Assembly: GCA_051047955.1 (NCBI GenBank)
Contig: JBPGPT010000003.1
Location: forward strand, 186,001 to 250,000
Reading direction: 5' to 3'
Length of the DNA stretch: 64,000 nt
Source of the DNA: Cystobasidiomycetes sp. EMM_F5
Taxonomy: Eukaryota
The position numbers and the translations under genes were made by a program. A model generated the notes under the pieces. It was not told the origin of the DNA, did no database searches, and was given only the letters and a program-made list of their open reading frames with translations. Of the stretch, positions 1 through 64,000 are shown in pieces (positions within the stretch are counted from its first letter, which is position 1; each line of letters starts with the position of its first letter).

Positions 1-1415
1 CATCTCTCTTTTGTTTGCAAACGTGTTTCTCCGTGCGTATCCTAACGCCCCAGCGTGGGCAACAGGGGCTGTTCTGTGCCTGTGCGGAGCATACGCAATC
101 AGTGTCGTTACCGGCCGTGCGTTCAAGACACCCATTGCGCACTTCCGTAAGCGTGGACTGACTTGCGTTGTTTGTACAGGTCTGTATTGTGGAATGCACA
201 GTCTGATGGGTGAGCTGAAGATCAGGCAAATTCATCTCGTTATGCCCTGACGAGGAAGCTCCCTTCATAGATTGCGTCGCTGGCTCACTCCTGGGTACTG
301 CTATCTTTGTAGCTTATATCCGATTAGAACCTCTTCTAGAGGACTTCCTCCTACAACCTGGCTACATCGGTATGCTGAGCTGGCACCGCAGTCGGCGAAT
401 CCTGTAGAAGCGAGCTGAGTTGATAACGCTACAGTGCCTTCTCTCATCCTTCCGACTCTGTTTCTTCTGGTGTCGACTCATCCTCAGCCGGTAGATGATT
501 GCCCGTGTTTCGAAGATGCTATCGCATTTGTTTCTGTCGCTGCTGGGATCTCGTTGGGATGGTGGTCGCTCAATTCGCACCCTGCTCTCCAAATGTCGCT
601 GTCACTGACCACAAGAGGAGCAATGGTCGACTCGGATGTCTTGGACAAGATCATTCGGCTGTCAAGCATACTGGCAAAGCTGTCCATTGGCGTTGGGGCT
701 ATCTTCGTCTGGCGCATCATTGCGAAGAGGGCGATGTACTTTATTCTTCCACCATTGTTTCATATAGTAACGCCCATAATCGAACTGCCAAGACGCTTTT
801 ATAGACCAGCTCGGTACAGTAGATTTTGTTCGTTGGCGGAGCCGCACTGAAAACCTCTCTTTGCACAGTAACTATCAGCAGATAGAAATTTCGAAACCTT
901 TGCAGGCTATACCATCCGTTTTGAATCTTGCTGACCTGGGATCGCCGTCTATTGAAATGACCAACAAATACTCGCAGGGATTGCTCTTCCCCCCAACGCC
1001 CGTCACACCCTCTTCGGCATCATCCCTCTCTCCCTCACCATCTCCGACAGAGCTATCGGCAAAGAGCTCTTCAGGTTCACATAAGCAATCCGAATACCTC
1101 CAGATTATGGGCACGGCCTCACGCAGGCCGAAGCGATCTACTGAAAAGCAACATCCAAGTCGACAGGCATCTGGCGACTCACAAAACAGTGACGCAGCGG
1201 ATGCATCAAGTTCGAAAGCTGACCGAATGAATGTCAGGCAAGTACGCGTAGTCCACTTTGACGTTGATGTGATTACGAAAGTCGTCGTGTATTCTGGCAT
1301 TGGCTTCATTGCAACGTGAGTGAAAATACTCCTCGTAAATCCAAAAAGACTGAAACGATGTGCCGTCAGTCTTGGCATGCCTTTGACCTTCATGTGGATG
1401 CATCTAGATGTATAA
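1..1415 (+). CDS. Sphingoid base-1-phosphate phosphatase (PAP2 family, Lcb3/Ysr3-like); 5' part lies outside the window; multi-exon
   Basis: Spliced motifs 'LYCGMHS' and 'HPQPVDDCPCFEDAIAF', several TM segments, and C-terminal 'DVDVITKVVVYSGIG'; last exon ends at TAA 1413-1415. Confidence 0.85.
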
Positions 1416-1622
1416 GTCGATGTACAGAGAGCAGTAATGCAGTCAGCAGTATTGACTCGGAGGGACAATCTTGAATGTAATGCGACTGTTCGCATAGCAG
1501 GGCATGAAATTGCGGAAGAAAATGCGAATGAAATCGCGACTACCCTTATGCTCTATTACCACAAATCGGTACATTTGATGAGTAGATCAATCACTGATAC
1601 CTGATTGGTCCTTTTGGCACAT

Positions 1623-3289
1623 CTATTGAATGCCGGGTCTACCTGGACCCAAACTCGTATCGGAATCCATCCCACTGTCTCTTGTCGGTGCTTTACGATG
1701 GTTGGCTGACACCTTCCTATCGAGACTCAAGCCGTTTGCGGATCCAGCAGACTCCATCGGCAACAGACTGATACCGCTGCTACTTCGAGCCAGACGCTCC
1801 TCCAATGCATCACCGCCTTTGCGCACTGCTTCCCATTCGAGGCGTACGTACACCCACATCCATCTTCTGATAACCTCCAGCGCTTCGAGGAGGAATATCC
1901 CAGCTTCCATCTCGTGAACGGTATGCAGATGAGATGAGAGCTTCAGCGACCACGTAAATCGCAGTATAAAGTCTAATGCGACCACGAGATAGTAGATTAC
2001 TACATCGGGGAGTAGCATTGTTCTCCGGAGGCCAAAACTTTCGCCAGAGCCGATAGGGGCAGCGCGTCGTGACGGCAACAGCATATGCAAACCCCAGTCG
2101 TTTGTAACATCCCACCAGAACGAGTACATTGAGTTGAGAAGGACAGACAATATCCAGACTCTAAAGAGCAGGTTTGACCCGAGTACACTGCCAGAAGAAG
2201 CGGACGCTGCAGACGTCTTGATGCCTGCGTGGTCATGCGGATCGCTGATGCCACCCTGTAGAGCTGAAAAGACGATCACAGGTAGCGCAGATGCGTATTT
2301 AAGCGCATTGCAGAGTGAGCGTTTCTTTGGCGAGGCAGGCGAAGACGACGCGGATGTAGGAGCGAGGAAGATTGATGGCCTATGACTATGGTGAAGGTGG
2401 TTGAGGCTGCTATGCGTATTCACATTGGCTGCTGATGAGGCCGGGGATAATTGAATATGTCCGCCGTTGCTAGGCGTGTCGGAAGGCGTATTAAAGTATT
2501 CCGAGACGCACTGTCGGAATCGGAAGAGGTATGGTAAACTGAAGCTGCGCTTCAGCGCCATCATAATCAGGGAACAGCAGCATCTATGCTCACGCAATGA
2601 GGAGGGGAACGCCAATTTGCTTGTAGCCTGCGTTCTCGACATCGTCGAGGTTGAGTATCATGCACACGCAGACCCACAGGTCACCCAGCACCTTCGCGAA
2701 GGACGTAAGCATATCTGCCAGTATCACGTCGCAAAATGGTACAGGGCGAAATATGCTGTCTGTGGCAGTCCTTCTTAAGGCGCTAAGGGAGGGCATTGAC
2801 CGGGAAGTCAGTAAAAAATCGCCAGGGCTGCTGCTGCAGAAGCGCTGACCGCAGGTACATGAACCGCTCTGCTCGCTTCAACTTGTCGACCGGCATGAGC
2901 AATACTGCCAGGGGCACGACCCAAGTGACAGCAGCGACGGCTCTCGCAAGATCAGAGGAAGCATCACTAGCTGCCACGAGTCGGAAGCCCACGAGCCATG
3001 CGAAAGTTGTCCACGCTATAGACACCGCAGCCAGCTGATAAACGGGCCTGTATAATCTCGACGGGTGCAAATATTCAGAAGAGTCGCTCGGAGAGCGTAT
3101 ATCGAGAAGGAACGACGTGTCTATGCCCAGAATGTGAAGGACGTGCAGATTGAGAGCCCAGCATAGTATGCCCAGCGAGACGAGCGCCAGAACGCGAAAG
3201 GGCAGCGGAATGTAGTCGCTCAGCGAGGTTATGAAGGGCGACAAGGCAGCATCGAGCCCAGCTTCCGTCGTCGATGTATCCTGTTCCAT
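1623..3289 (-). CDS. ERD1: EXS-domain protein, Erd1-like
   Basis: 'FCDVILADMLTSFAKVLGD', 'NSMYSFWWDVTNDWGL', 'LRFTWSLKLSSHL', 'LEVIRRWMWVYVRLEWE'; 3 exons. Confidence 0.9.
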
Positions 3290-3519
3290 ACCGGCATGGC
3301 AGCTACGCGAGCAGCTTTGCAGCGGGTTTGACTTGCTTTAGATAAGGGAGAAACAGACGACTACAAGGCACCACAAAGCAACGCGCGCAAAGGCAGAAAT
3401 ACTGTCGGACTTGGTGTAGTCACATGAACCGGTAACGTCTTATTGATGGAACAGCTACGTAATATTATGAGTGAGATCGTGTGTAAAATTACTTTTTGTA
3501 CATCTTTACACTCGAGCAT

Positions 3520-4191
3520 CTACTGCACGGATGCTATCAACCTTTGCACCGTCTCGCTTTTCCCTGTAGGTCCCTCCCACTTCCCATCTTGACCTTGTTT
3601 GCAACCTGCAAACATCATTGCTTGCTCCCACTGACGGCCGGCATTGACGTTCTCGTGGTACAGCGGGCTAGAGGGTCCCACCTTCGTCAACTCTTTTAAA
3701 GCGGGCTTTGAGTGAGCATTTTGCTTTTCCTCGTAGGATAGGGTAGGCAGGGACGAGAAGGCAGCTCCTTGCAGGAAGAAAGCCGATGTGCCTTTGCGCG
3801 TCTTGTGTGATTTGGTATGAGGGCGTGTGAAGTGCAGATCTGCCGCTGTATAGCCTGTGTATCGCGAAGCATTTTGTCCCAAGCGCGCAGAAGCTAGCGC
3901 AATTTGGAAGTACTCCGCAGTGTCCTCGTCATCAAAGAGGAAATCGCCTAGCTGGGGCGATGTGGTTGAGGAAGCGGACCTGCTATCGGGTGGTCTCATT
4001 AGTAAGTCCACGGAATTCCAACGATGAACTTTGACTTACGAAGATGTGTACGACTTTCCACTAGAGTCCGATGCATCGGAAAAGTAGAACTCGTCCTCGT
4101 CATCTTGTGGTGAGGTACGAATATTGTTGCTGGCCGGGGACGACAAGAAGGAGGAAGTGGATGCTACTGGTGATAGGGTTGTGTATGTCAT
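3520..4191 (-). CDS. Hypothetical protein with Ser/acidic N-terminus; 2 exons
   Basis: ATG at 4191 (MTYTTLSPVAST...) is joined through a GTAAGT..AG intron to ORF 3520-4011; no family recognised. Confidence 0.55.
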
Positions 4192-4609
4192 TCTCGCTGC
4201 TAGTGGCTGCTGAGCGTGCGTGAAGATTGCTTGATTTGATAGTTGACTGCGAAACAGAAAGAAAGGAACGACCTGCCTGTCTTCAGCTTTTAAAGACCCG
4301 ACTGGCGACGTATGTCCGCTTCATCTTAGGTCGTCGGCCTTCGCAGATAGACAGCGCTTGTAATCTGTGTGGTCGGTCTTGCATGAGGTGGACTAGCGGC
4401 ATCGGTGATAGCGGAGATCACCGAGTATTCGGCCGAACAAGCGGCGTACGGCAGCACATAGCTGGGCACGCGTCGCGGTGCGGTCAGCGAAGAAAGGCCA
4501 GCAAACAGACGCGTACTTCAGTGTGAGGCTCTTGCCGAGATGCTTAATATGAATAACAACATTGCAATCACCGGATTGGTCACTGCATACCACCCATATC
4601 CCACATGAC

Positions 4610-7600
4610 CTAGTACTCTGAACCAGGAATCTGTTAAGCAAGCGCTGTGTTTCAGAACGCATTGCGAGCAGAATAGGTATTGAGACCTACATTGAAGACT
4701 TGTGCAAATTGGAATATTGGTTGCATGATGTGCTTGAGCAATGGCGCTGGAAGGTTCACTGAGGAGTCTGCCTCAGCATGGTGGCGCAAAGCCTGCGCTT
4801 TCGCGAGCGGCCTACTGGAAACTAGCGAATATGAGATCTTTGAAACCCCTTCGCGTTGGATCAGCCTGTACAGTTGATGCGCCACCGCCGTGGGATACTG
4901 TCGACCCAGGATTAGCTCAGGCTGAATTCTGCATAGATAACACAACGTACAGCGGTTTCCATGTACCACCGATATTGATAAGTAGCCAAGCGAATGGCGG
5001 CATTCAAGGCCCGCTGCACATCCCCATCGTCGACGTAGAACTCTAGCAATTTCATCCAGGCTTTTGCAGAGAACTTCTGATCGAGGCAGCGTTGGTAGGC
5101 ATCCTTGGCTTCCTCTCGATGATGTAGTCGTAGAGCGAGATCACCAAGAATTTCCCATTCTGTAGGCGTCTTTCGGTATGGCACATGCTGCGACTTAAAA
5201 TGAGCAATCTCTGCACGCCAGATTGTATACACCCGGAGGTCCTGCCGATTGATTCGAGTTTAGTTCTCTTGCGCGGCGCGATTCACTCGACTAGCGGATC
5301 CTACCTCATATAGTACCATGAACAGGTTATCCAGCCACCGCTCACACAGACGCTTGTTGGTAAACGACGAAGCATTAGCTTGATCGTCCGATAACATATT
5401 GTTGTCCGTCGTCGCAGTGTGTGGTTTCTTTTCCGATTGCGGCAGTACGGTGGACACATCCGAGGCGGCTCCCGCAGCCTCCTTCGCAGCAGCCTCATCA
5501 CTCGCGTCTTGCACAATCGGGGCGTGCGACAGTTCAGGCTTTTCCACGCCAGGAGCAGGTCGACTCATATCACTCAATACAGCTGCTCCCTCTTCTCCAC
5601 CAGCCTCGCTATTATGATCAGAAGTTGACTCTATGTCGACCAGTGTGCTGCCGTCATCGTTTGCCGCGAACGGTTCTGCCGCAGTCTCTTGCTGCACTGG
5701 CGGAAAGAAGGATGTTGAGTCACCCGAAGGAGGTGGTGGAGTAAGGGCTTCCGTATGTTGCGATATCCGTATTTCTGGAATGGGCGAAGATGGCGACTTT
5801 GGAGGGAGACTGTCCGATGGTAAGGGGGGCAGGATATTCTGTGAATTGTTTGTAAAGCCATTGACGCGCTGCAATTGTTGCAAGGGTGGTGCATCGGTTG
5901 GGAGGGAAGGGGAAGGAGTCGTACCATGTACGCCTCGTATACTCGCGTCATCGTCGGCCCCCTCGGAGGCTTTGCCATTATGATTCGAACCCGGAGAAGC
6001 TCCATTCAGCGTCACTACTGGCGTCTCATCCTGCATCTGCTTTTGTATGCGATATTCCTCCTCCATTACGAAAACTTCACTCCGCGTTCGCAGCAATTCG
6101 TCCCATCCTAATTGATGCACCAGAAGCGTTAATAGCTCGTAGGCCTTCTTGTATGTTCCTCGAAGAGAAGGTGCCGGCAAGCGCAACAGAGTTAGATCTG
6201 CCTCATTATCCTGTTCACTCGCGTCTAGTGTAGCTAATATATTGGATTCCGTGATGAACGCCTTTACGGGAAGGTGCGTCCGCGATGGTGTGGGCATACG
6301 GTGGAGATCCCTTTCGTTGTAGGCGAACATAGGACACGAATTGAGGGTAAGCAGAGCGTCGTTGAAGTGCCGTAATTCGATATTGACTTCCGTCAGTTTG
6401 GCCCAGGTCACAAATTCGCTAGGTGCACAATTGACAGCTTGTCTTGCTAGCTTGAATGCCCATTCGCTTTTGCCCTGTGTCACCATTCAATTAGCATGAG
6501 ATGCCCAGCGCATCAAGAAAAACCCATTACCTTGTTACGCAGAAAATCCGCTTGTACGTGTAAAAGCGGATATGATTGCGGGTGTTCCTGGATAGCCTTG
6601 TACAAGACCTGAACAGCCTTTACTTCCTCATCTGCCAGTATCGATTTGCGTTCAGCGGGTGTGAGTCCAAGCACTAATGATCGAACCTACCCATGCCTAT
6701 ATATGACCTTGCCAGCAAGCTTGCCATTTCACCGTCCTTCACGACTAGTTTCTCGAAGAGATTGACAGCCGGACCATGCCTTCCGGCATCACTAAAGTAC
6801 TTTAGTACAGCCGAGGTGAGATGGTTGGATACGTTTGTAGCGACCTGAATTTCCGGATCCGATCCAAGTAACCAAGCTATAGATTCAACAACACATCTCA
6901 GCTGTTGTGACGCCGTACGAAGGTGCTGGACGTGAATCACCTCTGCTACTACAGCTCTCTGCTGCCGCGAGAAACCGGACTTCATCTTCCAGGCTACGTA
7001 TAGGATCCAATTTCCGATACCCCGCTATTTTGTAATTCGAATCATCGGCATACAGTATGGATCGAAGTATTGCAGAGAGGTAAACTTCCGTCCATATCGC
7101 AGCCGTAGGCGGATGACGGTCCCCCCGAAGATCCACGACGTAGGCGTCGACACCTCCGGGAATTTTAACTTCGACCCGGACGTCAACTCGAGAGAAAGCG
7201 TTAAAGGAGCTGCGCGGAGCTCCTGTATTAGCGTGCTGTGCTCGCAGACGTACTACAAGGAAGCACTCGCCAGAAACAGCCACTGCGGATTTTCCAGTCG
7301 CTTTTGCCTTTCGCTGAGAACCAACCGGGCGTCTCCTCCAGAGCGTACGATAGAGAATTTATGTATGCTGCCAAAGACGCAGACGAGGATGCATCGACTC
7401 CAGAGACGTAGTGATACGAGCCGACCTGTGGACATCAAACGAGGATTTGGGATGAGATACTTTGATGACACTCTTGTCGCTATTAGCAGCTACGCACGTC
7501 CTTTGTTGATGATCTGCCCATGGTCTTCACAACGTGACATAGGTCTGGCGGACCTAGTTCGCGAAAGTTGGCTGTCGGGTGCATGAAAGGCTGTCAGCTA

Positions 7601-7774
7601 GTTCTGTAGGATGGCACAGCAAACAGAAACATACCGAGCGATTCTGTGCGCGATAAGACAGCTTCGCCCAGATCAACCTTTGACATTCTATCGTCTCAGC
7701 ACTCCTTGGACTGGACCATCAGATCGCTGCAAGCTGACCTCAAAGAACTCGGGGATATCCTTGAGCGTATCCAT
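4610..7774 (-). CDS. ChAPs family exomer cargo adaptor (Bud7/Bch1-like); many exons
   Basis: 'FRELGPPDLCHVVK', 'FNAFSRVDVRVEVKIPGGV', 'ALLTLNSCPMF', 'KRLCERWLDNLFMVLYE', 'EWEILGDLALRL'. Confidence 0.92.
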
Positions 7775-8170
7775 GATTGCGGGTGTCGTGCAGCCGTGTC
7801 TGGCTGACCCCGACTAGCTGGACTGTGCTACGAAATGATGGGTCGCCAACTTTTGTCGGAGTGCCTCGACCACCTTTGCCGAAGCGCAACCCGTCTGTCG
7901 CGTTGCAGCGGAGCGCTCCTTATATGTGCGCAACTCAAGATCTGTGATTCAGGATCTCAAGGTTTCGCAGCAGTAATATGGTGTGAAGCAACATCGCGTG
8001 CCTTGATCGCACCGTTCACACAAAGAACCGACGCTTCATCTCAAAGGCAATTTATTGTCCATTTCAATTGACTGACAGACAACGGAAAGATTACGCCGTG
8101 TCATTACTGAATCCCCGTAATCCCCCTTGAGTGCGTAGCTCTTTCTGCAGGCGTACTCATTGAAAGCTCT

Positions 8171-8746
8171 TCACGGCGTGACCGCGCAATTGATGTGCAA
8201 GCGAGGAGCCTGGCTCTTGAAGTCAATGACTTGACCGCGGTAATACTGGGTCTCGACGATGACAAAATCAAAGTCACCGCATGCCCCTCGTGGAGTCTTG
8301 AGGAAGGCATTGATCTTGCCAGTCTTCGGATTGACGGCCTCGCCGTTTGTAAGCTGAAAGCAGCAGTAGGGGCGACGCACAAGCTCAGCAACGTTGCTAC
8401 AGATTGGGTTGATGCTTACGAAGTACTGTTCCTGCCCATTTGGCGAAACGAGGAAGGCAGCGACACTGTAGGTCAATGCATAGGTATTGCCGTAGTTCTG
8501 GTTGACGCCAATATACTCCATCCAGATCCCGCCGTTACCTGTATCAGTGGTCTGAATGGTTGTTCCGCCGGCAGGAGACGACACTGATATCGAGGGTTAA
8601 TCAGCAGCGAACATAAATGTCTGCAGGCATTGTCACACACGGTGACCGGACGGTCCAGCTCTCTCTGAAGGTTGAGCCGGAGCGGCAAAGCTACCGGTAG
8701 CGAAGGCTGAGAGGATTGCAAAGGCAGAAGCGGTTGTGAACTTCAT
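8171..8746 (-). CDS. Small putative secreted protein, unknown family; 3 exons
   Basis: N-terminus MKFTTASAFAILSAFATGSFAAP looks like a signal peptide; two canonical introns; stop at 8171. Confidence 0.7.
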
Positions 8747-9157
8747 GGTCGCAAGAAGGTAGAGACTTGGCTGAGAGACTTGGACGATGGAAGAGGGGAG
8801 CTACTGGCGTGAAGAATGAGAAGAGAATACAAGCTGCAAGCCATCGAGTCCGCCTTTTATGCCCGTCTGGCCAAGAACGCGTTTGACATTCTCACCGCCT
8901 GACACAGCTCGTTGCACGACGCGACTTCAGCGGGTCCGGGCTGTGCGGCGGACAATGAAGGCTCAACGAAGGGCTGTGAAAGGCAGTCAGGACGACTCGC
9001 GCCGTGTTAGGTTATACAGTGCGGAAAGCCGATGGAAATACGCGCGTGCGTGTCGGCCAGTTCTCCGTCCGTAAGAAAATCGTAAAAAAAATGCATTATT
9101 CGCGACAACACCGCTTGAAAATAACAGAGGAGTACTGATAGAATGGAGCGGAGGTTA

Positions 9158-11460
9158 TCACTGATGGGTACTGTCCTTCTGTGGCCTAGTAGACGTCCGG
9201 CTGTCGGAGCGATGATGACTTCCCACAGCCGGCTTGCTGGTTGTAGGTGTAGTAGATCGAGCAGACAGAAGACTCTGGAAGAAGTCGGCGAGAACCTGGT
9301 TTTGCGGTGTAGCACCTCCCGTTGAAGGCGGTGAAACTGGACCGGAAGTGGAAGCACTGCCATCGCTCAGCCCGTTCACTACCCTGGACGAATCCTGGTT
9401 GCAAAGCGTGTCAGAATATCGTCCACGTGGAGGGCTCATATGGCTGACAATTGTTACATACCTTTCGGATTGTATTAGCGGGACGCGCTGACTCGATGCT
9501 CGCTGTAGATGTAGGTGCTGGTACATCCCGCTGCAACGCCTTCTCCACAGATGACAAAGCTAGGCTCGAACTTGCCATCGGTCCTACAACGCCTGCAGAT
9601 GCGAAGAAGCGAGCAGCCGTGTCAGCCAAGGCATCGTCCTTGTTCAACGCTAGCGCGGCCTGTTTCGATTCCGTCATGCGAATCGTGTTATGCCGCATGC
9701 CGGCTTTGCGGGGATCTTTAGCGGCCTCGCGAGCCAAGAGCTGATGGTGTATGCGGAAAAAATCTTGCTCATCCTGGACGTCCACTCGTGCTGATGCAGC
9801 AGTAGACTTTCGACACGAAGACGTCAATGTCTCAAACACTACGCAAAGTATACCCAGCTCACATTGTCTTCCTCGCTAAGATGGGCCAGGATCTGCGCAT
9901 ACCGCTCTAGCGTGCTCTGTACCGCAGGCGACTCGTCACTTGGCTCCCCCATGTCATGCCCCCAGCCTTGATGCATGGCCGGCAAGTCAGTCTCCTCGCG
10001 TAGAATCTTGATCTTTCCCCACGTATCCCACCCCGTAGGCACCATGATTTGCTCACGATCAAGGACGTTTGCACGATATTGAAACGGAAAAGACTGTGCT
10101 GCCGATGACATCGATCGCGTGTCATGTCCCATCGAAGCAGACAGTATGTTCGCTGACTGAAATGGTAAAAACAGCCTGTGCAGGACGTACGCTCTCAAGC
10201 GGACGAATGTTTGCGGTTGCCGTTGGGAGGTGAAGAAGAGCGAAGCGCCATCTGAGATCTTGCTTTCAGCGCAATCATAGAATAGCTTAGTTATCAAACG
10301 TACATTGTAAGCATATAACGCGCAAACATTGTTGTATGTACTCGACTTGTTCGCTGGTCAGGTGTGCGGCGCGCTCCAGCTGTGATATTGCATCAGACTA
10401 AACTTGAGCGTTAGAGGCAGTCGGCAGTCGGACGAAACAAGCAGCTAACCTTCGCACATACAACAATTATGTTCAGGCCGAGGTTTGTCGTCAGCGTTCC
10501 TTGCGGGAGGGGCAGGGTACTGTCTTGCGCAGCGGCAGAGGCAAGGCTACTTGTACCTAAAATTGTCGTAGCCGAGGTAGAGGCATCGTTCCGTATCACT
10601 GGCTCCGTATAGCTACGCACACACGATTCCACTGCAACACAGATCCCGTCAACGAGGCGATATATGCAGCTGCGGTATGATACGAAGACGCACGCGCTTC
10701 TCTCGCCTCTGCAACTTCGTACTCTGCTTGCTTGTTCGAGCCATCTTGCTCCTGAGTTTGTATGAGATCCGTCAACCCTCTCAACCAGGATTTGAGATTC
10801 TCGAGAAACAGAAAAGGTCGCTCCCAGTCAAGGACAATGAGGACGACGGAGTGCCGAAGTTGATCTGGCGGCAAAGCCAAGCTTAATAGCGAGTCGTCTG
10901 TTGTAGCGGACGCGTCGGAAGTCTGAAAAATGGACAGGCGTGTGGTAGTATCTGCAGGAACAAAAGCAAGGTCAGCGACTTTGCACACGTCCTATCACGT
11001 TGAGTCTATGTCGGGATATCCAATGGCGCAACCATTCACAAGTTCAGGCATGCACTGACCTTCGTCGCCGTCATCGATATATTGGAAATTGAGGCCCAGG
11101 TCCGGTAGAGTCGAGGCTGCTGTACTGGATGCGCTGTCTGGGCCAGAGTCACTGTAATCAACACCTTTGCCTTTGTGCCTGCTCGGTGAGCCAGAGGCAG
11201 CGGCAAGATGTCGGATCAGAGTGCTCTTGCCGGAATCGTGACTGCCTGTTCATACGCTGGTATAAGCGTTACTGATTCTCAATTCATGCGTCGATATGCC
11301 CACCGAGGACCAGTATCCGCTTGCTCGTCGCCGTGCTCTTAATGGCTCTCCGCTCAGTCGACGCCAGTATGCTTGACCACAAACTACCGCTTCCGCTAGC
11401 AACGCCCGACGCGCTGGCTTCACGGGCAGCATGATTGCTGGTATTCCCGGATCTTTGCAT
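9158..11460 (-). CDS. Cytoplasmic dynein light intermediate chain
   Basis: 'LWSSIL..RILVLG', 'IVLDWERP', 'LGLNIIVVCAK', 'GASLFFTS', 'VPTGWDTWGKIKILRE', C-terminal helix 'VLADFFQSLL'. Confidence 0.9.
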
Positions 11461-11594
11461 AGTTGTAGCAGAAGCATGTACGCTCTGTCAGGGCAGCCGG
11501 CTTGGTTGGCCGTAGCCAGCAGGTTTGGGTTTAATGAAAGATGCGACGGCCAACTTTACTAAGAGCCCTTACGAGCAGACCAACATGAACACTG

Positions 11595-12660
11595 ATGCCC
11601 GTCGATGCAGCGATATCCTCTGTAAAGAATGCGCAAGAGGTGTCTACTTTAGGTCTTCATGACGGTAGAAACTGCTGACTGTTTACGCGCTTCTGAACGC
11701 ACGCGTTCTAGGCAACCTCGACCGACCTGATGAATCGCATACTAATGGGACGAGGTGACGCTACCCTCTCTCGTATCAATGAAAACGCCGAGCTCCTCTT
11801 GAAACCTGATGACCCTGCGTCGTGCGCCTTAGTTTTGCAATATAAGCCAGCCTTTCTGATAAGCGACCCGTACAGACAAGCAATATGTGGCTTGGAAGTA
11901 GGCAGCGAGATTCTCGGAGACACTAGGGAGGCCATAATGCAACTCTTTGAGCTAAATATGCGAGAACTGTAGGTCTTGCTTCCTCGAGCGGGGATGGTGC
12001 CGCTGAATAATGACGAGAGCATCGTTCAGCTACGAGTCCTCGTCATTTGGCTGGAATGTGACTGAGAAGCGCGAAGAACTGTTCCATCCCGAATCGCGCA
12101 TCCTCTATGTGCATGATGTGTCGCAAAACCTTCTAGCGTATGGAGTGTTCCGATTCGATACGGAGGATACGCTTCGGCCTGACACTCAATGTAGCGTCGT
12201 CTACTGGTACGCCTATCTCTGACGGCTTCTGCTCTCGACATACTGACCATATTAACAGCTACGAGCTCCAAGTGCAGCCAGGTCATCAGTCCGCCGGCCT
12301 GGGCAAATTGATCATGCAAGCAATGGAAGTCCTTGCCCAAGCCTTCAAGATACACAAAGTGATGTTGACAGTGTTCAAAGGTAAGTAATGCTAATACTTC
12401 CACCCCATCGTTTAACATCAGTAGGCTCTCTAACGCTCTTTTTGTCAATGTCGACAGCCAACACCGGTGCACGAAATTTTTACGAAAGGCTTAGTTACAA
12501 GCCAGACGAAATCTGTCCGTCAAATGGGCAGACCATTGATGCCAAGGATGGGAGTGATGTGGATTATCTGATTTTATCAAAAGTAGTCGCGACGGAAACG
12601 CCGAAGCCTGTACGAAAGATACCGCAGAGAAGTCGAATGGTTGGCGGGCGACGTAGGTGA
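11595..12660 (+). CDS. NAT4: N-alpha-acetyltransferase 40 (NatD, Nat4-like GNAT)
   Basis: 'NMRELY/ESSSFGW..EKREEL', 'FRFDTE', 'YELQV..GLGKLIM', 'KVMLTVFK/ANTGARNFYERL'. Confidence 0.85.
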
Positions 12661-12784
12661 AACACGCCCGTAGCTGGAAGCAATGGAAATTCTCCGTGGG
12701 GAACACTTGTTGAAATACGAAAGCATGTGCGTTGTGCCGTAAAGAGCCACCACGGCTCTGAACTATTCCAATACCCAACATGCA

Positions 12785-14558
12785 ATGACCAGTGCTGTTG
12801 CTGGCCTGTCTACAGCAGACAGTGCCAGGCGTAAAGATGACGGAGCTGTCCAGTCGGCGCTCGCTAGATCCTTGACGGGCACTCTGGCTTTTTACTTCAA
12901 ACGTCCAATAAGGCTCTTTCGGCCAACGCGCATCTCGGCATGGACAGCTTTCTCGGAGATGTCCAATGCGCAGGGCAAAGGACCGGTCAACACATCCTTC
13001 ATTCGCCAGGTCATAGGCAAACAAGGCGTGAGTCGTCATTAGCGAAACCCTCTTTTGTATGACGAGACTCAGCCGGTCATGCGGGCAGTGGTTCTTCTTT
13101 GTAAAGGAAGCGTTTCCTCCACTCTTTGTCAATTCCGTCGTCGGATTCACGCTTTTTACCACATACACCCTCACCGAATCTACTCTGCGATACTTGCCGA
13201 GCGACGTAATGCCTTCATACTATGTGCCGGCTGTAGCAGGAGCAACAGCAGGAGCTGCACAAGCCGTCATCAGCCATCCCCTCGACAACGTGCGAGCTGT
13301 TTTAGCCGCTCAGACGTTGAAAAACGGCAAAACCGTTCACAGGGAATGGAAAGGCTGGAGACACGTAGCTTTTCGCGCCCTATTTCCACAATGGCTCACA
13401 ACGACGACTTCAGCAAAGTTAGCACCATTCCGCTTTGCGGCTAATTGGATGCGATCAACATCGTCGCTCTTGGTATTTACCCTCATGCGGGATTCCATCG
13501 GCTTTGCAGTGTTCTTCACGATTTTTGAGCTATCTCGGACATTTGCCAAGAGGGCCGGAAAGGCTGTGGATCGATGGCAGGCCGCCTTTCGGCAGCGCAG
13601 TCGAGAGACAATCGGGGTAGATCTGCTATACATGCTGGACAACGATATGTTACCGCGCGGCTGGAGTGGCAGAGTCGTCCAAGCCATTGTTATCGTCGGG
13701 TGCGGCGTCTTTGCTGGTATTGGATACGGTATCTTCAGCAGGCCGTTCGATAAAGCACGCACGGTCGTGTGGGACGGATTAGAAGTATGGGCAAAAGATC
13801 GTAAAGCTGAACAACAAGAGGCGGAGAGAGCACAAGCGGCGCAAGAGCGCGCTGGGAAGCCAAAGTCTGCTGTGGAGAATGGCTCTCCATCCATCGTGGC
13901 AGTCCCGAGCAAATCAAGCAAAGCCGCTGCGCACGCGATTCCATCCTTGATCTCGCATCGATCTAGGCATTCGCGCTTTACGGCTCACGAAACACGCCTG
14001 CCGCTACATCCTCCTAGACTCGCTGAACCACCCAAGCATCCGCTTAAAAAGCCGTCTACTTTGCACGCAGGCCGGACTACACCTTCAATACCCTCTTCCT
14101 TGCAACTACTCCGAGAAGCTACGAAGCGAGAAGGCGTGCTTGCAATGCTCGGGTTTTCGTCAGCTGCGACCGGTGCGCTATCGAGCATCGCTCCGTCTAT
14201 GTCTGTGCTATCGCGTCGACAATTGGCTCTTGGCAAAGGACGGAGCAGCTTGTCTAAAAACAGCGGGAAAACGTCTGGAAGAACACTGAGCATAGAAAGC
14301 CTGGCAGAACACCCCGCGCTCGGAGGCGCGTCCGTATTCGACAATTTGCCAGACCCAGCCGACAAGAGCTTACTCAAGACAAGTCATCGGAAGCCGCGCT
14401 GGTTTCATCGGGGCGCTCCACTGCATCCGACTGCAAAAAAGCCTTTCATTTCTCGCCTACGAAGCAACCTATCCATATCGAGCGTCTTTCGCATTATACC
14501 TCCCTATTGTTTTGGATTCTTGGCCTACAGCATCATAGCGAATGATTTCGGAGATTGA
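12785..14558 (+). CDS. Divergent mitochondrial-carrier-domain protein
   Basis: Px[DE]xx[KR] signatures 'PLDNVR' and 'PFDKAR', 'RDSIGFAVFF', N-terminal 'KRPIRLFRP'; one intron near 13028-13072. Confidence 0.75.
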
Positions 14559-14711
14559 AGTCCTCGCAGTGGGATAAAGGAGATTGTAGTCAGTGCTGCT
14601 GTTGTTGTTCTATGATAGGATTGGCCCAAGCGTACGAGTCTGTGCGGTAGGCTCTTTTGTCTCACCACAAGGACCGTGCTTGTCTTCCGGGCAAATCCAG
14701 CTCGTCGGCAG

Positions 14712-15571
14712 ATGAGCCAGAATGGCTTCAACGAGCAACATTCATCTATTTCCATGACTCCTGCAGCAAATCCTGGATCCAAGTCGTCTTCAGTTGCAGA
14801 GGATCCGGCCGAAGATGGCTACAACAAACGAGCTACCCTCATATTCTTGGCTGCAGTTGGAGGAACCCTACTCTTGACGGGAGCGACTGGCACTTTACTC
14901 CTGCGACGAGCCAATGCCTCTGCCAATATTGTACTGGCTTCTGCCAAAGTTGCCAACGATTCTGCACCTCTCCGTCTGACTGATCATGCCAGGGGTCTGC
15001 GCTATAAATCGAAGACCAGAACGCTCAAGGACCTCTTCAAGATATCAATCGTCGAGCCGGAGAAAGCCAGCATTGACTTTCGGACAAACCGTCATATCTC
15101 GGATTCGGTCAATTCAGTCGCGCGACCTCTCAATCTGGTGGATACGAAAGAGACTGGAGATGTGTCTCCTGAAGATGTCTCGTCCGCTGTAGTCGACGGC
15201 GTGAAAGCACTCGCCATAGCAACCACTATCGTCGTCGGCACCGCTGGCACAACCGTTTTCGTACTCGCTAAACGCATGGGGGTTTCAGACGTATGTATTG
15301 TCAATAGCGAAGCAGTATCAGGACTACCATCTGACAAAGCCAAATGCACTCACAGCCACAATCTTTTGCTGACGGGCTTCGTGACTTGTACTTCCGACCC
15401 TTTGCCAGATCTGTGGCGCTGTACCTTCCATTCGCAATCCCCAACAAATTGAAACAGCCCGAAATAAGCATCGAAGAGAAGGCGCAAATGGCAATCGAAA
15501 CGCGAGAGTGGGATAAATGGGCGGCCGAGACCGATGTCAAGGACCTTGTGCAAAGTGGGAAGGATCCGTGA
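14712..15571 (+). CDS. Two-TM membrane protein, weakly Aim11/TMEM242-like
   Basis: Two hydrophobic segments; 'ALAIATTIVVGTAG..KRMGVSD..SFADGLR' pattern; one intron. Confidence 0.5.
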
Positions 15572-16104
15572 TGTGGAGATAGCTATGATACAGACACCGA
15601 GTCTTTTCCGGTAGTGTTTGTGCACTACATCTGATCGTCTAAACCGTCTCGCATTGCTCTACTGTCGCGCTAATACGCACCACGCTAGCAGTATCACCGC
15701 AGCAGCGTGAGCTTTGAGACGTGGCGTGGCAACTTGTACAAGAGGGGCCCTACAGTGCGATTCGTAGAAATGAAAGGTTGCAATGATGCGGTATCGCAGG
15801 AAGTGGAACTCTAAATGATACATATCGAACAGGCTGTGGCCTGTAGGATCTGAAACTGACCCAAATATATATTGCGACTTTGCGAGAAATTACCTTTCTT
15901 CGAGCCATCCTTGATTTGCGAGTTCAGGGACTGTGGCCATACCTTGGCGACTTTCGAAGTTGTTTACTACAGAGGGAGTAACACTGCCGCCCGAAAGACT
16001 GCTGCGGAGAAAGAAAAACACGTATGCAGGAGCCAGGAACACTGAAACATGCGGATCTTTAAGCTCTTTGCAAGTCGTAGGTCGATGTCGAGTGCATACT
16101 CCAA

Positions 16105-18885
<2,781 letters not shown>

Positions 18886-19481
18886 TTGCTCAGAGACTGG
18901 TGTACAGCTTGGCGGGGGTGAGACTGAGACTTTGACAATGACACAGAGCTGTGCCGCAGTATCTTGTGCGAGTCCTGCAGTTTCGAGCTACCGACCAGTC
19001 CGTTTGGGCAACGGTGAAAGGGCACCCATCTCAACTTGGCGGCAACTCGATAATTGACCACAAAGCTAAACTAAGAGATTCATGCAGGTCTTTGACTATC
19101 ACAGCAATCACATTCAATGCCTCTACGTAGCCTTGCTTTGCGATTCCGTGTAACGCGCAAACGCATCGCGCAGGAAGAGTATCCGACATGATGTCCATGT
19201 TCCAACGGAAGTCTTTTAGTGTCGTTATCTTCGCATACTGCTCGCCTCCGTATACTCCTTTATGTGGAGGTTGTGCTTCTGCCAAAGAGCAGAGGTCTGA
19301 TTCCTTCTGGGCGCGCATACGTCACGTGCAGAAGAAACTGCGAATTGGAATTGCCTGTTCGGCAGTGTCGCATGAGCGCGAGGTCTTTGCTCTTGAGCTC
19401 TGCGTCGCGTATGTGTCCGTCCAATTGAAAGCTATAGCTTACACTCATGAATATTGCCACATGTTCTATGCTCTGTCCAGC

Positions 19482-21211
19482 TTAATCTGCCGAAACGCTG
19501 CTGGCATCATCTTGCGTATCGATGATGTTGTAAGACTTCTGCAATAGACACTCGCCTCCGTTATCGAGGTCAATGTTGTAGCAGTAGTAGATGCCTTCGC
19601 TCGTGATGACCATAACTTGCGGATTCGTACCAGACAGAGCGACTGTACTCTTGACTCCCGGCGTAGGCAGTTTCAGAAAAGCAAAGTCTCGTTGCGGATC
19701 CCACATCTCCGTCACAGTGCCAGGCAGGAACCCGCCGATGGAGCCCGCAAGCGATCTTCCGACCGCAAGACCTTTCTTCCGCAAAGAGCCCGTCACGCCT
19801 TTGCCAGACAGGCCTGCTCGCTGTTGCGCTTTCGTGCTGTCGATATACGCATCATAGCCTCCTCGACCACCATTCCCACTTGAATTACTGTATCTGTGGG
19901 TACTATCTGCACCATCTTCGTCGTCCACGTTATCGCCATATGCCGATGCTTGGGCTGCTCTCCTAGCTTGCTCTGCTCTGCTGGATGTAGACATGGATTG
20001 GCTCGCGGGTCGACCGAGCCTGTCCAAGCGAAAGATATGAACAGTGTCGGAGTCGCTAGTGACTGCCAATAAAGTTGACACTGGATTGAAAGCGAGAGAA
20101 AAAATGCGAGCAGCATACGTTCCTCTACGAAATTGTGCCACTTTATCTCCGTTCGGTACCGAAAAGACGCGTATCACTGTGCCCTTATCACTAGCGGTCG
20201 CCAACAGTGTCCCTGTCGAGTTGAGGCACAGACACGCCAGCGGCGATTTGTGTGCTTGTATGATGTTTGTGACTGACAAGGTCAGAGCGTCAAATAGAAT
20301 AACGTCTCCCGGTCCAGCACCTTGTGACGTAGAATTTGTGGAAGATGGAGGCAGCCCCTGTGAAAAGGGTGTTGACGGCGATGGCAGAGGGGAAGGGTAG
20401 GCGAGATAGCTGTTTTCAGACGAAGGAGATAGTGTACAGATTGCTGAGATTTCCATCAGGATATCATTTGGAGGAGCTTCTGTTTAGAAAGGGTAACGAC
20501 TGACGACTTACCTTGAGGATTCGGGCTAGTCTCGATAGTGTGTAGCAATTTCATGTTCGATATATCATAGATGAATATTTCCTCTTCTAGAACGGCTATC
20601 AGCCGTCGCCGATTCAGCCGGACCGCGAGGACAGTGGTTGGAAATTGCAGCTCGCAGATTGTCGATTGACGCTGTATTGAAGAGGCAGACGAAGTATCAA
20701 TCCAGCAAAGTTGCGTAGAACGTGAGCGATATACATCAGTTTCGCGAATGAGTGCACTTAAGTCATCAACGGCGTGAGCATACCTTTGTGTTTACTATAC
20801 GCAGCTTCCTTGGACTACTGTTCTGCTTATCTCCAGTGCCGCCTAGCGCTATAAGGGATGTGCAGAATAGCATTTCAATGATGGGTGTTGCCCCTTGTTC
20901 GGCTTAAGCAATTGCAACGCAGTAGGACAGATACAGAATGGAGGATGCAGTGACCAGAACGTGGCAGAGGACCAGTTGCATGCGCAACACCAGTCAGACG
21001 GGGATCATTGTTCGAAATGCTGGCGACGCTTACCTGAACTGGCAAAGACCCGGCCAAAAGGGTCAACGTTGTATATTGCGTGCCCACGTCTGGTCCCCAC
21101 GCTAATGCACGAGGCGTCCTGATTGAAGCCTGCGCACAGCATGTTCGGATGCGCTCTGTGGTTACCGATGGCTGTTGTCGTCGTCATGGATGAAGCGTGA
21201 GGGGACGACAT
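19482..21211 (-). CDS. ATG18: Autophagy PROPPIN Atg18
   Basis: '[12 protein letters not shown]', '[14 protein letters not shown]', lipid-binding 'FRRG', 'TVHIFRL', 'RDFAFLKLP'. Confidence 0.95.
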
Positions 21212-21410
21212 TGTAGCGGTACGTGGATATGGAGCCCAGACTTGGCAGATATTCCAATTATGATGCACGGCTTGCACAGATTGCCATGGATAGTCGCTGT
21301 GGTCGCAAGCGGCCGTTCATGGAATCGATTGCGACCTGCTGCCTGATCAGCCCAAACCGGGAATCAGGTTGGCTTTGGACGACAATGACCGACTTGCCTA
21401 TGACTGTCTC

Positions 21411-21949
21411 ATGACTACCGCTGGCAATGACAGTATTCCTACCGACGCTACAGCCCTTCGCGGAGCCTGCTTTTGCGGGCAAACTTCGTTCACGATAAAG
21501 TCACCCGCGCGGTCATTCCTGACGCTTTCAGCGTACTGTCACTGTACGCGCTGTCAAAGACTGAACGGCTGCCCAATGCTATGGACGACACACTGGGCTG
21601 GCGTGGAGTCCGTCAATTGGCGTGCATCCCAGCTACAACCTGCCCGCTTCGAGGTGATGCCCGATGTGAAATGGAGAGTCAGATGTATGAACTGTGCAAG
21701 TCCGCTTGGTAGCTGGAATGAGAAGAAGCAAGAGTGGGTACGGACGTACTGCGTCTGACTGCACAATTTACAAGCCTATGCTTCAGGTGGTCCATCTGGC
21801 CGGTTGTCTTGGACCGGGAGCAGCTGGAAACATGTAAAGAGTGGATCAAGCCGACAGCACACCAGTTTTACAATACTCGCGTACTCGACGTTGACGACTC
21901 TTTGCCCAAATACCTTGGATATCAAAGAGCAGGAGAGGAGATACTTTGA
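21411..21949 (+). CDS. GFA/CENP-V (Mss4-like) zinc-binding protein
   Basis: 'GACFCG', 'YCHCTRCQR', 'CMNCASPL', 'PTAHQFY'; one intron. Confidence 0.85.
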
Positions 21950-22307
21950 ACATGTAAAGTGCTGGATCCAGCTGGGATTACAGAACAGCTACATGAAAGC
22001 CGCTTCACACAGATCACAGCGTCTGACCCTTGATCCCTATAATTTATGTATTTGTGGGAGAGGTTATGTGATATCTTCAGCTTTGCTCCCGTCGGATTGC
22101 TCTCTGACCACCAATCTAGCAAATCACATAATCATGCTTTCCTGTAAGGTCTACGCGATGAGCGACCTCAGATGGCTCTAGACTTGCAGATATGCGTTTC
22201 ACGACCCAGAGGACGGCTGCCCGCGCGATAGATCTAGAATCCGACAGCCGAATTGCGTTACTTCGAAGATTCCGAATACCAACTACGACGGAGACGCCTC
22301 ACGCATC

Positions 22308-24886
22308 ATGCTGGGCTATGAAATCTTCCCACCTCCACTTGCTGGTCCATCAGTCTGGTCGAAGGATCACGATGTGGTGACCGACGACAGCATGCGAATC
22401 GATGTAGATACACCGCCGAATGGCAGCAGGCGTGAGGCTTCGAATAGTCTACAAATGTTCGACCCCGCTTCGTTAGAGAAGGATGTCCTCGACACCCTCC
22501 TTCAGATGATCCCCGAGTACAGCTGGGAAGCTCAAGCAAAAGCAGCCGTCCCAGCTCGTTTGGCTCCTCCGATGCTATATGTCAACACTAGACCTGCCAA
22601 TGTCGCATCTGTGTCGGGCCTGGAAGACGGCAATGGAACTATCATCGGAATCCCTAGTTCACTCAATTTACGAGCCGACGAAGCTATCGAAAAAAGAAGC
22701 TCCTCACGTCGCTCTACAGACAAGCGGAGAAAATCGGCAACGCTGGCCAGAGCAGTCATACCAGCTGATGAATGGGAGGATAGAACGTTTCCTTTCGGAC
22801 ACGCGCCGCATTATCCGCCTAGACTCCCAGAACCGCTACTCTTGATGGAACACAACACTGGCAACAAGTTCAGCCAAGGCACCCCGGCCAACGACAAGGG
22901 TAAAGGCAGAGCTATGTCTGATCATACACAGAATCTGGCCATGTTCGAACCACCTCTTACCAGTATAATCAGCTCCCCATACGTTCGCATACCTCCATAC
23001 ACCTTTTGTGCTCGCACTTCAGTCAGTTGGAGACCGAATGCATACTTGAGATCTCGGTGCCATATGAGCTTTCTCCCATTCTTCGGGGAGGACAACTACG
23101 AGGACGAGAGCGAGTTTCGCGATCGAATCAACCAGTCCACTGGCAGAATTGCGTTTCACATTCCCACAGAGAATGAAGCGGACAGACCGCCGCATTTACC
23201 AGATCACGAACTCTGCGGCATTTGCTTATCAAGAGCGTGCATTGTACATCGTAAGTTTGCCTCATCCGTCTGAATTAGGGTGACTTTGTTGACCTCTATC
23301 GGTCGACACAGACTTCGCTCCGGCCGTCCCCTTGCCACAGCCTCATGGAGAGGCGGGCGTCAACGGTCCTCTTTCAGCAGGTCCCGAATCATCTTTCGCA
23401 ATGACCTTGTCTGCATCCAACAGCGTACTGGGCAGTGGCACTCCACGCAATCGCTTCGCAGGCCCAATCCGAAGCAAAAGACAGCGAGATCGAAGCGATG
23501 TAGGCTGCGGGGCAGAGTGCTACTTGCGAGTGGATCGCGGTTCAAACACGGCGGCGGCGGCGGCATTTGAACAGTGGAGCCAAGCGGATAAAGACGAGTT
23601 TAATCTTGTGATGGGTTCGATGACATCGGAGACGACAGCCTGTATATTCGCGGCTTTCATGTCTCGTCGCGTGTGTCACGAGGTCGAACCTATCTTGACG
23701 GAGCGACTGCGCCTCGAATCGCGCCTTTCGCAAGCGGAAGATGAAATGGGAGGCAGCATCAGGAATGGCTCTTTCAAGAAGCACAAGAGATTGCAGAGTG
23801 GTTCTAATGTCCTGCATGAGATGCAGACACAGCGGGAGATCGAGCCTCCTTGGGTAGCGGCTGCAGACACCAATGAGTTCAGCACCGAAGAGCTGCGCAT
23901 GCGCGTCCCTCGCACTGTTCTTCCTTGGCAGCCATGCTACCATCCGGGTAGACCATGCAGCTCATTCACGGGCAAGGAAGATCCGGGCGAAGATGAATCC
24001 GATCCTTATTGTACCTGCAAACGGAACGGTACATGGTGTGAGCCTGGATGTGGATGTCCGCTTGATTGTGGTGAGCGGTTTGCCGGATGCAAATGCGCTG
24101 CAAACGGCAAGGAATGCAAGGGCGGCCAAGAAGACGCTCGAGGCAAGCATCAACCTGGATGCCCTTGCATCGACCACATGCGCGAGTGCCATCCTGAGTT
24201 GTGTGCAGGTCACACCGACAAGCATTGCAAAGGCATGGCGGTCCAAGCCGACAATGCCATCGTGAGTAATTCTGATACTCATTCGATGGCGATGCCTTGA
24301 TGACATATGACTCTTGATGCAGCGTACGTTCATTGGCCCGTCCGATCTCGAGGGCTACGGTCTTTTCGTTGGCGAAGACGTACAGCTGTCTCGCATATAT
24401 ATAGGCGAGTATCGCGGCGAGTTGATCAACGAGCACGAGGCGCAAATGCGATCTTTGCTTTATCAAACACGTGCCAGGAGTTTCCTCTTCGATGTCACCC
24501 AGCTTGGAATCGTGGATGGCCTGCGTTTAGGCAATAAGGTGGGTTCTGCGAGGTTGTGTCGCATCCCGCTGACATACGCGCTCTTCAGACGCGATATATA
24601 AATACCGGTCGCAACAAGAGCAAGAACACTTGCGCTGGCGAAAGTAGGTTGACTATCCAGCTTCTGTAATATTTTCTGATACCTTGTGATGCAGGTACTA
24701 TGATTAACGGACAAGCCAAATTGATCATTAACGCTCATAAGAGTGATGGTCGTCTTAGTCTCAAGAAGAATGACGAACTTCTGCTAGGTACGCATGCTCG
24801 ATAGCTTAAGCTTCCGCAAATATACTGAGATCATGGGCGGCGCAGATTACGGTGGGAACTTCGAATTATTCGGCGAGGACTCCTAG
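22308..24886 (+). CDS. CXC + SET domain protein, EZH2/E(z)-like putative H3K27 methyltransferase; start uncertain
   Basis: CXC 'PCYHPGRPC..CTC..CEPGCGC..C..RFAGCKC..CPC..MRECHPELC'; SET 'GYGLF', 'IGEYRGELI', 'SFLFD', 'GNKTRYIN', 'ELLLDYG'. Confidence 0.85.
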
Positions 24887-25152
24887 CTTCCGTGACGAGC
24901 GGCTAGAGAAACTGCGTGTGATTGAATATCGTTGAATTTGTCATTGTGTTTGAATTGCAAGCTGCTCTGCCTAGATTCGATGGATTGACTACGCTTGAAT
25001 ACAAGGGTGTGCAGCGAGCCTCAAGCCGAGCTCTGCCCCTACGAGTACTGTACTTCAATCAATGTCTACCCCGCAAGACGTCTGGAGCTGAAGTATGCAT
25101 CTTTGCTTCCTTGTTTACGCATCAAAATAATGCCGTAACAACGAGATCACCG

Positions 25153-27183
25153 ATGTCTGATGACGATGACGGTGGAATTGACTGGGACGAAGCTATCCTG
25201 CTGCTCGACAAACTACAGGAAATCCCGGACATTGAAGACGCGCCTGCTATGCGATATGGACACGTCTTGAGGTCGACGCTGTACGACCGATACAGGTTCG
25301 GACGCCCGGAGAATATGCCGAAGTGAATATCGCTGACTATTGCACTAGGGCCAAGAGAGGATGGCTTTCTGTAACTGACCTCAGTGAGGAAACGCCGTCT
25401 GGCTTCCGCGACCAAGTTCAACACTGAAGTGACTCTCCCCCCAGCTGCCCCTGGAGGGTGGTGCGAAGTCCAATATGCGTATTCACTAGCAGGAAGAAGA
25501 GATCTCAAGCCCGAGAAACGAGTAAGGCTTCCTAAGCCTGCAAACATGCACCTTTCGTGACACCCTTTCAGCCAGAACGCATCGTGACGGAAAGTGGCAA
25601 AGAAATCAAGGTCGACAAGAAAATTGCTGTTGCCAACGAGAAGATCTTGCAGAAGGGTCGCGATGTACACCAAGCTTTAGAACGCGAAGTCCACCCGGAG
25701 ACGAAAATCGAAACTGAAAGCGAGGCCGACCGTTGGGGTGTGCGGTGCGTCTGGCCATCCTTACATACGATATTATCTTCGGCTGACAGCTCTACCACAG
25801 CATAGTCGAGCAAATCACGAGCCTCGCTACTCTCACGGCGACTGGAAAGACTCGAGAAATCCCAGTATTTGGCTTTTTCAAGCAACATTTTATTCTCGGG
25901 AAGATGGACGAAATTGAACAGCGGTCAATACGCAAGGACGTCGAGGAGAGTGATCCAGCAAAGATATCTCATTATCTGCATCGTTCGCTTGGTAAGAATG
26001 GCCTTTTCCTTGTGGATTCAAAAACAAGGCGCACACCAACCCTACCTGCCGAGCATCACACTGTAGCAGTAAATCCGTTGGCTTTTGAAGCAGCGGTTTC
26101 AATCTGACGGCTTTGATCACGCAGTCACGCTTCCAGCTGATGTTATATAAGTATTTATTTGACGTCCATGCAAGTGGCAAGTTCGACTACCGACGCTTCT
26201 CCCAGCATCTTGGAGAACTTGCTGTCGAACCATTCTCCAGCATATTTACTCAGCATCTGCAGGGTTTTGCGGCGACTCCCGGTCTCGAAAAGGTCACGAA
26301 AGCAAGGACGGTCAGCGAGCTTGCCGAAATCCTGGAAGAGATGCACGTGCAAGTAGGACCCCTGCAAGATACCCTGCAACTTGTATACCGTTGGCGAGAG
26401 CCTACCACTCAAAATCTGACGAAACAGAAGAATAAAGTACGGAAGAAAACACGCAAGGCTACAGACAAAAAGGGCGAAGTTGACCCAATTGCACCGAACG
26501 GGATCATTGATCTCACCAATGCAGCAGAATCGACTCGCCAATCTGAGGTGATACTTCTGTCGGATGACGAAGGCGAGAGCCACGGTATGGACAACGCCCC
26601 CGTTCAGGCCGACAGTACATCGCAAAAAGCTGGCGACACGGTTGCTGCATCTTCCGCCGACGTTCATTCCGACATTCAATCTACCACGATTGCGACAGAC
26701 ATGAATGCAGAAGGCCCGCTCCTTACGCCGCGTTCCTCGCCTATAAATCTAAGTGAAAACATCGAGAATGCGGACGCCGTGCAGGATGCGATTGCTGGCA
26801 CTATCATTGGCACTCATGATTTCGAGTACGATGAGTCCGAGCTGTTTACATATCTTGACGCAGCTCTAGGCTTTTGGACCGGTAGGGTCAGTCGAAGTAG
26901 TCGGCCAAGCATAGCTTTTAGCTGAGTTTGCGTATGAACAGCCTCCTGAGGGTGTCAAGATTGACGAAACGAATAAATGCCGTTCCTGCGAGTTTCAGGT
27001 AAGTGGAGCCCACGTTCATGCGACAAGAGGCTCAGACAGGACGCTGCATAGGACGGTTGCGAATGGCTTGCCATGAAAGCAGAGGAGCAAAGCGCAATCG
27101 CTCGTTCCCGACGGCTTGCAACAACCCCTTTGCAGGATGCCTTCGCTCCGGGCAATGACCCACTCAAGCACAATTGGCCATAG
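25153..27183 (+). CDS. EXO5: Exonuclease V (Exo5/Dem1), 4Fe-4S RecB-like nuclease
   Basis: 'LSVTDL..WCEVQ', 'GRDVHQALEREVH', 'GKMDEI', 'DSKTR', 'QLMLYK', C-terminal 'KCRSCEF.DGCEW'. Confidence 0.88.
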
Positions 27184-27253
27184 ACAAACAATATCAAGCA
27201 TCTATCAACGAGTACATCATATGGCACTCGCGCCTAGACTAGATTGCCATAGT

Positions 27254-28120
27254 CTACTTTGTGGCAGTCGTCCTATACCGTCTTCTTCGCTGATCCGTCC
27301 GTGTCGGCAGTTTATCACTGCCTTGTTGACGCGGTCCTTCGTCTGAAGTCTCAATGATTGCGAGCAGGGGGGCGCTCTCCGTCAATTCACGGCCTCGGCT
27401 TGATAGGAGTCCGCTTAGACTTCTGCCTAACCGTGGCAGTGCTTTGGCATTTACTTTGGCTGCGAGGCAACCGTTTGTGGGGGAGTCCTTTGCGGTATCA
27501 ATTCGTATATCAACGCGTTGCAGAATGCTCTTGTTATGAGGATTAACAGCAAGCTTATATTTTCCAGGAATGTAAGTCCGCTCCGCCAAAACCGGGCGTT
27601 CACTAAATGTCCGAAGGCCATCGCTCTGAACGAGTACAAAAAAGCCCGACTTTTCGATTATACTGTATCCGTCGAGGTAGACATGTCCACGTACATCCGG
27701 TTGTATACTCAGCAGATTATGCGTATACTTAAATTTGCGATCCGATTCGTCTGGTTTGGACTTGCAGGACAGCTGCCCGGTATTGACATCAACGGTACTC
27801 TCGGGCTTCATCAATTGGAAGCGCGTGGAAATATTGCTAATGACCAATTGGTCCTTGTGATATGACCAGTGTCTTGTGAACACACTGTACTTTAGCGAGA
27901 TGTCTTGCGTTTGTCTACTGAAGCGACTTCGTTTCCTGAGATAGAAGCATTCGTCTTTCACCACGATGCACAGGTGAGTATTTTCATGAGCCGTCATGAG
28001 CGCAGCAGTGGAAATTTTCCCGGACGAGAACATCCAGATTAGGTATTCAGGTTTGATCACTCGTGAAGGCGTGCCCGACAAATGACTATCGCTCACGGGT
28101 CCAGAACTGGGTGTGCTCAC
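27254..28120 (-). CDS. Hypothetical orphan protein; 5' exon(s) unresolved
   Basis: 288-codon ORF with no recognised domain; possible hydrophobic upstream exon 'LQLLIVLA' followed by a GTGAGC donor. Confidence 0.5.
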   Translation of the reverse strand: MSTPSSGPVSDSHLSGTPSRVIKPEYLIWMFSSGKISTAALMTAHENTHLCIVVKDECFYLRKRSRFSRQTQDISLKYSVFTRHWSYHKDQLVISNISTRFQLMKPESTVDVNTGQLSCKSKPDESDRKFKYTHNLLSIQPDVRGHVYLDGYSIIEKSGFFVLVQSDGLRTFSERPVLAERTYIPGKYKLAVNPHNKSILQRVDIRIDTAKDSPTNGCLAAKVNAKALPRLGRSLSGLLSSRGRELTESAPLLAIIETSDEGPRQQGSDKLPTRTDQRRRRYRTTATK

Positions 28121-28371
28121 GAGCGAGCACGATCAAAAGCTGTAAACTTGCAGTGCAGTGCAGTGGTAGTTTGGTGGTCTTGTCGGTGTGAATTAGCCGG
28201 CAGGCTGCCGAGGTGTTAGTAGGAGATCTCACTATGCATCCAGCAGTCTTGGTCGAGTAAGGTAGTCAAAGCAAGCTCACTAATTATATTCATACGCGGG
28301 GTGCACTGGTAACAATTTGATGGCTGCGATTAGAATAAGACCCGCTGCGCGAAAGTAGAGCACAGATTAAG

Positions 28372-29527
28372 CTATAAAATTGCGCTGCCTCTTCGTGAAA
28401 TGCCTGTGCTTGCTAGAGCTGACGAAGCGCTTGACGCGCTTGACGGACGTCGCGTCAACTGTGGCATGGACCGCTGTGAAATGAGTCTTGGCGCTATGCT
28501 GTGCCGCCTTGCATGATCTGGAGGCGCTACCACAGAGAAGTCGGTTTGTGTTGCCCACAATCTGGAGACTTCAGTGTTTGGCACTGTTAGAACCGTTCGC
28601 CCCGCTGTATACCATGAGCCATGGTGAGTGCGCGCTTTGCGCTCTTCTCTATGCCCCACATCCCGCGCATGCTGCTCCTGTTCTTTTCGCCGCTTCTCCA
28701 TCTCATATTCAATTTTGCGCTTGTTGGCATCCGGCTCATACGATTGTGCCAGTGCATTCACTCTTTGGTCTTCTATCTCTTGCGCTGAGACTTTTGCAAG
28801 CTGCGTGGCAAGCGCCCTGGATTTGACCAGCGGAAGTTTCGACAGTGCGACTGTCGGGATAGCTGGTATATTTTTGTTTGGGACTGTTGCTGCTGCGGCG
28901 CCTCTCGCCTGCCTGATTTGGTTGGTCTGAGTGACTTGTGAAGCAGTCTGCCGAGCCTGCAGGTTTTGAGCCGGCTGGGAGGCCGGTGCTACCTTGCCAG
29001 TAGCGGTGTTTTGTACATTCCCTGGATTGTCTTGGGTCTTGGGTGTGCGTAATAAAATATTGCATACCCCAGTCTCGACATTGACTTTGACATCGGGCTT
29101 GAGGAGATACTTTCGGTGCTGCACAGACATCCTGATAGTCTTCGTCGGGGGACGCTCGCGATCTTCTTCCGCCTGGTAGCACAAAAGAGGCTTTACGGTC
29201 GGTGCTGGCTGGAGGATGCTGGTTATTACCAGGTTATAATACCCATCTGTGTCTGGATGTATGGCGTAGTGTATACGCTTGTTTATTGGATGATCCATCA
29301 TAGGAGCCGTAAGCTCGTCTGTGTTGTCTCTGAGATTTGCTTTTTGTCTGCATTGCGTAGTAGGCATTGTCCTGTAAACGACCAATGAGCGTCTCGCACC
29401 GCGGAGGACAGAGTCTTGGCTGTCGGAATGCGAGTTTACACGCTGTAGAATGAAGAGTGAGCAGAGATAGGAGCAGACGGAGAAGACAGCTTTGAAACGG
29501 CGCCCGCTGAACTAGAAACATAGCCAT
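28372..29527 (-). CDS. Hypothetical putative secreted protein
   Basis: Signal-like first exon (..CLLRLLLSLLTLHSTA) can be spliced to the 337-codon ORF 28372-29385. Confidence 0.55.
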
Positions 29528-29689
29528 CACTTCCGACAAAATAGTGAGGCGGGTCTGTAGTCTTGTCCGACAAGGTCATAGACGGGCTGACGAAGGTCCA
29601 TCCCCAAACTTATGCGTCGGGGTGCTCGATACACTCCAGAAGCCGGGTGAGCGAAGGCTAGACTGAATTGGCTAAATATTTTGCGTGTG

Positions 29690-30817
29690 CTATAGCTTCT
29701 TTACGTTATCACGCGTCCATCCCAGTGTACCAAGATGTCCTCCGATGACTTCGTTGGCGGCATCGCGGCCTCTGAGACCTGCGATGCTAGTCACGAATCT
29801 ACGTATGAAGGGGGTGTCAGCACATGGTACAGGTTCCTGTGGAGAAGATACGCCTTACCCTTCGGGACCGCAGACCATAATTTGAGTGTGTGAGTCAGGA
29901 TGTGGTCGGCCTACAATGTTGCGAAGCTGATCCTGCGAAATGCGGCCTGTGACTTTGTATACGTTTGTTGCCGATGGGGGGAGAACTGATGCGAAACTTG
30001 TCCTCGGCGAAGAGGATGCATAGATGAGCGTGACTTTGGCGGGCAAATCCTTACCATGCGCAAGAAGCTGGACTAGTGGTGTGATGCCTGTCCCGCCGGC
30101 AATCTAATTAGCAGACGTCGTAATCAGCTAAACAGCAAGTAAGATGCTAAAGACGCTCCTGACAAATATGAGATGATCCAGATTCTTAGGCAGAGTCCAC
30201 GTCCTGACGGGACCGCGAATGTATATTTCGTCTCCAGCTCGAAGCCGATGTAGGTATGACGAAACTTCCCCGTCGTTGTATTTCTTTACCAGCAATCTGA
30301 TTACGCCATTCTTCCGATCTGTCTCGCTGAACGGAGTGAGTTCAAGTGGAGTGTAAGCTCTTTGTATCTGCAGTTCAGGCTGCCGTATGTAGATTGCCTG
30401 TAGTGGAGTATCGCAGGGTTCCGGGTACAAGCTAGCATCGGGGAGTAGATTAGGTGGGAGAACGATTGAGACGATGCTCGAGTCGGATGTGATCTCTTCT
30501 ACAGAAGCCACACGGAGTGCTGTAAATCCTGCATAGGAGAGCGGCTTTTGCGTAGGCGACCCAGATCCGCGAAGATACCAGGCAATTCCAGCGAGCGATG
30601 CAGCCGCGGCAGCAGTGAACAACAGAGGCGTACTTGTAGACTTGCCGCTATTCCCCCAACGTCCTTGCGGTGAAGCTTTTGCGAACTGTCTGGCATGCAG
30701 AGCTTTGGACTGAAAGCCGTTCCGTCTACGGCAGCCGATGCCCACAGCGTAAGACGACCGAACACTGAACGAGGCGTTTGCGGGCGTCCTCAGCATGAAA
30801 AGAGCTTTGCGCTGCAT
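29690..30817 (-). CDS. Mitochondrial FAD/NAD(P)H oxidoreductase, Cyc2/cytochrome b5 reductase-like
   Basis: 'LQIQRAYTP' (RxYTP), 'KKYNDGEVSSYLH', 'RGP', 'AGGTGITP', 'VCGPEG'; Arg-rich presequence plus a TM segment. Confidence 0.85.
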
Positions 30818-30905
30818 TGCATTTGCGTTGGCCCTTTGCTAGACTTTTTGTGCACAAGCCCATCAGGCAGTCTCATGCTTCACTCCAAACCACGCTGGCT
30901 GAACG

Positions 30906-33484
30906 ATGATGGAGCCCGACACTGCCGCATTAGCTGACGCTGAAGTCCTCGCGAGCTCGATACTGCAGACGTCCGGGGCAGGAGTGTCGAGCGAGCAGCG
31001 TAGAAGCGCTATCCGGCAGTTGCTTGCCGTCCTCGAGAATAGGGGATCCGGACATGGCCAAAGTGCGCATAAGCCAGCTGGTATTGGCTGATGATGCCAG
31101 TGACTGATGCTGATGTGCCCCGCTTCCGCTTTGAAAACTTCGGTCTCTGTTCAGGCCTGCTTAACATCGTCACGGCCGTAAAGACCTTGGGGCGGGTGCC
31201 ACAAGGTACAGAGGATCTGGCATCCGAAAAGGTGGGTCAAGCCTGTATTCGTAAGTACGTGAACGAGACACTGAAGGTTTGCGTTGCATGGACCGCATCG
31301 AATTACAGAGCCTATCCCTCCTCATCGACCTCGGCGGCTTGCAACAAAGGGCAAACAAACAAGACCAGGGTGACAGTCAAGATGAGTTGCAGCCAATCCA
31401 GAGCGAAGCAATCCGCTGTCTTGCAAATATATGTCTACTCCATGAGTCTGCGCGGACTCGATTTGCAAACATGAAGGACATGCCACAAACGATCCTAAAT
31501 TTCGCAGAGGTAAATACGGACGACATTACAGCCTTTCAAACGTACATGCTCATGACTATTTGATCATCATACGACGTAATATAGCACGCTACAGCACCGA
31601 CAACTCGATTCCTCGCCTCGAGGTTGCTATTTCTCATCACAGTGTCTGGCGGAGAGGCTGTCAGAGCGCTCACTGAGGAACTATCGATTGCCAAGTTTCT
31701 TTCAAAGAATCTCCAGCCCCCATCTCTATCACTTGACAATGTCCTTCCGCAACTGGAGGTTGATGTTCTGGCGGAGTTACTGAAGGTAGTATTCAATGTC
31801 ACTCTCCATTATACTAGGTATTGCTCGGCATTACAGACGTCTATAAAGTCGGCATCGCAAGTGAATGGCAATTCAAACCCAGCTAAAGCAGCTAGCACTC
31901 TGAAGTCGGATACACTCTCACCAAACCTTGACCGAGGGAGCGAAATCATGGCCAGGTCCGGCTCCACTTCCTCTGCAAACAGTACCGCGTCTACGCAAAG
32001 CGTGTCACTTGCTGGAAGAAGGGAGTCCCGCCCTCGAACTCCCAGTCCTCCCCTTGCCAATCCTGCAAAGTCAGCTGGCGAGAAGATCAAAGGCCTGTTT
32101 GCCAAAGTAGCGGGTCCAAGGCGAGGCAGCGCCAGCAGCGGCACGCAAGACGGAGACTCGGTAAATGAAAAACCTGAACCATCTAAAGGGGACCACTCAC
32201 CAGATGAAACAAGGAGGCCGATGCATGACGAGGACGTCGATTTTCTAGCTAAATGGGGGTTTGAAGAGTGCGTGTGCTGAGCCGTTTTCTCTGCAGTTGG
32301 CTGACCGTGATCCTCTCCGTCAGCGTAATCTCAGCAATCGTAACACTGGCTTTGTCATTGCCGTATGGTCAAGGCCATCAATCTGGTCCCTTTGGCATAC
32401 ACAAACATCTCGTGACATCACTCCTCAATTTTCATTTCCCGTCCTACGCATCCATTGTGTACGCTTCTTTGGCTCCCGCTTTCTCACAACCCATTCCGCC
32501 TCTGCCAAATACGTCCCGTAGTAAGCCAGATACGATACTGGTACCGCTGGCAGCACGATACATTGCACTACTGGATGCCACAGCAGCTGTATACAGTCCC
32601 TATAGCTTTGACGATGACTCCGCCAGACAGATTGCCCTCCAGGCGCCCGAGTCACTTGACGAACCACTCAGCTTTCTCCTCTTGCTCCTCACCAAATTGG
32701 CAGCCGAGGACAAGCAAGGGGATACGCGCAGAGCTATGCGAACATGCCTTCTCGCCGACGACATGTAAGCTTGTATGCTTTCGGGAGAATTGTTACAATT
32801 CAGCTAATAAGGCGATTCTGACCGTGCCAACGCAATAAGCGATCGGACTGTTGGTCTTGACAAGCGCAAGGATCTCACTGGCCGTCTCGTCCGACTGATG
32901 AGCAGCAGCTACATGTCTTCTTGCAACGATGCAGCCGGCAGGTTCCTCTTCTGCCTTTGTGATCAAGATCGTAAGTTGTCCTTGAATACCATAACCCGAA
33001 GTGCATGCTCTAAAAATTGAATGTCTCAGCGTCAACCTTCTCAGCAACTCTGGGATACGGAAACGCGGCAGGTTTCTTACAAAGCATAAACATGCTCATC
33101 CCGCCAACCTCCTTACCTTCGAGGCAATCAGCATCTGACGTTTCACACGACTCTGAGGGGTTGGATCAATACATCAATCCCATCACGGGGGCAGTGGAAG
33201 ACCCTTCTCTAATGTCTGAAATTGCAAGCATGACTGATGAAGAGAAGGAACGCGAAGCGGAGCGACTCTTTGTACTTTTTGACCGCATGAATCGAAATGG
33301 CGCAATCAGCGTTGAGAATCCTGTCCGTGCTGCACAAGCAAAGGGCAGACTGGCAACCACCTTGCACGACCAGGAGGCAGACACAAAGCGCATGCAGGAG
33401 ATAGATGATGCAGACGAAGCTGAGGCCCTGGACGAAATGCGCAAGTACAAGGCTAGGAAGAATAATATCCGAACACCTGCGTGA
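30906..33484 (+). CDS. RIC8: Ric8/synembryn G-alpha chaperone and GEF
   Basis: 'EAIRCLAN', 'ELLKVVFN', 'LGYGNAAGFL', 'INPITG', 'MTDEEKEREAERLFVLFDRM'. Confidence 0.93.
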
Positions 33485-33834
33485 TGACAATACTAGTGCA
33501 ATAAAGACCCACGTCCTTCATACCCTATACCCCATCAGAAAGCATCTACTTTTATATACTATATACAAGTAAGTTGTCAGTCTCGAGCTCCTCTGAAATT
33601 CGTTACGTCAGATACCCTTTCAGTTGTCTGTATACATAGTCGTATCAGTGTTCAGAGCAGCTTACAAGTTTACTGTTCTACGTTATAGCATGATACAGTT
33701 GTGTTGTCGTCTCATTGACTGCCTATACCGTGACAAATGTTGTTCTGGGACTTTGCCTCAAAACTTGTCAAAACTGCATCGCAAGAAATTATGCTACACG
33801 TGAGGTGCCCTTGCTTGCTAGTTGTGTCGAGACA

Positions 33835-36435
33835 CTATTGCTGCGGAGTATATGCCATGAAATTTCCAACTATGGCGTTTGGGACTGAGAAGGCTACGTA
33901 TCAGTAAGACATATTTGACTTTTACGCATAGATGCGCTCACTGTGATAGGCGTCTCGTCTGATTGTGAACGAGAAAGTGCATGTTATGTAAGCAGACTTC
34001 GGAACAGCATCGGCCGGCGTGTCTATACTTAGAGCTTCACCGTTGCCAAAGCTTTTCCTCTGAGAGCTCAGACTATTTCTGTGTGAAATTTGCTTGCGCT
34101 GGCCAGCGCGATGCTCCGCTAACTTGGCTTGATCGACTGTATTAAAAGCGTTTGGGCAGGCTCATCAGAGACACGCTAGCCAGCAATAGTGAAATATTGC
34201 AAATGGCTGGCTCACTTAGTATGCAGCTAGTCAGGACAGCCTTCTGCCCTGGATCGAATGCGATACTCCCATACTTTTCCCAAAAATTGACAGCCGAGTC
34301 TTCAGCCATCAACTCGTAGATGGCTAATTTGCCATCTCGCATCTGTTCGTACGGTATGCCGACTAGGTCTGCAAATTCGCGGTTGCCCTTGAAGATCTCG
34401 CCAGTCCGACGCCAAAGACATGCGGGTATCCCCATCGTTGTGAAAACGCGGTCGTAATCGAGCAGCAATCGCTCGAAAGATTCCTCAATCCAGATAAGAT
34501 CCATGTCGGTCAAGGTCGTTGCGACAGTCTATAAACATTGAATCAGTCTCCGTACTCGTCCAGATCCTTCAAGCGTACTCTAAAGGCGGGCCGAAAGGCA
34601 CTGATTATCCTGAGTGCCCGGTGCTTGCTTTGTGGACTCCATTTCGAGTCCATCCACGTATTCAGCCGCTCGTAACCTTTTATAAAGTTGAATGGCTTTA
34701 GGAGTCCTGCTTCGTATTTAGCACGAATGACCTTATTGAGTCGTTCTTCTTTTGTGCCGTCCTTCTGGTCTGCAGCAGTCAGCAGGAAGCGCTCCGTACT
34801 TGACGAAGGTGTATGTGTGCCAATCAGGTTTTCATTCCCAGTAGAACCCGAGCGCGACATGTCCATGTTTACAGAAGTGATCACGCCGTTTTGCGCCTCG
34901 GGTGAATTAGCAGCTGTTGTCGTCAGGGCTTCTGTACGTGCTGGAGCATTCTGAGGCACCTCTGGCATGGGATTCAGGTACATTTCGTCCAGCGTGCGCA
35001 AGAAGTCGCTTAAATTGCGATAAGTACTGTTAGCCCGAGGAAGGGACTGATCAGCATGCAAGACTTACTCGAGGGCTGCACTATCAATGTCACTACCAGA
35101 TGCCTCGGAAGGCCCACTCTGTTGATGGAAGCGACTATTCATCTGACTGAAGGGGGCGTTTGACATAGCATGATGAGCCTGGAAGCCTTGACCGTCAGAG
35201 CCAAGCGGCTGCGATACGTCTTGACTGCCAAAAAGGCCGTTGAAGGCATCCAGCGGGGGATCAGCCGTAGTCGTGGCAAACAAGCGGAGTGAAGCTAGTG
35301 AGTTTGCGCCTGTAAGTCATGCAAAGGAGGATCAACAATAGTCATACTACTCTTGCACATCCTGTTTACTGACCTGTTTGAGAAGGGTATGAGAAATCGT
35401 AGGCTTGGTTCAAAATAGCAAATGGATTCGGAGACTCTCGGTGTGAAGTCGCTGGTGGATTTGAAGCATGTAAAGGCTGCTCCGCCTGATTTTGAGACGC
35501 TATACTGGGATTGGCACCGAGCGGAGAAGGGTTCTGCTGGAAGCGCCTATCTCGTTTACGCAATTCGCTGTCCGACGATGACGGCCCGGCTAATGCGCCA
35601 AGTGATGCTGTCGGCCAACCGGGACTGGCGCTCAGGCTTGAATAGGCACGGTGTGAGTTGCTCGGTTGCGCTGTACGAGGTTGCGACGTCGACAGAGAGG
35701 ACGTTGCATTTGTGGTTAAGTAATCCTGCTGAGGCAATGCGGACGCTGCTGATCCGGGGCTATCAAAGAGGGAGGATTGCGGAGAAGTCTGCATGGAAGG
35801 CTGAGTGGGTTGGGGTTGCTGTCCAGAGTGCAACGCGGTATGAGAGGGCGCAGTGGATGGTCGACTTGCAGCTTCTGCTAGTTTTAGTATTTGAGCACTG
35901 GTAGCGTCACCGACTGACTGGCGTTGGTCTAGACCGCCTTCGTCAGACGAGCCCTCTAATTTGACCTTGGTTTCCGTATCGTCAGCATCTTCGGGACCAA
36001 CTGACTCATTCTTGACGGGAAAATCCTGGCAGAGATGGGCAATGTCGCGCTTGACACTTTCGACAAAGCCGCACGTGAGCAACCTGTCAAAAATATGTCA
36101 AAACGTATGAACACGCACCATCGGTCGCATGGACGGTTCTCAGTGCATGTCATATGCGAGCTGAGATTGTCGCGGAGAGCGGCAACGCAGAGTGGAGCAT
36201 GGACAGAATGATGGAACGACCACAATTTGAAACAAAGTTCGAGTCGTACAACGAAGTACAACAATTCATTAGCGAAGAAATGAATATCCTTAGTATCGAC
36301 TCGCACTCACCGCTTGCAGAATATACAAGCCTTGGACACCTTCTTTCTTTTTTGTTTGTTTGGATCTTCTTCTCGTTGCCGATGTCGCTTCTTTGCGCTG
36401 GGAGCAGCATCTCCCGCTGCAGCCGGCGCTTCCAT
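33835..36435 (-). CDS. Zn(II)2Cys6 transcription factor with C-terminal PAS-like domain, Rds2-like
   Basis: Spliced 'KACIFCKRSHMTCTENRPCDRCVKRDIAHLC'; 'ERFLLTAAD', 'AGLLKPFN', 'PACLWRRTGEI', 'FSFTIRRD..IVGNF'. Confidence 0.92.
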
Positions 36436-36951
36436 AGGTGGACTGGTAGACAGTGTGCAGCTCTTGCGTATGCCGCAAACTGCCAGCTGCAACTGCTTGC
36501 CTCACCCACTGTCGACTCCCACTAGGTCGCTGGTCCCGGTTTCAGCTCGTCGGCTTTCCTACTTTGTCCGGCCTACGCTGAGCGCGCTTTCGTGTTACGC
36601 GACGTGAATTCCAGAGGTGGGCATAAGTACGGCGAGCTCAAGATAGCATAGTCCGCCTGAACTGGGCTCACGAGTCCCGAATGCGTGCGAACGACAGCTG
36701 TGTGACAGCGCCAGTGCGGAGACGAATCAAAACAGCAGTCGCGAGCGACGGTCAGTCAACAGGTGTACGACAAGTATCAAGCTGCAAGCTCAACAACCGA
36801 TGAACGAAAAAACAGCGCGCCTCTATCTTTGTCAATCAGGCTCATCTAAGCGTGTATAGTTGTCCAACAATAATTTACAATGCGCTCGCCAAATGCCCGT
36901 TGTCGTCGTAAAACCCAAGGTCACTTTGCAGTGTGCCGCTGATACGGTGGA

Positions 36952-38836
36952 TCAGATGCTCGCCTGCTCACTGTCGCCAATGACAGCCACCAGAACCGAA
37001 ATGTCATCGTGTTTGCCGCCGACAAAATGGATACCCTCCTCATTGGCACGCTGTTGGAAAGGGCTGCTGACTGCTCGCTGATCCTCGCTTACTGCTTTTG
37101 CACGTGCGCATAGAGCCTGTGACAAAAGTTGCGGATTCTCCGCGTTGAAGAGAACTTCCTCGAGTATGTCCTCGTCGAACAGGTTATCAACCAGTCCATC
37201 CGATGACAATATCACGATATCATCTCGCTGAACTTTGATTGAGAATCTCTGGCCATCTTTACGCGGGGTATCATGCGAATTTGTGCCAACCTGGAACGGG
37301 TAGTTGAAAGCATGTTGCTGTTCCTGAGAGCGGAAAATATAGTCCTTCCCGCGAATGATGGAACAACAACAATCCCCGAGATTGGCCAGGCGCAGCTCGT
37401 TATTTGTGAGAAGCGCAATGAGAGCAGTTGTCGATCCAATGAGCTCGAGATCAAGAAACTCGCACAGAGTGGTATCCCAAGCACGATGCAAGATCTCGAT
37501 AGGATCAGCAGCCACCCCGTCGGTATCTGAGGTCATAGAATCTGTATCTCCGCGGCTATTTCGTCGAGAGTTGTCGTGAAGATTTGTAGAACTCGTGGCG
37601 CCATTCGTTCCGTGATGTTTGGCTAGACTCGACGTTGATGATGAAGCGACGAAGGCAAGCCTCGACAACGTGGGATGAGGGTCGTCGAACGATCCTAATT
37701 CAAGCGAACAATCTGCCTCTACACGTTAGATAATTGGCATCGTCTCGTTGTTGTTCTTTTGACTTACGATGCATGAGCCGTGCTGCAAATAAGCCTGGAT
37801 CCGCACCTTTCCTTCCAGACCAACCGCCTACGCCGTCTGCTACTCCGAGGGAGTTGTGCCGTACAAAGTACGCATCTTCACCAACCTGCACAGACAATAA
37901 ATTTCGTTGCATTTCTGCAATCTGCTGCTGGTGCGCGTCGGCCGCGGCATCTAGCTCAGTCTGTAGATCCGACTCTCGGCCCTTGCCCTTGTCATTACGC
38001 TTCGGTCGTTTAGGGATTCCGTACGCGCCGGGATGCAACACGAGCTGCGATTGATGCGTACTTCGAGCCGATGGTGCACTGACTTCAGTGCGATCAAGCC
38101 TCCAACCGGCCGGGATTTCCGAACTGGATGTCGACGAGATCGATGAAGAGGTAGATGCAGCAATGTCTTTGGGCAGGGAGGGTGATGTGACTGCAGCCGA
38201 GGTGCTTGCGGTGACGATGAATGGTAACGGGCTGGAACTGTATGATGAAGCGGGCGGATTCCAGAAGGAAGGTAAGATAGAAGCGGAAGGCGAGGTCCTG
38301 CTACGTTGCTGCTGCTGCTGATGAGACTCTCGTTGTTGTGTCTGCGACTGCTGGACTTCAGATTGTTGGGTCGATTGGCCAACGGTTTGGGCGTATCGAG
38401 GACGTCCATACGGCTGATGGCCCAAGGTTGAGCTGCAGGGTACGGGTAACGGTGGTGTGCTTGACCCTCCAATGTGGCTCGCTATGGTCTGCTGGCTGCC
38501 ATTTGTACTGCTCAAGCTCGATAAGGCGCCGCTGCTGCTCGAGGGCACAGGATAGCGGGAGCTTGTCGCTGGCAACAGCGCGGGCGGTACTCCAGTGGTC
38601 GAGAGCCCATTGCTTGACGATGTAGCACCAGCAGTAGACGCCGACTCGAGGTATGCCCCCCTGCTCGTCGAGCCAAACGATTTTGACGCATTTCCACCGA
38701 TAGCGGCAGTGACCGCACGTTGAGTCTCGGCAGTCGCGACTGAAGACGCGACACTGGCAGGTTTGGAGGAGCTGCCAGACCGTGCGAGTGACCGGACTAG
38801 GAACGTGAGCGACGACTTGCCCGCTGCTTTGCTCAT
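36952..38836 (-). CDS. PP2C-type phosphatase, Ptc7-like, with a long low-complexity N-terminus
   Basis: 'GEDAYF', 'GVADGVGGW', 'GSTTA', 'NLGD', 'QQHAFNYPFQ', 'SDGLVDNLF', 'GGKHDDISV'. Confidence 0.92.
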
Positions 38837-39027
38837 GCTTGCATGTGTGGGTCTGTGCGAGAAACACGATCCCTCATGACAAAATAACAGCGAATTCTGG
38901 TTGAACTACAGCTCAACAAGGCGCTCAGCAGATGACTTTCAACGTCCGAATCCATCACTCCACGGTCTAGCTTTCTCCAGTATTGTATATGCGCGTTTCG
39001 AGGCAGAAAGCGTCACAATAGCTGGCA

Positions 39028-40035
39028 TTACGGTACATCTATTGGATTCCACGAGACCGCGCCCTGTTTTCCCATGTCTAGTGCGTCGAGCGACTGCATC
39101 TGCTCATCATTAAGCTCCCAATCGAAGAGGGCGTAATTCTCGACTGTACTTGTCGTCAGATTCCTATGTATGTACCAAATTATCCTCTTCAAGCCAGCCT
39201 ACCTATCCGCTCTAGCGTGTCACTCTTTACGACTGGACAAAATCTATGTTGTATTGACCACTTCAACAAGACCTGTGCAGGTGTCCGTAATGTTTGTTGC
39301 GCTATCTCTGCCAGGATCTTGTGTCCGAGGTAACGGCCACGCGCCAGCGGACAGTACGCTTGAACTGCAATGCCATTCATCCTGCAGTACTCGACGACTG
39401 GTCTCTAGAAGTTCGGTCAAGATCAGTCATGCTTAGGCCTATGCCTAGCAGAAAGACATACCTGCTGACACCACGGATGCAATTCGATCTGATTGACAGC
39501 AGGCGCTTCCAGGCCGGCCTCACGGAGACCTTCTAGATGCTGGACACTCCAGTTTGAAACTCCGACACTGCGGACTTGCCCGAGCTTGCGAGCTGCGAGT
39601 AAATCGATATATGCTTGTGTACGTCTTTCTGGGCCGGAGATTGCATCGTGGAGAAGGTATAGATCAATGTAGGCAATTCCCTCGCCAGCTCGCGAGAGAG
39701 TCTGGCGAACAGCTTTTGCTACAGCTTTTGGCCAGTGCGACCGCGCATTCACTTTGCTAGTAACGAAGATGTCCGAGCGAGATAAGCTCCCTTGACTGAT
39801 CCCGACGTCAAGGGTAATCAATGACCTCTGCGGTAGAAGCTATCACCAACATTGCATTGCGCACAGCTTGTCCAACGAAATCTTCGTTGTGATACGTTCG
39901 AGCAGTATCAATATATCGAAAGCCTGCTTCAAAGGCTGCTTCGATGCTTTGCAACGGCGTTCGAGATTGATACACCCCGAAGCCAATACATGGCATCATG
40001 TTGCCATCCGATAAGCGAATGGTTCTGCCGGACAT
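39028..40035 (-). CDS. Aldo-keto reductase
   Basis: 'MPCIGFGVY', 'IDTARTYHNE', 'IFVTSK', 'YIDLYLLH', 'GVSNW', 'NQIELHP', 'AYCPL'. Confidence 0.93.
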
Positions 40036-40181
40036 GCTCCATTTCTGTTTGGTGCAAAGTCGAGGCGCACTGACACAAAGCGATGCCATACTCGGCATTG
40101 ATTTGACCCAATCGACCTCGACTTCTAGCTGGACCAGACAACCGTCTTGGGTAATCGACTTACATCTGGACCCAGCGCATC

Positions 40182-41832
40182 ATGGATTACCAACGCGCAC
40201 TCTTGGGTCTGAATGTCTTTGGGTTCCTGTTTGAGAGGTACATGAACACCCGGCAACTGCGACGGTTAAATCACTCTGCACCTCCTCCAGCACTACAGTC
40301 CTACTTTGGTCTGCTCAAGGACTCATCCAATTTCCTACCTAGCCAAAACTACTCGCGCGACAAACTCAAGTTTGGGCAGCTTGGCCTCGCCATCGGCTTT
40401 CTCGAAAGCTTCGCATTTACCACGTCTGCCGTGTCGCTACTTCTAGGCTCAAACAAACAGAGTGGCTTTAAAGGTGGGCCCGCGTCGGACCATGGCCTGC
40501 GACCAAGATATCGCCGTTGCTGAAAGCTGATGCGTTTATGCAGTAATATGGGACTACAGCGGATCTTTTCCATATGTTCAAAGGCACGGCCAAATCGTGC
40601 ACTCGATGGCGTATGCAGTCTGCTTGTCTGTTTTGTCTCAGCTCACAAGCATACCCGCGTCCCTGTATTCGACATTTGTCATCGAGGAGAAGGTACGCTA
40701 AACCACGGCCATTGCATCCATCTAGGCTTACATCGCGCCTCCGTGAACAGCACGGCTTCAATAAGATGACTATCGGACTATGGCTCAAAGACTTTGTCAA
40801 AGGCCAAGCTCTCGGAGCCGCCATTGGTTTGCCCATTGTCGCAGCGCTACTGAAAATCATCGATTACGCCGGTCAGAAATTCGTGAATTACACAATGGCA
40901 TTCATCGTCGTCCTCCAAATCGTTATGATCCCATTGTCTCCCCTGTTCATGCGAATATTCAATAAGTTTACGGCTATTCAAGATTTCAAGGATAAGGAAC
41001 ACTACATCGATGTATCGAAACGTGTGGAGAAGCTAGCGAAGAAGCTCAACTTTCCACTAGGAAAAATCTGGGTTATGGACGGCTCTACACGCTCTGCTCA
41101 TTCGTGAGCGAAAATAATCATCTGCGTATAACCACCGGCTGACACAACTTGTAGAAACGCATTCTTTTTTGGAATGCCTTTTCTCACTAAGCACATTGTA
41201 CTGTACGACACGCTATTGGATCAGAACTCGCCAGAGGAAGTGGAAGCGGTGCTTGCACATGAGTTGGGACACTGGGTCTTCAACCATTCCGTCGCAATGT
41301 TGATATTTGGACAGGCGACGCTGTTCGTGAACCTAAGTCTGATCCGCTTAACACTGTTCAACCCGGCGATGGTGAGCTTGTCTGCATTCAGAAACCTATG
41401 GGATATATGTGAATGATTCGTCATTGTCAGTACCGTGCCTTCTCCTTCACACACGAACGGCCAATCCTTGTTGGGCTGGCTTTGTCTACGGCTCTCATGT
41501 CGCCACTAGATACAGTCCTCTCATTCGTTATCAACGCTATATCGAGGCGCAACGAATTTCAGGCGGACAAGTTTGCCTACGATCTGGCGACAGAGGAAAA
41601 CCAATACGCCGAGAAGCTTAAGAGCGCTTTGATCCGTCTAGGGGATAAGAACAAAGCTGTGACAGACGTCGATCCGCTCTACTCAGCATACAAGCATTCT
41701 CATCCGGTATGCCGACAAGCTACCCTTGGTCTTCACAACGGCATGCTTACCATTTCTGCTTTCCAGACAATGCCGGAGCGCATTGCTAGACTTGACAATC
41801 TTATTGCGCAAGGTCACGAAAAGAAGGAGTAA
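40182..41832 (+). CDS. STE24: CAAX prenyl protease 1 (M48 zinc metalloprotease)
   Basis: 'HGFNKMT', 'DGSTRSAHSNA', HExxH 'AHELGHW', 'EFQADKFA', 'YSAYKHSHP..ERI'. Confidence 0.95.
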
Positions 41833-42024
41833 ATTTATCGTGCCATGCTCGGGGTGCGCGATTGGCTTGTCTCATCCTTCACACATACTCGCGAATCTTG
41901 CGAAGGCTGTCGTCATCCACCAGAAGTGCGAAAGTCGAAGAAGCAGTGGTTTACTCTGCGAATAGAGTACGTCGTGCATCCAAAGTAGGAGGAGCCTGAA
42001 GACCGAAGTATGCAGATGTAGGCC

Positions 42025-42725
42025 TCATTTCTTGATAAGAGAGGCATGTAGATTCTCCATGCGCTTCAGCTGCGTATCCAAGCATGAGAAGTCAGCAGTA
42101 CAGGAGATGCTGAATTCGTACAAGGCTCACCAATTGTGGATTCTTTCTGCAAACGAGCATAACATCTTCGCCAATAACAGACGTTCGTTTAGCATGCCTG
42201 CAAGCAGCGGAGAAGTGCCATTTCAGCAGCAGGATCGCGAGCTCTAGGCAGTCCTAACATACTTTGCGAAAGCCTGCAGATCCAGACCTAAGACTTCTGT
42301 GTATTGCCGCGGAGAAGGCATGAACTATGGTTTTCCCGACATCGCTAAATTCAGCAAGACGCACCAATCTGAGCGTATACCTAGCGAGGGACAGACTTCA
42401 GCATTTCTTACGCGTTGGCATAGGGTTCGTTAGCCTTACCATCTCTGCGAGACTTGCTACAAAGGCCTCCGATGCAATGACGCCAAGCTCGACTAATGGG
42501 CTCCTTCGGTCAGGCAAGCCTATACAGACGTTCAAGAGCAGCGCAGCTGACCTTCCTCCTCCTCGACAATCTTGGAGCATGTGTACCATACTGCGGCGAG
42601 TAGTTCCTGCGGCGAGCGCGTCTTTCATATATGCGGTCACGTCCTCCGGGCAGTCAACAAACCTTGCGCAAATCAGGGTTGACTGATACGGAAGGACCCG
42701 CATTCGAGACAGACGTAGCTGGCAT
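42025..42725 (-). CDS. MHF1: CENP-S/Mhf1 histone-fold protein; 7 exons
   Basis: Manual splicing gives 'ELLAAVWYTCSKIVEEEE..ASEAFVASLAEMVYAQIEVLGLDLQAFAKHAKRTSVIGEDVMLVCRKNPQL'. Confidence 0.85.
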
Positions 42726-42938
42726 GCTTGTTTGTGCTGACGCTCGGGCGCGTCCTGGAAGCCATGAATTGGTTGAGGGTCGTGATGCGTTGTCGACTAA
42801 TAAATTCATGGCCTGTCACAACAATAAATAAAGGGAGACGTAATGCTACAGGGGGGTATGGCGGATGATGCTGACCAGAACGGTCGGTCTGTGCTATGCT
42901 GGATACACTGTTAAAGATGGTCAACCATGACCGGGGAT

Positions 42939-45494
42939 TTACGCAAAGGCTTCTGGCGGTATGCTGGCTTTCGCTGCCTCAAATGCTTGAAGAGCATTTT
43001 GGAGTACCCACCCAGTCTCGCTGAGACATTGATAGCAGAATTGCGCGTTGAGTCGAGTTTGTTCGTGCAGCTGGTTCATGAGAGCCTGCTGTTCAGGATT
43101 CTGCCACGCTCATTCATCAGAACAAGTTGTTTCGATTAGGAACCGGTTGTACTTACCAGTACGGGATCCGATGACGCTATTGGCACAGTGGAAGGCGCCA
43201 GTGATGGGGCTGAAGCCGTCGCGTTGGGAGCATCGGGTGTGAAGGCTGCTGGATTGACCCAGTTCCGCACCATAAGCGAGTCGGAGACAATCACGCAAGG
43301 CCATCCTAGGGTTGCGGCACTATTTTGAGTTAAACGAGTACGTGAGCATGCTGTAACTGGTGCGCCGACTCAATGTTCGGCTCACGAAGTGCCAGGTCCA
43401 GCCGGAGCCAGTACGAAAGTCCGGTCAAAAGACCGCAAGCCCATGGAGGGTTCTGTGAGGTTTCCTGTTAGCATGCAATGAGATCCAAAGGAATGTCAAC
43501 ATATACATACGTTCGGCAAACTCGCCATGGACAACAACAGTCAACACTTGAGCAAGTGTCTCGCTTGGTCCAGGTTGCTGCCAGGTATCGACAACGAATT
43601 TGGAGGCATCGCTTAAAGGATGGCTCGTCGCCGGTAGTTTCAGCAGGACGGCTACGATAGCATCAGGTCCAGTATGCAAGGTCTCTTCGCGTCGTTCTGT
43701 GTCAATCCAACCAAACATTAGCACGTAGATGTAGGGGTTCTCTGGACGATCGACGACCAACGGGAGTTTTTGAGTCGAAGGAAATTGCGACTGTAGTTTT
43801 CTTGATTGCTGGAGGTGTTGTTGCTTTGCTCATACGATGAACCCAAATACGATGCCCATGTGAGCTGCTTCTGCTTCGCTATCTGCTCAGGAGACATAGC
43901 TTGAAGTCTGCGCGCTCGCTCGGAGACTGTCGAATTTACGCAGATACTAAAAGTTGCATCCGTCGCGTAGGCAGAAGCCAGTTGTGACCGACTCGAATCG
44001 TACAGCGCAAAAAATCTGTTTCAAGTACAAGAATGCTCTTCGTATCAGTGAGTGACGCGCAACAATGGGAACATTGTACTTGCTTTGCGAGGAATGTGCT
44101 CATAGCAGTACTACTAGCTTCTGTGTCACTGAAGGCCGGCTTCAAGGTCAAAGGCAGAGACACCTTTGACCGCTTGGCTGGCTTCCGCTTAGCATCGGAC
44201 GGAGCGGACCGCTGGTCGTCGGAGCGACGTTTCGCTAGACCCGCAATATTCACTATACTCGAATGCGCCGTTACCACAGGTACTGGGACCGCTTGGTCGA
44301 TTGCGACTTGGTCAAGCATTTGGAGGGACGGAAAGCGACGACGGATCTCGCTGCGATGTACAATCAAATATTAGTAAACGCTCGCTGTCTTATTCCTTCT
44401 CACATACGCCGTATAGTCGCCTGCATTCCGCTTGACTTCGCGATCTCGGACAGGATTTTCCAGGAGGATGAGTTCCCTGAGTTCACTTAGACCTGGCTTA
44501 CTGCCAGCAATCGTTCCGACGACTGTAGATAGGGGATTGAGATCCGCAAACTATGTGTCGAATTGGACTTTGGTTGGCAATGCGGATTTGTCAAAAGGAT
44601 AAAAAGTGAGCTTACCTGCGTAAAGGAATTATTCTGCAAAGAGAGGTTTCGAATCTTTGGGAGGAAGCGTATCAAGGCGGCGGGTGCCAGATCTGTGAGG
44701 GTGTAAAGACCATTGTTGGCTAGAGATAGTGATTGCAGCTAGTTTATTGAAGAACCACTGTCTCAGTACATGCAACTTTCGGCCAAGGGAGTGCACGCAC
44801 CCCTGGGCAGATCTCGCTGGCGAGTTTCCACATTGCCGGTGCAGTATTTCTGGGCGCCCCTTTCTGCCCGGGTGCAAGAAAGTTACTGCTTTTGAAAACG
44901 GAATCGCCTGCCATGTTCTGTCGGAGTTAGATGTTAGTGCCACTGCATACCCCAGGAGCGATATACCAGAGCATACTTCTAGATTCAACAGACCAGCATC
45001 CGCATTCCAGCGAGCTTGCAGAAACTGCCGCAGCGAATCGATGGCGCCTGTCATGCCGAGTTCCTTGAGGATGGCTGGCTTGTTGCTGATGCGGACCGAG
45101 ACTGTCGCACCACCTTTAGGAGAGCTCCTATGCGATGCTGATTCGTACGGTGTTGATTTCGACTGCGAATCGAGGCGCATGATGACGGTACGACAGTCGT
45201 GATTTAACAGGACGAGAGACAAGGTGAACAGATGCATGGAATGTGAGCATGTTGCTGATCAAGAAGGGAGCAAGCCCTGTTGACTGTTCAGGTCGGACCA
45301 ACCCTGTGTACACTTGACGATAGACTGGCGCCACCTGGTCGTCCAGACCTTATGCGTCTATCTGGGCCGCCTGCATGGCTGACTACGGCATCGGGCATTC
45401 CCGTGTCGGGGTCTGAGACAGCGTTTGAGCGCCCATTGATGTTTAGACGGCTTGCGAGTCCAGATTTTGCGCGGCGTGTCGTTGTAGGAGCCAT
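42939..45494 (-). CDS. MEX67: mRNA export factor Mex67/NXF1 (LRR, NTF2-like and TAP-C domains)
   Basis: 'FLQARWN...LLNLE', 'SLANNGL', 'NLSLQNN', 'VHGEFAE..RSFDRTF', C-terminal 'QCLSETGW..ALQAF..IPPEAF'. Confidence 0.9.
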
Positions 45495-48400
45495 TGCTGC
45501 GACAGACACCTGCAGAGCGGCAGTTCTCCAGCACGCCGCACTGGCTCGTCGCTATATCAAAGCCGTTGTTGTAATACGATTGCTTTGACGAAGAGTTGCC
45601 AGATGCCAGACTGAGTTGGTGTCTGGCAAGCTTTGTTTGTTCCCATTGTCTGACTCCAATAAAGCGGCGCACTACCGGAGGGCGATCGAGATGGCAGGTG
45701 GTCTGTCGTGGCTGCGTGCAGGATATTCTGTAGGTTTGGTCTGTCGAGGAGAGAGCTGGCCTCGTATGCTTCTTCTTCTGTTACTTTGTAGCCGGCAATG
45801 ACCTATTTGAACATTTCCTACCATACCTCTTCGGCTACAATACGCGTTAATAGGAGCACATCTGACAGAAGAGCGTGCCAAAGGACAATCACATTGATGC
45901 ACTCGCAGGACAAATAGGACTAGCAATGTAGGCTGCAGAAGCGGGACAATTGCCAGCGAAGCAACGTCCGACGAGATTTGAAAGCACGGCTTGATGAGCG
46001 CCAACGGTAGATGTCAATTGTATGACAATGGTCTTTCGACAAAACCGATCCTTGACGAAGAGCTGGTGGGCATGAAACCCAATTTCATTTGAAATCGGCT
46101 CCACACAGTAGGCTCCGCAATCTGACCTCTGCTGGGCGCGACGGTTTTGAATGACAGCGAACCGCAAATATCGCACAGAAGTGGACGGGCACATGCTACT
46201 GCGCAGGCTTGTCAGTCTCATGCGACCTGGTACCATGTTTCTCTGATGAATCTAAAGTCGAGGGAAATCGTCCAAGACAGAGTCGCAGTTTTCTGAGATT
46301 AGGCGGCGCGGGCGTGCAAATCGAAGCATAACAAGTCGATAATCTCCTATATTTAAATGCCCCCTCTGTTATTGGATTGCAGTCCGGCTTGCATCCTGCC
46401 TCCCATCTGCTGGTTTCGCGTTGACTTCATTTCTGATTCATCCACTGTTGGGTCGCACCCCCAAGCGCACGACGCTGGGTCAGCGCGTCATTGGCATAGC
46501 ATAAGGTCCATTGGCAGCCAGTCTCGCATAGGTGGGAAGCATAGGTAGAAGGCGTAAGGCGATTGTCGACGACCTACTCGTATAATGATCGAGGATATTC
46601 GATTCCCTTCAATCCGATCGACGCTAGCGAGCATTCATGTCGCATTTGCACTAGCGCCAAACACAAAGCATAACTTATTACTCCCGCCCGGGCGCCGGCT
46701 ACTTGCAATATTAATGATAATGCTGTAAGTCAGCTATCCCAATGCAAAAGGTAGGAGATCGTCTGTCCAGCTTTAAATGAGTTTGGCTCAGCGTATTGTA
46801 GATGGCGTGTCCAGCTTAGGTGAAAGAAATTGGGTACAGACATCAACGTCAAGTCAGTCATACGCAATGAAGCATGTTGTTAGAATGCCGGTTTCCATTT
46901 TGCTGAAAGCTTGGCCTGCTGGGTCTGCGCGAAATGGAGCACGCCCATAACTATCGTATATACGCGGGACGATAATTAAGGGAGATTTGCCTTGATTTGC
47001 GGAAAACCAAGTGTGCCGTTAATTAGAATCGTAGATGATGAAAACATGCCACGATATCATGCGCGCAGCAGCGGACTCATATCCAGCTGGTTATGCATAT
47101 GTATTCCGTCATAGCAGAGCTCTGCCGTAATAACACCTGTTGCCCTTCCGACCTCTACGAGAGCGCGTACTTCTCGCACTTCTACCGGATATAGGGCATC
47201 CGACTATCGACTGCATCATCCACTCTGCGTAACCATCAATCGCAGACAATACGGGAAGGTGAGTTTACCCCTGAAGGAGCAGACCGCAGAAGTCGCCGGC
47301 TTTTTGGGAAAGATACCTTTGTATCTCGCCCAGTCAGCGCTACGTGCCGTTGATACCTTGTCACTCGAAAGCATCGTCAAAGGCTCGTCCGATACTGCAC
47401 CAGGAAGTGACGCTGAAAATGTCATGATCAGTTCACCGGAATCAGGTACCACAACGTCAAGAGCCGGCACCCTACATATACTGGCATCAGAGACCTTCAC
47501 GTCGCGAGGACACATCTTCTATCCTTCAATTCAGGAGACTGTCTGATTGTATGGTAGTGCTGCGTTTTTGACAGGCGTCAGAACATCCTCCAGCTAATTC
47601 CGTCGTTGCCTTGATGGGTACGCCACGCATTTCTGTCAGGATCAAGCAGATGCCGCCGCACCAGCATTGCAACTTGCAGCATCTCCTTTAACGAAGAGTC
47701 TAGACATATTCACGGTGCTTTAACAGAGCTTAAGCGGGTAAGCAGGAATCACGCAGATTTGATCGAAGGCACTCTGGAGCCTGGAAACTTCGGGATATCT
47801 CAAACGTCATCCAGTGTGGCCTCGACCTCTTCCATTTGAAGCGGTACAGGACGACGGTGGTGGCCGTGGCTCGTAATAGTGTGTTACTACAAGCAGCACT
47901 CGGTGGCGAAAGGCGTCAACAAAACGCAACATATTTGGTCGGGGCGTCTGCGCTTACTCTGCAAAGATACTCCAAATACTTTTGAAGTAAAGCCCTTCAT
48001 GCAATTCTATTGCCCAGACGAGCCGCAACTTTGTCCTCGTTCTCCAGCGCGAAGTGGTAATCGCAAAGCGAGCCATTGTCGCTATTGGAATACGATAAGC
48101 TTCCGGGAGCACCTCAGCAGAACTTTGCAGATCATACTCTCCACCTTCTGCACAAGATCCAAGAGTCAGACATCGCGTAGGCGAAGGGTAGACCTTTCCA
48201 CCGCCGCCGTATATCATTGTTCGGGCCGGAAGAGCAAGATATATAGCAGTGTACGTCAGAGCAGACTTCTTCGCTTGGCAAATCTATTCCGCGTAAGTCT
48301 ACCCGGCTTGTACCAGGTCGTAGGCCTGACCGGCGTCAGAGTGTCTGACAGCGGAATCCGCTTGCTGAGCCAGCTCAACGGTCCCGGCCAAAGTCAGAGC

Positions 48401-48686
48401 TGGCTGTACCAGACACTCGTAAAGCTGACGTCCTTTCTTGTGTGCCTTTCCATTCTCGTAACTCGTTGTCGCCATATTCGAACTGCTGCGGCCGCTCTTC
48501 CTGAATTGGTGGATGCCATGTGTCCGACTCATTTCTTAAACGTTAACCCACATCTTCTGGCCGACTCGTCGGAAAACACATGTACCGGTCCGCTTCGATT
48601 CGCTTGGTGAATCTGCTCTGCACACATGCATCATCTCATATTAGCGATTGTCTGCGTATCAAGGCACAACACGTACAGACTTGGGC

Positions 48687-50617
48687 ATGGCAACTGAGCA
48701 TGCAGCATCGCAGCCGCAAGAAGGCGTATTTGGCAAGCTTGAAGCGCTTGCACAGTCAGATGAAGCAGGTTCGCAACCGCAAAACGAGAGTATCGGAGCA
48801 AGTGAATATGGGCAGGGTACTGAAGGACAGGATGTACCGCAAGAAATGTAAGCCTATTCATCGGGGCACATGAAAGAATACACTGATCATCACAATCTCC
48901 ACTACCGTAACCGCATGGTTTGCGTCACAGTCACTACCGTCTTGAAATCTCGCAAAATCCGACCCGCGGTCGCACTTGCGGTTTTGGAGACGCAGACAGG
49001 AGGGCGCTCTCAGCGCCTCTCATAGTACGCCTGCGAGCGTACAACCTGCAATCGGATCAAGAAGTCTCAGCTGAGTGCGTTTGCGTACATGCGCAGACAA
49101 TCAGCCTTTCCCCGCCTTTGTGCCTGATCTTCGTTTTCCCGCTCCATTCAGTTCCTTGAACATCAATTTTATGGTCTGCGCAGCTGATCTGTGGTCAGCT
49201 GACACGACAGAAGAGATGAATCTGGTCCAACATTCCGGTTTTCAATATAAGGCGGGGGTGGGGGTTGGCACGTCGCCGGTTCCGAGTCCTGCACTCGCAC
49301 CAGACAGTCCGCCCTCCCGACACCCCGAGTCGACTTTGCAGTCAGATTCTACTGATGCCGCAATAGGATCTGATGTGTTTCAGGCTCTCCTTCCTCGTCC
49401 CTCGCTCCGCAATCCTTGGGAAGGTCCGAGCGTGTCCGGAAGACCGCGAACATCGCCAGTGGAGGTGAGTCACTGAGATGCCTGATAGATGGACCTTACC
49501 GCAATTATACTGAGTCGTATTTTACGGTTGGTGTTCTTTGTAGCCGATAACGTCCCCTGAGACCCCAACGGAGCAGCCCTCCCAAGCCAGTAGTACACCG
49601 CACGCTCCCACCTTGCCTCCGATACTGCCTGCCTGGGCGGCTGCACCCTTCTCACAAGCTAATGATGATCACCACCCAGACTACAGGATACGCAGCAGTG
49701 GAGGCGGTATGTTTTCGCAGACATCGCCCACTACAAATACCTTCGCTTTCTCTGCTCCAGGACAGGCGGTTCTCGCTTCGGCTATGGATGCCGTCTCGAA
49801 TCTACCACCAAGGTCTCCTGATATGTCTGCATATCCGTGGTCCAGGCGGACGTCTTCTCGAGCTTCCATTTCCACTTTGCCACCAAGGACAGGTTCCTCG
49901 AGCGGGCCAAGGCCCTTCACTTCCTACACAGCCCGACCATCGACAAGTGCCACGACCGTGTCAATGTCGACTTCGGGATCACGCGGCGGCACTTTCTCGA
50001 TGCTAGTCCCAGCGTCTCACCCCAGCGATTTTGCTTGCGTCAAGAATCTTGTCGGCGCTATGACCGCTTGCGGATACAGACTTAAGCCGCCTGGCGAGAC
50101 CGAAGCCGGTGTGTTTTTCGTATATCCCGATTTAAGGTGAGGTCATATCGACATGTGTGTATTTAAGCTGATCCGGTTCTGGAAGTGTTCGAACTGAGGG
50201 CATCTTTACAATTCGACTGAGATTGATGTCTCTCGAGAGGTATATAGTGTTGCATGAGTTGAATACTGAGCGCACGCTGATTGTGCTTACATAGCATGCT
50301 TAATGGCCACGGCAACGTGGAGCCTGTACTGGCTGAGGCTTATACTGAACCATTCGAGGTGATGTCGGCAAAGCGTTTCCCGGGCATGCTGGATCCAACT
50401 CCGCTATCGCGTGCATTCGCAAAGCAGGGACTGCGAATACCAACGGTGAGCGACTCTCGATGGTCTCCAGTCAGCGGTAAACTGAGGTTCGCTGGTGTGG
50501 CAGCGCAAGAGTGCTAATAGAAAGCGTCGACGACATGGTACTACCGCTACAGAAGATCAGACGGGAGAGAGCACACCAGTTGTGGAAGGAGATGAAGAGG
50601 AAGATGACAACGACTGA
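48687..50617 (+). CDS. Velvet-domain protein, VelB-like with a split velvet domain
   Basis: 'YRLEISQNPTRGRTCGFGDADRRAL', 'NLVGA', 'FFVYPDLSVRTEG', 'AKRFPGMLDPTPLSRAFAKQGLRIPTRK'; a long Ser/Pro insert separates the two halves. Confidence 0.9.
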
Positions 50618-51048
50618 CATAGCCCTCCCATGGTGACCCTGAGCTCAACCCTAATTGCAAACCCAACGGCGTACAACGAATGAACAACTTGAGCAGACTC
50701 ATTGCATGCAGACGCGAAAAGCGGTGCCGACACAATCGTACGAAGATGGTGCTTGCCGTGACACACTACCCACAGGTTCGCGATTCCTTCGATGGCGTTG
50801 CGACACAATCTGGGCAGGCTCGTGCCACTTCTACCCCACTAGCTTGCTGCTGCATGGTCTAGTGCCGTCGCAAGTAGTACGTATGTCTATCGGCAAAACG
50901 GCTCAGGAGGTCAGTCGTTAATAAACTCCTTCTTTCAGGCTGGTGGTCAAAAGGCTTCATATTTATATGTAGGATGGTACTATGACATGTATTGGATATG
51001 TATTGCGCAAGAGGATCCACAACAATAAGCATCAGAACCCAATGACCC

Positions 51049-54000
51049 TCACATCCGGGTTGCGGCAGACTTCCTGTATATTCTTTCCCGCCGTCGTAGC
51101 CTAGCGATCGCCTCTGTCGTAAGTGGATAGTCTGCGCGGAGCCTTTCGATCGCATCGGATACGCGGAGCACCCGTTCCGAAATCTGCAAACGCTCTGCTT
51201 CGTCGTCTGTCGCAAAATCTTGATTGGCGAGCTGTACCTGCTCCTCAAACGCCGTGGCCAGCGCAACCAGTGTAGCCTTTGTGGGCCTCCACTGTTTCGC
51301 TCGAGCCTCGTCTTTGACGCGATTATAGTTGTGCGTAATGAGGGAGACGGCGTCGGCGTCGGCTGTTGCCGCTGGCATGCCCCGAGATTGTGTATCAGCA
51401 GAGGTAGAGCGCTGCACGACTATGCCGTCGTTCACGGCACCGTTCGCAGCATCCTCGGCGACTATGTAGCCGCTGTCGTCATGCTGTTGGGAAGAGCCCA
51501 CGAAACGGATTTTGTCGAACAAGCCTGGGAGGCTGCTGTGATGGAAGATTGTTTTCTCGGTGACATGTAGATGACTTGCACGATTGGGCGGCCTCATAGG
51601 CGTCTCCGTTCTTGTATCCAACAGTTCGTAATCTATGTGAGACGGCCCTTCTGTCTCGAAGAGCGTCTTCGCGTCTGCCACCATTGGGTTCCGCCGCTCA
51701 GAAGCAAGGGTACTGAGTAGCCGCTTTTGCGGCTGCAGTAGAACTTGCTCGACTACGTAAAGTGCTCGATCAAGGCGTCCAGCTTTGATCAAAGCAACTG
51801 CGAGATGATTCCAATTACCGCTATCGAAACCAAAGCCATCTTCTTGTGCTTGAGCCCAGACGCCTGCAATCTCATCGTGAAGACCATGGTCGGACAGAGC
51901 AACAATGTAGACCGACAAGGGTAGACATATGATGTTGCTCCGCCTAGACGACGGAGTCGCAGGTGATTCAGGCAGACTTGTAGAGGAAATCGCGAAATCA
52001 TACAAGACCTTCCAGATCTCTCTGGCACCCTCTAGGTCCCCAGCACGCCTGTACGCATCTAGAAGTGCTGTGTACGTTGGCATCGATGGCTTTACGCTGC
52101 TTTGCGCCATAGTGCGCTTGAAAGCAGTCAATGCATTGGCAGGATTACGGCCAGATAGAACGCGAGTTAGATCGTCCGCTGCAACTGTTCCGTCGGCAGA
52201 ATCGCTGACGCGCGGAGTCTGATTTCCAGAGTCAACGGCCCGGGCGTAGGCATCGATGAGCGGTCCAAACACGCTATGTACAGCTGTCCCGCTCGCGACA
52301 GTCTTATCGTGCCTGTACAATCGGGTTCTGCCAAAATCAGCCGCATCTTTCGCTTGTGCCTGGTAGTTACGTAGGAATTCTTCGACAAGCTCTTCAGCTA
52401 TTGCTCTTGTGGCGGGATCATTGATGTCCTTCGAATACGCCTTTACCAGTATCGACCAGGTCGCGGAGGAGGGCTCAATTCCTCGGCGTATCATTTCGGT
52501 GAAGTATTCTCTGGCCGCTGGCTCGTTCCCGTGTCGTAGAAGTCCTCGGATCAAAATGGTAAATGCGTAAACGTTGGCTGGAGTGTTGAAATGGGGATCT
52601 GGTATCGCTTCCGCGTTGGCATCCATTTTAGCAAAAGTCTCTTCTGCAAAGTCCATATCGCCAGCATCACAAGCAGACTGCAAGAGTATGTTGAAAGTTC
52701 TACTTGTCGGAGTGAGATGGCGCTCGACCATGGTTGTATAGATCCCTAGCACGGCCGAGAGAGGTGCGCTATTCAGCACGTACGCCTTCATAAGAACAGT
52801 GAATGTTGCGACATCGGGCTGCAGCGGATGCCCAGGAGGGTGAGTCTCCAGATACTCGAAGAGTGACACTGCTTGTTCAAATTGGCCGTCCTCAGTGTAT
52901 GCATTCATCAGAGAAGTATAGATTTGTAGATTGACGTCTACACCAGCTTTCAACATATCATCAACGACTCTTTGAGCGGCTTGAGCATCCCTGCGATTGC
53001 CATGTAGATTCACAAGGGCGTGATATGTGAAGCGACTTGGTGTATGCTGCGCTCGCTGCAGGCGGTCTACTGTAGCGTATGCTTTGCCGGCATTGATATG
53101 TAGTGCGTATATCTTGACGAGTACATTGTAAATAGATAGCGGCACTCGTGGCCAGCGGCTGTCGAGTTCGGCTTTCTTCTCCCAGGCGCTGATTAGAGCT
53201 TCCATACCCGCAGCGTCTGCTACTGCGATGTGGCGCCGTCCAAGAAAACTTGCCAGCTTTGACAGAGAATATCGCCCATCTAAATGAATTGGTGGCCCTT
53301 CAAGCGATTTCAAGAAATCTGCAAAGTCGAGGGTGGGTTTTCGCAGACGTTCACCTCTTTCGACTCTTAGTCGTATGGCGTCACAGAAGTGTGCTATGCG
53401 ACGCGCAAATCTTCGGTTGCTCTCATTAGGAGCCACAGGATTGTCTGTAGAGACATTCTGGGACAAGCTTGATGCCTCTTTGCCGAAAGGTCTTTGATAT
53501 GGAACAGGATCGTAGAGGTGGCCATCGGGCGGCTCTGGGAGATCGACTATTGTAGACGCATCTATTTGCCGAATCGTGGTTGTAGAGAATGCTGCCGATG
53601 GTCTCCGTCGTCTATCTCTTCCATGGCTAGATAATCTGTCCAATGGAAGCGATCTGCGCTTATCCAAGATAGATTCCGATACGTTGCGTTGGGACTCGGA
53701 ACTCGATACACTCGGAGGCAGTTGCGCGTTCTGAAATGTCGTGCTCAAGAGCGCTTGCCTGTGTAACCGTTGTTGACGAGTTGGAGACTTCGGCTGTCTC
53801 CATGTCGGTGTAGACTCGACTGTCGCCGGCTGGAAGTAGCGAGTGAAGGAAGGATAAAAGTAGAAGCTTCCCAGGATATCCTGCGTTGCAGAGTCTGGCA
53901 AATGGATAGCATTTTGCAGAGTCGATGCGTGGCGACTACTTTTTTGCAGCAGCAAAGCACCGCACGCACATCGCGGTCGCCGACTTGATTGCACAAGAGA

Positions 54001-54093
54001 TGTGCCTTGTTGAGATAGCAGCCGAGAAGTGGACGCAGAGCTGCTTGCGATGCTGGCCAATGCAGATGACGCCGAATGCTGCAGCCTGTTCAT
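51049..54093 (-). CDS. Mitochondrial pentatricopeptide-repeat protein (1014 aa, apparently intronless)
   Basis: Tandem PPR motifs 'YNVLVKIY', 'TYHALVNLH', 'YTSLMNAY', 'TFTVLMKAY', 'TFNILLQ', 'FTILIRG', 'YTALLDAY'. Confidence 0.9.
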   Translation of the reverse strand: MNRLQHSASSALASIASSSASTSRLLSQQGTSLVQSSRRPRCACGALLLQKSSRHASTLQNAIHLPDSATQDILGSFYFYPSFTRYFQPATVESTPTWRQPKSPTRQQRLHRQALLSTTFQNAQLPPSVSSSESQRNVSESILDKRRSLPLDRLSSHGRDRRRRPSAAFSTTTIRQIDASTIVDLPEPPDGHLYDPVPYQRPFGKEASSLSQNVSTDNPVAPNESNRRFARRIAHFCDAIRLRVERGERLRKPTLDFADFLKSLEGPPIHLDGRYSLSKLASFLGRRHIAVADAAGMEALISAWEKKAELDSRWPRVPLSIYNVLVKIYALHINAGKAYATVDRLQRAQHTPSRFTYHALVNLHGNRRDAQAAQRVVDDMLKAGVDVNLQIYTSLMNAYTEDGQFEQAVSLFEYLETHPPGHPLQPDVATFTVLMKAYVLNSAPLSAVLGIYTTMVERHLTPTSRTFNILLQSACDAGDMDFAEETFAKMDANAEAIPDPHFNTPANVYAFTILIRGLLRHGNEPAAREYFTEMIRRGIEPSSATWSILVKAYSKDINDPATRAIAEELVEEFLRNYQAQAKDAADFGRTRLYRHDKTVASGTAVHSVFGPLIDAYARAVDSGNQTPRVSDSADGTVAADDLTRVLSGRNPANALTAFKRTMAQSSVKPSMPTYTALLDAYRRAGDLEGAREIWKVLYDFAISSTSLPESPATPSSRRSNIICLPLSVYIVALSDHGLHDEIAGVWAQAQEDGFGFDSGNWNHLAVALIKAGRLDRALYVVEQVLLQPQKRLLSTLASERRNPMVADAKTLFETEGPSHIDYELLDTRTETPMRPPNRASHLHVTEKTIFHHSSLPGLFDKIRFVGSSQQHDDSGYIVAEDAANGAVNDGIVVQRSTSADTQSRGMPAATADADAVSLITHNYNRVKDEARAKQWRPTKATLVALATAFEEQVQLANQDFATDDEAERLQISERVLRVSDAIERLRADYPLTTEAIARLRRRERIYRKSAATRM

Positions 54094-54325
54094 GAATCCA
54101 GCTTCCTTCCTGTACGACGAGAAGTCAGAGTTGTGTTCGAAGTGCCGTCCCTGTAAGCCATAGCCAGCTTACCTCAGCCCACAGGTATTTCAGCGGTGAC
54201 CATGCATGTTTGGTTTGGTGAAAAGCCGTCGAGATCATCCAAAACCCTACAAACGACCAAATCGGTGGTTTTGGTTTTCAACGACATTCGCTTCAAATCG
54301 TGACATACCTGCTGCTCACGTCTGG

Positions 54326-56251
54326 ATGCAGCTATGCAGCTGTCCATGCATCAGCTCTCGCTGGTCGACCCGTGCTCTTCATGGCTTCCGTGACGTACTG
54401 GCATCATCGAAGCTCGGTTTCGCAGACGCAAGATGGATATCTACGATACAACGTGTTAGGCGGCAGGGAGCAAATGCCATTGAGACGACAAAGCCATCCA
54501 CAAATTCCGCGGCGTCATCACTTCATGGCCGCTCGTTTCGACTGGCAGTCATTGGTGCCGGACCTGCGGGCTTTTACGCTACTTCCAGGGTATTGGGACT
54601 GGCAGAGTCAGACAACGCCAGGGTGGACATGTACGAAGAACTTCCTGTCCCGTTTGGACTCGTGAGATATGGTGTAGCACCGGATCATCCAGAAGTCAAA
54701 GTCAGTGGAGAAATGGTCATGCCCTGCTTTGAGAGTCTCGAAAAACTTCCTTCTGAGACTTGCTTGTTACCACTCGCGTGAGGATAGAACTGCATACATA
54801 AGTTCGAAGATACAGCCCAGGACGCCAGGTTTCGTTATTTCGGGAATGTTCAGGTCGGTGGACCAGCTCAGAAAGCTGAAGAAGCGACATCGCAGTTTCA
54901 AGCTCCGAGTCCAGACCATCGTCCAACTCGCCATGCTCTGTCAATCCCAACCTCCTTTCTTCGACCCTACTATGACGCTATTCTGCTGACGTACGGTGCC
55001 TCTCTCGACCGCTCGCTGGGTCCATCCGTCCAAAACGACAATGCTAATCTAGAGAATGTCATGTCGGCACGGTCCTTCGTACACTGGTACAATGGGCATC
55101 CACATTCACCGATTCATCGTAGTGCGGGCAACTTCGATCTGTCACATCTTCAGCATGCCAGCATCATTGGGCAAGGTAACGTCGCGTTAGACTGCGCTCG
55201 CATCTTGCTCAGTGGGGCCGGGAAGGATACAAGCAACCATTTGCAAAAGACCGACCTCCCGCAGAGTGTTCTCGAATCATTATCGCAGAGCGGTATCAGA
55301 AAAGTCGACATTGTGGGGCGACGAGGTCCGCTGCAGTTTGCCGGAACTACCAAAGAGCTTCGTGAACTGGTCACGTTGGCTTCTGAGGGACAAGACTTTA
55401 CTATGACCCCGGACGACATGCAGCTTGTCGAACAGGGTTTGGCAGAAATGGAACAATTTCAGTCTCGGGGTGGACAGATGGACAACATGCGCATGAAGAA
55501 GCGTCTGCTAGGTCTAATGCAGAAGGCAAGTACTGACACTTCCAATAAAGATACTGCAAAAGGCTGGTCTTTGAGCTTCTGCAAATCGCCCATCGCACTC
55601 TACGGCAGCGAAGGTGCCGATCACGGCCCCGTCAAACGCATCGACTACGAACTGAACGACCTCTCTCCTGCCTCGACGTCAACACTGCACTCTGGAGACG
55701 ATGTAGTAGACCCCTCGCTCTCCCTTGCTCGTGGAACAGGCAGAACAATCACACAAGCAACCGACTTGGTCTTGAAGAGCGTTGGATACCGGTCTATTGG
55801 CATTCAGGATATACCCTTCGACGCACGCAAAGGCGTTGTGACGAATAATGAAGGGAGAGTCCTCGATAAGGATGGTTCTATGGTGCGTTATAGATAAATT
55901 GATCGCTCTTACATTGACCAATTCTAACTGGTCTCCACCTTGTAGATCCCTGGATTGTATGTTTCGGGATGGCTAGCGAGAGGGCCGAACGGAGTCATTG
56001 CAACGACAATGTACAATGCGTTTGACGTGGCCGCCAATATAGTCGACGACTTTATTGCACGGACTCCGCAAGATGCAGCTCAGCGCCCTCCCTTACCAGA
56101 CTTGTGCACGCAAGGCTTCGGTGATCAGCGGATCGTGTCATGGCAAGATTGGCAGGCTATCGATGCGGCTGAGCGAGCCAGGGGCGCGAAGCTTGGCAAG
56201 GAGCGCGAGAAGTTTGTTCGTGTCGACGACATGCTTGCGGTGCTCGGCTGA
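54326..56251 (+). CDS. ARH1: NADPH:adrenodoxin (ferredoxin) oxidoreductase
   Basis: 'VIGAGPAGFY', 'PFGLVRYGVAPDHPEVK', 'IGQGNVALD', 'VGRRGP', 'SVGY', 'YVSGWLARGPNGVIATTM', 'GKEREK'. Confidence 0.95.
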
Positions 56252-56761
56252 GAAGCACGGTGGAAGTGGTAGCGTGAGGCAAGAATCGCACGTTTAGTAC
56301 TGTCTGGCGCAAGTCTTGCTTGCACGACTTTGGTGGCTCGACGGAACACTACTGGACACATCCCGGCCGATAGGAGTAGATTCGCACGAATTATTTCTGT
56401 TAATGGCGAACAGTAGTGTCACTTGCTGCAGCCGGCATACTCTCGAGCAACAAGAAGACTCCCGCACAGCTTGGCTCCACTTGCCGTGGCTTGCTTCTAC
56501 ATACGCCGACTCGTTTGAGAGCACGCACTCGGCTGCACGTCACCGGTTTCGTCACGATGTCAACAATCATCCTCGAGGCACAGGCCAGGCTGATAAATCC
56601 AGCGAAGGCAGCGCCATCTCCGGCTTCTCTAGCATTTGCTGTGCAGGTTGGACATGTCAAAGCCTGAACACAGTTACAACCGTAATCTTTGTTCGTATAA
56701 CGGTTAGTATTTCCGCTTGTCATTTGGCAGCAATGCTATGACTGCGCAAACCGCGGGAGAT
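55984..56761 (+). repeat. Left arm of 778-bp inverted repeat (ARH1 3' end, spacer, tRNA 5' part)
   Basis: Reverse complement of 62080-62857; about 34 substitutions and no indels by manual alignment. Confidence 0.97.
56686..56761 (+). pseudogene. Truncated tRNA-Asp(GTC) lacking the T-arm and 3' acceptor strand
   Basis: Identical to the first 76 nt of the tRNA at 62155-62055, then diverges after '...CGCGGGAGAT'. Confidence 0.88.
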
Positions 56762-56904
56762 GTCGCTGCATGTCACGATTCCAAGCGAAATTTTGCTAAT
56801 ACATTGCACTGAGACTTGTGTACGACAACAGGTACCTGCATTAGTACTTCAGAAACTACCTTGTACCACATGACCACGAAACAGTGAAAAGTCTTATCTT
56901 GTCC

Positions 56905-59900
56905 TCAGCGTCCGGACCATTGCCCTGCCAAAGCAGCGACCCTCCCGCTTCCCTGTACTGGACGGGTTGGCCTTTCTAACAGCGCCTTACGCTGCTCAAT
57001 CTCCTTGCTGTGCGACGTGACCGTTCAATTGCCTCAGCCAGTCATAGCATACACGAGTTAAGTCTATCTGGCTTACGAGAGAGCTTCCTGAATGGAATTA
57101 CTGCGTTTATGGCCATTCAAGGCTGGTGATAATGCTGGCGATGTCGCCTGCTCAGAGGGTGTTACAACAGGCCTTGGAGTCTCCAGCGCTTCAGACGACA
57201 TAGGCGTAGCCTCAGCATTGCCAGGCATTGGGTACATCGGCACCTCGTGAGTGTTCCTACGCATCTCGTGCATCGCAGGAAACGGTGATGAGGCCGAGCT
57301 CTCAGCAATTCTGTCGTCAGCAGGCTGGAGGCGAGCTTCATGCGTTGGGACATGGTCGTCGTGACTAACATCGTCAATGATGCCATCGTAAGGATCGCCC
57401 GAGCTGACTGTACTGTAGCGAGTGGAATTGTTCGGCAGCTCATCTCGCGAAGCGACTTCTGCCTTTTGCGAAGGCGGTTCAGAAGGATGCACGGATGTGA
57501 CTGGAGACGCGGGCATAGATTTGTTTATGGGTGTAGGAGGGAGCGACCGGTCAAGAGCCTGAGCTGGATTGGAGTTTCCTCGGATGTCCGACGAATTCGA
57601 TGCTTCCTGAGCATCTGGATTGCCATGCCCCTGTGTGACATAAGTATCGATAGTACCAGCGAAAGATGGCGCGCGAGGAGTGCTCTGCACAGATTGATGG
57701 GTGGCAAGGTCAGAAAATTCATCGCCTCCATTTTCTCAACACCTACTTGTGGCGGCCGCAAGGACGGCGATGTCGAGGTGAATTGGGCACTTTGCACGGA
57801 TGGCGATAGTGGCGGCCTGATATTTTCAACTGTATCTGCCGTTGGCTGGGTATATTCGCGTCGTCGTCGCGTTCCCTGCCTCATCATGTCAAAAAACGCA
57901 GCTGGGCCCTTGGACGATCTGGGAAGTAGCGAGTTTCGGGTAGTCTTGTGTCCTTCGCGACTCGGGGGTCTTTGATCGCTATGGTTATTCGTAGAGATAC
58001 TGACATATGATCCGTTATCAAGCTCGCCAGGTCCTGATTGAAGGGTTTCGCTGTCCTCCTCCAGCACAGGCGAATGTTGCATGAGGGAAATTTTTTGAGT
58101 TGCACCGCGCTTTGAGAAGACCGAGACGTCGGGATATCGTAAATTAGGAGAGTTGCTGCGCGAGTCGGGCTTAGAATCGAATTTAGTCGACGAGTTGCCT
58201 AGGCCTGCTTGTGCCGAAGTCGGCATTGGCGGCTGCTTTGATTTCTTCCGCACCGACCGCAAGAAGGAAATGCGCCTTGAAGATTTCGGCTTCTGCACAG
58301 CTGATTGTAAAAGTGCAACTTTATACTCAGGTGGAATAGCTTCTTCTACCAGAAACCAAGTATCTTCTGTCCGGTCGTCAACGCCCGGCTGATGCTCGCG
58401 GTCATCAGGTCTGGTCTTGAGCTGTATCAGTGACCAATTTGACTCTTTTACTTCATCTCGTGTCCATCCTGAAGCACACAGGACATCTGCATACACTTCG
58501 AAAAATAGCTTGTCGACCTGTACTGCGCGATCCTCGCTTGGCGTAATGTCGTAATTGAATGGTGGGAGGGCCTTCTCGAGTTTCTTGGCTCTGCTTGCAA
58601 GGAGTTCCCGGTGTTTGGCGGACGAAACGTCATTGGCAGATGTCATCCCGTTTTCCGCAGGATCCAGTAGCAACTCCATCTGCAGCGCGCTCTCCTCCGA
58701 TGTAAATCCAGCGCCTTCGAAGGTAGACCAGTCCATGGTCTTATACTTTCTTCTCCGATTCGCGCGTTCAGTCTCAGTGAGGTCGAACCTTAGCTTGGAC
58801 TCATCGGGAGGAGCGAACCCAGAGTCCATAAAAGATCTCCACTGTTTGTCCACAACACTCTTGAACGTCTGGAGGTCATCAACCGGATCCTCTACACCCG
58901 TGGATCGAATGTTCAGCAAATGGCGGTACCGAGTCGAATATTGAAATGGCGGCGGTTTATTGCTCAACCCGGCATCGCTATAATCAGGGTATGGTGCGAT
59001 CCTTGCCCAGTTGGCAGAGCGTGGCACGTTCCAATTGCTGCCCGATCAGCATTAGCCTAAGCAGTCGACATACCCATGTACAGCAGACTTACCCGGCGGT
59101 TTCGATCAAGTCTTTGGAGTAGAAGCGGACATTTCGCTTAATACGGTATACTTGTAACAACTCTGCACCTAGTGGAGGCTTGTTGACGTTTATTGGCAGT
59201 TGCATGGCGTAATTTTGGACAAGCTCCTGCAGGCGAAGAGGAATGGAAGGTGGAGCTCCTATTCCAGGCTGGATCTGTGTTTGATCGCGGACGTAAGCCA
59301 GTATGAGATGCTCAGTAGCATGAGTGAATCGATTATAGGCAGTGTATGTTTGCTCGAAAGTCTTGTCGTCGGGAAGGCCAAAGATAAAACTGCCGAAGAT
59401 CGAAGCAAGCTTCCGAGCTGTGCAGCCATTTTTTGTCCGGTAAGCAACAGCAGTCGTTAGCAGCGAAAGTATCGTTTCTAAGAGGGTTGCGCTGTGCGTC
59501 GGCAGCAGATACAGCATATGCGTGGTGATGTATCGGGGTGGAAAGTCCCGCTCGCGTTCGCCAAACCGCCAGCGTTCATACATATCCCAACCAATTATGC
59601 CTCGCTGACCTTGTGGGTTCTGGTAACGACCAAGTGCCCATTTGATCATACCTGCGAGATCATGGGGACTTGCAAACTTGATATCTAGGCCAAATATGTG
59701 GTTTTAAGTGAGAACTGAATCGACAGAAGTGCATGCATTCATCTACCTTGAGTCCATGTGCTTCCCAATGTGTAGGCTCTGATGAGTGAAGAAACGCCTT
59801 CTACAGAGATATCGAGAGCCTGCGACCGACATGGCGCATATCAATCTTCAGTCCATAGACGTGATACATCGCATGTGGATGCATACCTGAGTAGAAAACA

Positions 59901-60586
59901 ACAGCGGTTCCGTCATGCCTGACGTTATCGTCCAAGTAGTTAGCATATAGCTCTATGCCATGCAAGACTGACTCACCTCTCATCTTGATCTCCTGACCAC
60001 ACAGCCTGACGATGTCTTCGATCTGTTCAAGCGTCAGGTCGCGCTGCGTTTCGATGGGCCAATAGCCATAGCACAGCTACCGAGGGCATACGTCAGGCGT
60101 TTGTCTTTGGGCTTCGGCCTGAAGAAGGGATCTCACTTGGAGTTCTTCATTGACATTGTCCTTGATGAGCAGCTCGCTCAGCGAAGGGATACTGCCAGTG
60201 CTCATCCGCCGTAAGCCTTTCTTTTCCATTGATGTCGGTGGTGCCGAGCGGCCTGAGAATGCAGAGTATTGCCGTGACCGACCATCAGAGAGAAAGGTGG
60301 GCATAGTATGCGAGTCTGTGCGAGAATTGCCGTTGCGCTTCTCCCCGAACTCGCTTGTGCTTGCTGCGGTGGCGGCGCTGCCAACCTGGTCTTGGGCGAA
60401 CATTTGCGGAACATGGGAGGTAGCTGACTGGTTCGGCTGTGATGTGTGACTGTTGTAAGTCGGAGGTGATATAGCTTGATGTGATTGTTTCGCCTTGAAG
60501 GAAAGGGGTAGTGATGTCGACGCTTTTGATTGAGACGGAGGGGCGCTCTCGCCTTTGCGACGCTTGCCGAAGAGAGACAGGTTCAT
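56905..60586 (-). CDS. RhoGAP-like Msb1/Mug8 (DUF1708)-type protein
   Basis: 'LCGQEIKMR', 'IKWAL', 'WDMYERWRFGERERDFPP', 'NGCTARKLASIFG', 'ATEHLILAYVR', 'WRSFMDSGF'. Confidence 0.75.
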
Positions 60587-60861
60587 AGTGGCAGACGTGA
60601 GGGTCTGTCTAAATATGGGCTACAAGTATATCACGGCGTTGGGGACATTCGCACGTCTTGTCGCCGCATGAACGGACCCTCGCAACCGGGACTGGGACGA
60701 GGCTTAGCTGGATGGAGGCAGAGGACTTAAATGGAGTGTGCAGTCAGCTCTCGGGTCTACAGAGCTATGCATGCATGGTCGTGGAAATCGCAGCAGATCA
60801 TTCTTGTTGGAATGACGAAAACGTGACTTGCGCTCAGGTCAACTTGAGCAAGGGTGAACAT

Positions 60862-61851
60862 ATGCAGGCGGGCGGCAGCGAGAATGACGACGACGACTTC
60901 GGCTTGGGGGACGTCTTTCCTGTGAGCGCTGGTACTTGTTTTGCGATAGACCTCAAGCCCATCTCTGTTGATGCAGGAACAAATTCGGCCACCTTCGCCG
61001 CCAAATGATGTCTCATACTATACGCGCCCGGACGGAGCTCGTCTAGCCATTCGTTTGGTCAACAAGCATCCTCTATGGGTGCGTTGATACTTTTAATGCG
61101 TGGAAGCCATGTTGACTTATGGGTCACCAACCAGGGTCATGTGCTGTATCCTACTTCAAAATGTCTCGCAACTTTTCTGGCAGACAATGCAAAAGAGTAC
61201 ATCGAGGGGAAGCGTGTTCTCGAGCTTGGTGCTGGCGGTGGGCTTCCCAGTCTGATTAGTGCGCTGGAGGGATCGAAAAAGGTACGTCTGGCAGTCTGCG
61301 TCCATATAGCCAGTATTGATAATACTCTACACACAGACTATAGTCACAGACTTTCCGGATCCAGACCTAATACGGAATATCAAGCACAACATTGAGACAA
61401 ACATACCTCTACATCTGCCGTCAAAGATTGTTGCGGAGGGATACACCTGGGGCACGAAAACGGACAACCTGATAGCGCTCAACAATGGACAGCCTTTCGA
61501 TACAATCTTGGCAGCCGATCTCGTTTTCAGTGAGCATCTGAGGGTTTGCGATAGGACATCGGTGCTGATTTCAATCAAGACCATTCGCAGCATTCCGCGC
61601 TACTCAAGACGTGCCAATTGGCTTTGGCTGGGTCTACTTCACCCGCAGTCCTCTTGTTCTACTCGCATCATCGACCGACAACGGAGCTCATTGCTAAAGA
61701 TCGGGCATTCGTTGCGTTGGCGGAGCAGGAAGGCTGGACTGCTGTCAAAGTTCTCGAAGACATCAACGCAGGACCCGCATTCCCGGAAGATGGCGGTGAT
61801 TTGGCAATTAGAAGCACAGTACACGGGTTCCGATTGCAACCACCGCAGTGA
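60862..61851 (+). CDS. Protein N-/lysine methyltransferase, Nnt1/Efm7-like (Methyltransf_16)
   Basis: 'LVNKHPLW/GHVLY', 'VLELGAGGGLPS', 'TDFPDPDLIRN', 'GYTWG', 'FDTILAADLVF', 'YSHHRP'. Confidence 0.88.
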
Positions 61852-62054
61852 TTAGAGGCCCATGCGCATAACCACAACGAGTCTTCGGGCGAAGCCCGCT
61901 CTCAACGCAGCGCTCTCATCGGCACTAGAGAGTGTGCTGAGATATCGAAGGCGGCCGACACTGACGCAACGTGCTGCATGTTAACCACTAGCGAGTCGTT
62001 CAGCAAGCAGGAGTCCGGTCTCCCGACACAACTGTCGGGAGAAGAAGCAAAAAT

Positions 62055-62155
62055 CTCTTTGTCTGGGAATCGAACCCAGATCTCCCGCGGTTTGCGCAGT
62101 CATAGCATTGCTGCCAAATGACAAGCGGAAATACTAACCGTTATACGAACAAAGA
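62055..62155 (-). tRNA. tRNA-Asp(GTC) with a 29-nt intron at position 37/38
   Basis: Acceptor TCTTTGT/ACAAAGA plus G73; D-arm GTAT-AACGGTTA-GTAT; anticodon arm TCCGC-TTGTCA^C-GCGGG; T-arm CTGGG-TTCGATT-CCCAG; followed by a T5 Pol III terminator. Confidence 0.93.
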
Positions 62156-62857
62156 TTACGGTTGTAACTGTGTTCAGGCTTTGACATATCCAACCTGCAC
62201 AGCAAATGCTAGAGAAGCCGGAGATGGCGCTGCCTTCGCTGGATTTATCAGCCTGGCCTGTGCCTCGAGGATGATTGTTGACATCGTGACGAAACCGGTG
62301 ACGTGCAGCCGAGTGCGTGCTCTCAAACGAGTCGGCGTATTTAGAAGCAAGCCACGGCAAGTGGAGCCAAGCTGTGCGGGAGTCTTTTTGCTGCTTGAGG
62401 GTATGCCCGCTGCAGCGAGTGACGCTACTATTCGCCAGTAACAGAGATGGATCGTGCGAATCTACTGCTATCGCCCGAGATGTGTCCTGTAGTGTTCCGT
62501 CGAGCCACCAAAGTCGTGCAAGCAAGACTTGCGCCACGGGGTCCTAACCGGGCGATTATTGCCTCACGATACCACTTCCACCGTGCTTCTCAGCCGAGCA
62601 CCGCAAGCATGTCGTCGACACGAACAAACTTCTCGCGCTCCTTGCCAAGCTTCGCGCCCCTGGCTCGCTCAGCCGCATCGATAGCCTGCCAATCTTGCCA
62701 TGACACGATCCGCTGATCACCGAAGCCTTGTGTGCATAAGTCTGGTAAGGGAGGGCGCTGAGCTGCATCTTGCGGAGTCCGTACAATAAAGTCGTCGACT
62801 ATATTGGCGGCCACGTCAAATGCATTGTACATTGTGGTTGCAGTGACTCCGTTCGGC
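62080..62857 (-). repeat. Right arm of the 778-bp inverted repeat
   Basis: Reverse complement of 55984-56761. Confidence 0.97.
62590..62857 (-). pseudogene. Duplicated 3' fragment of ARH1 (last ~88 codons)
   Basis: 'PNGVTATTMYNAF...VDDMLAVLG*'; 4 synonymous and 2 nonsynonymous differences from ARH1; no 5' portion. Confidence 0.9.
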
Positions 62858-62866
62858 GTTTTTGCT

Positions 62867-63076
62867 AGGCTTCGAGATGTACGAGTATGCGCAGGCTGAC
62901 GCATCGCAAATACCGAAATACATGTTGGTGGAGTCACGCATCTTCGGCCAGCAGAAGTCGCGGTGAAAGATTTCGAGGATTTTGGCGTGGCCCCAACGAG
63001 CTACTTCGATGGAGACGCGTGCCAATTCCAAGATAGCAACCTTGATAGAAATGAAATTTCGGAACAGGACAAGTCC
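62867..63076 (-). mobile_element. Degenerate Ty3/gypsy pol remnant (integrase H2C2 zinc-binding region); may extend to ~63350
   Basis: One frame reads 'GLVLFRNFISIKVAILELARVSIEVARWGHAKILEIFHRDFCWPKMRDSTNMYFGICDASACAYSYISKP', matching the gypsy pattern GLL..R..IL..AHD...GH.G..KTLE...R.F.WP.MR....Y...CD.C......KP. Confidence 0.72.
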
Positions 63077-63372
63077 GGCTTGGGGTACTTGTGTTGGTTG
63101 AGAGCGTCGTGACGGTAGTCATCGTCGGCAACAGCATTTGCGGCAAATGCTGCGATAATTCTTCAAGTGGCAGCGTCACAGCTCAGGCAAGAAGTCATCG
63201 TCAAGCGGACTCGTCGGGAATATTCGAGGCTTTCAAGCGGTCGGAGGGGGGAATTTGATAATTGGAGAAAACGCCAGAAGCACGAAAAGGGCCGGCAGCC
63301 ACCATGACACGTTCATGAAATGTTGATAAATTTCCCATCCTTTCTGTAAATTGAGCGGTGCTTGAACCTGCT

Positions 63373-64000
63373 TCATTGACTGCTCGGAACCTGACACAGC
63401 GCTCGTATTCCGGCCAATGTCGTGGGGAGCCGAGCCAATCCTTCTGCGACTTCTTCACGCCAGCTTGTGAGTCTCTCAGCTTCGTCACGCGTTGCCCATG
63501 TCCGGGTGCGCTCTTGATCCTCAGGCCATTTGTCCTCCAGCTTGTCAACCAAAACGAGCTTGCGTGTCATCTCACATTAGATCCTAGACAGATCCATATA
63601 TAAATGAGGTACTGACTGTGAAATGATATATTGCCCGGGGCACCTCCTCAGCGCTGCGTCCTGCCTTGGCCGAACGCCTATCTGGAACTGGCTCTCCAAG
63701 CGATACGACCGCGCGACCGCGAAAGCCAGCTAAAGAGCAAAGGCCAGACGATATCTTCAGCACCTCAAATAGCCTTGGCACGTTAGCTGACGCCTCACCT
63801 TCTTCCTGTAGGGTTGGCGACATTCTTAGTGATCGCCGACAGACATTTCCACACACCAAATCTACTCACCCAACCTTCGCGCAAGGCGGCCTCCTCCGCA
63901 GTCTCCCCCTTCTCTATCCCACCTTTTGGTAGCACATACCGATCTGCGTGCTTACGCGATGAGCACAGCAGAAATAGTGGCTGCTCGTTCGTAACAAGAT
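63373..64000 (-). CDS. Nudix hydrolase, diphosphoinositol-polyphosphate phosphohydrolase type (Ddp1/Aps1-like); 5' part lies outside the window
   Basis: 'SSRKHADRYVLPKGGIEKGETAEEAALREGW/EE/AGF' is a complete Nudix box after splicing; 'WPEDQERTRTW'. Confidence 0.88.

What the first reader, a model, noticed from the sequence alone, without database searches (positions are those of the whole stretch)
55984..62857. Inverted-repeat-flanked 5.3-kb segment whose arms hold complementary broken copies of ARH1 and tRNA-Asp: an inversion scar or a possible flip-flop cassette
Seen in sequence: 55984-56761 and 62080-62857 are 778-bp reverse complements flanking the Msb1/Mug8-like and Efm7-like genes. The left arm continues outward into the full ARH1 but its tRNA is cut inward. 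The right arm has only the ARH1 tail, while its tRNA is completed by sequence inside the segment. Established knowledge: staggered-break inversions leave inverted duplications at their breakpoints, and inverted repeats containing gene ends support flip-flop inversion at the mating-type loci of methylotrophic yeasts. Inference: the ancestral order was ARH1, tRNA-Asp, Efm7-like, Msb1-like. A crossover anywhere in the arms would flip the segment and still leave one complete ARH1 and one complete tRNA, so both orientations should be viable. No recombinase is visible in the window.
Basis: partly seen in the sequence, partly recalled or inferred. Interest (0 to 1): 0.85.

Follow-up and report, generated by a model that had tools for sequence, protein, structure and literature searches.

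The report
Inversion scar with duplicated breakpoint sequence
A 5.3-kb piece of a yeast chromosome was turned around in the past, leaving a 778-base copy of the broken spot at each end so that neither gene at the break was lost; this is a tidy example of a known process, and nothing shows that it works as a switch.

Summary
55984-56761 and 62080-62857 are gapless reverse complements (744 of 778 bases identical) and the only repeat of 40 nt or more in the window. The outer edge lies in the last exon of ARH1. The inner edge lies at base 76 of a 101-nt intron-bearing tRNA-Asp(GTC). This complementary truncation requires an ARH1-tRNA-Asp contiguity later split by an inversion. It matches the staggered-break inversions with inverted breakpoint duplications described in Drosophila. 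The segment holds an Msb1/Mug8-domain gene and a Methyltransf_16 (Efm7-type) gene. I found no mating-type, recombinase or transposase domain. The arms carry only gene 3' ends and a tRNA 5' part, so a flip would change no gene or promoter. The differences are strongly mosaic: 6 in 288, 26 in 183 and 2 in 307 bases. This suggests the arms have exchanged sequence since the duplication, so occasional re-inversion is possible. Nothing supports a regulated flip-flop. Orientation polymorphism and outgroup gene order could not be tested: no reads, own genome or close relative were available. The assembly is short-read only.

The parts
54206..56251 (+). ARH1 (adrenodoxin/ferredoxin-NADP+ reductase), complete, several exons. 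The last intron is 55883-55945 and the last exon 55946-56251 (stop 56249-56251).
   Evidence: ORFs. The middle exon 55052-55882 hits adrenodoxin reductase 1cjc_A at 1.5e-28 and FprA 1lqt at 1.2e-24. NAD_binding_8 matches weakly on exon 1. Splice sites were read by eye.
55984..56761 (+). Left arm of the inverted repeat: ARH1 last 89 codons, the 3' flank, about 230 bp upstream of the tRNA, and the first 76 nt of tRNA-Asp.
56686..56761 (+). Truncated tRNA-Asp copy: 5' exon, 29-nt intron and 10 nt of the 3' exon. It lacks the T arm (B box) and the 3' acceptor strand. It has 0 differences from the right copy.
   Evidence: Coordinates mapped. No Rfam tRNA match at E<=10. 0 of 76 positions differ.
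56776..56797 (+). Possible degenerate remnant of the tRNA T loop, 3' end and T-run terminator, just past the left arm. Uncertain.
   Evidence: A gapped local alignment to the sequence past the right arm's inner edge scores 11.5. 4 of 3000 random 40-mer pairs reach that score, 25 of 3000 at 60 nt and 109 of 3000 at 100 nt. 24 of 500 shuffles of 139-nt flanks reach it. The window length was chosen after seeing the match.
57073..60586 (-). Msb1/Mug8-domain gene (multi-exon), with its 3' end towards the left arm.
   Evidence: Msb1-Mug8_dom at 6.9e-17 on ORF 59089-59703. The flanking ORFs are on the same strand. The gene ends are approximate.
60712..61851 (+). Methyltransf_16-family lysine methyltransferase (Efm7/Nnt1-type), with its 3' end towards the right arm. 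The start is approximate.
   Evidence: PF10294 at 6.2e-06 (26.5 bits, cut-off 21) on 61310-61855 and at 0.006 on 61009-61395. Orthology to Efm7 specifically was not tested.
62055..62155 (-). Complete tRNA-Asp(GTC) with a 29-nt intron after position 37. A T5 run follows its 3' end.
   Evidence: aragorn -i. Rfam RF00005 at 43.5 bits, model positions 1-71 of 71. The T-run was read.
62080..62857 (-). Right arm of the inverted repeat.
62590..62857 (-). Orphan copy of the ARH1 last 89 codons. It is in frame with the same stop codon and differs from the true tail by 4 synonymous and 2 non-synonymous changes. The deposited annotation makes it exon 2 of a 99-aa 'NADPH-adrenodoxin reductase'.
   Evidence: P0001 is encoded letter for letter by minus-strand exons 63823-63799 and 62864-62590.
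63373..64000 (-). NUDIX hydrolase gene, 3' part. This is the right flank, convergent with the inferred ancestral position of the Msb1-like gene.
   Evidence: PF00293 at 1.4e-08, 35.3 bits, on 63870-63998. The stop codon was read by eye.

Best explanation
This is the footprint of one past chromosomal inversion. Inferred ancestral order: ARH1(+), tRNA-Asp(+), Efm7-type methyltransferase(-), Msb1-like(+), NUDIX(-). One break was staggered by about 780 nt, with one cut in the last exon of ARH1 and the other in or just after the tRNA-Asp gene. The second break fell between the 3' ends of the Msb1-like and NUDIX genes. Fill-in and end joining inverted the tRNA-to-Msb1 block and left the 778-nt interval at both ends in inverted orientation. 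As a result ARH1 stayed whole on the left and the tRNA stayed whole on the right. The extra ARH1 tail and extra tRNA 5' part are dead leftovers. Later the two arms exchanged sequence non-reciprocally (gene conversion). The ARH1 tail and the tRNA-proximal 307 bp were kept nearly identical while the 183 bp between them diverged to 14%. Today the structure is most likely a fixed, functionless scar that flips rarely if at all. Shown: the repeat, its edges, the complementary truncation, the gene content and the mosaic identity. Inferred: the ancestral order, the staggered-break mechanism, the gene conversion and the fixity.
For: The repeat and its sharp edges are, and it is the only repeat of 40 nt or more in the window. 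Complementary truncation holds. The whole ARH1 is on the left only. The whole tRNA is on the right only. The left copy is not recognised as a tRNA. No second duplication occurs at the other breakpoint: the best local alignment scores 7 against a shuffle mean of 7.9. That fits Ranz et al., where 12 inversions had duplication from only one breakpoint region and 6 from both; median duplication was 321 bp, the largest about 1.9 kb, and mean copy identity 88% (PMC1885836, passages). [quoted passage not shown] 2009, PMC2675101, passages). Mosaic identity: 6 of 288, 26 of 183 and 2 of 307 positions differ, chi-square 56, p=6e-13, and 0 of 5000 permutations reach 26 differences in a 183-bp window. Constraint on one copy alone could at most halve divergence, yet the outer and inner blocks are about 6 and 20 times less diverged than the middle. 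The contig runs through both arms of a short-read SPAdes assembly (PMC12697161, whole text). Yeasts with active flip/flop regions often have assemblies broken there (Krassowski et al. 2019, PMC6692504, passages).
Against: No outgroup order is available, so the ancestral ARH1-tRNA-Asp-methyltransferase contiguity is inferred from this one sequence. No reads could be laid, so neither the orientation nor its uniformity in the culture is verified. The assembly is Illumina 2x151 only. Phasing across identical runs of 161, 152 and 108 bp rests on read pairs, and short-read assemblers can collapse isolated differences between repeat copies. Part of the mosaic could therefore be artefact. The same mosaic that I read as gene conversion also means the arms can pair, which argues against strict fixity. 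An inverted segmental duplication followed by one homologous flip gives the identical end product.
Confidence: 0.65

Rival explanations
1. This is a recurrently toggling inversion without a dedicated recombinase. Ordinary homologous recombination between the arms re-inverts the 5.3-kb segment from time to time, so both orientations exist among strains. The S. cerevisiae chromosome XIV flip/flop region works this way, with its arms kept similar by gene conversion.
For: The mosaic identity implies exchange between the arms. The inner 307 bp has only 2 differences, with perfect runs of 152 and 108 bp, which may be enough for occasional crossover. Both orientations keep one whole ARH1 and one whole tRNA. 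The precedent is Salzberg et al. 2022 (PMC9731477; abstract and section 10 read). There the 4-kb inverted repeats are continually homogenised, also hold a tRNA gene, and orientation is stable on laboratory timescales.
Against: The arms are short (778 bp) and 4.4% diverged overall, with a 14% diverged core. From recall, such mismatch levels strongly depress mitotic crossover in yeast. Only one genome is available. The contig is unbroken through both arms. Part of the apparent homogenisation could come from the short-read assembly.
Confidence: 0.15
2. The inverted copy arose first as an inverted segmental duplication of the ARH1-tail-to-tRNA interval, inserted between the Msb1-like and NUDIX genes. 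The segment was then flipped once (or an odd number of times) by homologous recombination between the copies.
For: It yields exactly the observed structure. It is compatible with the evidence that the arms interact.
Against: It needs two events where one suffices. No insertion signature or second duplication is seen at the junctions. Nothing in the sequence separates it from the one-step model.
Confidence: 0.1
3. The structure is an assembly artefact. The middle segment is mis-oriented, or the second arm belongs elsewhere in the genome.
For: The assembly is short-read only (SPAdes, 2x151; PMC12697161). Identical runs of 161 and 152 bp exceed the read length. No reads could be examined.
Against: Both arms have their own 34 diagnostic bases and four distinct junction sequences, all of which must exist in reads to be assembled. 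The first or last arm-specific base lies 14 nt from the outer edge and 108 nt from the inner edge, within one read. A heterozygous simple inversion cannot create the 56761/56762 junction. The repeat lies well apart from itself (5.3 kb between arms), unlike fold-back contig-end artefacts.
Confidence: 0.05
4. This is a regulated flip-flop cassette, a genetic switch whose two orientations give different phenotypes, as at the MAT loci of methylotrophic yeasts.
For: Only the geometry supports it: inverted repeats containing gene ends around an invertible block.
Against: The segment holds an Msb1/Mug8-domain gene and a Methyltransf_16 gene, not cell-type genes. No recombinase was found. No AT-rich or repeat-rich region that could be a silencing centromere or telomere lies within the window: GC is 0.49-0.54 throughout and there is no other repeat. 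The arms hold only 3' ends and a tRNA 5' part, so a flip changes no coding sequence or promoter junction. The arms are 95.6% identical rather than near-identical.
Confidence: 0.02

Closest known systems
Inversions with inverted duplications of unique sequence at their breakpoints (staggered-break model; Drosophila melanogaster group, Ranz et al. 2007, PMC1885836)
   Same: A non-repetitive, partly genic interval is present once at each end of the inverted block in opposite orientation. [quoted passage not shown] The size (778 bp) lies within the reported range (46 bp to about 1.9 kb). One copy of each gene piece is a dead fragment.
   Different: This is a basidiomycete yeast, not an insect. Both cuts of the staggered break fall inside genes (an essential-type reductase and a tRNA). 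The copies show mosaic identity suggesting later conversion. No outgroup confirms the polarity here.
S. cerevisiae chromosome XIV 24-kb flip/flop region (Salzberg et al. 2022, PMC9731477)
   Same: A chromosomal block of ordinary genes is bounded by inverted repeats that include a tRNA gene. No dedicated recombinase is involved. The arms are homogenised by gene conversion. It is not a mating-type switch.
   Different: There the repeats are 4 kb, almost identical, made of whole functional sporulation genes, and both orientations are documented in many strains and species. Here the arms are 778 bp, 95.6% identical, made of gene fragments, and only one orientation has been seen in one genome.
Flip/flop mating-type switching in Ogataea, Komagataella and Ascoidea (Krassowski et al. 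2019, PMC6692504; Maekawa and Kaneko 2014, PMC4238957)
   Same: Inverted repeats that contain part of a flanking gene (part of SLA2 in Ogataea) bound an invertible chromosomal block.
   Different: [quoted passage not shown] None of that is present in this window. The organism is a basidiomycete, whose mating-type genes are of other kinds.
tRNA genes as evolutionary breakpoints in yeasts (Gordon et al. 2009, PMC2675101)
   Same: A rearrangement end point coincides with a tRNA gene. Fork stalling at highly transcribed tRNA genes is a plausible cause of the break.
   Different: Here the break is inside or at the very end of the tRNA gene itself rather than in the intergenic region beside it. It is not explained by recombination between two tRNA copies or Ty elements.

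Membership tests
Staggered-break inversion with inverted breakpoint duplication | The same otherwise single-copy, non-repetitive sequence lies at both ends of a block in inverted orientation. | tested here: met
   778 nt, 95.6% identical, gapless. It is the only repeat of 40 nt or more in the window. Copy number in the rest of the genome is not testable.
Staggered-break inversion with inverted breakpoint duplication | Each copy keeps contiguity with a different one of the two ancestral neighbours (complementary truncation). | tested here: met
   ARH1 is whole only at the left arm. tRNA-Asp is whole only at the right arm.
Staggered-break inversion with inverted breakpoint duplication | An outgroup shows the un-inverted order with one copy. 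| not testable with these tools
   No own genome is held. The metagenome scan gave only distant ARH1 loci: the two loci matched across the exon are 29-36% identical, the other two match only short segments, and none has a tRNA. The genome note says there is no sister-taxon genome.
Staggered-break inversion with inverted breakpoint duplication | No transposon or dispersed repeat at the breakpoints. | tested here: met
   There is no other repeat. 0 of 70 scanned ORFs hit a transposase or integrase family. ORFs under 150 aa outside 54-64 kb were not scanned.
Flip/flop mating-type switch (methylotrophic yeasts) | Cell-type (MAT) genes inside or at the ends of the invertible block. | tested here: not met
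   The block holds Msb1-Mug8_dom and Methyltransf_16 genes only.
Flip/flop mating-type switch (methylotrophic yeasts) | One end lies beside a silencing centromere or telomere. | tested here: inconclusive
   There is none within the window (GC is flat; no repeats). Only 1.1 kb is visible to the right of the right arm.
Flip/flop mating-type switch (methylotrophic yeasts) | Both orientations occur in clonal cultures or among isolates. | not testable with these tools
   No sequencing run was listed.
Recurrent NAHR inversion polymorphism (chrXIV flip/flop type) | Arms homogenised by gene conversion. | tested here: inconclusive
   There is a strong mosaic of 2.1%, 14% and 0.65% divergence. However, there is a single genome, a short-read assembly and no outgroup to show concerted evolution.
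Recurrent NAHR inversion polymorphism (chrXIV flip/flop type) | Both orientations present among strains or species. | not testable with these tools
Site-specific recombinase invertible element (Hin/Gin/FLP type) | A recombinase gene in or beside the element. | tested here: not met
   0 of 70 ORFs.

The most novel reading that the evidence does not exclude
The 5.3-kb block is a naturally toggling, recombinase-free invertible segment in a basidiomycete yeast. It was created by a staggered-break inversion whose duplicated gene ends make both orientations viable. It is kept flip-competent by arm-to-arm gene conversion. That would make it a second, independent and much smaller counterpart of the Saccharomyces chromosome XIV flip/flop region, caught at a stage where its origin is still readable.
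Probability: 0.15. Interest if true: 0.5.

Novelty: new member of a known kind. Interest (0 to 1): 0.3.

Why it matters
It is a clean fungal example of a mechanism documented mainly in flies. A staggered break leaves an inverted duplication, and here that duplication visibly rescued two genes (ARH1 and a tRNA) that a blunt inversion would have destroyed. It shows how breakpoint duplications let inversions with breaks inside genes survive selection. It also shows how such an inversion creates the inverted repeats that could later allow re-inversion. There are practical points too. The orphan ARH1 tail has been annotated as a 99-aa 'reductase' gene, which is almost certainly a model artefact. 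The intron-bearing tRNA is missed by default tRNA scans. As a switch or new system it has little standing.

Tried and rejected
1. Own genome: none is held. Copy number elsewhere and distance to contig ends, centromere or telomere therefore could not be checked.
3. Metagenome scan with the ARH1 middle exon: 4 loci. The two matched across the exon are 29-36% identical; the other two match only short segments. aragorn finds 0 tRNAs in all 4. They are useless for synteny.
4. Protein search with the junction-spanning ORF 62593-63000(-): 8 hits. Only P0001 carries the right-arm variant, and it is this genome's own annotation. The next hit is 58% identical. No second genome with the junction was found.
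5. Earlier findings of this scan, searched by place, words and sequence: nothing.
6. A second inverted duplication at the other breakpoint: none beyond chance.
7. Extension of the outer edge beyond 55968: none (243 of 500 shuffles reach the score). The 16-nt zone 55968-55983 is not significant in longer windows.
8. A structured RNA in the near-identical inner part: Rfam finds nothing but the tRNA. The ilvH match at E=3.3 is chance.
9. Mobile element with long terminal inverted repeats: rejected, because the arms are made of a host exon and a host tRNA and no transposase was found.
10. A heterozygous simple inversion merged by the assembler: rejected, because it cannot produce the 56761/56762 junction.
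11. Literature: a search for staggered-break inverted duplications in fungi listed mainly fly papers, plus a few from human, fish and plants, and none on a fungus. The basidiomycete/tRNA/inversion search listed mostly mitochondrial and plastid papers. I found no described fungal nuclear case in these two searches, which does not prove there is none.
Full report
THE OBSERVATION. The repeat finder on 54000-64000 returns a single inverted pair, 55968-56761 and 62080-62873: 794 nt, 95% complementary, 5318 nt apart. A base-by-base comparison gives 34 mismatches in the 778 gapless positions 55984-56761 vs 62857-62080, which is 95.6% identity. Beyond the inner edge the match collapses at once: 29 of 39 positions differ at 56762-56800. 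Beyond 55968 it does the same: 22 of 28 differ at 55940-55967. The 16 nt in between match at 10 of 16. Over the whole 64-kb window this is the only direct or inverted repeat of 40 nt or more. So the repeat is real and is not a member of a dispersed family within the window.

WHAT THE ARMS CONTAIN. The left arm starts 38 nt into the last exon of a multi-exon gene. The middle exon of that gene matches bovine adrenodoxin reductase (1cjc_A, 1.5e-28) and M. tuberculosis FprA. The last exon is 55946-56251. After the stop codon come about 430 nt of flank and then the first 76 nt of a tRNA.

The tRNA is invisible to default tools. ARAGORN finds 0 genes and Rfam at gathering threshold on the whole window finds 0 matches. 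aragorn with introns allowed finds tRNA-Asp(gtc) at c[62055,62155] with a 29-nt intron after position 37. Rfam with permissive filters scores it 43.5 bits, full length.

The repeat edge falls between the variable loop and the T stem. The T arm (the B box of the internal Pol III promoter, from established knowledge), the 3' acceptor strand and the T-run terminator therefore exist only at the right copy, inside the segment. The left copy (56686-56761) gets no tRNA match even at E<=10. Conversely, the right arm carries only the last 89 codons of ARH1, still open and ending at the same TGA.

A possible refinement concerns the 36 nt past the left arm. They align, with two indels, to the T loop, 3' end and terminator of the real tRNA: 4 of 3000 random 40-mer pairs reach the score, 25 of 3000 at 60 nt and 109 of 3000 at 100 nt. 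24 of 500 shuffles of 139-nt flanks reach it. I chose the window length after seeing the match, so this is only a hint. If real, it means the original duplication covered the whole tRNA and the present sharp edge is secondary.

SURROUNDINGS. Between the arms lie two genes. One is an Msb1/Mug8-domain gene on the minus strand (Pfam 6.9e-17). The other is a Methyltransf_16 gene on the plus strand (26.5 bits, cut-off 21), the family that holds Efm7/Nnt1. They diverge from a shared upstream region, and each points its 3' end at an arm. To the right lies the 3' part of a NUDIX gene on the minus strand.

I scanned 16 ORFs of the 54-64 kb region and 54 further ORFs against Pfam. The 54 comprise all 52 stop-to-stop ORFs of 150 aa or more from 1-54 kb and 2 shorter ORFs near the right end. 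The hits are housekeeping families: EXS, ChAPs, PPR, PP2C, Ric8, PROPPIN, Exo5, a CAAX protease and others. 0 of 70 hit a recombinase, transposase, integrase, homeodomain, HMG or pheromone-receptor family. GC content is 0.49-0.54 in every 2-kb bin.

A protein search with the ORF spanning the right outer junction returned P0001. This is a 99-aa NCBI protein named 'NADPH-adrenodoxin reductase [Cystobasidiomycetes sp. EMM_F5]'. The window encodes it letter for letter from minus-strand exons 63823-63799 and 62864-62590. The genome note for that isolate (PMC12697161, whole text) reports Illumina 2x151 reads only, a SPAdes assembly, 18.6 Mb in 253 contigs, and no sister taxon with a genome.

HOW IT MOST LIKELY AROSE. 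A sequence that is joined to the body of ARH1 at one copy and to the 3' part of the tRNA at the other must once have been a single interval joined to both. The ancestral order was therefore ARH1(+), tRNA-Asp(+), methyltransferase(-), Msb1-like(+), NUDIX(-), and the block has since been inverted.

[quoted passage not shown] That is what the staggered-break model of Ranz et al. predicts. In their data 17 of 29 Drosophila inversions carry such inverted duplications of unique sequence. The median size is 321 bp and the maximum about 1.9 kb. In 12 inversions only one breakpoint region is duplicated, against 6 with both (PMC1885836, passages).

I found no second duplication at the other breakpoint. 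The duplication is what allowed an inversion with cuts inside ARH1 and inside or at the end of a tRNA gene to survive. tRNA genes are over-represented about threefold at yeast evolutionary breakpoints, plausibly because replication forks stall there (PMC2675101, passages). A replication-based template switch could give the same product, and I cannot separate the two mechanisms. Nor can I separate the one-step model from an inverted segmental duplication followed by one homologous flip.

THE MOSAIC. The 34 differences are very unevenly spread.
- Outer block, 55984-56271 (ARH1 tail): 6 in 288 positions. These are 4 synonymous and 2 non-synonymous changes, 5 transitions and 1 transversion.
- Middle block, 56272-56454: 26 in 183 positions, 13 transitions and 13 transversions.
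- Inner block, 56455-56761: 2 in 307 positions, and 0 of 76 in the tRNA part.
The chi-square is 56 (p=6e-13), and 0 of 5000 permutations reach 26 differences in any 183-bp window.

Constraint cannot explain this. In each block at most one copy is functional, which could at best halve the divergence, not cut it 6- to 20-fold. At one of the two non-synonymous sites, homologues P0002 and P0003 keep the left-arm residue, so that change at least is on the orphan copy.

The simplest reading is non-reciprocal exchange between the arms after the duplication, either conversion of the flanks or replacement of the core. There is a caveat. The assembly is short-read only, and such assemblers can collapse isolated differences between repeat copies, although eight isolated differences did survive here. 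Salzberg et al. raised the same caution for their inverted repeats (PMC9731477, section 10).

IS IT A SWITCH? The arms hold only gene 3' ends and a tRNA upstream region and 5' part. A crossover anywhere in them rejoins equivalent sequences, so no coding sequence, promoter or terminator changes partner. Only the orientation of two housekeeping genes and the side on which the live tRNA sits would change.

Known flip/flop switches work by moving MAT genes next to a centromere or telomere (PMC6692504, passages). No such genes or regions are in the window, though only 1.1 kb is visible to the right. Many Ogataea flip/flop species have assemblies broken at the MAT locus, and most genomes in that study were SPAdes assemblies. 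Here the contig runs through. I therefore put a regulated cassette at about 2%.

Rare, unregulated re-inversion, as in the Saccharomyces chromosome XIV flip/flop region (PMC9731477, abstract and section 10), stays open at about 15%. The arms evidently can pair. But they are short, with perfect runs of at most 161 bp and a 14% diverged core.

WHAT COULD NOT BE DONE. No own genome is held. No sequencing run was listed. The metagenome scan gave only distant ARH1 loci. Earlier notes of this scan hold nothing. The two decisive tests therefore remain open: orientation in reads or strains, and gene order in relatives. Supplements of the cited papers were not consulted and bear little on the claims made here.

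VERDICT. The inversion-scar reading is well supported by anatomy alone, with confidence about 0.65 for a fixed scar with later gene conversion. The flip-flop reading is unsupported. It is a new member of a known kind and is of modest interest.

Noticed in passing
window 63823-63799 and 62864-62590 (-): The deposited annotation has a 99-aa 'NADPH-adrenodoxin reductase' (P0001). Its first exon starts inside the NUDIX gene region and its second exon is the orphan ARH1 tail of the right arm. This is almost certainly a homology-driven gene-model artefact, not a second reductase.
   Followed up: partly
window 63870 to 63729 (-): Read by eye, the NUDIX gene seems to need a 7-nt micro-exon (63805-63799, GAAGAAG) between introns 63869-63806 and 63798-63730. 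That would keep the frame and supply the two glutamates after '...REGW' of the Nudix box (box consensus recalled). No tool or RNA data tested this.
   Followed up: no
window 62055-62155 (-): The only tRNA in the 64-kb window carries a 29-nt intron. Default ARAGORN and Rfam at gathering threshold on the whole window both miss it. It is found by aragorn -i and by Rfam on a short stretch. tRNA counts for this genome from default scans may be too low.
   Followed up: yes
window 56790-56797, 62860-62867 (+) and 62046-62053 (-): By eye, the 8-mer TTTTGCTA lies on the + strand about 29 nt past the left arm's inner edge and again 2 nt past the right arm's outer edge. The closely similar TTTTTGCT follows the tRNA's 3' end on the minus strand. 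This could be chance, a terminator-like motif, or microhomology used at the junctions. It was not tested statistically.
   Followed up: no
window 55020-55051 (+): By eye, a short ARH1 intron (GT...CTAAT...TAG) is in frame and free of stops. It therefore reads through in the 369-aa stop-to-stop ORF. The ORF translation is not the true protein there.
   Followed up: no
window 56290-56304 and 56390-56395: Differences between the arms cluster tightly: 7 of 15 and 4 of 6 adjacent positions. Yet there is no indel anywhere in the 778 nt. That is an unusual pattern for 14% diverged non-coding DNA and is unexplained.
   Followed up: partly
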